A stretch of DNA of 64,000 bases from Mytilus edulis (Eukaryota): NCBI RefSeq assembly GCF_963676685.1, contig NC_092355.1:56358001-56422000 (forward strand). Direction: 5' to 3'. Below the pieces are notes generated by a model. It did not search any database and was not told the DNA's origin. It was given only the letters and a program-made list of their open reading frames with translations. Shown here one piece after another: positions 1 to 64,000 of this stretch. Each line of letters opens with the position of its first letter. The stretch's first letter is position 1. The position numbers and the translations under genes are program-made.

Positions 1-1024
1 GGGATGAGTTCAACTTCACCATTTGGAACTCTGGGTTTAATAGCTTCCTTTTGAGCAGCAACCCTCTATCAAGAAAATCATGATAGGAAATGCAAGCACG
101 GGAATATCGTATCAATTTGGAGATATATACCCCGTATGCAGGTGCTGCTGGAATGTTGCTGCTTAGAAAGGGACAGTTCACAATTGGAAAGCTGAAATCA
201 TCTCTTTTGTCGTAAAGTTTTGTTTTCAACCGACCCTGATTGTCAATTTCTAGATGTAAGTCAAGATATGAGGCCGACTTAACTGTATCTGTAGTATTCT
301 TTATCTCTAGCTCGATTGGATAGATGCGTTCCACATAGTCACCAAATGTTGAATTATTTAGCGAAAGAACATCATCTTTATATCGGAAAGTAGAGTTAAA
401 GGATATTGCTAACTTCTTATCTTTCTTCCTAGGAAGTTCCTGCATGAAGTCGGCCTCATAATAATATAGAAACAAGTCGACAAGTAGAGGGGCACAGTTT
501 GTTCCTATTGAAATGCCGACAGTCTGTTGAAAAACACGTCCTCCGAATGTAACACATATGTTGTCAATCAAGAAATCAAGCATCTTGATAATATCAGTTT
601 CAGAGAATTTTTTGTTTGAATCAGAGTGATCCTTTACAAAGTAGGATTTATCCCTCCCTAAGACAAGATACTTGTATCTACGTTGGCCATTCTTTTGTAT
701 GAAGCAAAGCAATACCAACTCTTTCAATTTTGGTTTGGAATGTGGAATAATTGTGAAAAGAGTAGAAAAGTCAAATGTTTTAAAACTGTTACAAGATGAA
801 AGAGAGTTAGATTGTATGTACTCTAAAAGATCTTTAGAATTTGTAAGAATCCACATCTGATTCACGACCCCTCTAGAATAGGCAGTTTCACAATAACTTT
901 GAAGCCCGTTTTTGATTGCTGATAAAATAGATGTTAATAATTGAGAAAGAGGTTTCATGGAGCACTTGGAAGACCCAGCTGTATACTGTTGTTTGTAAGG
1001 ACACTTATGTAGTTTAGGTATCCA
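1..1024 (-). mobile_element. Penelope-like element (PLE) reverse transcriptase, 5'-truncated, runs off the left edge
   Basis: Manual minus-strand translation gives ~341 codons with no stop: WIPKLHK...KTFDFSTLFT...FQQTVGISIGTNCAPLLVDLFL...FRYKDDVLSLNN...SASYLDLHL...LYDKRDDFSFPIVN...YGVYISKLIRYSRAC. These are PLE-type RT motifs. Probably missing from the ORF track because it has no stop inside the window. Confidence 0.9.
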
Positions 1025-1032
1025 ATTCCGTG

Positions 1033-2866
1033 ATGTGTATGTGATCAAAATAACGTCGGTTGCACTTGTTTTTTTCTAACTACAACTGTACTGAACACTA
1101 TCCTACAAAATGAAGGACACGAAACCATTTAAATGCCTGCTGCAATACAAATCATAATTTGTATGATTTCAAAACATCAGCGAACAAATTTCATTTGTTT
1201 TTAATTGTGTTATACATAGACAAGAAGAATCTATTCTTGTTATTTTGAATCTCTCTTTAGATTCTGTAAACGTTTCTAACATATTATATTTGACAGAATA
1301 CAGCTAGGCATTTTTTCGATTGAAACAATGAAATATTATCAGAGGGTTCGTGTTCTCCGTATTTAGATTTCTTTGTTGTCGTTTTTTCGACTTTAAATGT
1401 CCTTTGGTATTTTTTACTTCTCTTTTTACAATGTTTAGGAATAAAACATGTGAAATGCTACTTTCCTTTCAACATATATTAGTTATAGTGATGCATGAGA
1501 TAAAAGCTAGGAGTGATACACATAACTATGTAGCATCATACCAGCAACGCCCGAATATCTCCAAATTAATACGATATTCCCTGGCCTGTATGTCCTATCA
1601 TGATTTCCTTGATGAAGGGGTGCTGCTCACAAGGAAGCTATTAAAACAAGAGTTCCAAATCCTGAAGTTGAAATCATCTCTTTGTAAAATTTACGGACAT
1701 CATCATATGTTGGTTGACAGTTATGGAATATCCGTTTCACAGATGATATCGAATATGTTCTTTATCTCGTTGGAATAATCCTGTTCCCTTTTAACAAATA
1801 TGACCTACCGAATTAGACTATTTACCGGGTTTATTAGACTTCTATTATTTCAGTCTTACTAATTTATATGTTTACTGATGAGTGCCAGCCTACTGATTGC
1901 CCTGCAGATGTCAGTATAATTGTAATCTCCTAGTTATAGCAGTAAAATTATTAAAGGGGCAAAATTGAAAAAAAAAGAAAAAACATAATTAGGAAGGGAC
2001 ATGTAGCAAGTCGACGGGTTTATAATTACATAAATAACACCACAGGTACCACATGTTGAGCGGTTCCTACTTACTCTTCCGGAGCAACTGGGAACACTCC
2101 CTGTTTTTATGAGGTTTGTGTTGCTTAGTCTATAGTTTCTATGATGTGTCTTGTGTACTATTATTTGTCTGTTTGTCTTTTCATTTTTAACCATGTCATT
2201 GTCAATTTATTTTTTTATCTATACGTTTGACTGTCCCTCTGTATCTTTTTCTGCTCCTTTTCAGGTTATTTGTATTATAAACAAGGCCGTCGTGATGTCA
2301 CTTTTATGTTGTTACATATTTAAATTGACTTAGGAAGACTCTCCTTATAAAAATTGTTTTGCAACTAAACAATTATATATGCGAAGAAATCTTGTAACAA
2401 TGTATTTTGCTTTGCTTTACTCATAAATTTTAAGATCTAGCAAAGAGTCAAATGTGACAGATTATGCAGTTGTGCATGACATAAGGGAAGTTTGAAGACA
2501 AATGCCTGATACACAATTCAAACATACTACTGAACTTATGTTACGTGTTTTACCTACATGTTTCATGTTTTTGATGCCACATAAATATACTTATTTTACT
2601 TTTTTATTTTGTATGAGTTGCTTTTATATAATTCATCCAAATTTTCAGATTTTTAAAAGTATCTAAATATGCGGTATACCGATATCTTGTATCTAACAAA
2701 TCAAGTTAAACAAGATGTAAAAACAAATAACAAATCAGCTTTTTGAGAAACGTAAGGATACACACAAATAATATTTCCGACTAAAGGTCTCCGATATTAA
2801 ATCAAATTATCAAAATCATTCAAGACATATTGAAATCAGCATAATGTCTAAATGATGTGATTTACT
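1033..2866 (+). repeat. Segmental duplication, copy 1 (partner 51784-55102)
   Basis: Near-identical sequence from ATGTGTATGTGATCAAAATAACGTCGG to ATGATGTGATTTACT in both places, apart from insertions and indels. Confidence 0.95.
1530..2260 (+). mobile_element. PLE 3'-terminal fragment (RT C-terminus plus 3' tail), degenerate
   Basis: Encodes ISKLIRYSLACMSYHDFLDEGVLLTRKLLKQEFQILKLKSSL..YGHHHMLVDSYGISVSQMIS, homologous to the end of the RT at 1-130. It is followed by the ...TTTGTGTTGCTTAGTC...TTTGACTGTCCCTCTG tail, which recurs at about 16240, 39590, 47890 and, reversed, at 13555, 26320, 40500 and 42040. Confidence 0.85.
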
Positions 2867-2872
2867 AGTATA

Positions 2873-4183
2873 TAGTAGGAGATATTATGGACATAATTGT
2901 GCAAATCGTGATACAAGCATGAAATTTGGTATAAAGGATCACTAAATGATACTAAAATTAAATCCGATGCTGGCCAGAAAAAAAAATCATTTTTTCAAGA
3001 TGGCCACCACACATTTTGGAAATGGCGTCATTACAAATTGACAATAATTCGTTAATCCTTTAAAAAGTGTGTTATATGTAAAATCCAATGTTAGATTTGA
3101 TAAAAAGTAAATGACAGTTCCTAAATTACGACTAGACAATACATTAATGAAACTAAAGGTGACTACCGGTTTCAAAATGCCGGCAAAAAGGTCAAACATT
3201 TCAATTTTTATACTTTCAAACAACTTTACAAGGGATGTATAATCCAATGTTAGTTATTATGAAACGTTAAAAAAAAGTTCCTAAGTACGACGAAACAACA
3301 CATAAATGAAGAAAAATAGTGACTTCCGGTTCAAAAATGGCGGCAAATAACGTCTTTATAATTTCCATCAACTTAACAAGTGAGCTGCGTCGGATAGAAA
3401 TCGACCTCATGCAAGTGCATGCACACAGATACATGTATAAGACTTTGATCGATTTTGGAATGATGAAGATATAAAAGATGCATTTTATTCCGTTTAAAAG
3501 GGTTGTCCTCTTATGAAAATCTACCTTTGGAACAACTACAGACTTTCAAAGATTTTACAAATCAGGCCATTCCCACTGAATATGCTTAGGCTTTTCCAAA
3601 AGTGGCTGATCCGCAGTTACATTTGATGTTTCTCCAGATTAATTACATTTTCGCCTTAACCATCGAATACCAGAGAATTGCCTGGTAGGGCATACACATC
3701 GCTCTTGATGTCTATAAATAGTTTGCACATGCACAAAAGTGTGAAACACATGTGTATCATAACCTTGAAAATGTTATTAAACCAATTCATAATATCACTA
3801 GAAATCCCAAAACACTAAATATAAAGTAAATAGTTCATATGTTTTTGAAAGAATTTTTTTATTTTTTTGTGCATGCGCAAATACTGGATATGTCAAATAT
3901 TCATTTTTAATAAATATGTGACGTAAGGAAAGTAGCCACCAAACCTGGTAATTGGTTTTTACTAAAAGAAGTTCATAGAAAAGTTTTCCAGAAAAATCAG
4001 TATTTTCAAACTAAAGAAAACAGCCATTTTAGAAAATGGCCGTGGCCATCTTGAAATTATTTTTTTTAATGGCCAGCAGTTATTTCTTACAAAGTATATA
4101 ATAATGATGCTTTGTGGTAATTTTCATGCTTGTATCATCATTTGCACAATTCCCTCGATTTTGCTTGCTAATATTTTCCACTA
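2873..4183. mobile_element. Non-autonomous TIR DNA transposon (TAGT...ACTA ends; superfamily uncertain, Academ- or Tc1-like)
   Basis: Imperfect long TIRs: TAGTAGGAGATATTA...AATTGTGCAAATCGTGATACAAGCATGAAA vs TTTCATGCTTGTATCATCATTTGCACAATT...TAATATTTTCCACTA. Flanked by TATA on both sides, with an internal ~170-bp duplication. Confidence 0.75.
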
Positions 4184-4869
4184 TATAGGTTTATTATTTG
4201 TTTATAAGTTATTGTTGGCACATATATTGTTGTCAATTGATTGTTGAAATAACATTTAGGTTTAATTTAACCATACCATATCTACATTATGTTTTGTTGA
4301 CTTTTTGTTATGGTTTGGTCAGTTTTTCCTTGTTTTATGATTTTCTCAATTGAACAGATATTGTTGCCTGCGCGGTTATATACCTTTATAAGTGATTTCT
4401 TGGTTCTGCCAAATTCTAGATACAGCTTAATAGAAATTTGTATTTCGTGGATCAGTTACATTCGTGGTTTACTTTTACCCACGGAAGCCACAAACATTGG
4501 TATCCAATGAATAGCAATGAACCAACTGTTGTTAGAGTAACATTTTCGACATTTCCTAAATATGTTTGACAGAGCAGTTTTAATTATGTTGCATAGCAAT
4601 GGTCTCTTATACTTACGTTTGTTTTTAAATTGCAAGATACAAGTATGCATATACATGTATAAGAGGACTTGAATTGAAAGTACTTTGCACGAAATTACAG
4701 TTAGTAACTATGCGTCATCTTAGGGCAATGATCACCACATATAACTAGATCAAGCGTTATGCTGTTTTGTAGCCACCACAAGTATTATTCAGTCCTAAGT
4801 AGAAAATTACTGCCAAAAACAATTAAGTACACACAATAATGACAAAAGCAAAAACAACAGACAGCATAC

Positions 4870-7800
4870 AACCAATAATGTATAGGCTATTGACTTTGGA
4901 AAGGATCGTTTAAACCAATGATTCATAGGCTTATGACTTCGGAAGGATCGTTTTAACCAATGCTTTATTGGCTCATGACTTCGGAAAGGATCGTTTAAAC
5001 CAATGATTTATAGGCTCATTACTTCGGAAAGGATCGTTTAAACCAATGATTTATAGGCTCATTACTTCGGAAAGGATCGTTTAAACCAATGATTTATAGG
5101 CTCAGGAATTTGGAAAGAATCGCTTAAATTAATGAATTATAGGGTCATTACTTCGGAAAGGATCGTTTAAACCAATGATTTATAGGCTCATGACTTCAGA
5201 AAGGTTAAAATAAAACAAATGATTTATAGGCTCATGAATTCGGAAAGAATCGTTAAAACCAATGATTTATAGGCTCATGACTTCGGAAAGAATCGTTTAA
5301 ACCAATGATTTATAGGCTCATGAATTTGGAAAGAATCAATTAAACAAATGATTTATAGGCTCATGAATTTGGAAAGAATCGTTTAAACCAATGACTTATA
5401 GGCTCATGACTTCGGAAAGAATCGTTCAAACCAATGATTTATAGGCTCATGACTTCGGAGAGGATCGTTTAAACCAATGATTTATAGGCTCATGAATTCG
5501 GAAAGGATCGTTTTAACCAATGATTCATAGGCTTATGACTTCGGAAAGGATCGTTTTAACCAATGCTTTATAGGCTCATGACTTCGGAAAGGATCGTTTC
5601 AACCAATGATTTATAGGCTCATGCCTTCGGAAAAGATTGTTTAAACCAATGATTTATAGGCTTATGACTCCGGAAAGGATCGTTTAAATCAATGATTTAT
5701 AGGCTCATAACTTCGGAAAGGATCGTGTTAACCAATGATTTATAGGCTCATGACTTCGGAAAAGATCGTTTAAACCAATGATTTATAGGCTTATGACTTC
5801 GGAAAAGATCGTTTAAACCAATGACTTATAGGCTCAAGACTTCGGAAAGGATTGTTTAAACCAATGATGTATAGGCTCATGACTTCGGAAAGGATCGCTT
5901 AAACCAATTTTTTATAGGCTCATGACTTCGGAGAGGATCGTTTAAACCAATGATTTATAGGCTCATGGCTTCGGAAAGGATCGTTTAAACCAATGATGTA
6001 TAGGCTCATGACTTCGGAAAGGATCGCTAAAACCAATGATTTATAGGGTCATGACTTCGGAAAGGACCGTTTTAACCAATGATTTATAGGCTCATGACTT
6101 CGGAAAGGATTGTTTAAACCAATGATTTATAGGGTCATGACTTCGGAAAGGATCGTTGAAACCAATGATTTATAGGCTCATGACTTCGGAAAGGATCGTT
6201 TTAACCAATGATTTATAGGCTCATGACTTCGGAGAGGATCATTTTAACCAAGGATTTATAGGCTCATGACTTCGGAAAGGATCGTTTAAACCAATGATTT
6301 ATAGACTCATGACTTCCGAGAGGATCGTTTTAACCAATGATTTTTAGGCTCATGACTTCGGAAAGGATCGTTTAAACCAATGATTTATAGGGTCATGACT
6401 TCGGAAAGGACCGTTTTAACCAATGATTTATAGGCTCATGACTTCGGAAAGGATCGTTTAAACCAATGATTTATAGGCTCATGACTTCGGAAAGGATTGT
6501 TTAAACCAATGACTTATAGGCTCATGACTTCGGAAAGGATAGTTTAAACCAATGATTTTTAGGCTCATGACTTCGGAAAGGATCGTTTTAACCAATAATT
6601 TATAGGCTCATGACTTCGGAAAGGATTGTTTAAACCAATGACTTATAGGCTCATGACTTCGGAAAGGATCGTTTAAACCAATGATTTATAGGCTCATGAC
6701 TTCGGAGAGGATCGTTTTAACCAATGATTTATAGGCTCATGACTTCGGAAAGGATCGTTTAAACCAATGATTTATAGGGTCATGACTTCGGAAAGGATCG
6801 TTTAAACCAATGATTTATAGGCTCATGACTTCGGAAAGGATCGTTTTAACCAATGATTTATAGGCTCATGACTTCGGAGAGGATCATTTTAACCAATGAT
6901 TTATAGGCTCATGACTTCGGAAAGGATCGTTTAAACCAATGATTTATAGACTCATGACTTCGGAAAGGATCGTTTTAACCAATGATTTATAGGCTCATGA
7001 CTTCCGAGAGGATCGTTTTAACCAATGATTTTTAGGCTCATGACTTCGGAAAGGATCGTTTAAACCAATGATGATTTTTAGGCTCATGACTTCGGAAAGG
7101 ATCGTTTAAACCAATGACTTATAGGCTCATGACTTCGGAAAGGATTGTTTTAACCAATGATTTATAGGCTCATGACTTCGGAAAGGATCGTTTAAACCAA
7201 TGATTTATAGGCTCATGACTTCGGAAAGGATCGTTTTAACCAATGATTTATAGGCTCATGACTTCGGAAAGGATCGTTTAAACCAATGACTTATAGGCTC
7301 ATGACTTCGGAAAGGATTGTTTTAACCAATGATTTATAGGCTCATGACTTCGGAAAGGATCGTGTAAACCAATGACTTATAGGCTCATGACTTCGGAAAA
7401 GATCGTTTAAACCAATGACTTATAGGCTCATGACTTCGGAAAGGATCGTTTAAACCAATGATTTTTAGGCTCATGACTTCGGAAAGGATCGTTTAAACCA
7501 ATGACTTATAGGCTCATGACTTCGGAAAAGATCGTTTAAACCAATGATGTTTAGGCTTATGACTTCGGAAAGGACCGTTTTAACCAATGATTTATTAGCT
7601 CTTGACTTCGGAAAAGATCGTTTTAACCAATGATTTATAGGCTTATGAATTCGGAAAAGATCAATTAAACCAATGACTTATAGGCTCATGACTTTGGAAA
7701 GGATCGTTTTAACCAATGATTTATAGGCTCATGACTTCGGAAAAGATCGTTTTAACCAATGATTTATAGGCTTATGAATTCGGAAAAGATCAATTAAACC

Positions 7801-8315
7801 AATGACTTATAGGCTCATGACTTTGGAAAGGATCGTTTTAACCAATGATGTATAGGCTCATGACTTCGGAAAAGATCGTTTTAACCAATGATTTATAGGC
7901 TTATGAATTCGAAAAAGATCGTTTTAACCAATGATTTATAGGCTGATGAATTCGGAAAAGATCAATTAAACCAATGACTTATAGGCTCATGACTTTGGAA
8001 AGGATCGTTTTAACCAATGATTTATAGGCTCATGACTTCGGAAAGGATCGTTTTAACCAATGATTTATAGGGTCATGACTTCGGAAAGTACTGTTTGAAC
8101 CAATGATTCATAGGCTCATGACTTCGGAAAGGATTGTTTAAACCAATAATGTATAAGCTCATGACTTTGGAAAGGATCGCTTAAACCAATTTTTTATAGG
8201 CTCATGACTTCGGAAAGGATCGTTTAAACCAATGACTTATAGGCTCATGACTTCGGAAAGGATCGTTTAAACCAATGATTTATAGGCTCATGGCTTCGGA
8301 AAGGATCGTTTTAAA
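4870..8315. repeat. 43-bp tandem satellite, about 80 copies
   Basis: Consensus ATGACTTCGGAAAGGATCGTTTAAACCAATGATTTATAGGCTC repeated head-to-tail with point variants and no unique spacers. Confidence 0.98.
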
Positions 8316-9469
8316 CAAATTATTAAGAAAAGAAATGCATACACAATTAACTATCGTCTGATCATTGGTCCTTTCAGATAAATTTATTTTGAAATGTGTA
8401 AAGGAATCAATGGTTAATAAATGTCATGCAAATTTGGCATTATCTTAATATTTATTTTTTAAGGAGAAAACTAACAACCTGATTTATATTCAACAGTTGT
8501 AGAAAAATATAAAACGTACTTCAACCAAGACAATAGCTAAATAGCAGGCGCCTGGTTTGTGACAGACATCTACGCAATGCAAGGGTGTTTCACAAGTTTT
8601 TGAGCACTAAACCCTCCCCATTGCCTATGACAATGATGTAACAACGGAACTTAAAAAAAACAACAACATTAAACGTCAGGTGGAAACGTCTTGACTGATC
8701 ATATAAGAACGAATCCCAACAAAAACTATTATGAAAAATATAAAAAAAAACACAACTGGTACTTACGGCTACAAAAATATATCTAATAAACCAATATCAA
8801 CTTAACTTTCTCTAAGGCTTATGTAAATATTAGTTTGCATGTAATGTTATACAGTCTTTGCATTCATGATTTCATTTAGCTTCAAGCCGTTAATTGCGAA
8901 GATCACTGATCTTTCATTTTACATTCTTTATAGAAACAATAACACTCATATTTACACCTGTTTGTCTATAGATTCTCCTAAAATCGATAAAACTAAATAT
9001 TTCACCATCCTTAATTTTCATATTTAAGAAGGAGTGGCGTTGGGTACTTCATTTTAACCACCGAAAAATGAAAAAAAAACACTATTGAAATTCTTGTTTG
9101 TCATTTTATCGTGATGTTAGTCTTTTGTTCTATCGGTAGATTATCTTCTGTGAATCTACTGACTACTTTATTCAATAAATATCACTTATATTATAAATTT
9201 TACCATCGGATCTGTAGTCCTCTACAAATGAGTTCCATATGAAGGGCCAGCACTCAGGCGTTTTTCATCATAAATCATTACAGTCTTATGCCTTCTGACG
9301 ATTGGTGGCCATCATTTGTGATTGATTTGTCACGTTTGGTCAAACAACGGTATGCGCATACGATAAACTATAAGGAATTCATCAAATAAAAATACCCAGA
9401 AAAACAAACATACGGTGCTGTACAAAACTATGTGCCTGTCAAAAAACGCTGATTTAAATTAATCTGTTA

Positions 9470-10500
9470 ATTGAGTCTTTGTGGGTAGGCCTTCCAGTCT
9501 CGTTTAGTGCTTGAATAGAATGATTTCCTCCGAACAACTGTGTTGCAATATAATATTTGGAAGGAACCGCTATGCATTTATCGACTAAATCTGGTTGGTT
9601 TAATAAGTGTATCGGAGGCATCTATGTGGAATAGTCCATTTACATTTGTGTACCATAGCACTAATCTCGATTTTTTTCTTCGTTCTTCTAGGGATGCCAT
9701 TCTCATATTTCTAGCATGTCTGTGACATTTGAGGTGTTGTGATATCTGTTTTCGACGTATCTGGCAGCCCTTTGCTAAATCATATCAATGTGATGAGTAT
9801 CCTTCTTCAGATAGGGTTTCCGAGTTGTTGTACAGGCATATCCAGCAATCCGTTGAGCGAGTGCTTTATATACTCTTTCATTAAGTGTTAAATTTCTTAT
9901 TTTCAGGTTTTGTATCTCTTCACTTGATATCTAACGTTATAGAAACACTTAGACATTTGGCTACCGTCACATTTTGTACATGTAGTTTATTGCAATTGAG
10001 TTCATACTTGTTTATGGTTGGTTCTAAATTTTTTGTGATGGTGAGAAGATAAAAACATTTAGGATGGAAATTCATTTTCAAGTTTTGTTTCCATAATGCC
10101 AGTTTGTCAAGGTTTTATTGATTCTTACGTTATCAGATGTTATAGTAAGATATGCAATTGTGTCACCTGCAATTAATCGTAAAATTAATTTAATGTCTTC
10201 TATCATGTCATTGGTACAGTATTGGAACAAGATGGGGCCTAATACTGATCCGTATGGCACACCCGATTCTATTTCTAGCATCCTGAATATTTTCCTTCCA
10301 CAACTACAGCTTGTTTCCGGTCTCTAAGGAAATGATACATCCAAATGTTTTTGTTGTCTTTTTTTAACATAATAGTAAATAGTGTTCATAAACTGTGGGA
10401 AACTTTGTCGAAAGTTTTGCTGAAATTGATATTTATACAAAATGTTTGTTGACCTAGATCAATTGATTTTTTTTCTCTCAAAGATGACTGTATTCAACTT
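9470..10500 (-). mobile_element. Decayed non-LTR retrotransposon (CR1/L2-group LINE) RT 3' part
   Basis: Minus-strand motifs NFSKTFDKVSH (~10400), SGVPYGSVLGPILF and RLIAGDTIAYL (degenerate LFADD), and a terminal ..RDWKA.. motif near 9490. Multiple frameshifts and stops. Confidence 0.85.
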
Positions 10501-10769
10501 GTGAACGTTCTTCTATATTACTTTATAGCAGTGTCAGAATATTGACCGACACCGATACAAACAAACCATACATAAATACAACGTTTTGTTTTCAATCATT
10601 TAAACACAAATATCATAAATTTAAAATACAATTATTTGAAGTATGTACAATTTTTAAAGTTGGATCGAATTCCTTACTGTTTTACGTTCTATTCGATAGA
10701 AAAGCGGACTTTCAGCAATTGTAGACTGCTTTTATTATTTATGCAAAACTGGTTTTGCATTTTCATAGA

Positions 10770-10975
10770 TATAGAAAGATGTGGTATGAGTGCCAATGAG
10801 ACAACTTTTCATCCCAGTTACAATTTATAAATGTAAACCATTATAGATCAAGTTACGGTCTTCCACATTAGTCCAGGCTCAAATTGTACTGCAAGCTACA
10901 AATGTATAAAGGGCACCACAGAATACTAGTGTCAAACGGAAAACCCAACGGTCTAATCTATATAAAAAACAATCC
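10770..10975 (+). repeat. Dispersed repeat family 'AGATGTGGTATGAGTGCCAATGAGACAACT'
   Basis: The same head motif recurs at about 14700, 22645/22715 (duplicated), 32490, 37850 and 45090, and reversed at 56570-56920 and 59780-59960. Confidence 0.8.
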
Positions 10976-13644
10976 AAATTACATTTCTATTAGTTTACTA
11001 GATGAACTGTGATGTGAAATCGTATAAATAACGCTTTTACCCCCAAAACAATGAGATGAAAGTTATCAAAAGCAATATCAGTTATTCTTATTATTCGTTA
11101 CTATTTCATACCAAACACTACGAAACAACAAATAAGATCCTGCCTCAGAATAGCTTTTGAGTTCTCAAGGAAAAAACCAGTCATGGTATAGTGGTGTTAT
11201 TGTTAAAGTGAATTGTAATACCTGATCACCGCTATATATAGTAGCCATTTATAATGCAAGTTCAAACCAATGCCATCACTTAGCAGCTTTTAGGATTCCT
11301 TAGCTCAACATACTTATATAGTAAACTGGTTTCGCTTATTGCACGAATACATATCATCAGAGCTCACTTGGATTCAGTTGTTAAGCTTTTTGTATAATGT
11401 TGTCAATTGCATTGCTAGGGGAAACCAATCTTAAAGCAAAACCAGGTTAAATGTTCTATGATTTATAATTCATCAAAAGGTCGAAATTATTGTATATATT
11501 AAACAGAGGACACGTAAACTCTGGTTTTCAGGTGTTGTTTTCGTGTCAATTTGGAATTGAAAATTAAATGCCTTAATTGATGAAGATTATTCAAAGCAAA
11601 TTAATGTTTACTGGTATATCAAATTCACCCTGTTTTAAAATGATTGGTTGTGTTCAGTTATTACAGAAAACATATACTGCAATCTTAAAATGGATATTTA
11701 TACATTGTAGTGTGAGAACAAATTGTTTAACCATTTTTCTTTAATGAGTTATCAATATCTCAAAGCAAACCACTTTAAGACAATATTGTCATATATAAAA
11801 AGATGTTGTATGATTTTTTCTGTCGTCAAATCGATAATTTATTGCTACTTTTTCAATACGAACGCTGTACTTTCTCGTTTTGTTTCTCGTTTAGTTGCGA
11901 AAACACGACTTTTTGCTGATAAACGATAAAATTCAAAAAAATGTTTAAATAGACGGCGTAAAAAAAAATTGTATATAATTAAAGGCGTCAAGTCTCTTTT
12001 GATTTCTTCTGTAGTATTTGAGACAACATAATTCAAAAGTTATTAGATTTACGGAAAATATATTTATGAGATAATTTAAGAAACAAAAAAAGGTTACCGC
12101 TAGTTTATAGCATCTAGAGAGAAAATGCAATGGAGTATGAGGTAATCGAAATTATTATTAACATGATTAAAACATCTGTATTGATGTTTGAAAAGTCTTT
12201 GTTTTAACAGATATCATGTCTATATAGTTTTTTTCTGGTGTTGTTTGTATATAAGGATGATTATCAAAACATTATTCAGATTCAAGTCCTTACTTTAAAA
12301 GGTACATTGAATATGATCTTCTTTTCAACATGTTTATTAAGGTTATCTAGGTACTGACTGTGCGACAGTAATGAATGACAACACATGTCTGCAGCATTTC
12401 GTCTTATCATGCACACTGCTCTTCTGAATTCTAATATTACATCAAAAAGATGTAATACTTTCTAAAATGACCCTGTTTGAGTTATGTTTAAAAATCGAGA
12501 GGCGAAAAATACCAGAGATACCATGAATGTATTGTTGGCGTGTTTAAGATAGATAAATAGCTAAACTTATATGACATAAAATTCATAACATAGTACTTGG
12601 CTTTTGGCTAATTGTTTTCCCAAGGGCAATTCCTTCGTCTGAAGTCAGATGTATTAATATTTCCTTAATCGGAAATATACGTGTGTTAATTGGGTTAATA
12701 CAAGCTTAGTAACTGCAACTTTTTCTTATGAATATTTCATGAAGTCAAAACCCGGAAACAAATAATTCTTTTCAGCACGCAGTCAGATTGTCAAATTATT
12801 AATTTACCTTTTCGAAAAAGACTATTTACCGATAAATAACCTGGTATTACATTTTTACTGAAACGATTTGTTTTTCTAACAAGCATTTATTGGAATCACT
12901 TCTGTATTTACGTTAAATTATTTTTTGTGAAATGTTTAGGAGTCGTTTGATTTGTCCTCCAAATCTCCTAAATAATTTTTTTGTCTAACAATCAGGAACA
13001 ACCAATGTATGTGTGACTATTAAAGATTAAATCAAATAATATTCGGACAAGATAAAGTTTAACGTCCCCCGCGAAACCAAATGATTAACGTCAGATACAG
13101 TTGTTGTCTCTGAAGAAAATAGACTTGTTTTTGTCTTCATGGACATTATAAGTGAAATTAATTGTCTAGGAATCATCGTGCGCGATATCCAACGTACGTC
13201 TCAGAATGTTTGTCTAAACTGATTTTTGACCGATACAGACATAAACAACAAGCCCTACTGAACCATCCGTCTTTTAGTTTTAATATTATATATACTGCAA
13301 TACTTTATAGGTACAATAGTTTGCGAGTTTTAGACTCATGGATTTACATTTTTTGTACCTGCTATCATAAAGTGGCCATTGAAGAATCTAATTTTTTTAT
13401 ATATAGTTGTTTGTTTGTGTTCAAGTTAATTAGTGAGTTTTATGACAAACACAGTTCTGTAAGTAATGTTGATGAACTACAATACTACAATTATGCTGGC
13501 TTATTCCTTTCAATATTATTTTTATAATTATGTTTTCTTCAAAGTTTTAAAGGCTACAAGAGGGACGGACAAGTCGAAAATAAACTGACTACGTCATGGC
13601 TTTAAACACAAAAAAAAACAAATACACAAACAAAAGTACACACC

Positions 13645-13838
13645 ATTTGTACAGAATGTAACTAAAGCTCTGATTCCTTTCACGGATTTTGCTATACTTT
13701 TCGGAACTTTTGGATTATAGCTCTTCATCTTTTATATAAGCTTTGGATCTACATATTTTAGCCGAGAGCATCACTGAAGAGACATGTATTGTCGAAATGC
13801 ACATCTGGTGCAGAAAAATTGGTACCGTTAATGTTATA
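13645..13838 (+). ncRNA. Retrozyme fragment with a minimal type I hammerhead ribozyme (core ~13768-13811)
   Basis: GCATCA-CTGAAGA-GACA tgtat TGTC-GAAA-T gcac A-TC-TGGTGC gives an intact CUGANGA/GAAA core, 4-bp stem II, 6-bp stem I and an AUC cleavage triplet. It sits inside a reversed PLE tail. Confidence 0.75.
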
Positions 13839-13979
13839 ATATAAAGACTGAGTATCATAAAACCAACCAAATACTGGAGGATGATCTCATGTGCTCTGGA
13901 AGGATAGGTAGATCATGTTCTGCATCTGCCATGCTACTGATTTTTGTACAAACCCTGTAATAAGTCTAATAAGGATAAA

Positions 13980-14335
13980 CATAGTTTAAATATATGCATT
14001 TATAGTGGTTTGGGAAACAAGTTGTACAATTCATATTGATCCCTTTTCACTTTGCGCGTGTGAGTGCTGCCTTGTAGCCTGCTTTTTATTGAAATCAACA
14101 AGGGTCTCTTTTACGTGAAAGAGATATGGCTCTCTATTTTAACACCGGAAAGTCATTTATCGTCCCCTTACTACAACTATCATCGTTTCCTCAAGATTAT
14201 ACTCGCAAATGTTGTCAAGGGAGAACCGAAAATCCAATCCCTGAAATATTCATCGCAGAACGGGAATCGAACCAGGAACGTTTGTGGTAGTAGTCCTATG
14301 CAACTATGACTACATCAAAGTCTAATTCGGAATAT
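13980..14335 (-). mobile_element. tRNA-derived SINE (Nin/Deu-domain-like), reverse copy
   Basis: Reverse-complement homolog of the SINE at 38664-39030, with B box GGTTCGATTCC on the minus strand near 14265. Confidence 0.75.
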
Positions 14336-15094
14336 TGATTCAAATCATACACATGCAATTCAATATATCTTTATTCCATGGTTGTTCAGAACAGATGCAC
14401 ATTCACGTATACTAGATGTTTTTTTTTAATCTAAATTATTAAATGTCATAAATGTTTCAAGTTAAGTCTTCTCCCCAACAGCACATAAACAATAGATCAA
14501 CTTTAGCTCAGGTCATTTAGTACACCATGTGTAGCATTAGGTAGGTTAATTAAATGATAGGTCTGGAGTATTTACTATTTCAGTCATCTTTAAAGTTACA
14601 TTTAACTTTGATATTCGAACAAATAATTCAAAAATGTATACACACTTTTACACAACTACGATTAATAAATATACATATTTTCTTAATGCATTACTTAATA
14701 AAGATGTGGTATGAATACCAATGAGACAAGTCTCCACAAGAGACCAAACATGACACAGAAATTAACAACTATAAGTCACCGTACGGTCTTCAACAATAGG
14801 CAAAGGCCATACCGAAATTTCAGTTATAAAAGGCCCCGAAATGACAATGTTAAACAATTCAAACGAGAAACAGTTTCATTTGGAACAAGGGCATACTATC
14901 AATATACTCTTTTTTGCCCCGGGCAATTTTGAGGTTATTGCATATGCAAAACCCAACGTATTCGTCACAAATATGTGATAAAACATTTTACACGAACAAG
15001 TTAGCACCATTGTGTTATTCTTGTTCATCAACATTAATTACAGAACTTTGTTTGCCATAATACCCACCAATGAACTTGAACACAAACACATATA

Positions 15095-18000
15095 TTAACA
15101 CATGACATTTTTCAATGACCGCTTTATTATTGCATGTAGAGACGTAGTCTTAAACTATCAGACTATTGTTTCTAGAAATTAATGTAATAGTTATAGATAG
15201 ATAACTAAGACAAAACGAAGGATGGGTAAGTAGTGATTATTGTTAATGTCTTTGTCGGGTCAAACATTTGTTTAGACAAACAGTCAGAGATGTTGGACAT
15301 CGCGCACGATGATTCATTGACAAATTAATTTCACTTATTATTAACCATATGTACATTAACAACTCTAATGTCATTAAAGACAAAATTGTAATCCGGCCGT
15401 AAAACGTTTATTTCCCGGGGGACGTTAAAATTGTTATTTTGAATATATAATGAATACATTTGTAATATTCAATGCAGAAATTGTTCGATTCTGATTTTTA
15501 GACAAACAATCATTTGAAAGTTTCAGATGAACACTTAAACCTAACGAAACGTTACTAGCATTCAGAAAAAGAATTTAACATAAATCAAAACTGATTACGT
15601 AATACCCAGTACGACGGCAAATGTTCTTGTAGTACATAATTAATACCAGGTAATTTAGCGGAAACAGGTCTATTTCATCAACTTTCGTAAAAGTAGGTAA
15701 ATAATTCATGTATTGTTGTATAAAGTAATTTCATGCTGTGGTATGTTACATGGATTTACTATTTGACGTCAGTTTCGATAAAGACAACTTACAACATGTT
15801 AGGGGGACGTAGCTTTATGTCCGGTAGTGTAATACATATTAATCAACATGCTAGTATATGTATATAAAACAAATGACATAGTTGATGACAACTTTGTTAT
15901 TGCATGCAGAGTCTTAGACTCTTAAACTATAGTTTCCAGAAGCCAATGCAATACATTTATTATTCAGACAAAGCAAAAGACGGGTCTCTAGGGATTGCTG
16001 TGTCTGTGTTTATCGTTAATCAAATCAGGTGTGTCAGAGTTATTTATTGCGTACGATTACGTCTCCTTGACAATATGTGTCACTTTGAACTGAGAAGACA
16101 CATACTATTATTCGACGGAAATTAAACGGATTCTCGGGGGACGTTCAATTTGCTACTGTTTGTATATATAATGGCAGTTTTAAATGTGTTTTCTTGTGAA
16201 TCTTTTGCATTCGGCCTTCACAGTTTTTGTCAATTTATTCCCTTTTCACGAATGTGACATACTGAATTATCTATTTCCCTGAGTTGATCTTACATAAGCA
16301 ACACGACGGGTTCCACATATGGAACAGGATGATCTGCTTTCTCTTCCAAGCACTCGAGGTCACCCCCAGTTTATGGTGAAGTTCGTGTTGCTCAGTCTTT
16401 AGATTTTCTATGTTGTTTCTTGTGTACTAATATTTGTCTGTCTGTCTTTTTTTCATTTCTGCCATGGCGTTGACAGTTTATTTTCGATTGATGAGATTGA
16501 CCTTTCCTCTGGTATCTTTCGCCCCTCTTTTCGTCAGACAAACACCTATTTGTTTGTTTTGTATGAAAGCATTAATGAAACAATACACTACTTGTATTTC
16601 GAAAAACCAATATAGGTTGATTCAAAACAGTTATATTTTCTCTACAAAATTTCCTTCAAGTAAAAAATAAATTAACACATGACATTTTTCAATGACCGCT
16701 TTATTATTGCATGTAGAGACGTAGTCTTAAACTATCAGACTATTGTTCTAGAAATTAATGTAATAGTTATAGATACATAACTAAGACAAAACGAAGGATG
16801 GGTATGTAATGATTATTGTTAATGTCTTTGTCGGGTCAAACATTTGTTTAGACAAACAGTCAGAGATGTAAGACATCGCGCACGATGATTCATTGACAAA
16901 TTAATTTCACTTATTATTAACCATATGTACATAAACAACTCTAATTGCATTAAAGACAAAATTTTAATCCGGCCGTAATACGTTTATTACCCGGGGGACG
17001 TTGAAATTATATTTTGAATATATAATGAATACATTTGTAATATTCAATGCAGAAATTGTTAAATTCTGATTTTTAGACAAACAATCATTTGAAAGTTTCA
17101 GATGAACACTTAAACCTAACGAAACGTTACTAGCATTCAGAAAAATAATTTAACATAAATCAAAACTGATTACGTAATACCCAGTACGACGAAAATGTTC
17201 TTGTAGTAAATAATTAATACCAGGTAATTTAGCGGAATTAAGTCTATTTCATCAACTTTCGTAAAAGTAGGTAAATAATTCATGTATTGTTGTATAAAGT
17301 AATTTCATGCTGTGGTATGTTACATGGATTTACAATTTGACGTCAGTTTCGATAAAGACAACTTACAACATGTTAGGGGGACGTACCGTTATGTCTGGTA
17401 GTGTAATACATATTAATCAACATGTTACTACATGTATATAAAACAAATGACATAGTTGATGACAACTTTGTTATTGCATGCAGAGTCTTAGACTCTTAAA
17501 CTATAGTTTCCAGAAGCCAATGCAATACATTTATTATTCAGACAAAGCAAAAGACGGGTCTCTAGGGATTGCTGTGTCTGTGTTTATCGTTAATCAAATC
17601 AGGTGTGTCAGTGTTATTTATTGCGCACGAATACGTCTACTTGACAATATATGTCACTTTGAACTGAGAAGACACATACTATTATTCGACGGAAATTAAA
17701 CGGATTCTCGGGGGACGTTCAATTTGCTACTGTTTGTATATATAATGGCAGTTTTAAATGTGTTTTCTTGTGAATCTTTTGCATTCGGCCTTCACAGTTT
17801 TTGTCAATTTATTCCCTTTTCACGAATGTGACATACTGAATTATCTATTTCCCTGAGTTGATCTTACATAAGCAACACGACGGGTTCCACATATGGAACA
17901 GGATGATCTGCTTTCTCTTCAAAGCACTCGAGGTCACCTCCAGTTTATGGTGAAGTTCGTGTTGCTCAGTCTTTAGATTTTCTATGTTGTTTCTTGTGTA

Positions 18001-19855
18001 CTAATATTTGTCTGTCTGTCTTTTTTCATTTCTGCCATGGCGTTGACAGTTTATTTTCGATTGATGAGATTGACCTTTCCTCTGGTATCTTTCGCCCCTC
18101 TTTTCGTCAGACAAACACCTATTTGTTTGTTTTGTATGAAAGCATTAATGAAACAATACACTACTTGTATTTCGAAAAACCAATATAGGTTGATTCAAAA
18201 CAATTATATTTTCTCTACAAAATTTCCTTCAAGTAAAAAATAAAGTAACACATGACATTTTTCAATGACCGCTTTATTATTGCATGTAGAGACGTAGTCT
18301 TAAACTATCAGACTATTGTTTCTAGAAATTAATGTAATAGTTATAGATACATAACTAAGACAAAACGAAGGATGGGTATGTAATGATTATTGTTAATGTC
18401 TTTGTCGGGTCAAACATTTGTTTAGACAAACAGTCAGAGATGTAAGACATCGCGCACGATGATTCATTGACAAATTAATTTCACTTATTATTAACCATAT
18501 GTACATAAACAACTCTAATTTCATTAAAGACAAAATTTTAATCCGGCCGTAATACGTTTATTACCCGGGGGACGTTGAAATTATCTTTTGAATATATAAT
18601 GAATACATTTGTAATATTCAATGCAGAAATTGTTAAATTCTGATTTTTAGACAAACAATCATTTGAAAGTTTCAGATGAACACTTAAACCTAACGAAACG
18701 TTACTAGCATTCAGAAAAATAATTTAACATAAATCAAAACTGATTACGTAATACCCAGTACGACGAAAATGTTCTTGTAGTAAATAATTAATACCAGGTA
18801 ATTTAGCGGAATTAAGTCTATTTCATCAACTTTCGTAAAAGTAGGTAAATAATTCATGTATTGTTGTATAAAGTAATTTCATGCTGTGGTATGTTACATG
18901 GATTTACAATTTGACGTCAGTTTCGATAAAGACAACTTACAACATGTTAGGGGGAAGTACCTTTATGTCTGGTAGTGTAATACATATTAATCAACATGTT
19001 ACTACATGTATATAAAACAAATGACATAGTTGATGACAACTTTGTTATTGCATGCAGAGTCTTAGACTCTTAAACTATAGTTTCCAGAAGCCAATACAAT
19101 ACATTTATTATTCAGACAAAGCAAAATACGGGTCTCTAGGGATTGCTGTGTCTGTGTTTATCGTTAATCAAATCAGGTGTGTCAGCGTTATTTATTGCGC
19201 ACGATTACGTCTCCTTGACAATATATGTCACTTTGAACTGAGAAGACACAGACTATTATTTGACGGAAATTAAACGGATTCTCGGGGGACGTTCAATTTG
19301 CTACTGTTTGTATATTTACTGAATATGTGTTAATTTCCGACTGTTCTGATTGTTTTCCTAGCGGAATAATGGCAGTTTTAAATGTATTTTCTTGTGAATT
19401 GTTTGCATTCGGCCTTTACAGTTTTTGTCAGTTTATTCCCTTTTCACGAATGTGACATACCAAATTATCTATTTCCCTGATTTGATCTTATATAAGCAAC
19501 ACGACGGGTTCCACATATAAAACAGGTTAATCTGCTTCCCCTTCCAAGCACCCGAGGTCAACCCCAGTTTTTGGTGGAGTTCGTGTTGCTCAGTCTTTAG
19601 ATTTTCTATGTTGTTCCTTGTGTACTAATATTTGTCTGTCTGTCTTTTTTCATTTCTGCCATGGCGTTGTCAGTTTGAGATTGAATTTTCCTCTGGTATC
19701 TTTCGTCCCCCTTTTCGTCAGACAAACACCTGATTGTATGTTTTGTATGAAAGCATTAATGAAACAATACACTACTTGTATTTCGAAAAACCAATATAGG
19801 TTGATTCAAAACAGTTATGTTTTCTCGACAAAATTTCCTTCGAGTAAAAAATAAA
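15095..19855. repeat. Tandem triplication of a ~1.57-kb unit
   Basis: Units start at about 15095, 16672 and 18246 (TAACACATGACATTTTTCAATG). Homologous ORF starts at 15904, 17478 and 19052 are 1574 apart. Each unit contains a PLE tail fragment. Confidence 0.97.
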
Positions 19856-21424
19856 TACCGTTTAAATATTCTTCTTCGCACAATTTGGTAAAAGTAGTAA
19901 AGTTATGTGTATATTGTTATTAAAGTTGAACAAATTTCTATAATCATCGCATTGTACATGTAGTAATATGCGATTTTTTTTAATTTTTTTTTTTTTTAAT
20001 TTTCATTGTTACTGAATAAATAATTGCACATGCATTGATTGATCAATGGTGGATCATTGCACATTCATACATGTAGTTGAATTATTTAATCAATAAAGAA
20101 AATGCCTTCATTGAAATACTCGTCAACTGTGACGGTTCTGATACAGCCATTGTTTCTAAATATTCAGATTTGAACGTAACAGGTCAAAGTAAACGCCAAA
20201 AAAATAACGCTTCGGAGTCATCAAAAATATTACATTTTGTTTAATATTTATTTGTAAATGTTTGGTTATTGTTAAGAAAAATTTATTAGATTGATGTTTA
20301 TTTATTAATATAATAGAATTGAAATTTATATGTATTCTTCACAAGAAGCTTGGACTTGTTGAAGACAATGGAACAAGCAAGTGATGTAAAATAAAGGATT
20401 TTAAAAAAAAGCTGTCTGATTTCTATCTAAAAATAACTAACCACCGTTCTCTTCAAAACCAAAGGTTGCAAGCAATATTGCCGTGATGAATACGTTGTAG
20501 ATTCTAAAAAATCTGAAGATCTACTTCAAAATCGTTTTTGGTATTCTTTTTTCAAAAGGAAGCAGATGCAGTCAATATTGTTAGCATGGTTAGTTGAAAG
20601 CTAGTATTATGTTGCATTTTCAGTTTGTAATCGCGATTTGATTTCAATATTTGCAGTGACCGTTTTCTGAACTGTTATTTTTATACTTAAATGTTTAATT
20701 TACTATTGAAATAGTTATACTAAACTGTGGATTACCAAACATACAAAAGTCTACATTTTTCATGACATTGAAAGATTGAAACATCATAACCTCGTTTGGA
20801 TTTATGAACTACTCATTTACAAATGTAGGTTATATTACTTAGCGTTTATAACCTAATTTAATCTATCATATTTTCAAGTGTAAACAAAATTATAAAAAGA
20901 ACGGTTGATTCTAGATTAATGGGTTGCTATTGGCAAATTAAATGACTTAATAACAAGAACTAAGTAATTGATGGTACATCTTATACGTCATCAAAGTAGT
21001 TCTTTATACCCTCTGATACATATATTAACTCATTTATCCTACAAGACGACCAGAAATAAATTATACTAAAGGGCATGCGATGCGTATGCAGTATTGCAAG
21101 GCAGTAAATCGAAGTAATCTGTATAGGGTACCTTACAAATCTATATTAATACACTTTCCGAATAGCAGATACTGTTTTTATAAAGATTTGAAAATAAATC
21201 CGTACGATTGAACGTTATTGGGTATGTTTTTAATAAATGAATAATGACAATGCAATAATTTGTCAAGACTACACATACAAAATTATGATACGTTTTGTTC
21301 AAGACAATTTTTTCGAACTGAATTTAACAAAATAAGTTGTATTGTAAGACAACTGACTTACGAAAATAACTCCCCCACTTGTTTGGTTTCTAAAACAATA
21401 TATATAATTATATGACATGGAAAT

Positions 21425-21565
21425 GAACAGGGGTCAGCTGAAGGACACCTCCGGATGCGGGAGTTTCTTGCTGCATTGAAGATCCATTGGTGGACTTCTG
21501 CTGTTGTCTGCTCTATGGTCGGGTTGTTGTCTCTTTGACACATTCCCAATTTCCATTTTCAATGT
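21425..21565 (+). repeat. Fragment of a widespread invertebrate retroelement-associated repeat
   Basis: GC-richer block GCATTGAAGATCCATTGGTGGACTTCTGCTGTTGTCTGCTCTATGGTCGGGTTGTTGTCTCTTTGACACATTCCC, recognised from memory as a common dispersed repeat. Family not assigned. Confidence 0.55.
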
Positions 21566-22559
21566 TATGATAACTTTTATCTCAAACCATATCTTTACAT
21601 TGATATTGTTTGCGTCTCATACCAAAAGAAGAGAAATCAAGGATATGCTTAACTTGGATTTCTATTAGCTATTGAAGTCGTATATGAAAATAAAAATATG
21701 TTTAATGGGGCAATATATATTACCCTGTATTGAAGGGTAAACAACAAAGAGTCCGCACATTTAACAGTAATTCCTAAACTTCACCTAACTACATCCTTAC
21801 TAATGCTACAGTAGTTTATCAATGTAGATACACCTATTAGAGTTATTGAACAAATATTCAACAGTTGTTTCAGAGTCTGTGGAGAAGCCTTAACATTTAT
21901 CATCGTGAAGACTTATTGTCCTTACTGTTTTAAATTGCAAATAAATAATTCAATGTGTTCTACTTTCCGGTATTGCTAAAAGGCAATAAATAAGCAGCCT
22001 AAATAGTTCTATGGATGTGTAGCCTTGAATAGTGTTATAATCATACTGTGTTGCAGGCAATATACAATTCAATTATCTCTTCTAATTATGATATGTTAAC
22101 CAACCACAAATTCTTTAAATAAGTTATCCGACTTGAGATTGCAAATCTATTTTAGGATTATCTAAGGAGAATATTATTGTTGGTTTCCAAAACCGTATAT
22201 GATATTGAAATGAACTGATAACTTAAATCTAAAACCACAAAAAGAAAATAAATACTTTCTTTTCATCAACTCCATAACAATTTCTTGTTTATTCGATGCA
22301 AATGTATAAACAGGTTCTATCGGATTAGATTCATTTAGAATAGTGCTAATTTATATGGATGCAACATCAATCAATATTTATATGAAAAAAAAGTAAAATC
22401 ACAGAAGTACTGAAGTTTAACTGGGTTAAACCTGGTTTTACACCTAGCTAAACCGTTCACTTGTATGAAAGTCGCATCATATTCTATTAACAACGTTGTA
22501 TCAACAAAACAAACTTACATAATGAGTAACAACTTCAATATGCATAGCAAAACGTTTAG

Positions 22560-24620
22560 ATCTACAAGAAATGCAATATGGATTTACTTGATATATGCAT
22601 CAGGTGATATTTGAACATATATATTATAATTTTGAGATATTAAAAAGAAGATGAGGTATGATTGCCAATGAGACAAATCTCTACAAGACTCCAAATATAA
22701 TTTTAAGATATTAAAAAGAAGATGGGGTATGATTGCCAATGAGACAAATCTCTACAAGAGTCCAAATCACATAGGAATTAACAATTATGGGCCACCCACA
22801 CTTCATCCATGAACAAAACCAATACCACATAGTCGGTTATAAAATGCCCCGAAATAACAAATTTAAAACAATTGAAACGAGAAATCTAACGTCCTAATTT
22901 TGTAAAAAAAATAACGGAAAAAAATGTAACACATCAACAAACGACAACCACTGAATAACAGGCTCCTGACTTCGGACAAGCGCATTCATAATGATAACAA
23001 ACAGTAATAACTGCTCAATATTTCATATGTCTATGTGTTATGAGAAATGCTTTTAAAGGTAAATAAGCAAATCTGGAAGTTTACCTCCAAAGGAGTATGT
23101 TCGATAAGGTCCTAGAATGGCCCCCTTTCTTAGCGTAAATTTCAAATTCGGTTTTATTCACCAATATCACGATAAACTATAGCTAATACATTGACTAGAT
23201 AGGATATAAGCCATCTTGTTGAAAATTTACGTTTCTGCGTTTCATTATGACGTCACAAGTTGTACTCATATTGATTTTACACGAAAAAATCAATGAAAAT
23301 GTGTAAATTTCCATATATTATTGGACAGGAAACATAGAGCGCATACGTCGACAACAAATATCTTTTAAAATAATGTTTGTGAAGACACTTCACATGTCTT
23401 ATTTGAATATTAAGCTTGTCGACGCATGCGCTCTATGTTTCCTGGTCCTTTATTTGGTTGAATTTCAGCTGATTTTGTCAAATTTCACCAAAATCCCTTG
23501 TCTTAACCTTTGAAGGATGTAAAAATTAACGTGTTAGAATTTAACTTTGACAAAAACAGTTCTGTTCAACTTTTTCTCGTGTCTTTAAGGCAACTTAAAC
23601 ATTTATTGTCTTGTAACTATGAACTAATTTGGGTTAAATATGGCCCTTACAGAACTTACTCCTTTAATAGTCATAAAACAATCATCAACGCTTTTGAGCA
23701 ATTACCTAAACATTTTGATATGTATCTGTTTAACTTTATAATATCTTTTAAAACAACAGAAAAATGCTGAACAATGTTATGAGATTGAAAAGCATAGAAA
23801 AGAATATCCCCTTTTGTATTCTTTCATTTCATCAAACTTTACATTACTCGTTATGTTTTATGTATGTTATTAAAGATAACCATCACCAATACAATGAAGA
23901 AAGACGCTCTGAACTATATAACCTTGAAATCGAAAAACATAGTAAATTGTCGAAAAGTGAATTTATGAGTAGTTAATTTGAAAACCTTATTCAGAAAGAT
24001 TTAGATGAGTGTTCTAGAAATAAAAGACAAACGTATATATAGTTAATACAAAGTCAAGGTTCGGTCAGTAGAAAAAGTTGTTAATGTCTAATTGTTATAA
24101 AAATCTGCTAAGATAAACATTTTTAGGCGCTGAGAATTGCAAACGCTTTTGTTTTCTAATATATACGATGGTATGATTGAATGTAATCAGCAATACTTAA
24201 AACACTTTTCTGTAGGGTATAGTGGTTTGATTTTATTTTAGCAAAGTTCATTTACAGAACATGTAATGGTTATCACACAAACGAATATACAAAACAAAAA
24301 AATTGTTATTCCCAAGTGAATGCATACATGATATATTTTACTTAACCTGTACAAACAAGTTGCTTATAAACATTTCCATCTCTAATGTTAGGACGACAGC
24401 ACTCAAAAAGTGAATGCTTATTATTGTTTTTTTTTCTAGATCTTGACATTTTACAAAACCCAAAAAAAGAAGAAAAGTAATGTAAAAAGAATTAATCCCC
24501 TGATATAGGCGTCAATGGTTACGATAATAAATATAAAATCAAAATTTTGTTATACTCATATTAAACCAATATATTCTTGGAAATATTGCTGTTGATTGTA
24601 TTGAGTAGAATAGATTACTT
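22560..24620 (+). pseudogene. Highly decayed paralogous block, possible nSTAND-NTPase/ankyrin gene relic (copy A)
   Basis: Colinear homology, inverted, with 33200-33627, 37560-39320 and 41150-42560. Broken translations give ordered motifs ..FIMITN.., N..EQ/ER, IPF..F, SELYNL, KINIS/FRR, KH..VV.FYFSK. Confidence 0.35.
23092..23662. mobile_element. Spy-type MITE
   Basis: TIRs GGAGTATGTTCGATAAGG / CCCTTACAGAACTTACTCC, flanked by AAA on the left and TTT on the right, with no TSD. Confidence 0.8.
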
Positions 24621-26762
24621 TATAAACTATGCTGAAGTGTTCTTAGTGTGATAAATCAACAAATGACGTAGATTTCCAAAATGAAAACGACAAACCTAAA
24701 AAGTTAATCATGTGTTGACGTCTTTTAATGTCTTCAATAGTGAAGAGCCTCTCAAAAGGTAGCTATTTTTGTTTTGATCGTTAAGCTTTTAGTCGAGGCC
24801 TTTGATATCTGAACATATACATATTATATATCACAGTCAAAACGTACTAGCTTAGATTCAAACTTGCATAACAAATTTGTCATTAAAGTTTTCCTTTGAG
24901 ATACATTAACACAACACTGACCAGCCACTTTACCACATATTGAAATAAATTCATTTGTTTTTCCATTTCTCATAGAGATGACATAGGGAAACACTGACCA
25001 AACGCCTGCTTTTAAATCACATTTCAACTCTACTTTTTTTAATCTTTAATTAATGCAGTTCATGGTTTTGTATACCAGTAGAATAAATACTAAATACAAA
25101 CTTTTTAAAGAAAGGAATTGAACTTTATAAATATGACTTAAAACTACAGATGCACAAGTTTGTTTGATTTGAAAACAAATAAGATGACAGTTTACGCACA
25201 TCTTAATTTAATGCAGCTTTAATTATCTTAGCATCCTTGGAATATATAAATAAATTGTGAATATCCTGACAAATACAAGTGTTTTTCGCATCAGATGATT
25301 ACTGTTTAGAACAAATTATGGTTACCATAAATAACATACTTCATCGTGTTGCTCGTGTTATTACAAATCCGGTAAAAAGTCTAATTCGGTAGGTCACATT
25401 CATGAAAGAGAAGGGAGTTGTTGTTACGACGTAAGGAACATATCCAATATCATCGGTGAAACGGTTATTCAATAACCGTCAACCCGATCGTGACGGCGTC
25501 CGTAAAATTTACGAAAGAATGATTCATAGATTAAATGTTGAAGTAGTGAGCATTTCCACGTTAACGATATAACTGTTTGTATATCTCATAAGCAAGAGCA
25601 GCTGTTGAAATAATCTATTTGATTGACACCTGATTCTTTCAATTACCTTTTTCCTGCTGAAGGTTTTTATGATTTACTATATGTATGAAAATTAGAAGAT
25701 ATGTGCACTTTAAAAGTGCGAAGATGTAACCGTATACATGGTTCAAACTACAGAAAGGAAAGGATGTGCCATTCAAATTATTTCATTCGTACTACATTCC
25801 CATATGCGATTAACATATAATTGGTACCTTCCCTTGTATATATAATACTCTACCTAGTCATTTAAAAACTCGTATATATATGGTATTCACATACAAGTGA
25901 AGAGGAAACCGCAACGTAAAGATGATTTGTATTAGAGATGTCATTCACATATTTTTGGTTACTGTCATCATACATTGTACTGCGTGACAAAGTACTGCTA
26001 CTGTTTCCTATGACATTGCAGAGTGTGCTCGAATACGAACATTTTAGTTATTTTAGACTGCAATTTACTAAATATTAATACGTTTTCAACAAATTGAATG
26101 TAAAAAGTGAACAATCAAGAAAATAATAGAACAGATTAAATAATGTTTGGTGTGTCCATGAAAAAAATTCATTTCACTAAAACACTTTTTTAACTCTTCA
26201 TCAAACATTTTCATAATGGAAATATTATGTATGAAATACTTGATATTTAATATTTGATATTTTTTTTCGTTTATTTTGGTTATAAGTATGCCTTAGTTAA
26301 AGACGGGCAACAACTTCATTTGTACTAAAAGGACATTCAAACTCAGTAGAGGAAAACAAACTGACTACGCCCTGCCTAAAAAAGAAAAACAAAATCAACA
26401 GACAAACAAAAGGTTAACAAAATACGACGCATAAAAATGACCATTATGGACCCGTCCATTAAACGAAAGGGTGGTATTATTAGTAATTAACCACATTGTA
26501 AATACAACCTTAATGTCATTTAACCAACAGAAAACAATCTACTTCAAATTCAATTTTAACCAGTTTAGACTAATTCGAATATATATATTTAAATTTCACT
26601 TCCGCTTGTTTACAAGAAATTGACACTTTTGTAAAAAAACAAAACAGTATATTGCCGTTAAGAAAGTAGATTTGCAAATACAAGCACAAATAATGGAGCA
26701 ATAAAGACCAAAAAAAAAACAAACAAAATAATTATACGACGCATGTACCATCCTTAAACCAA

Positions 26763-26949
26763 TCAATTTGCCTTTTCAGAATTTGAAGGACTATGGGTAA
26801 TCTCATTGTTCGTACACCAAAATGAAAACAACGTTACGTCATTGGTTGCATTTCAATTGTTTGGAAAAATTTTAACCAATCACAACGGTTTGGTGTACGT
26901 TTGTGAAAATATTACCCAGAATGCATTAGATTCTGAAACGGCAAATTGA
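26763..26949. mobile_element. Short MITE
   Basis: TIRs TCAATTTGCCTTTTCAGAAT / ATTCTGAAACGGCAAATTGA. Confidence 0.7.
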
Positions 26950-27149
26950 CAAGTTAGACAATCGTTTTTTCACTGATTTCGTAAATATCTATTACAATTG
27001 TTTGTATATTATCAAATAAAACGGTTATATATTATTAGTTAAAAAAAAATGCAAATTAATTAATCAATCGTCTGTATTTCAATAGAAAACATTATTTGTA
27101 TGAATTTTCGAAATATTATCAATTATCTTCAATCTTGAAATAAACTTAA

Positions 27150-28669
27150 GGAGGCTCGCGGGTATAAGATTTTCAGAAAAAAATTAGACATTTATTTTTC
27201 ATTACAAATTTTATTAATTACCTTTGGTAGTTGTTACTTTATCATATGGTACAAAAATCATTCCAAAAAATCAATTTGTGTTGGCCCCAGGTGACTTTTA
27301 AAATGTAGATATCATTGAAAAAGCTCAAAATTATTTCCCTTTGGTGCAACAATCCCATTTTTTGGCATTAAAATTGAAATATCTTTTTTAACTCATCGTT
27401 GACCTATATTTTTTATTGCTGTTTTCGAATAAGCTGTACATCAAGTAAATAATTTAAGCGATTTCTGTAATTTAGTTCTTTTTTTATTTCGATATTACCG
27501 CTATTTCTCCTATTAGTTCAACAGAAAAAAAGGACATTAACAAAAATGTATGCTTCTTTCGAAAAAAAAAAAGTAAAAACACAAAAATACTGAACTCCGA
27601 GGAAAATTCAAAAAGGAAAATCAAAAATCAAAAATCAAAAGGCAAAATCAAAAGTCCAAACACATCAAACGAATGGATAACAACTGTCATATTCCTGACT
27701 TGGTACAGGCATTTTCTAATGTAGAAAATGGTGGATTGAACCTGGTTTTATAGCTAGCTAAACCTCTCATTTGTATGACAGTCGCATCAAATTCCATTAC
27801 ATTGTCAACGATGCATGAACAAAACAAACATACTCAAAGAGTAAAAATGTCAAAAATAGGGGTACAACAGTCAATATTGTGTTATCGTCTTAATATCACT
27901 ACATAAACAACAAATGTAACAAAGTAGCACAAAAAGGCATACATCAAATTTAACATTCTCATTTTGATTTTCTTATACGGCTGAATTTATCTATGTAAAG
28001 TCTACCAATAAATGAAAGAAGGTTTTCATTACTGGTGTAAAATTGCGCGTTTGAAATTCGCACAGGTAGACATAAAAATAATTTTGTCGTATGACGGCAT
28101 ACATAAATGCAGACTCACGTAAAGTAGATATAACAAAAAACAGACTTACAGTAAAAATAATAAATAAAATAATGGTGTGGTTCAAAGTATGACGGGACAC
28201 ATAAGTACAGTTTCACGTCAAATACGGCTGAATTTATCTATGTAAAGTCTACCCATAAATGATAGAAGGTTTTCATTACTGCTGTAAAATTGCACGTTTG
28301 AAATTCGCACAGGTAGACATAAAAATTTTGTCGTATGACGCCATACATAAATGCAGACTCACGTAAAGTAGATATAACAAAAAACAGATTTAACAGTAAA
28401 AGTAATAATAATAAATAAAATAATGGTGTGGTTCAAAGTATGACGGGATACATAAGTACAGTTTCACGTCAAATGTATATCATAAAAAACAGACTAAACA
28501 GAAAAAGTAGTCTTATTGAATAAAATAAGGCAGATGGTGAGCGTAAATGAACGGTGACCCCATTTTTTTATTTCATTTTTCTATTAAGTATGAGATAAAG
28601 TTCATGTATAGAAAAATATAGCGAAATCTTATATTAAATAAAAAGTTTGATTAAGACACGCGAGCCCCC
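27150..28669. mobile_element. TTAA-flanked MITE (Kolobok-like GG...CC ends) with a nested insertion
   Basis: TTAA|GGAGGCTCGCGGGT...ACACGCGAGCCCCC|TTAA. Confidence 0.8.
27563..28527 (+). mobile_element. Nested dispersed repeat (AAAGTAAAAACACAAAAATACTGAACTCCGAGG family) with an internal ~250-bp tandem duplication
   Basis: Homologs at 22385-22530, 30240-30630 (reversed) and 31580-31720. 27975-28222 is repeated at 28223-28470. Confidence 0.75.
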
Positions 28670-31253
28670 TTAAACATCATAATCGTTTGTATTACTTAGG
28701 GCGATATTGGTGATTTATACTATGTAACCGCTTGTTATAATTGTATGCTCTTTTATGCCATACATTAATCTTTAAATGTGTCGATATTGATAGTTCTTGG
28801 CTTTTAAATAATCATCTTTGAGTTTTTCTGATGGAGTTTATCCAGATTGTTTTTGTTTTTGGATTGCCGTTGGCTTTTCTATTGTGTGAGGTAGATCATA
28901 ACATGTATCAAAGATAAATTTATTTAAATTACTTTATTAATGATCTCACAAAAGATCAATTTGTTGTATTTAATAAATTCAATATATAGTGTTTAGATAT
29001 CATTTGTAATCTGCTATAATATTTTTACATATTTTTTTTTCGTATCGACATACAACATATAGCACTGACAATTGTTTTTTGAAGAATGTTTCTTTATATT
29101 TTCAAATTATCCTTAGCAAATTTTACTTACAAAATCAATATATTGATAACTATGTCTCTTACACATGCTACAAATTCTGTTTTTGTTACATAGCGTCAAA
29201 ATGTTGTGCATAGTGCTGTTGCTTCAACTATCGAAGATATATGTGTTATATTGCATTTGTTTTCATTTTCATTGCAGTTTTAGACAAAAGTTCAGATCAT
29301 CGATTTGTCTGGGCACGCATAAAAAAGGAGGACAATACTGTATAAATGTCATGGTGCGAAAAGTTTTTCTAGATGAACTCCATCAGAAACGCTTAGAGCC
29401 GAATTTTTAAAAGCCAACAACGTATCAATACCGACACATTTGAAGATTTATTTATGGCATGTTAGAACAAACAATAATAACAAGTACTTACATGGTATGT
29501 TTACCAATAAATACGTCAGATTTCAAAACATTATTAACGTTAAGACATAATTGCTGTCGTAAGAAAAGTTAAATCACAAATAACTCGTCCTTCAGTTTAA
29601 CATTGATAAATGGTTGTAGTGTTACTTCTTGTCTGTAGTAAGTAGCAGATATTTCCAATCGTAATACCGAAGATTGATAAATTAGTTTGCATTTCTTTGA
29701 ACTGATAATCTAGAACCGTTTTATTTGATAATATACAAACAACTGTTATTGATATTTACGAAAACATTGAGGTAAAGATTAACTTATTTGTCAACTGATC
29801 TTTTTAAGGATGGTTCATACGTAACAATGAAAAACAATTATGTTGCTATTGTATCTTTAGTTGTCTTTATTGTTCCTTATTTGTACTTTTGTTTTAAAAT
29901 CTACTTTTTAAACTGTAATAATCTCTTTTTTTTACAAAATGATCAATTGCCTTTGAACAAACGGTGCTGCAATTTAAACAAATATATTCGAATTTCAGTT
30001 CAGACTGGTTAAAATTGAATTTAAAAGAGATTGTTTGTATTGTTTAAATGTTATTCAGGTTTAATTTACAATCTATTCATTCATTGTGTTGCATGTTCTG
30101 TCTTTAGTTAAACCAGATAAGATCAATGTACTGTTTATTACGTCTAACCTAAACTTTCAAAACCGGAAAACACTACAATGATCTCCTAAAATGTAATAGC
30201 AGGATTCATTTATAAATCGTATTATATAAGCAAAATGAGGATGTTAAATTTGATGTATGCCTTTTTGTGCTTCTTTGTTACATTTGTTGTTTTTATAGTG
30301 ATTAAGATGATAACACAATGTTGACTGCTGTACCCCTATTTTTTGACATTTTTACCCATTGTATCTGTTTCTTTTGTTCACGCATCGGTGACAATATAAT
30401 TGAATTCAATGCGACTGTCATACAAGTGAGAGGTTTAGCTAGCTATAAAATCAGGTTCAATCCACCATTTTTTACATTTGAAAATGCCTGTACCAAGTCA
30501 GAAATATGACAGTTCTTGTCCATTCGTTTTTTATGCGTTTTATTATTTGATTTTGCCATGTGATTATGGACTTTCCGAATTGATTTTCGTTTCAGTATTC
30601 AGTATTTTTTGTGATTTTACATTTTTCTATTAGTATCACCCTCCCATTTAATGGAAGGGTTTATGATGGTCAGTCTTTATTTTAATAAGTCGTATTTTGT
30701 TTATTTTTGTACTTTTGTTCGTATGTTGGTTTATTATGTTTTAGCCAGAAAGTAGTCAGTTAATGTTTGACCTCTGATTTCGAATGTTTCGCCCTTCTCC
30801 ATCTTAGGCATTAGTATAACAAAAATAGGTGAACAAATCAAATATGAAATATTTCATTCATCAAAATGTTAAAATGAAGAGCAAAAAAATGTTGTAGTGA
30901 AATTAAACTTTTTCATGGGTGAACCAAACATTATGTGTTTTATAATTTTATATAAGACTCAGGGATTACTATTTACATTGTAGAAAAACCAGTCCCGTAG
31001 TAGTAGGTAGTTTTTTACAGCCTCAACATGCTCAACTGACGAGCATATTCATAATTGGCTAACGCTGCAATGGTCAAAGAAGCAGATGCGTTATTTCATC
31101 ACGCAGTAACATTTATGATGACAAGTACCAAAAATATGTAACTGACATATATAATTCAAATTCAAATTTATTTAGGCTATCCTGTTCACCTCTAAGTAAA
31201 TTTCATATCAATGTTTACTTTATAATATGAGGAGAAAAAAGGATAAACCTTAC

Positions 31254-31582
31254 GGTCGATGCCTCTGCTTGTGGACGTTTCGTCCCCGAGGGTATCACCA
31301 GCCCAGTGTGTTGACATGAATATCAATTATGTGGTCATTTTTTTTAATTTCCTGTTTACAAAACTTTGAATTTTTCGAAAAAAGTAAGGATTTTCTTATC
31401 CTAGGCATAGATTACCTTAGCCGTATTTGGCACAATTTTTTTGAATTTTGGATCCTCAATGCTCTTCAACTTTTATTTGTTTGGTTTATAACTATTTTGA
31501 TATGAGCGTCACTGATGAGTCTTATGTAGACGAAACGCGCGTCTGTCGTACTTAATTATAATCCTGGTACCTTTGATAACTA
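31254..31582 (+). ncRNA. Mytilus-type retrozyme monomer with a minimal type I hammerhead (core ~31506-31549)
   Basis: GCGTCA-CTGATGA-GTCT tatgt AGAC-GAAA-C gcgc G-TC-TGTCGT: canonical core, palindromic GCGC loop III and GUC triplet, within a ~330-bp body shared with 39795-40025 and 43020-43275. Confidence 0.85.
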
Positions 31583-33199
31583 CTTACCGAACTCCAACTG
31601 AAGATAAAGGTAAAATAGGGAAGTTCATGAAACTGCCCGAATCAATCGTTATCAACCAGCTGAAGGAGTGTAAAATACATGTAACTGCCTTATTCCTGAC
31701 TTGGTACAGAAATTTCCTTTATCTTAAATTCAGGAAAGATTCAAGAAAGCAGAGTATAAATGTGATAGAAAGAAAATGTCTGGTCAGTGCTCCCTTATAT
31801 CATTTCCATGGAAACATATTCATCAAATGTGATTGCTAGCATAACAGAGTTTAATTTCAATATTTGGTCAATTGGTTGGAAAATGTTGTTTTTAATGCAT
31901 CTCAAAGGGAAACTTTATTTACAAATTTGTAATAAAAAACTAGATATAGGCAAGTCCGTTTGTACCATGATATATAATATGTTAAAGTTCAGATATCAAT
32001 GTGTTTGGCTGTAATATTTTCAAAGACGAAATTTCTAGAGTTGTTCTTCTGTATCTTTCACGACTACCATTCGATTTAAAATTATGGTTAATTTAAAATC
32101 GATACAGTATTGGTATGTTCAATTTAAAAAAAAATAGATTAAATAAAATAAATTAGTTTTAATCTTTTGATGATTATTCATGTTAATAATATCTTTAACT
32201 TGTAGTAAAGATGGTAGCCAATCTCCCACGTTGTATATCCATGCTACCAATTATTATAAGTATGGTAATGATAATTGTAAATGCTAGTATCTATGTCAAC
32301 CGTGCATGTAACTTTAAAAATGTCCATCGTAAAAAAAATGGTCAATGATTTACTTATTGAATATCCAAGAAAAGTATTATAGACAATAGTTCAATAAACA
32401 ATTGAACTTATTTTCGCTTTAAATGGTTAACTATTAACTATTATGAATTTAAAAATTATATGTGACGTATTTTGTGGTAAATAGATATAGAAAGATGTAG
32501 TATGAGTGCCAATGAGACGACTCTCTATCCAAATCAAAATTTATAAAAATTAACCATTATAGGTCAAGGTCATTATAAAGTCTGACTTGCAATAGTCAAT
32601 CATGCAGGAATTGTATTATTACGCAAATAATTATATACAGTGAAGGTTACAAGTATATGTTAATGGCACATTGGCATGTAGGACGAATGAAAATATTTTT
32701 ATGACACATCATTTGTTATTCCTTTCTGTAGTTTGAACCTGGTAAACGGTTACACCTTCGCATTTTTGAAAGTGCATTTATCTTCTAATTTGTATTCATG
32801 TAGTAAATCATAAAAAACCTTCAGCAGGAAAAAGGTGATTTAAAAACTCAGGTGTCAATAAAATAAAATGCATCAATTACTGCTCTTGTGCATTAGATAT
32901 ACACACCGTTATATCGTTTACGTGGAAATGCTCACTATATCATCTCTACATTACTGATATACATCAAACTATATAACTAAAAAAAGAAGAAGAATGATTT
33001 GTACTGACCTTCATCTACTATAACAATGTAGATGAGAATTTGTTAGTCCATAAGTGACCAATGCATCATGCAGAGTAATAATCTAATTGAAAAGGGAAAT
33101 AAGATTGGGCATTCAAGCAAATGATTTTGTTCTAAATTATCTGTTATATCATGAACAATTGATATACTACATAATATATCAGCGGATTTGTAATCAAAT

Positions 33200-33627
33200 A
33201 AGCAACCAAAATTTTCTACTGACCGAACCTTGACTTTGTATTACCTATATATGCGTTTGTCTTTTATTTCTAGGAACACTCATCTAAATCTTTCTGAATA
33301 AGGTTTTCAAATTAACTACTCAAACAATCACTTCTCGACAATGTACTATGTTTTTCGATTTCACGGTTATATAATGTAGTTCAGAGCGTCTTTGTTCATT
33401 GTATTGGTGATGGTCATCTTTAATAACATGAATAAAACATAACGAGTAATGCAAAGTTTGATGAAATGATAGAATACAAAAGGGGATATTCTTTTCGATG
33501 CTTTTCAATCTCATAACATTGTCCAGCATTTTTCTGTTGTTTTAAAAGATATTATAAAGTTAAGCAGATACATATCAAAATGTTTAGATAATTGCTCAAA
33601 AGCGTTGAGGATTATTTTATGACTATT
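33200..33627 (-). pseudogene. Decayed paralogous block, copy B (recent inverted copy of 23666-24080)
   Basis: ORFs 23764..23976(+) and 33320..33529(-) are near-identical translations, and both copies share the same Spy MITE junction. Confidence 0.35.
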
Positions 33628-33630
33628 AAA

Positions 33631-33811
33631 GGAGTAGGTTCGGTAAGGGCCATATTTAACCCAAATTAGTTCATAGTTACAAGACAATAAATGTTTTAAG
33701 TTGCCTTAAAGACACGAGAGAAAGTTGAACAGAACGGTTTTTGTCAAAGTTAAATTCTAACACGTTGATTTTTACATCCTTCAAAGGTTAAGACATATGA
33801 TTTTGGTGAAA
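33631..33811. mobile_element. Truncated Spy-type MITE (inverted copy of the right end of 23092-23662)
   Basis: AAA|GGAGTAGGTTCGGTAAGGGCC, reverse-complement match to 23480-23662, interrupted at its internal AAA|TTT. Confidence 0.8.
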
Positions 33812-34952
33812 GGAGTATGGCCACGAAGTGCCAATATTGGCCCTGTGAGGTGACAAAAAATAAAAGTCAAATAAGGTAGATCCTTTATAGATAAAAAATA
33901 TTTATGTATATTGTTATTTTTTATTATAGTATTAAATCATATTTTTGTGACGTCATTAATGTGACGTAATACCCGGAATCGAACCGGAACGCTCAAAATG
34001 TCCAAAATTCTAATGAATTTCACACTTCCTGGTTGAAATTCGCATTGGCCACAGGCCTCGACCAAAGTAATTTTTCTGACATTTTGATTGTTTGACATTT
34101 TGATTCAGTTTGCAATAATGTTTAGCGTGGTCGAGTCCTGTGGCCACATCGAAAATCTTACTTTTGTTAACAAGCAAATCCTGATTCAACGCCGCCATTT
34201 CCGAGATACATTAAATTTTCTTACGAATAACTGTACCAATAACTTGTATAATATCGCTATCCATAAACGTGATACATAGAAATAAATTCTAATTGGTTGA
34301 AATAAATATAACTGTGAATTTGTAAATTGTTTTAACGATCATTTCCACGTTATTTGTAATAACTAGCCCTATACTGCGCATAGTTGAAACAAAAAAAAGG
34401 AAAGTTTTTATAGATAGATCCTACACAATTTAAAAATGTTGTTTTATAAAGACGAAATCGTTGAAATATAAACTTCATTGAATGTACAATCTAATGTTGA
34501 CGTTTCACCAAAGAAGTGCTTTCTTTCACGTCCGTATTTTCTATCGAGTATGGCATGCCAAGTTAACATTTTTTTGAAATACATACTCCGGAAGGTGAAA
34601 ACAAATAACAACATTATGAACAATAATTTACATTGAAAATCGTAGGACAAAACACATAAGAAATCACGTGAGAATTTGTATATCATATTGCGCAGTGGTT
34701 GAATAAGCTTTTCAATATTATTTTTCATAAAGATTTAAAAAAAACGATGCCTTATTACGAGGAGGGCATGGTGTAAACTATCCGTGACATTCAGCTAGAA
34801 TAATATTTGTTTAATATTGAAAACTGAAATAAAGGTGAAACAAAACTATGACATAGTTTGTGTAACATCAAAGAAATATCTGATAGACACCCAGGATAGC
34901 ACGTATATAATTGGTCAGAATGCATACAAAGAGATTTTTTTATTTTGTCCCT
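33812..34952. mobile_element. Second Spy-like element inserted in the MITE; right end not clearly recovered
   Basis: Starts AAA|GGAGTATGGCCACG. The subterminal GGTGACAAAAAATAAAAGTC has an approximate inverted partner near 34933-34952. Confidence 0.5.
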
Positions 34953-36592
34953 TTTGGGGGGTCTCTTTTAAATTTGGGTGAGACTGCTACAAGTGACCAA
35001 CAAAAATGGCTGCTTACTATATATTTTTAAATTTCCGGCTTTTGTGGAGACCCAAGCTTCGTGTTGAATCTGTAGTTACCTGTTTTTAACTATAATTTGC
35101 TGTTGTTGTTTTTACTTTTGTCGCTTCTATATGTTCATGTCGTTGTATGATTTTATTGGTCTTATGATGCTTTATTCCACCCCTTTCTTTTCTCTTATTA
35201 TCAATGATAACACATTCAATTTCTTGTTTCCTGTGTGAAATAAATTCTCTTAAATGCTCTCCGTCATAAATATATGCATAAAGTATTTGCTACTAGACGT
35301 TGACAAAACAACTATGAATCATATCTCAGCTAAATCTAAAAGCACTATAATGAATAAAGTATAATAAAATAAACAATTCACTTTTTTGGGAAAAAAATAA
35401 AGGAATATTGGAAATCAAAGAAAACCACCATTTTATTAAAATGTGTTGTTTGTTTCATGATTATGGATGACTATTTAACGTCCAGCGCAAGTTAAATGCA
35501 TGTTCTGGCAGAGAACTTGAACATGTTAATTTGCACACATTGGATAATATGTATACTCTAGAATTTAGGAAATACAGGACATAATCTGGACATCACACAT
35601 GGAGTCCAGAATTGAGGAGCTTCTCTTGAAAATGCAGCATGCCGTAGACAAAAGTGAAAATTGGCAGAGTGCAGTTGAAGAATACTATATTAATTTTATC
35701 ATTGTTAGGTTACTGTCACATTGGCGTGCATCTGAGAAATAGTTCACAGTATTATAATTAAAGTTATAGATAATACATTACTTGAATGAACGCAACTTAA
35801 TTACATATACTTATGTGGTTACAATCAATGCCAAATAAAAATAAACCTGATATTCATGGATTTGTATTAGTTTTAAAATGAATTCATGCATGTCATTTGG
35901 TATCTGGTTGAAAGTTGTCTTTTTTTGCAACAATATCTGATTAACTTCTTCTCATTTTCATACGGATTGAGACATGAATCTGTTGAATTTAACTAAATGA
36001 TAATAAGACTAATTATAACAAAGTACACTAGAACTTTTTTTCGAGATAAGAATCATACTCATCGATTCGACTCAATTTAATACTCATATTCGACTGATGA
36101 CATACAAAAAAGTGCATCCTTATTTTAAAAAAAAACGTAAAATAAGCAATTTACTTTGCATAGAGTCGATAGTATAAATCAGAATTTCGTGAGTATTTTA
36201 TTCTAGACGCAATCTGATAAATCAGCGAGGCGAACTTCCGAATACTGCCGACGGTCATTTAACGATATCAACATAAAACATAGATATAGATAGATATAAC
36301 ACTCGTGTTATTGGATTTTTTTTCTAAGTCTGTTTGATTTTCTATGTAGGTTTTAACGGCATAACAATGAGTTTTTGTAGATCCATTCAGTCAACCAAAT
36401 GGTTTCCCCTTATTTCACTTCCAATGTTAACATTGAATTTCTATTTTTTTTTTTATTTCTGAGCACGTCTAGTTTATGCGTAACCCATCTCTTAAACTAA
36501 GGAATTCAATTGACGTTCTCATGATTATGGATTTAATGAGGTCGAATTATCCACTTGCTAATGCCATTTAACGATATCACGATTTATAAATT

Positions 36593-37550
36593 AACAAGAG
36601 TGCACACGCTGAAGTGTTCCGCCTTCTTTTCTAATCATTGATATTATGTTGATAGTCCTAAATATAAAGCTTTATTACAACTGTCACATAAAGTTTACAT
36701 AACCAAGAAAACTAAACATTGACCAATAAACCAGGAAAATGGGGTCAAGGTCAGATGAACCATGCCAGGCAGGCATGTACAGCTAACGATTCTTCCATAC
36801 AACAAATATAGTTGACAAATTGCTTACAAGAAAAACAGACCAAAACACAAAAACTTAACACTAAGCAATGAACCGTGAAAATGCGGTCAAGGTCAAATTA
36901 AACATGCACGACTGACATAAAGATCATAAAATATTTCCAAACACCAAATATAGTTTACCAATGGCATATACATGTGTAGTATGTACCAATTAAATACCAA
37001 AATTCAAACACGTAACCTTGATCACTGAACCATGAAAATCAGGTCAAGGTCAGATGACACCTGCCAGCTAGACATGTGCACCGTACAATCATTCCATTCA
37101 CCAAATATGGTAGACCTATTGCCTACAGTATAATAAAAACAGACCAAAACACAAAAAATTAACTACAACCACTGGACCAAGAAAATGAGGTCAAGGTCAG
37201 ATGACACCTACCAGTTGGACATGTACACCTTTAAGACCTTCCATACATCTAATATACTAGACCTTTTGCGTATATTATCTGAGATATGGACTTGACCACC
37301 AAAGCCTATAATAACCTTGTTCACTGATCGATGAAATGAGGTGGAGGTCAAGTGAAAACTGTCTGGCGGGCATAAGGACCTTGGACGCACATACCAAATA
37401 TATTTATCCTATTACTTATAATAAGAAAGAATTTAACATTACAAAAAATCTTAACTTTATTCAAGAAGTCCCTGAACCATGAAAATGAGGTCAAAGAAAT
37501 TGGACATGTGACTGACGGAAACTTGGTAACATGAGGCATCAACAACAATA
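36593..37550 (+). mobile_element. Helentron/HINE-like element with internal ~150-bp tandem repeats
   Basis: Starts AACAAGAGTGCACACGCTGAA. The AAAATGAGGTCAAGGTCA motif recurs at about 36737, 36878, 37035, 37182, 37333 and 37482. Confidence 0.65.
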
Positions 37551-37559
37551 TTTCACACA

Positions 37560-39320
37560 AAATGGAATAATATGTTATTAATATAAGTATAAAGGAATGT
37601 TCATTTTTCATATGAAAAATTCAGGTTGACGGATAAACCAATTGACGCCAATATCATGGAATCAATCGTTTGCAAAAACTGTTCTTAAACATTACGTTCT
37701 TCAGTTTTGATATTCATTACATTATAAGGACTAGGAAACAATTGTAATATAAAGCATTCAATATTTTAGTGATGTCGTCCGACCTGTAGCGATGAAAATG
37801 ATCACAAACTACTTGTGTGTACAGGTTAAGTCAGAGAACGTAGTTATATTGTCAATGAGACAATTCTCCAATGCACTACAGATAAATTAAAATTTTACAA
37901 CTATAAGTAGCCGTGTGACCTTCAAAAATTAGTAAGCCCACGCCGCATTACTAAGAAAATATGTATAAGTTATAAAGTCATTCGACGATTGCTTCATCAG
38001 AACGTTATTTGTGCATTCACTCGGCATTATTGTTTTTTGTTTGTATATTCGTTTGCATGACAACAATTATATGTTCTAACAATGAACCTTCCTGGAAAAA
38101 TTGTAAAACCACTCTACAAGGTGTTTTTATAAATAATCATCTCAGTCGGGGCCTTCTTTGGTCTTAGAATACAATAGCGTGTACAATACTCAGCGACTAG
38201 AAATGTTTATCTTAGCAGATTTTTATAAGACAAAATACAATTATACATAAACAACATTTCCTCCTGGAAGAGCCTTGACTTTGTCTTAATTATATTTTTG
38301 TTAGTTGTTTCCAGGAACAATAATTAATGTCCTTCCGAATAAGGTTTCTAAATTTACTACTCATGAAACCACTTTACGATGTTTTTCGATTGCACAGTTA
38401 TATAGTTCTGATAGTGATTGTCCATTTTATTGGTGATTGTCACCTTTAATAAATCATTACGAGTTCTGTAAATGTTGATGAAATGAAAGAGTGAAAAAGG
38501 GAATATTCTTCTCGATGCTTTTCATTCGCACTAAGTTGTATTCCATGTTTTAGTTTTTTTTTAGGATTCTATTTAAGTTAAAAAGATTAAGCTCAAATTC
38601 ATCATATGATCGTTCATAAGCGTAGAAGTTTGTTTAAGAGATTATATAGAATAAGAGTTACTGAGAGCCGTGGTGTAGTGGTTAGTGCCTTACTATTAAC
38701 ACAAAGGTTCCTGTTCGATTCCTGGTCGGGATGAAAAGTTCAGGGACTGCATTTTCGGCTCTCCCTTGACACCATTTGCTAGAATGGTCTGGAGGAAACG
38801 ATGATAGATCGTCGGAAGGGGACGATAAATGGCTGACCCGTTTTAAGAGAGAGCCATATTTCTTGCACGTAGAAGACACCCTGGTAGATTTCGAAAAGGA
38901 ACAGGCTAATTCCGTTACAAGGCAGTAGTCGCACCCGCGAAAGGAAAAGTGGAAAGGGATTAATATAAGTTGCAAAACTTGTTTCCCAATTCACTATAAA
39001 TACATATGTTTAAATTAAATTAAATTAAAAGTTCTAAGCAAAACTTTAAGGTTTTTCATGACTCTCTTGAAAGCATTTCAAAGAACATGATACAGTCATA
39101 ATGAAATATTTAGCAACCTATTATTGTTGGTTATCATTATGTACTCTCATAATTATAATATGTATGTTCAAACATTCCCTGAGTTATATGTATATCAACA
39201 TATCATGATTTACATAAAAAATGACCTTTTTTACGGTGATAAAAAGGGTTCTTTAAATGATGTTTTGAATACATCAGAATGTGCGCAGTTATTTATACTA
39301 TTTGAATTGCTTCAACCATT
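37560..39320 (-). pseudogene. Decayed paralogous block, copy C
   Basis: Homologous to 41150-42560 (direct) and 22560-24620 (inverted). Interrupted by a repeat at ~37835-37960 and by the SINE at 38664. Confidence 0.35.
38664..39030 (+). mobile_element. tRNA-derived SINE (Nin/Deu-domain-like body)
   Basis: A box TGGTGTAGTGG, B box GTTCGATTCC, central GGGGACGATAAATGG...TTGCACGTAGAAGACACCC, and a (TTAAA)n tail. Confidence 0.85.
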
Positions 39321-39584
39321 ATTATAATCGATACGGAATAACTAATATCTATGATTAACCGTGCGTCTAAACAGCACTTAACCCTTGCAATGCCAAGACC
39401 AAAATTCAAAATTACCAAGACGTTAGAAAAGTAACAATATTTCGACGTCATCGATAATTTCAGCTTTTCAATGTTCACGTTCCTACCGCATTTGATCTTC
39501 TTTCTCCATGCATAGGAAGCATCATATTTATTCATTACACGCTGAAAGTATTGAGTATGGTTGAGGAGATTCTGGGGGTAATGA

Positions 39585-39787
39585 ACATGTGGAGCAGGAT
39601 CTGATTACCCGTCCGGAGCACCTGAGATCTCCCCTAGTTTTTGGTGGGGTTCGTGTTGTTTATTCTTTAGTTTTCTATGTTGTGTCATGTGTACTGTTGT
39701 GTTTTTATTTGTCGTTTCATTTTTAGCCATGGCGTTGTCTGTTTATTTTCGATTTGTGAGTCTCTGGTATCTTTCGTCCCTCTTTTA
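39585..39787 (+). mobile_element. PLE 3'-tail fragment
   Basis: GGAGCAGGATCTGATTACCCGTCCGGAGCACCTGAGATC...TCTGGTATCTTTCGTCCCTCTTTT, homologous to 2050-2260. Confidence 0.75.
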
Positions 39788-39794
39788 CAATCAC

Positions 39795-40025
39795 TGTTGT
39801 TTACCAAACTTTAGAATTTTTGAAATACTAAGTCTTTTCTACGTCAGGAATATATAATCTTAGCTGTATTTGGCCAAATTTTAATTTTGATCCTCAATGC
39901 TATTCAACTTCGTATTTCATTTGGACTTTTACTTTTTGATTTGAGCGCCACTGATGAATCTTTTGTAGACGAAATGTGCGTCTGGCGAAAACACAAAATT
40001 TAAGCCTGGTATCTTTAATGAGTTT
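39795..40025 (+). ncRNA. Degenerate retrozyme fragment with hammerhead (~39945-39987)
   Basis: GCGCCA-CTGATGA-ATCT tttgt AGAC-GAAA-TGTGCG-TC-TGGCG. The first stem II pair is broken, so it is probably impaired. Confidence 0.7.
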
Positions 40026-41149
40026 TCTATACAAGAAAAAAAAGAAGATATAAACATAGAAAATTTATAAAGAATCAAATCTACTTCTTTTTTACATATA
40101 TTAAATCATTATACAGTCCGGCTTCAATTAAATTCATAAACTGAATTTCTTATCTAGCTCATTAAATCTGCACACAAAGTTACAACGTGTCCGCGGAAAT
40201 GCAAAATACAGCACGTTATTAATAATCTACAATAAAATATGTAATTAAAAATGGAGAAAAAGAAATCACTTTGTATTGACCGACATCAACTACACAGATA
40301 CTGATTGGAATTTGTTAGTCCATAAGTGACCAATAAATCATGCAAAATTATAATCAAAATATTATAATATGGAACATCAATTGATCTGTCAGACATTTGC
40401 AATTTTCTAATATTAGGAAGAGTCGGTATACTACATAATCCATCAGCGATCTTCTGTAAAAGTGAGACAAATACGAAAAATACATTCAAAGTCCAAAATT
40501 AACCGAGAGCGCCATGAATAAAACAAGAAGAAAAAAACACAAACAGACAATCAACAATACACAAAACAAAACATAGAAAACTAAAGATGGAGTAACACGA
40601 ACACAACCTAACACAACCTTCTTTTTTATATATATACAACCTAAATCCACGGGTGATATCAGCTCCTGCTACTTGTGTGGCAGTCGTTGTGTTGCTCATG
40701 TAAGCGCAGAGTTAGTGAGAAAATAGCAGATCATTGTTTCAACTAAGATGCATATGTCACTTGAATATCCGAACTCCCACTGTGATATCGATGTTGTACA
40801 ACTAAAATCATCTCTTATGTTATGGTAATATTGTTCTACTACTACTATAAATAGGTATTCAAACGTACTAATATCGTATATAGTAGAGATAGATGAAGCT
40901 ATAATTTATTTCCATACTATTTTAATTCGTTCCTGACGTGTTACAACATTTGAATATCCCATCTAAGCGTTACGATAAAAGAAAAATAGCGACTTTTTGA
41001 TAGGTTCTTCATTACCGAATACATTTAAAGAAGTCAAAAAATGTATAATTGTAAACTGTGATGGGGGAAATATAGAAGACCAGAGGAATATTTTATAGGA
41101 TTGTAATTTTCATTTTTTACGTTGTATGTTGAATATCATACGAAAAACT

Positions 41150-42560
41150 ATCAACAACAACATTTTCCAGAAAATGGATCAATATTATTTTTTTTTAAAT
41201 ATAATCATACTGGAATGTTAATTTTACAATATGTCGGATCAATCAATTGACCCCTATATCATGGAATCAGTCGTTTAGTAAAATATGTTCTTTTTTCGTT
41301 ACATTCTTCTTTTTTTTATTTTTGCTTTTCTAAAATTTCAAGATCTAGAAAACAAATTCGATAGCAAGCATTCAATATTTGCGTGATGTCGTACTATCGT
41401 TAGAGATGAACATATTCACAAAAAACTTGTTTAAACATGTTGAACAGGTTTGGTAAAATAAAACATGTTTGCATTCACATGAAAATAATGATTGTTTTTG
41501 TTTCGTATATTCGTTTGCCTGACAAACATCATATGTTCTGTAAATGAACTTTGCTAAAATAAAATAAAACCACACAATAGAAAATGTGTTTTAATTCTTA
41601 CTGATTTCATTTAGTCATACTACCTTTTGTATTAGAATACAAAAGCGATTGCAATTCTCTTCGCCTAGAAATGTTTATCTTAAGTAAAAGATGTTTATAA
41701 GAATTAGCCATAAACAATATTTCCGACTGACCGAGCATTGACTTTGTCCTAATTATATATTTGCAAGTGTAATTTCCAGGAACAATAATTTAAGTCTTTC
41801 TGAATAAGGTTTCAAAATTAACTACTCGTGAAACTACTTTACGATTTAATTCGATTTCATGGTTACATAGTTCCGATCGTCTTGGTTCAGTTTATTGGTG
41901 AGATTCATGATCTTTAATAAATCAAAACGAGTTCTGTAATTATTGATGACATGATTGAATGAAAAGGAATACTGTCCTCGATTCGTTTCATTCGCACTGA
42001 TTTTTTTCGCAAGTTTCTGTTTATTAAAATGATTCCAATTAAAAGAGGAGCGAAAGATACGATAGGAACAGTTAAACTCAAAATTGCAAATAAAATGACA
42101 CCGCCATGTCTGAAAAAAAGAAAAGCAAACAAACAGACAGACAGACAAAGAATAGGATTTTTTCAAAGTTTTTGTACATTTTAGTTAAAGATATCAAGCT
42201 AACATTTTCCAGATAATCGCTCATAAGGGTTAAAATTTGTTTAAAGAATGTTATGAAACATGAGTCTACGGAAAACTGTAAAGGTTTGTCAAGTCTCTCT
42301 TTAAAAGCATTTAACAGAACCTGTTATAGTCGTTATAATATATTGCCAAATTTGTATCGTTTGTTATCATAATGAACTCTCCTATTTTTGTTCAAATATC
42401 CCCTGAGCAATATGCATATCCACATGTTAAAATGTTCATGTCATGATTAACATATAAGATATTTACTTTATTACAGTGAGAAAAGGTACTTTAAATGATG
42501 CTTGGTATAAATTAGAATGAGCGCAGAGATTACATGACATTTGATTTGCTTTTAACAAAT
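41150..42560 (-). pseudogene. Decayed paralogous block, copy D
   Basis: Minus-strand fragments KIGEFIMITN, NPYER, LKINISRRRELQSLL, KHIFYCVVLFYFSKVHLQNI. A PLE-tail insertion lies at ~42040-42150. Confidence 0.35.
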
Positions 42561-43019
42561 AATCTTAATAGATTGGTACTAACTCAAACAAACAACAATT
42601 AACATAAACCCAATCCACAAAGCACTGTTATAACAGTGCGTGTAGTACGAGGTACGGATCGAGCCATCTCTTAAAGGCGGTATTCTCAACCTACGATTAA
42701 TGAGGGGCATGTTCTAACTATTTGTTCTCACTCAAATGTATTGATGGTCAAAAAAGGGGGTTCCAACCCCAAGAACTACCTGCCACTGAGTTACTGAAAA
42801 GTATTTTAAAAGCATGTAATAATAACCAATGTACTTTGAGTCTTGTTCTATGAAACAGCCAAACACCGATTTTTTAGTGTATTCATATGATTACACTTGA
42901 TTTGTTTCTGTTTTGACAAAGGCACTGATGTACCTTAGTTAAGTCTTGTTCTATGAAATAGCCAAACATAATTTTTTAGTGTAATCATATGATTACAATT
43001 GATTTGTTTCTCTGTTAAC

Positions 43020-43275
43020 AAACGCGCGTCTGGCGCAAATAATAAATTTCAATCAAGGTATTTATTATGAGTGTATTTCAACCACTTGGTCGATGTCACT
43101 GCTGTTCGATTATTACTTCCCCGAGGGATTCACCAAACCCAGTAGTCAACTTCGTACTTCATTTTACCTTTTTAACATTCTTTTATTCAAGCATCACTGC
43201 TGAATCTTGTGTAGATAAAACACGCGTCTAGCTTAAATATAAATTTCAGTACTGGTATCTATATAAGTTTATTTA
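43020..43275 (+). ncRNA. Degenerate retrozyme monomer bounded by two hammerhead remnants
   Basis: Starts with the 3' half AAACGCGCGTCTGGCG and ends with GCATCACTGCTGAATCTTGTGTAGATAAAACACGCGTCTAGC (core mutated). The body has GGTCGATG...CCCCGAGGG..CACCA as at 31255. Confidence 0.65.
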
Positions 43276-46200
43276 CACTATTTCTTATATTAGACGGACA
43301 GTGAAACTTTATATTCAAGCTACATATAGTTCAGTTTATTCACCTCTGTTGTCTCAAAATGAAATCATGTTAGTATTGCTGCATTATAGATAAACATTGT
43401 GTGATCAATTATTGTTGGCCTTTGAAGACAACAACATGTTGAGGATGTTCAAATAAGTTATCAATGAATAATATTAAGAGAGAGGGGGATTTGCATGACA
43501 TTTCATTAACATTGATTCCTTTACACTTTTCAATTTAATGGGATGTACAATTTACTTCAAAGCTTTAAGGCTCAGACGACAAAAGTTACAAAGAAAAAAA
43601 TTTTAATGATGAAAGTTAATAATCTTTTTCATGTCGTTATCAAAATTTAAATGTCAGATATTTTCTGTTCAAGTCTTGCTTTGCATTTGTGAAAATTTTA
43701 ATATTCTTGATAGATCTCTTATTTGAACATCGTCAAAATGATGTTGCCTCAGAAGCCAATAATAATTGATCAAATAATTTTTATTTATGATGCAATTAAG
43801 ATAAACTGTATTTAGCTTGTATATTTTAAGTTTTACTGTCTGTTTAATAGAATGTTGCAATGATGAAACAGGCAACCAAATTAAATGTTTTCATATGAAT
43901 ACACTTACAAACCTGTGTTTGGCTATTACATATAGACAAAAAGATGTTATATATGTACATCGATTATCATTTCATATATTTTCATAAACTCAAACATGTA
44001 TTAAGACTATTTTGTTGCCTTTCAGTGTTTCTGTGGTCACGTTGTTTTCCTCTTATAGAAGATATTTCTCTTGGGTTTAGTTTATAGCCCGTATTTGTTT
44101 TCTTTCAATACATTCATGACTTTTAAATAACGGTTTACTACTGTTGCCTTTATTTACATGAAAATGAGGTGGGAATGCAAATAAATCATTGATCCACCAA
44201 AAAACACCGTGTAAACAAATAAGGGAATTGTAAAGTTACAAAGAATAAATAAAACTGGGTTAATTGCAAACGAACAATTTAATGCGTTCTATTTTCCCGT
44301 ATTGCTAAATGTCGTTTCATAAGCAACCTCAATAATTGTATGTATTTGCGGCCTTGGATGAGTTTTCAATGATGCTGTGTTGCAGGCAATATAAAATGCA
44401 ATAACTCTTCATACTTTTAACTATTTAGCCAACTGCAAATTGTCATAACTGATATTTCCAATATTGTATTGGAATTTATTAAGGAGAATGACATTGCACA
44501 CGGAAATGGATAAAATATAAAGATATAATTTAGAATGAAGTAGAGCAAATGACAACAATAATCTATTATCAAAAGGGAGTTGAAGCATATTCGCTTAAAT
44601 TCATGTGTCGTCCATTATGATTCAATATAATAAATTTCTTTGTTGGTATTTATGAAATATATGAAGTGGCAATAATTAGTTTCATCAAGATGACCACCTT
44701 TTCATTTTTTTTAAATTTGTAATTACCTTCAATCAAGTACTGACTTGTCAATGGTATTTGACTAATAGTTCAAACGGCAACAACATTATGGCGATAGTAT
44801 CAACATATTCAAATCAATGAGGATGTTGAAGCGCTTCCAATGAACAAATTTAAGATACGAATTTTAACAACACAATACCATCTTGAATTTTGTATACCAA
44901 AGCAATACTGTTTCAATGATTTTTTTTTAAATAATTTCACATTTGTTGACAGTAGACTATTGAACATGTTCTACTGATAGTTTAATCACTATCAAGAAAA
45001 ATCTCTTCAGGTATATATTATTCTTAAATGAAATTAAAAAACATTTATTGACATTGCAGAATTATTTTAATCTAGTATACAAATATTGGAATATGTGGTA
45101 TGAGTGCCAATGAGACAACTCTCCTTTCAAGTAACAATTCATAAAAGTAAACCGTTCTAAGACAAGGTACGGCCTTCAACACAGAGCCTTGGCATATAAG
45201 ATATGGTAAATTTGTTTCATTAGCGGCTATGAATTATCAATGGTATCGTTTTCGATAAAATAGGATTACTCAAAATTAAGAAATTATGCATGCTCACTAG
45301 AAAATGACAGGGACTATAAATAATAGCTAGAATAAAGTCGAAACGAACCAAAGTTCAATAATTTATTCTTTAACATCATCAAACATAATTATTAAAATCT
45401 TAAACATTATGCTTATACAAATAATTATTATTTTTCAATACTGCATTGGAAATTCGAATGACATCTACTATAAAACATTTGATCTGCTTTCCTGATTTTC
45501 TTTTGCATCACATTTTTTTTACATTACAATGTAGCTTTAAAATTTCAAATCTCAGTTTACTGCATGCGGAAGAGTCATAAAGTGTTCATATATATAAGAC
45601 TCATCGTAAGGTGCCAAGGAGGTCAACCAAACACCTCAAGTTGGTTACCTGTGTATTATTTGAGTCATATTTCATGTTTGTTTTGTAGTTCACAGATTTG
45701 AAATTTGCGACGATTTATACTCGCGATATTTTTCTATACGAAATAAGTTGCGACAATAAATCTCACAGTCTGACAGTATTGATAAAAAACTTAATATAGA
45801 CCTATCCACTTACGTTCAACAAAGTTCAAAATAAGTATGTTCTCAGCACCACTGCACTTATCTATTTAAGATAAATATTTTATTTTTTTTAAAAGCCGGT
45901 GTAGAGCCCTTGGATGGTGTAAACTTCCAAGGAAAACATGTATGCTGTAATGGTGTATGGTATATGGTGCAATGGTTGATGATGTATAGTGCTATGGTGT
46001 ATAGTGTGAGGGGAATGGTGTAAATACTGACATGAAAGGAAATGAAATCCACCTTCAGCTTGTGTATAGTTTAAAATCAAATGACCAGTTTAGACGTGAT
46101 TGAATTGATCTTTTAATTATTTATTTTTCCTATTTGCTTTTTCTAATTAATTTTCATTCGAATTTACTACAATACAAAACAAGATGATTTTGTGATCCTT

Positions 46201-46600
46201 TAATTTTTTTTACTACAGTATTTGATGTTTACATATGATTTTTTAATCTAGGAATAATACTGTCACCTACATTTATGTTAAATTTTGATAGGGAAAGCAT
46301 ACAACAAGACATATAGAGTCGGTTAACCAATTAATGCTAATGCTAACTGTTACAATTTTGTAGTGTCAGCGGCCATATGACCTCGTCCTTGTTTGTGTAT
46401 ACATGTATATGGAAGAAAAGGATTTCAGTCAAAACTGTATAAGAATATATATTTGACATACAACCACAATCAATTATAATGCAATATCGTTTGTAACACT
46501 CATTTTGATAGAATAACTCCACCAATGTTTAAGGTATTAGTTTATAAATGATACAATAAAAACGTACGCGCAAGCAGAGACTACATACGCCATAATTTAA

Positions 46601-46873
46601 GGTGGTACCCAACACTTTCACTAAAATTAATTTGGCTCGTTTAATTTTAATAAAATTTTGTCAAAGTATTTACTTTGACCCTTAAACATAAATATAAAAA
46701 TTTCAAAAATTTTGAACCAACCGTTTTGTCAGAAAAATTACACTGGTTATATAGCACTTTGACAAAAACCAATTTTGATCATTGAGAAGCTTAATATTCC
46801 TTTTACAACACATCGTAATTAAAACGTTTAGCTGACTTTACAGAGTTATCTCCCTGTAGTGTTAGGTACCACC
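46601..46873. mobile_element. TTAA-flanked MITE (Kolobok-like), 273 bp
   Basis: TTAA|GGTGGTACCCAACAC...GTGTTAGGTACCACC|TTAA. Confidence 0.85.
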
Positions 46874-48699
46874 TTAAATGTATAATTTGATGTTGTTGTC
46901 CGTCAGTTTTATTTGAATGAAGAAAAACATATTGTATAAAAGCTCTAATGGCATCAATTCGTGAGTTGATGGTCGCAGATTAATTTTACAGACGACACGC
47001 TAACTCCTGAAATGAATTTCCAAAAGTACGTACAATTAAATGTGACACATTTTCATGACATATTTTAGAGTTGAATTTCTTATAAAATCGTGGACGCCTT
47101 CTATATAGTTTTTTTTAATACCTAAAAGAAACCGTTTCATATACAAATGTTAGAATGTGACAATGCTATTAAATAAACTGTTCCACTTTGTTCTGCATTA
47201 AGTGCGTCTGATCATTGATACTGGAGATCAGAATATTTGAAAATCCAAAGCTCATTAAAAAAAGGCGCCTTAAACAAAAAAGGATAACAAAGTAAAGCCA
47301 ACGTACGACAAGATCAGAGCTTTGTAAGAGAGCGATGTATTCCTGAATTTTGAATGATTTCGAACAGATTGTAACAGCAAATTGTAATAACACGAAATTC
47401 GTATATCCATGCCCACAAAATCGAGTTTATCTTATCAATAGAGTGGAATCGGTGCAACTAACTATGACATACAAAACTATATTCCGTCAAGCCACTGGGT
47501 ATTTCGATTTATTGGCAAAACATCGTTGTATTGATAGTCATATGAGTTTATGAAATTTGTCAATATATTTAAACAAAATAGAAAAACAAATCATTGAGTA
47601 CAATGTGGTGAAAAAAATCATTAATCGTCGTAAATTCATTTATAAATATCTTGTTTTCGACCATTAATACACACAATATATAATATATTCGATCCTCTTT
47701 AAAAAAAAAATTATCATTTTATCTTTTTTACGATGTACGTCTCAGGAAACTATTTTATCATGTGACTTTCATTGTATGGTTTCAGTTGAACTTAACTTAG
47801 GACACGTTCTGCCCTTAAATGGTTTACTGTTATTTTGATATCAAATAACTGTTGTTTTGAAATGTCGTGACGGGGAGTAGTTGTTCAGGGTTTTTTCGAT
47901 TTATGAGTTTGACTGTCCCTCTGGTATCTGTCGTCCCTTTTTTATCTTTTTTTTTAACTGTAAGCATTATAACTGATGAATAATTTAGAAAACTGGATCG
48001 ATACTAAAGTTTTTGGAAGTCTTTTCACAAGGGCGGCAACGTCATAGTTCAATACTCATGTGGTGAAATGCAACATGTATGATTGACTTCGGATGTCATA
48101 TCAAATAAAGCATCTTTTAATGCAATACTTTATGTCTACACTGTCGGTAGTTAAATCTGAAATGGATGAAATGATCCTTGAGTTTTGCTGCACGTATTAA
48201 GTAATCAAAAGTTTACTGTCGATGATGGAAAGCTGTCATATATCACGATAATTCCTGCGGAAATATTTTAAGATAAAATTTATCTTTGTGTTCGTATGAT
48301 CATTCGAAGTGTACGTCCTATTTCAGGTGTAAACAAATAAGGAAATGAATACACCAACGTTCCTTAACTGAATATTTTGTACATAATAAGAAAAATTACA
48401 TCACATTTGAAAAGTAATAATAGGGTAGCATGCATTCCTTACTTAGTTGTATTTTTTTTTAATAATAGTATGGTTCCATTCTTAAAATAATACTTAACGA
48501 ACCTAATTTCGAGTAGCAAACATGTTTCACTAATTGTATTCAAAATTATTTTGCACATCACCATAAGAAAAAGAAAATGAAAAACCCTTCATTTAGATGA
48601 ACAGGATGCTTTTACAATATTGTTTTTTCTTTCTTCTCCTTTACAATTAATGGTTGAACATATCTAGTTGATAACATTGGTACCTTGTTGACACAATGA

Positions 48700-49290
48700 T
48701 TTATTGGAAGCAATATAGTATCAATCATGGTCTTCGTCTTATAGATTATTTCTCTATTTTCAAGTATTACAAACGAGCTATTTATTATTTTGACTTTTAG
48801 TTGTACATTTGTATCTTGCATTCGTTTTTATAAAGCAAATATTAATTTCATTGTTACCTTGTTGCTAAAATGAAGTGGAAGCAATATACTTTCAATCATT
48901 GTCACCTTCTTATAGATCAATTCTCTATTTTCAAGTATTCCTAACGAACTATTTATTTTTTTAACATTTCCTCAAGACCTTTAATTGTATCAATCATTTG
49001 TTTTGTAAAATAAGGAGGGCTAGTTAACTACATTGTTACCTTTGTGACACTAAAATAGAGTGGAAGCAATATACTTTTAATCATTGTCACCTATTTATAG
49101 ATAATTTCTCTATTTTCAAGTATTACAAACAATCTATTAATTATTGTGACATTTCGTCAAGACGTTTTATTGTATCTTTCAATCATCATTTTAAAAAGAA
49201 AAGCCTAGTTAATTGCCTTGTTACCATTGTGACAATTAAATGAAGCGGAGGCAATATATTATCAATCTTTGTCACCTTTTTGAAAAATAT
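48700..49290. repeat. Diverged tandem repeat, ~170-185-bp unit, about 3.3 copies
   Basis: GGAAGCAATATA...CAATCATTGTCACC motif at about 48705, 48877, 49061 and 49246. Confidence 0.85.
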
Positions 49291-49789
49291 TTCACCTTTT
49301 TCAGAAATTATAATCATTAATATTGATAAGCAAACTTTTTTGATTTATCGACAGCTCTTTAAAATCTATATTTGTTAGTCTCATTTTGAGATTTTAAAGA
49401 GAATAAATTCCCTCAGGGCACGTTATCTATCATCCCGGGGTACATAATTAATATTTACTGTGAATGAGTTTCAATATCAATATAATTAAACACAAAGCAC
49501 TGTATTGAATAAATTAAGTTGAATATATCAACATATTTTGTTTAATAAAATTTAATATTTGTATATCAATCAAAATTGGATTGTAGTTCAACAGATAGTA
49601 TTCAGCGGACATAATGTGTGTATCCTTTAATAACGTTATACAGATGGGTGCAGTCCTAACCTTGACAAAAGTTAACTTAGAGTTAACTTGTTGACTGCTT
49701 TTTAAGTTATCTCGAGAATTTTTAAGCAGACCAGCAAGTTAACTTCGTCAACGGTGGACCAGACCTACGGTCCACCTTTTTATGACTGC

Positions 49790-50070
49790 TGCAGACCTAT
49801 CGACGGGTCTGCTCCAGACCAGACCTGTGGATAGGTCTGTTCCTGACCAGACCTGTGGACAGGTCTGTTCCTGACCAGACCTGTGGACAGGTCTGCTTCT
49901 AACCAGACCTGTGGACAAGTCTGCTATTGACCAGATTTGTGGACAGATCTGCTTCTGACCAGACCTGTGAACAGGTCTACTTCTGACCAGACCTGTGAAC
50001 AGGTCTGCTTCTGAACAGACCTGTGGGCAAGTCTGCTATTGACTAGACCTGGAAACAGGTCTGCTTATGA
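49790..50070. repeat. 28-bp tandem array of palindromic units, about 10 copies
   Basis: Unit CCAGACCTGTGGACAGGTCTGTTCCTGA, containing the inverted repeat CAGACCTGT-gg-ACAGGTCTG. Confidence 0.92.
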
Positions 50071-50989
50071 AATGTTATCGTTTTTGCGACTTTTCATATC
50101 AGACTTGAGCTTTATTAAAATATGTATATACAACATTCGCATTGTTTTTCCCCAGAAGGCCTCTCAGGCTCTGACAGCAAATTTCTTTATTCGCTATACT
50201 CTACTAGACATTATTCATAACTGTACAACACAATTCTTTTTTTTTTATTTTATATATTCTTATATACATTAGTCATATACATAGGGCTATCATATATTTT
50301 TAATTAAAAGGCGGATAGAAAGGGTATCCAACGTATCGGAACAACATTCTTATATCATGGGATATCAACATTTTTGTCGACGTTACTTCGTTCCCCGTAT
50401 TTTACCTGTATCTTCCTAATTTTTACTTTATGAATTATCCCCTACATGCATGGATATTTTATTGTTATTCTACGTGTTTGGATTGGATTTACTATTCTTT
50501 TTTCGCAGAATATTCTAACGAAAATTGTACAGTTGTAAAGTGTCCGGATATGTACAATATAGTAAAACTACTAACAATCTCGTCAAATTCGTCAGATTTG
50601 TCGAGAGATTTGTGCACTTGAATGAAATAGCTGGCACTTGACGTTTAACTACAAACAAAATCAATCAACCAATTAAATTAACAGTATACTATTCCCAGAA
50701 GAGAACGTCATATACATTTTTTTTATTTTTAAAAAGCACAAATGAATTCGTACATGTCAGTGTTGGTACATGTACTTGGATGATGCAGCCTAATAGTTTT
50801 GTTTTACACACCCTAGTGACTGTTCAATATTATGAATACAGAGATGAAACGCTGACATTCTCAATTGATGCGGAAAAAAATTGGCATTAACTGTTTTCCT
50901 TATTGATTACATTTGCCGTCCTACTAACATGTTCGCAGGAGTGCCAGGAGAAGACATAAAGGCGCTATCCAAACAGCGGTCATTTATTT

Positions 50990-51582
50990 TATATATTGAA
51001 TCCAGACATCAAAAATATGGCTGATTTACTATGCGGATATATATAGATTTTTAAATTAAAGTGCACATAGGCAGGTCAGTTTTTGGTCTATGCGGTCAAA
51101 TAATTTTGTTGTATAAGTCAGCATGAAGTATCAAAACTACTGAAATTTTGTTACGTATTAATATTTTGAATAAAAGGAGGACATGCTGGCACCCTAAATT
51201 AATGCGAATAAAAATTTGTTGTTATTATATTGCAATATTACTGTCCATTGTATTATACATTGAATCCCGACATAAAAATATGGCTTATTTACTATTCGGG
51301 TATATAGATTTACAAATTGAAGGGCACATATTGTCAGTTTTGGTCAATGCGGTCAAATAATTTTGTACAAGTTAGCATGAGGTATCAAAACTACTGAAAT
51401 TTTGTTACGTATCAATATTTTAAATAAAAGGAGGGCATGCTGGCACCCTAAATTTATGCGAACAAAAATTTGTGGTTATTGTATTGCAATATTGCTGTCC
51501 ATTGTATTGTATTGTACATTGAATTCTAACACCAAAAATATGGCTGATTTACTATGCGGGTATACATGGTATATAGATTTAC
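50990..51582. repeat. ~258-bp tandem duplication, about 2.3 copies
   Basis: ATTGAAT...AAAAATATGGCT.ATTTACTAT recurs at about 50995, 51258 and 51518. ORFs 51148 and 51402 are homologous. Confidence 0.9.
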
Positions 51583-53088
51583 CTGTAAATTTGTGGCTGT
51601 TATTTGTACTCAATAATCAATCAATTGTAATCGAATTGCAGCCCTTGACTAGTAGAAACTTTCAAGCTGTAAGTAGATGAGATAGGGAGGCAGTTCTTCC
51701 CATTAGCCAGTTAGAACGATGCCATGGTAAACGTGTTCAATAATGTATTGTTTGTCTATAACATTATCGGCTGCCGGTTTTAAATGTGTATGTGATCAAA
51801 ATAACGTCGGTTGCACGTGTTTGTTCTAACTACAACTGTACTGAACACTATCCTACAAAATGAAGGACACGAAACCTTTAAAATGCCTGCTGCACTACAA
51901 ACCATAATTTGTATGATTTCAAAACATCAGCGAACAAATTTCATTTGTTTTTAATTGTGTTATACATAGACAAGAAGAATATATTCTTGTTATTTTGAAT
52001 CTCTCTTTAGATTCTGTACACGTTTCTTTGTTGTCTTTTTCCGACTTTAAAATGTCCTTTGGTATTTTTTGCTTCTCTTTTTACAATGTTAAGGAATAAA
52101 ATGCTACTTTCCTTTCAACATATATTAGTTATAGTGATGCATTAGATAAAAGCTAGGAGTGATACACATAACTATGTAGATCACACCATCAACGCCCGAA
52201 TATCTCAAAATTAATACGATATTCCCGGGCTTGTATGTCCTATCATAATTTCCTTGATGAAAGGGTGCTGCTCACAAGGAAGCTATTGAAACAAGAGTTC
52301 CAAATCCTGAAGTTGAAATCATCTCTTTGTAAATGTTACGGTCACCATCATATGTTGGTTGACAGTTATGGAATATCCGTTTCACAGATGATATCGAATA
52401 TGTTTTTTATCTCGTAAGAATAATCATGTTCCCTTTTAACGAATATGACCTACCGAATTAGACTATTTACCGGGTTTATTAGACTTGCTACAATTCCCTT
52501 TCTATTATTTCACTCTTACTAATTTATATGTTTACTGATAAGTGCCAGCCTACTGATTGCCCTGCAGATGTCAGTATAATTGCAATCTCCTAGTTATAGC
52601 AGTAAAATTATTAAAGGGGCAAAATTGAAAAAAAAAGAAAAAAACATAATTAGGAAGGGACATGTAGCAAGTCTACGGGTTTCTAATAACATAAACAACA
52701 CCACAGGTGCCACATGTTGAGCGGTTCCAACTTACTCTTCCGGAGCAACTGGGAACACTCCCTGTTTTTATGAGATTTGTGTTGCTTAGTGTATAGTTTC
52801 TATGATGTGTCTTGTGTACTATTATTTGTCTGTTTGTCTTTTCAGTTTTAACCATGTCGTTGTCAATTTCGTTTTGATCTATAAGTTTGACTGTCCCTCT
52901 TGTGTCTTTTTCCCGCTCTTTTTCTGGTTATTCGTATTGTAAACAAGGCCGTTGTGATGTCACTTTTATGTTGTTACATATTTGAATTGACTAAGGAAGA
53001 CTCTCCTTATAAAGATTGTTTTGCAACTAAACAATTACATATGCGAGGACATCTTGTAACAATGTATTTTGTTTTGCTTTACTTTAAA

Positions 53089-53666
53089 GGAAAAGGTCCG
53101 ATAAGGATCGATTTTGGCCTCAAATTTCAGGTTCATCTGACGAAAGATTTTGACAACTTTTTAAACACTTAAGTGTCTATTTTATTGGAATTAATTAGTT
53201 TATGTGAAAGATTTTAACAGATTTAGTCATTAAAAACGATCCGAATCAAGCTCAAATATGAAAAATCTACCTCATATGCCGAAAAATGTCACTTTTCAGA
53301 TGGTTTTTGGTAAAAATGAAAGTGGCCGCATCCGTGTTTATCCTCAACCTTTATATATGTTATGTATTATCATAAAATACAACTTACATTTCAATATTAA
53401 GGATGAACACGAATGCGGCCACTTTCGTTTTACACGAAAACCGTCTAAAATTTAACTAAAATGCTAGAATTATGAGGATTTCAGTAATTTAGCATTACCT
53501 AATGGTGCTAGTACCGGATATATGTGCATTGTATTGTCAAAAACAGCCCATATTTATGTAGCAGAAGCATTCTACTGTCCAATAAATAACTAAAGGTTTA
53601 CATTTTAACAATTTTGTAAAACTGCTATATTTTGGGGCCAAAAAGGGGTCTTACTGAACCTACTCC
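53089..53666. mobile_element. Spy-type MITE with the empty site visible in the paralog
   Basis: Filled: TAAA|GGAAAAGGTCCGATAAGG...CTTACTGAACCTACTCC|TTTTAAGATC. Empty at ~2424: TAAA|TTTTAAGATC. Confidence 0.9.
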
Positions 53667-54024
53667 TTTTAAGATCTAGCATAGGGGCAAATGTGACAGA
53701 TTATGCAGATGTGCATGACATAAGGGAAGTTTGAAGACAAATGCCTGATACACAATTCAAACATACTACTGAACTTATGTTACGTGTTTTTACCTACATG
53801 TTTCATGTTTGTGATGCCACATAAATATACTTATTTTACTTTTTTATTTTTTATGAGTTGCTTTTATATAGTTCATCCACATTTTCAGATTTTTAAGAGT
53901 ATCTAAATATGCAGTATACCGATATCTTGTATCTAACAAATCAATTTAAACCAGATGTAAAAACAAATAAAAAAGTCAGCTTTTTGAGAAACTTAAGGTT
54001 ACACACAAATAATATTCCCGGCTA

Positions 54025-55017
54025 TAGTGCCTAACAAGATTTTGTGAGGTAGACGAAATTGACTTTAAAACGATCGTATTGACTTTTGATGTGCAGAAAT
54101 AGGCAGATCGGACATATTTTGACTTTAGTTACTTACTTCTTAAGTTTGGGATTAATTGTAATCAACATATTCCAATGAGACTGAAAAATGCTTTTTTTTA
54201 TTATGATAAATAATAATTTTACCTGCCGTAGTCGTGCGTAAACTATATTTCGATATTTCTCTTACAAAAATGACTTGTTTAATGGAACAAAACGTATTAT
54301 TTGTAAACTTTCTCTTTGCTCTTCACAATAGGCTTTTAAAACATAACCTTTCAACTGTATATTCCGAAAATTTTGTGAAAATCGAATAAGTGGCAATTCT
54401 TACCTTTCATGCCTTAACTTTCATTGATAAAACATAATATTGACTCGTCCAGTGTCCAGTTTGAAGGTCATTTTAGTTACCGTACACATTCATGCACGTT
54501 CTAATTAATCAATAGTCATGTATGAAAAGCATTAACAAGTTTGAAGGTAAACTAATAACAACTTAATCCAATCAAATTGCCTACGATTCAATAACAATGA
54601 CCAGTCCACATCATAAAAATGTATAGGGGTAAACTGGGTAGGGAGAAAATGTCAGATATATTAAGTTCATTATTTTGCAATAACGAGTAAAAATTTGTTA
54701 ACCAATAGATTTGTTATAATTTCATAAACATGTCGTTATGTATTGGTATAGTTTTTGGATCTTTCATTAGCGTATTTAAGGCTGTAGAAAGTTTGGCCTT
54801 CAAAAGTCAACATAATCATTGACTTTATAAAGAAAATTCGCCTTTTTAAAACATTGAATGTTTCACAAATAAAACGCGACAACAAAGCAAAATCATTTCT
54901 TAAAACACTGCAAAAAAAATAATTCTGATTGATGCAGTGGTATTGTCATAAATTGCACTGGAGTGAACAGTGGTACATCAAACGTCGAATTCCCTCACAC
55001 AATGTTATCACACACTA
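54025..55017. mobile_element. TA-duplicating non-autonomous DNA transposon (Tc1/mariner-like)
   Basis: Filled: GC-TA|TAGTGCCTAACAAGATTTTGTGAGG...CCTCACACAATGTTATCACACACTA|TA-AAGGTCT. Empty at ~2781: GAC-TA-AAGGTCT. Confidence 0.85.
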
Positions 55018-57988
55018 TAAAGGTCTCCGATATTAAATCAAATAATCAAAATCATTCAAGACATTTTGAAATAAGCATACTGTTTGAATGATGTGATTTA
55101 CTGCTTATGCATTGCTTTGTCGTATGAAATCTGATCGTCGCAAGAACTTCTTTGTTTGATCTTATTTTTTTCCTCTCTTTTATAGATTTATAAGACGACG
55201 AAAGTAGATAAATATATGATTGACCGCGTGTTGCTTTTTAATTCTTTTTTTCTTAGGCTTTTAATAACATATGTATATCAAATACGTTACAAATTACCGT
55301 CATAAAATATTTTGGCAAATTTTGTTGTTTTTCAAACAGCCTTTTTAAACATCTTTTAACATATGTAACAACATTTGTGTTGAAAATGAAATTTCTTTTA
55401 TACGAATGAGATCTGGTGCACTTTTATATTCATGATATACTGTCAATAGAAACTCACAAGGAATTTCATAGGCATCCTAGATAACCTACAGTTATATGCT
55501 TTGTGTCAATTGTTATGCTGTGGTAAACGAATAATACATGTTGATAATTAGCCTTTCAGAAGAAGCTTTGAGCAAAATATCGGTTGAGTTCGTATCCATT
55601 GTTGATGAATTGTTTTGCCTTTCGAACAAGACATAACTGATTGTAGCTAAAACCGTACCATCTATCTACAAAACAATCTTCTTATCACCCCACAGAGTAC
55701 TTGAGTGCACTTTCGAATTTGCTTAAAACGTACATCTTTTTTTAACTATTGGTGTCTTTTCGGATGTTGGTTTTGGTGAAGTTTCTCATTTACTTTTCTT
55801 TTCAAAATCGTTTGTATGACTGTTCAATCCCTGGTAGTGCTTTTTTAAAATATCAATGACACATGCCTTCTGTAAGAATAAGGTCGTTCTCTCGGATTTA
55901 AAATAATCTTCTGTCAAAACATATCCCAATGATGTTTAAACTAGATCTAAAGCACATTTTTTAAAAGATGAATTATAGTATTGTCGACTAGCTAGATTTT
56001 ATTACAAACAAATGATATAATGCGTGTATTCGTTAATTACGCCATTTTAGCAAACATGTTTTAAAAATTAGCTACAACCTATCGGTAAAGCGGTCAAAGG
56101 GATATAATTGCAGTATTTTTCTTAGCAGTTTATTCATTTATTATTTCGATAATTAGTTCTCCATTTTTTTATAGTTAGTTTTAAATTGTATTTCAACGCA
56201 GCTGTTTAATAATGCTCTTGATTTAATCACCATTGTAAAAAAATGTAGTAATAACTGCATTTTAAGGTAGACATTGTATAATGACATTAAAATTGAAACC
56301 ATTTGCTTTAATTTTTATTCATCATGTACTTTTGAAGCTCATAAAATCAGGTAAAATGCGGTAATATAATATGATTTGTAAAAGTTTTTATGTAAGACCA
56401 ATGATTGTTATTTGATGTATTCCACTCAGCAACTGAGTTCCCCGAAGACTCTTATATGTGTGTTATTCAGAACGTAGTTTGTTGGTAAGCGAATATTGAT
56501 CACTTTAATATAGAGATTTTCAGAGAGGTTACAAATAACTTATACAAAAAAAAGTTCTGCTATGTTGTGATGTTACACTGTTGTTTCAGGTAAGTGTGAA
56601 AGTTGGTACCTATTAAAACGGTTGATTGCACTTGTCCTAAGACAAGAACCTGATGTTCAGTGGTTGTCGTCTGTTGATGCGATTCATAAATGTTTTTTGT
56701 TTCTCGTTTTCGATTTAGATTAGACAGTTGGTTTTCCCATTTGAATGGTTTTACTCTTACTTGTCATTGTTGGGGACCTTGGTAGCTTGCAGGTCGGTAT
56801 AAGCAAAGGCTACGTGTTGAAGGCCCTACGTTGACCTATAATGGTTTACTTTTTACAAATTGTTACTTGCATGGAGAGTCGTCTCATTGGCACTCATGCC
56901 ACATCTTCTTATATCTACTTAATATGGGTATCAATAGTTTACCTGTACAGGTATGTACCAAGTCAGGAATAATACATTTGTTTTCCGTTCGTTCATATAG
57001 TCGTACGTTTGTCTTTTCCAGGTTTTATGGACATCATTTTTTTTTAATTTACATTAGAGTTTGGAATTTTGGTAAATACATTTTATATTTAATACATACT
57101 AAGTCTTATGAACGATTTATTAGATCTAAGGTTTAGTTATCTCTCGTTCATCAGAAAAATCGTAGTTCAGATCTGTATTTTGTATACCATTCCAGACTGT
57201 GTTTTTGTAAGACATCGTTATGCTTTGTATAGATCAGATGAGTTAACCCCTTTTCAACTGATTTTTATAGTTTGTTCATATGGTGTGTTGTAAAACTACT
57301 GTCCCTGTTTATAGTGTTGGTTCGGTGCCCATGAACGTGTTAACCCCACAAAATTCCTTCTGTACCTGTCCCAAATCAGTTGTTTGTCGTTCAGTGGTTA
57401 TTGTTTGTGCATGTCTATTCTATTCTTTCCTGAAGTAAATTATTTTGATTTATACGGTAAATTTTTAATTAAATTGATTCGTATATAGTCGGCGCCTTTT
57501 ATGGACGACTATGTGATATGTTTTTCCTCATTGTTGTAAATCTTTGTAACATGTTTAAGACAGAGAGCAGATAAGTTTAATGAAGGAGATTTTACTGTGT
57601 CCAATTATCATTTATTCAATAATGTGTTTTTTAAATATTGAGAACGAAATTTTTACTATCAATAGAACATCATTATGTTGTAGCACTAATTTACTAATTC
57701 ATATAAATGCATATGTTTCGAAACGAGATGATAATATGACAATGACTGAATAACCGTACTACAGGATAGTATAACAATCAAAATAATTCTATCGTGTAGC
57801 CGTTTTAATTATTTTGACAATTTCACCCGACAGCATGGTTTGAACATCACATACTCAACAATAAACGGACGACTGTGAGGACATTTGAAGTTGACGATCT
57901 GCTTTGAAATTTGTTATCTATTCTTTTGTTGACTTTGTTGACTTTTTATACAATTCACAATGGGTATCATCTCAAACAACACAGAATA

Positions 57989-59141
57989 ATCCCAACCTGC
58001 GGAGAAGCTAACTCAAGGTGAAAGGTTAAATTTCATTATTCATTTAATATTTAACAATTGAAAATCTTGAACAGCAACGTATCAACATGTTGTAATATCG
58101 TGTAGTCGACCGTTGATCTTTTATAACAGATAGCAACGCGTTTTTCTGTAAGAGAAACAGTTAAAAAAAATTTGTTCTCAATAAATTGCTAACGAATCAT
58201 TCAGCAATCCTCTATCTCAATAATGTGTGTCACTCTTACGTTTTAAATTGTGTCACTTTCTCATTCTTACTTCCGGTTCATGTTACTTTCTCACTCTCAC
58301 TTCCGGTTTATATCACTTTCTCATTCATACTTCCGGTTCATGTCTCTTTATCATTCTTACTTCCGGTTCATGTCACTTTCTCATGCTTACTTCCGGTTCA
58401 TGTCACTTTTTCATTCTTACTTCCGGTTCATGTCACTGTTTCATTCTTACTTCCGGTTCATGTCTCTTTATCATTCTTACTTCTGGTTCATGCGACTTTC
58501 TCATTCTTACTTCCAGTTCATGTCACTTTCTCATTCTTACTTCCGGTTCATGTCAATTTCTCATTATCCCAACCTGCGGAGAAGCTAACTCAAGGTGAAA
58601 GGTTAAATTTCATTATTCGTTTAATATTTAGCAATTGAAAATCTTGAACAGCAACGTATCAACATGTTGTAATATCGTGTAGTCGACCGTTGATCTTTTA
58701 TAACAGATAGCAACGCGTTTTCCTGTAAGAGAAACAGTAAACAAAAATTGTTGTTCTCAATAAATTGCTTACGAATCATTCAGCAATCCTCTGTCTCAAT
58801 AATGTGTCACTCCTTCGTTAGAATTGTGTCACTTTCTCACTTTTACTTCCGGTTCATGTTACTTTCTCACTCTTATTTCCGGTTCATGTCTATTTATCAT
58901 TCACACTTCCGGTTTATGTCTATTTATCATTCTTACTTCCGGTTCATGTCACTTTCTCATGCTTACTTCCGGTTAATGTCACTTTATCATTCCTACTTCC
59001 GGTTCATGTCACTTTTTAATTCTAACTTCCGGTTCATGTCACTTTATCATTCTTACTTCCGGTTCATGTCACTTTCTCATTCTTACTTCCGGTTCATGTC
59101 ACTTTCTCATTCTTACTTCCGGTTCATGTCAATTTCTCATT
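57989..59141. repeat. ~577-bp tandem duplication, each unit ending in about ten 30-bp repeats (putative PLA2 3' UTR)
   Basis: ATCCCAACCTGCGGAGAAG at 57989 and 58566. Minisatellite TCATTCTTACTTCCGGTTCATGTCACTTTC at 58250-58565 and 58826-59141. Confidence 0.95.
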
Positions 59142-59271
59142 TGTGTATCATTGCAATATGTCTTACTGTCGGTCTTCCATTTTTCGTTATATTCGTGTTT
59201 AACATCTGACAAACAGATTGCTGCCTCTTTATCACATCTACAGAAATTTAATTTACAAGGATCACTGTCAT
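59129..59271 (-). CDS. Secreted phospholipase A2-like gene, last coding exon
   Basis: Acceptor tttgttacag, phase 1. Encodes (H)DSDPCKLNFCRCDKEAAICLSDVKHEYNEKWKTDSKTYCNDTQMRN*. CxCDxxAAxC is the Asp99 motif. Confidence 0.93.
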
Positions 59272-60130
59272 CTGTAACAAACAAAAAATGAAATGTACTT
59301 AAAGCGACGAATAAATCACGTGACTAAAAGAAGCCACGTGACTAATTGATGCGTAAGGTACTCATTGTTACGTGTTCTATTTTTGGCAAAATTATACAAC
59401 ATAACGTTGTATTTTTGAATGGTTGTACAGCTGCTTGTCGGGATTTTACTGGAGTAGTAAAGCATACATATAAGACAACTCTCTATCAAAATTGCAATGT
59501 ATTAAGAGTAAACAATTATAGGTCAAAGTACGGCATTCAACACAGATCAGTAGATGTTACATGTATATATAAGAAACTCGGATTCGGTTTTCGATTTTGT
59601 GTCCTTTTTCTGATATTCATGTACGAATCTAAAATGGTTTGTTGCAATTTACAATCTCACAACACTCATAGAATGTGTCCTTCTACTTCACACCTTGACT
59701 TGCACACTTGGCTATGCCAAATCAATAATATGTAGCTGAGTAAGTTCAGATGTCAACAGTCAACACAAAATTCGATATTCCGTTAGTTTTCTCTATTGAA
59801 TGGTTTTACATTTGTCATTTCGGGGCTTTTTATAGCTAACTATTCGAAATTGGCTTTGCTCATTGTTGGAGGCCGTACGGTAACCTAAAGTTGTTAATTT
59901 ATGTGTCATTTGTCCTCTTATGGATAGTTGTCTCGTCGGAAATCTTACATATTTTCTTTTTTTATAAATGTAAAAAACATCAAATGCACCTCCAAAAGTA
60001 TTTTTAGATCTATATCTGAAGCATAGAACAAGAACATCGTGAACAACTGAATTCAAAAATATTTGTTCCGTACCAGAAAACAGAACAAAAGTACTCGAAT
60101 TAATAAAAGCTAATTAGGGCTAAATGCATT

Positions 60131-60285
60131 GGCGGATCCAGGGGGAAAAGGGGGGGTGGTTTCCAAGGGTTGGAACCCTCCCCTTTTTTGCCGATCAATG
60201 CATTTGAATGGGGACATATAGTTGGACCCCCCCTTTTTTTGTCCTGGGTTAGGGAATCCCCGCTTTGTAAAATGTTGGATCCGCT
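60131..60285. mobile_element. Short GC-rich MITE in the PLA2 intron
   Basis: TIRs GGCGGATCCA / TGGATCCGCT. Confidence 0.7.
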
Positions 60286-60449
60286 CCTAAAATATATGTA
60301 TATAGTGACCTTATACGGATATCGATGCTGACAGTAGCAAGACTTATTGCTTTGTCTCTATTCTTTACTTTTAAATTATCGATCATATTTTAAACAAATC
60401 AGTTGTGTTCATATGTGTGTGTGTCTTACGAATGCAGAGATGTACTTAC

Positions 60450-60559
60450 GACAGGTAATTGTTTTCAAAAAACAAGTTCCATACGAGTAATATCGAGATG
60501 AATGCGGGCATTTCTTGGCAAAAATATTTCGAAGGCACATATGGTGTTGCCAACAGCAT
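60450..60559 (-). CDS. Secreted phospholipase A2-like gene, active-site exon
   Basis: Acceptor tttttag, donor gtaagt, phases 2/1. Encodes (R)CCWQHHMCLRNIFAKKCPHSSRYYSYGTCFLKTITC. Confidence 0.93.
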
Positions 60560-60814
60560 CTAAAAATAAAATTATAAGCTGATATTCAACCATGGTCATT
60601 TTTACAAATGTTTTCCACATTTATACTTCCAAAAGTCAATCGCTGATTGTTCTGTTTCAAAATTAGTTTTAAACAAAATTAATATTACTGCGACTGCAGA
60701 GTCTTACATTTACATAGGCAGGCTTTAAAATACAAAATGCTTCAAAGTATTGCAGTCAAAAGTCTTTGTAACATCGTCTCCCATTTACTAAATGTTATGT
60801 GAAGATGGATTGCA

Positions 60815-61500
60815 GCTTAACGTCCAGTGGCAAGCTAATATGCATATTCAGGACGATAACACGTTCATGTAATATGAATATTAAACGTGCTTTGTACTAA
60901 AACCAACAAACCGAGACGGACTTTCAATTTGCCAGTCCGCATAGGTCATCTTGCTCGGAAACATTGTCCTCTTACTCGGAAAAATTGTCATCTTACTCCG
61001 GAAACATTGTCATCTTACTCGGAAACATTGTAATCTTACTCGGAAACATTGTCATCTTACTCGGAAACATTGTAATCTTACTCGGAAACATTGTCATCTT
61101 ACTCGGAAACATTGTAATCTTACTCGGAAACATTGTATTGTCATCTTACTCGGAAACATTGTCATCTTACTCGGAAACATTGTCATCTTACTCGGAAACA
61201 TTGTCATCTTACTCGGAAACATTGTCATCTTACTCGGAAACATTGTAATCTTACTCGGAAACATTGTCATCTTACTCCGGAAACATTGCCATCTTACTCG
61301 GAAACATTGTAATCTTACTCGGAAACATTGTCATCTTTCTCGGAAACATTGTCATCTTACTCGGAAACATTATTTTGACACTTTTATCTTACTTCTTTAA
61401 GGTGCGGAGAAGCAGCAAATAACAATTTTAAAGTCTTTGGATTCACCCGGTCCGGGCCTATGACATCCCATACTGGAGGCAAACAAGCTACATGTACCAC
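60815..61500 (-). mobile_element. Decayed tRNA-SINE (Meta-domain-like) containing an expanded minisatellite
   Basis: Minus strand reads CCAAAGACTTTAAAATTGTTATTTGCTGCTTCTCCGC...ATAATGTTTCCGAGTAAG...ATGCGGACTG...TTGGTTTTAGTACAAAGC. Domain name assigned from memory. Confidence 0.6.
60945..61372. repeat. 21-bp minisatellite, about 20 copies
   Basis: CATTGTCATCTTACTCGGAAA tandem. Confidence 0.97.
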
Positions 61501-61634
61501 GAGAACATCGAGGGAGTGAAAGGCATGTGAAACTTAAGCTTACACATGTGAGATGTTATTTCAATAACAACAACAAATATAAGGCAAACTCAGTTTTAGA
61601 TCATTTTGAATTAATGTAAAAGTTCAAAAATTAC

Positions 61635-61773
61635 CTGTCTAATTTGTCAACGGACATACCATTTCCTGTCTGCCCGCACCAACATCCATATCCGTTCAAG
61701 TCGTCAGCAAAATATACGTCTCCTGTCTTTGCTTTTAATAGGAAATGAATCCGGTATATATCGTGAAGATCAT
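61635..61773 (-). CDS. Secreted phospholipase A2-like gene, Ca2+-loop exon
   Basis: Acceptor ctttatag, donor gtaatt, phases 1/2. Encodes DLHDIYRIHFLLKAKTGDVYFADDLNGYGCWCGQTGNGMSVDKLD(R). YGCxCG..G.G..VD.LDR is the sPLA2 signature, and the frames join correctly across all three exons. Confidence 0.93.
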
Positions 61774-61870
61774 CTATAAAGATAGAAACATATAATTTTC
61801 TAAAATAGATGTTTTACAACTTTTCTCCTTGTCAACCTTAGCATTCACAAACACGAGCCAATTGGACAAA

Positions 61871-62484
61871 GGAGTAGGTCCGGTAAGCACCGATTTTGGC
61901 CTCAAAGGAGTAGGTCCGGTAAGGACCGATTTTGGCCTCAAATTTCAGGTTCATCTGACGAAAGATTTTGACCACTTTTTAAACACTTAAGTGTCTATTT
62001 TATTTGTATCAATTACTTTATGTGAACGATTTTAACAGATTTAATCATTAAAAACGATCCGATTCAAGCTCAAATATGAAAAATCTACCTAATATGCCGA
62101 AAAATGTCACTTTTCAGATGGTTTTTGGTAAAAATGAAAGTGGTCGCATCCGTGTTCATCCTCAACCTTTTTATATGTTATGTATTATCATAAAATACAC
62201 CTTACATTTCAATATTAAGGATGAACACGAATGCGGTCACTTTTGTTTTACACGAAAACCGTCTAAAATTTAACTAAAATGCTAGAATTGTGAAGATTTC
62301 AGTAATTTAGCATGACTTAATGATGCTAGTACCCGATATATGTGCATTGTATTGTCAAAACCTACCCATATGTATGTAGCAGAAGCATTCTACTGTCTAA
62401 TAAATAACTTAAAGTTTACATTTTAACAATTTTGTAAAACTACTATATTTTGGGGCCAAAAAGGGGTCTTACTGGACCTACTCC
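61871..62484. mobile_element. Spy-type MITE (61907-62484) preceded by a 36-bp copy of its own 5' end
   Basis: AAA|GGAGTAGGTCCGGTAAG occurs twice (61871, 61907) and ends CTTACTGGACCTACTCC|TTT. Same family as 53089-53666. Confidence 0.9.
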
Positions 62485-62502
62485 TTTCGTAAGCAAGGGA
62501 AC

Positions 62503-62618
62503 TGGTCCCTGTTTCACAAAAACAACTAGTCACTAAAATTGATCGTATTTAAGTATACTGCATTGTTCATAACTTAATGTCAATCTTAGTTGTAAGTTTT
62601 TTTGTGAAACCGACTCAG
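62503..62618. mobile_element. Short MITE remnant
   Basis: Inverted repeats GTTTCACAAAAA / TTTTTGTGAAAC. Confidence 0.55.
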
Positions 62619-62871
62619 GACGCTTTTCTTGCCATTCCTAATCTCTAATATCGGGCAAGGAGTTCAGTGTGAAGCAAAAATACTCACTTCTTTACAAGCA
62701 CTGGTTTTATATGAATGATTTGCTACCTGTCGTTTATGCTGTATCGTGCATGCCCTTTAAGAGGGTTTGGATGGGGTTTATATAATACAAAATAATTGGA
62801 TAAATATGCAGAATAAAAAGCTAAATAAAAGAATAGTGGAAAATCGATGTTTATGTATAATCTTATATTAC

Positions 62872-62919
62872 CTTGCGTGGATTCTATTTTAATATTGTAA
62901 GACACAATATCCATAACAT
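62872..62919 (-). CDS. Candidate signal-peptide exon of the PLA2-like gene (needs +1 A)
   Basis: ATG TTA TGG ATA TTG TGT CTT ACA ATA TTA AAA TAG...CGCAAG|gtaata. One more A in the A4 run gives MLWILCLTILKIESTQ with a phase-1 donor that matches the next exon. Confidence 0.4.
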
Positions 62920-63129
62920 GCTGCAACCATGTAACTCTAACATCCCCTTTCAGTATAGCTACGTTGTATGAAAAGAAAAATGATACAAACGTTAATATGA
63001 CAGGTCTTAGAAAGGTGTACTCATGTTTTTTATCCTGCTCTTAACAAATTATTTTGCAAGTTATAGGTTTTTTTCTTTAATTAAGGTCTTTCCTTTTTCT
63101 ATAAGGAAAGACCTTACTGTATTTCTTCT

Positions 63130-64000
63130 GTTTATTATTATTCTTTTTCCGCCAAACTTTGACGAAGTTAGCAGCCTAAACCGTAAGACGTGTCGCTTTC
63201 ATGTTCTCACTTTGTATCGGTGTCATGAATACCTATCCGGAACTCACCCTGTTAGTCGAAATATTTTGTCGGTTCGGAGTAATCCCTCCGAAACCAAAAA
63301 ACCTTGTTATCGTTCCAACACCGTAACCGTAATAGATAGAAAAAAAACGAAGGGTGAAATTTGTTCAGGACCAGACCCCGGTTCTTCGTTACATTTGATT
63401 CGAAAAGATTCAACGACTCATTGGTAGGGTTATGCCCCTTTGAAAATTAACCGGTGTCGGTGGACCACCAAAACTCAGAAACCGTAAATCGTAGAGACCT
63501 AGGATCTTCACCATTCATCAACAATTCATGAGACTTTCAAAAATACCTCAAGGTCAAATGTGTATGTTGACCTTGACCTTTGACCTAACACCTTGTTATC
63601 AGAACAACTCAAAAACTATTATACTTACAGAAGTTTTAAATAGTGGAAAATGTTTGGGTCATTACGGCGCAACTTTGTTATATTTTGACCGAAGAGATTT
63701 GACCTTTTTTTAAGGGGCATAACACCTGTTTTAGGTTTCTGGAAAGACAAAATCATCTTTTACTATATAACCAAAGGTCCTAGACCCATGGGGTCTTCGG
63801 CAATGACATTGGGGACTAATGACCTTGACAAAGGTCAAAAGGTCAAAGGTCAAGGGTCATGTCCCATATAGCGAATTTGGTGTTTTTAACCTTATTTAAA
63901 GGTTTTTCAGTGTGTTTTAAAGCTTTTTAATACATTCTACGTCTATTTGAACATGTATTTTACATTACAAAAGGAAAGACCTCTCAATTGTTCAAGAACA
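63130..64000. mobile_element. Interspersed repeat with TGACCTTGACCTTTGACC / AAGGTCAAAGGTCAAGG motifs (Helentron-like), runs off the edge
   Basis: GGTCAA/TTGACC-rich motifs at 63550-63590 and 63820-63860, typical of bivalve non-autonomous elements. Confidence 0.55.

Follow-up and report, generated by a model that had tools for sequence, protein, structure and literature searches.

Mytilus edulis carries, on the minus strand, a gene of the secreted phospholipase A2 (sPLA2) family in which the calcium ligand Asp49 is replaced by His, and we lean towards reading its product as a predicted secreted pseudo-phospholipase, which acts by binding and is likely anchored to a partner or matrix via a spare cysteine. 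As judged from the alignment, the trait common to its clade is the loss of Asp49 and not the His48-His49 pair, which is not the special feature of this gene.

Gene Structure and Splicing

The full gene comprises five coding exons with a 540-nt ORF encoding 179 aa, and four of the exons lie in the window, the stretch of 64,000 nucleotides that was analysed as a whole. Coding exon 1 (minus strand, G000:C12:56423768-56423708), which is located outside the window, supplies an ATG start and a phase-1 GT donor and shows a tblastn match of 80% over 20 aa; the peptide that it encodes (aa 1-20) is hydrophobic, which suggests a putative signal role. Coding exon 2 (62872..62958, minus strand), which has AG/GT borders, is in frame and is 83% identical to the ortholog, encodes an N-terminal extension (aa 21-49), for which the structure model has pLDDT <50 over aa 26-48. 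This 29-aa extension possesses no dibasic site, whereas most His-Asp paralogs of the same genome have one before the mature start.

The sPLA2 domain is encoded by the remaining three minus-strand exons, with residues numbered by alignment to pancreatic PLA2. Coding exon 3 (61635..61773) covers the N-terminal helix and the calcium-loop region, with Trp28 (codon 61681-61679), Gly30, and Thr32 (ACA, 61669-61667). Coding exon 4 (60450..60559) is the active-site exon and carries His48 (CAC, 60546-60544), His49 (CAT, 60543-60541), Leu52 (60534-60532), the Tyr73 equivalent (60489-60487), and a spare Cys77 equivalent (60474-60472), while coding exon 5 (59129..59271) encodes the C-terminus, including Asp99 (GAT, 59233-59231) and the stop TGA (59131-59129). 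An earlier note on this DNA had proposed these three exons as GT-AG and in phase, which is confirmed by their borders (AG acceptors, and GT at both internal donors), by a joined frame of 130 aa plus stop, and by spliced contigs. The exons are thus real, but the gene is not a three-exon one. His48, His49, Thr32, Leu52, and Asp99 read as that note gave them, and position 28 is occupied by Trp instead of Tyr. Each of the three exons alone matched PF00068 (Pfam), with E values of 6e-5, 0.057, and 1.3e-4, respectively, all under the curated cut-off.

Splicing was assessed in contigs of four runs from four studies, presumed to be RNA and taken from 15 RNA-like runs with a small share; such contigs give no expression level. 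The joints have CT..AC ends; 60559/61635 was present in three of the four runs, 59271/60450 in two, and 61773/62872 in two, with a near-identical joint in a third. Two other starts were discarded, namely the ATG at 61773, which is out of frame, and the in-frame ATG at 62914, because it is the longer ORF with the signal-like exon that agrees with the orthologs.

Two tandem repeats were detected by TRF. A non-coding 21-bp repeat of 20 copies (60945..61371) is located in the intron that separates exon 3 from exon 4 and is bypassed by the spliced joint 60559/61635, while a 30-bp repeat of 10.5 copies (58827..59141) takes in the final codons with the stop and extends into the 3' flank. The neighbourhood is uninformative, since a long-ORF scan of the 64-kb window revealed no other clear host gene.

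Fold and Active Site

The protein is related to sPLA2s by a phmmer E of 5e-16 to pancreatic-type PLA2. The model of the ortholog (mean pLDDT 80) is predicted to have the three-helix fold, beta-wing, and disulfide frame of the sPLA2 family (PF00068); in a Foldseek search of this model against the PDB, the matches listed (ranks 1-50) were all sPLA2-family chains, with a best E of 2.6e-8 and TM (target) of 0.74-0.85. Besides the predicted fold, the protein shares with group I/II/V/X sPLA2s the six canonical disulfide positions, the His48/Asp99 dyad, and Tyr73, as well as the exon layout, which is that of the His-Asp paralogs in this genome. It differs from the active enzymes in having His instead of the calcium ligand Asp49, Leu instead of Tyr52, and Trp28 and Thr32 in the Y28-C-G30-x-G32 loop. 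Trp28 alone is not decisive, since it is also present in the His-Asp paralogs of the same genome. According to PMC10150362, the D49K mutation abolishes calcium binding and activity, and D49E is inactive though calcium is still bound. With Asp49 lost, ordinary calcium-dependent catalysis is unlikely for the mussel protein, as the earlier note had suggested.

A further difference is one extra unpaired cysteine, which was missed by the earlier reader. The disulfide scaffold, described in that note as intact, does retain the six canonical positions, but 13 cysteines are present, so that one is spare. It aligns to Cys77 of group I sPLA2s, in which that residue is part of the Cys11-Cys77 bond; position 11 of the mussel protein is not Cys. 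All seven clade proteins counted, two divergent unnamed members included, have 13 cysteines. The putative pairing follows from the alignment.

Conservation and Selection

The orthologs XP_076083540.1 (M. galloprovincialis) and XP_063406392.1 (M. trossulus) are identical at 162/179 and 156/179 positions, respectively, and both keep His48-His49. Compared with three paralogs over 125 codons, dN/dS was 0.19-0.22, which is only approximate because dS (1.4-1.7) is near saturation. The earlier note had named as contrary signs orthologs with HD..Y, a copy that is untranscribed, and dN/dS near 1; the orthologs have His48-His49, spliced contigs were detected, and dN/dS is about 0.2. The gene is thus not decaying, and the frame is intact, as had been claimed.

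Both orthologs are named 'phospholipase A2-like' at NCBI, and in the Atlas the ortholog matched generic PLA2 clusters (0.92). The NCBI names are automatic and give no hint that the calcium ligand is missing; the clade is mis-described by the term 'phospholipase A2'.

A Clade without Asp49

In two quick trees, the gene falls into a clade with support of 99* on a long branch, which is labelled 'mytilid' and consists of named members in five Mytilus species plus two divergent unnamed proteins. The first tree comprised 81 domains, subsampled (45/125 Asp49 domains; 12/41 and 8/33 otoconin-like ones), and the second comprised 52 rows, with 4 of the 16 own-genome genes omitted as having no third exon. 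Four clade genes are present in the M. edulis genome, namely this one and three Gln49 paralogs. Asp49 occurs in none of the 13 clade rows, where position 49 is His (2), Gln (9), Asn (1), or Arg (1). The whole clade has lost Tyr52, and the Gln49 paralogs carry Ala or Ser in place of Gly30, while His48, the Tyr73 equivalent, and Asp99 are invariant in all nine full rows. At residue 32, which contacts calcium through its backbone carbonyl (PMC10150362), the clade has Thr, Asn, or Pro, and hence the 'three coordinated substitutions' of the earlier note are not supported.

Ordinary enzymes are plentiful in the genome, since 25 of 29 distinct PLA2 active-site exons are His-Asp, the others being His-Glu (1), His-Gln (2), and His-His (1); the 29 exons are 30 listed motif matches minus one spurious, and at least 25 are His-Asp. 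No description of a non-Asp49 PLA2 in mussels was found in literature titles and abstract openings, where subscription journals (byssus, shell proteomics) are likely under-covered, and the clade is apparently undescribed until now.

Possible Functions

Without the Asp49 carboxylate, the catalytic Ca2+ would not be bound, and hydrolysis would as a result be lost or minimal. His49 may be one among several tolerated polar fillers, as single-base codon steps would lead from Asp to His or Asn and from His to Gln or Arg. The kept hydrophobic channel positions and the His48/Asp99/Tyr73 core may still bind an acyl chain or allow docking to lipid or matrix surfaces, and the Cys77 equivalent without its Cys11 partner may form an inter-chain disulfide. 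By analogy, the protein would be an extracellular scaffold like the otoconins, and a matrix or adhesive role, which the earlier note had listed among others, may apply.

According to PMC3105080, otoconin-90 (Oc90) of the vertebrate inner ear is a non-catalytic sPLA2-like matrix protein with two domains and a pI of 4.5. Like otoconin-90 and otoconin-22 (PMC3105080), the mussel protein appears from its sequence to be an sPLA2-like domain with substituted catalytic residues, and domain 2 of otoconin-90-like proteins combines the same His48-[His/Gln]49 with an aliphatic side chain at position 52 and, in most cases, with a G-Q-x-G loop, which is G-Q-T-G in the mussel protein. Position 49 alternates between His and Gln across otoconin-90-like domains; among 25 two-domain non-Asp49 look-alikes (median pI 5.08), 16 have His-Gln and 6 have His-His in domain 2. 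The matches themselves are nameless, and we take the look-alikes to be otoconin-90 from their two domains, acidity, and sequence. The mussel protein differs in being single-domain and near-neutral (pI 7.6 vs 4.5 for Oc90), and a CaCO3-matrix role is therefore not directly transferable from the acidic otoconins. Orthology to otoconin-90 was unsupported by the two quick trees (about 135 columns): the branch joining the clade to otoconin-like domains had 79, unstarred, with other rows inside, and in the second tree the clade was nearer to unnamed, mostly His-Asp proteins (86, unstarred). The shared His/Gln49 and Leu52 are likely a convergence. A more specific proposal is a mussel otoconin-like dead PLA2, which evolved independently of vertebrates, converged on His48-[His/Gln]49-Leu52, and is cross-linked via cysteine into the matrix of shell, statocyst, or byssus; we regard it as unlikely. 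In one shell-proteome comparison (PMC8700984), PLA2-like proteins occurred only in Nautilus and Lottia among the conchiferans compared, which is a point against a matrix reading.

The protein could instead be a weak or Ca-independent esterase, or the inactive half of a heterodimer, where it would modulate an active His-Asp PLA2, and we give this little weight. The invariant His48, Asp99, and Tyr73 fit it and count against a pseudo-enzyme, since residual chemistry could be possible; single-turnover cleavage by Lys49 proteins is discussed in section 4 of PMC10150362. The spare cysteine could join subunits, by analogy with the S-S link in beta-bungarotoxin (PMC5727668), and at least 25 His-Asp active-site exons are present in the genome. 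However, even D49E was without activity (PMC10150362), the changes at Tyr52 and Gly30 argue against catalysis, and the own-genome His-Asp genes listed show, by eye, no Cys at the 77-equivalent.

Equally doubtful is a membrane-damaging or antibacterial effector without catalysis in mussel mucosa or haemolymph, like the Lys49 myotoxins. Snake PLA2 homologs with Lys, Ser, Arg, Asn, or Gln at position 49 are known, and the Lys49 homologs act non-catalytically via a cationic, hydrophobic C-terminal region (PMC5727668). The Gln49 paralogs are triplicated in the genome and have a cationic tail (P0005: K+R 7, D+E 1). This copy, however, has a net charge of only +1.4 at pH 7, which speaks against a lytic role for it, and the tail of the ortholog is mixed (K+R 6, D+E 5). 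Computed from residue 21 on, the pI of six other clade members ranges from 5.9 to 8.5, so the cationic character is not conserved. As in the viperid Lys49/Ser49/Arg49/Asn49/Gln49 proteins, Asp49 is replaced while His48/Asp99 and the fold are retained, but the mussel protein has Met50 in place of the Cys50 of the group II frame, to which a C-terminal extension also belongs, has lost Tyr52 too, and shows no strongly cationic surface. The loss of Asp49 was presumably separate in origin from that in viperids. Mussels are not known to have a venom apparatus.

It is improbable that His48-His49 forms a Zn or Cu site in place of the Ca site, which would make the protein a metal-swapped hydrolase or a metal binder. 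Residues 48 and 49 face the same pocket in PLA2s, and His49 is retained in the gene and both orthologs. A zinc complex of a Lys49 homolog is recorded (PDB 4wtb). This site is poorly supported because the clade shares the loss of Asp49 rather than His-His: 11 of the 13 rows have no His49, and the His/Gln alternation in otoconin-like domains points the same way. In the model, His48 and His49 are predicted to be adjacent (i, i+1) in helix 93-110. A helical His pair that chelates a single ion usually has the spacing i, i+3 or i+4. A His-based site would also call for a third ligand; position 52 is Leu, and the remaining His conserved in the clade (aa 59) corresponds in the alignment to residue 6 in the N-terminal helix. 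Given the variation at position 49, the metal site proposed in the earlier note is rejected as the defining trait of the clade.

Finally, a decaying duplicate under relaxed selection is very improbable: the PLA2 gene family is large and dynamic, with an in-frame stop in at least one other copy (L007) and in exon 1 of a Gln49 paralog (L021), but a pseudogene is largely ruled out here by the intact ORF, the spliced contigs, the low dN/dS, and the orthologs, which are full-length in both species.

Known non-catalytic proteins of the sPLA2 fold come from viper venoms and vertebrate otoconia, and the Mytilus clade, which is maintained under purifying selection and possesses a conserved spare cysteine, adds to them. 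If the protein is a matrix component, it would represent a clean case of the PLA2 fold being repeatedly recruited as a scaffold.

Gene structure

Three in-frame minus-strand exons, described by the earlier note as encoding a secreted phospholipase A2 (sPLA2)-fold protein, are present at window 61773-61635, 60559-60450 and 59271-59129 with AG/GT borders, and when joined they encode 130 amino acids and a stop, with the adjacent histidines (His48-His49 in pancreatic PLA2 numbering) at 60546-60544 (CAC) and 60543-60541 (CAT). Each of the three exons, taken singly, shows likeness to PF00068 (Pfam). Contigs from four runs of four studies, guessed to be RNA, were placed on window 58700-64000, and the introns are left out of them precisely at their borders, which read CT..AC. 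Among these presumed RNA runs, joint 60559/61635 was found in three of the four and joint 59271/60450 in two, and a single contig of 701 nt spans all three exons. A further joint, 61773/62872, seen in two of the four runs and in near-identical form in a third, brought to light exon 2, which had been overlooked. Exon 2 (62958-62872, minus strand) and a signal-like exon 1 (minus strand, about 1.7 kb past the window end) were located via the ortholog N-terminus, and the five exons together form an ORF of 540 nt (179 aa).

The last codons and stop are overlapped by one (58827-59141) of two blocks of a 30-bp minisatellite, each of 10.5 copies, the other lying at 58251-58565; in an unnamed predicted protein, P0007, the frame continues through the 30-bp repeat. 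Elsewhere in the window, tandem arrays occur at 4870-8316 (43-bp unit, 80 copies), 48865-49278 and 49792-50065, and the periodic open frames at 15889, 17463 and 19037 show that a unit of about 1.57 kb is present three times at about 15889-19851. An open frame of 358 codons at 2-1075 (minus strand) is presumably a retroelement reverse-transcriptase fragment, judged by eye from its motif.

Orthologs, paralogs and position 49

Exon 3 as a query retrieved a 179-aa protein of Mytilus galloprovincialis, with an M. trossulus member in the same cluster, and the product is identical to these orthologs at 162 of 179 and 156 of 179 residues, respectively. His48-His49 and Thr32 are retained in both, with Leu or Ile at position 52; these matches place the source of the window among Mytilus mussels, and the His49 state is common to three assemblies. 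NCBI also holds 96-aa isoforms of both orthologs (P0002, P0003) that terminate at the exon 3 donor and are perhaps intron-retention models.

The contig also carries three close paralogs, some 4.2 Mb from this gene (G000:C12:52.12, 52.15 and 52.17 Mb; loci L002-L004, L018-L025), in a near-identical tandem with His48-Gln49 and an A-Q-N-G loop, with Ala at position 30. The middle one has an in-frame stop in exon 1 (L021:2899-2943) and may be a pseudogene or use an alternative start. Through profile searches the clade gained Gln49 members in M. californianus and in M. coruscus, together with the unnamed proteins P0023 (Asn49, 47% identical) and P0024 (Arg49, 36% identical). When 1.84 billion representatives were scanned in full with HMMER, five members of the clade scored above 160 bits within the best 150 matches, alongside three fragments (P0088, P0102, P0007); the others among these 150 appear to be PLA2-fold proteins outside the clade. 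Position 49 in the 13 clade rows of the alignment is Gln in nine, His in two, Asn in one, Arg in one and Asp in none, with Leu, Ile or Phe at position 52. Across the nine full rows aligned there is no variation at His48, the Tyr73 equivalent or Asp99, nor at any of the 13 cysteines. The clade is well supported (99), on a long branch apart from the ordinary PLA2 expansion of the genome.

Of the 29 distinct active-site exons in the loci fetched, a lower bound on family size, 25 are His-Asp. Two divergent His-Asp genes with a Y-G-N-Y-C-G loop and a very long branch were also found (L092 and L093, G000:C5:46.60 and 46.45 Mb). A copy at G000:C13:65608846-65608911 (L007), which has an in-frame stop in the Ca-loop and Phe52 and adjoins an intact copy, is likely a pseudogene.

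Meaning of the substitutions

Calcium is bound by the carboxylate of Asp49 and by main-chain carbonyls at residues 28, 30 and 32, and activity is abolished by both D49K and D49E (PMC10150362, in part), so that loss of Asp49 is the decisive change. From the D49E result, a His48-Glu49 copy within the otherwise His-Asp cluster on C7 (L082, G000:C7:66005500-66012000) would likely be inactive too. Thr32, which the earlier note had counted as part of a remodelled metal site, represents no lost side-chain ligand, since residue 32 binds through its backbone carbonyl. Trp28 is present in His-Asp paralogs as well. Single-base steps lead from Asp codons to His or Asn, and from His to Gln or Arg; these steps fit drift among polar fillers that may have followed loss of the Ca site.

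The thirteenth cysteine

Thirteen cysteines were found in all seven proteins counted and in the cores of the three paralogs. Alignment to pancreatic PLA2 assigns twelve of them to the six usual pairs, and the thirteenth falls at group I Cys77, with no Cys11 to partner it. In secreted proteins, a conserved unpaired cysteine usually joins chains, and we infer that the spare Cys77 equivalent may do so here. Beta-bungarotoxin is a disulfide-linked example (PMC5727668, table, in part).

Likeness to otoconin-90

Among the representatives that rank next, many are long proteins of two domains, neither of which has Asp49. In domain 2 of 25 such proteins (median pI 5.08), His-Gln occurs in 16 and His-His in six, position 52 is always Leu, Ile or Met, and the loop is mostly G-Q-x-G; the combination of His48-His49 with Leu52 therefore has precedent. 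We take these proteins to be otoconin-90-like, from their two domains, lost catalysis and acidity. Otoconin-90 is an sPLA2 family member (PMC10886416, in part) with two sPLA2-like domains, lost catalysis and acidic character (PMC3105080, in part). The branch that includes the mussel clade and the otoconin-like domains is weak (79) and contains other rows too. In a second tree, the otoconin-like domains form a separate group (90) and the mussel clade lies beside unnamed proteins, three of four being His-Asp (86). With trees resting on about 135 columns, convergence seems more likely than orthology.

Possible functions

We lean towards a pseudo-enzyme that works through binding. The ortholog model has a confident sPLA2 fold (mean pLDDT 80), backed by PDB matches, with an N-terminal extension of low confidence. 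A lytic or antibacterial effector, as some Asp49-less homologs are, is unlikely: the Lys49 membrane-damaging PLA2s are strongly cationic (PMC5727668, in part), whereas the 179-aa protein has a pI of 7.6 and a net charge of about +1. Residual catalysis, or a role as a regulatory subunit, is similarly doubtful. The Zn/Cu site suggested for His48-His49 is less probable still, because one would expect a dedicated metal site to have become fixed, yet position 49 varies within the clade, and the two residues are neighbours on a single helix of the model. A decaying duplicate is very improbable beside a dN/dS of 0.19-0.22 against the three paralogs (dS near saturation), which show 4-8 differences among themselves, too few for interpretation.

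As a special form of the binding role, a mussel 'otoconin' that arose by convergence and is cross-linked within a matrix can be only tentatively suggested. Otoconins are strongly acidic, unlike the mussel protein, and PLA2-like shell matrix proteins were found in Nautilus and Lottia but not in the other conchiferans compared (PMC8700984, in part). No account of the mussel clade appeared in the literature searched (titles, abstract openings and few subscription papers), and proteomics supplements could list it. Non-catalytic sPLA2 homologs are already known; the mussel gene itself is real and conserved, and its spare cysteine is a previously unremarked feature of the domain.
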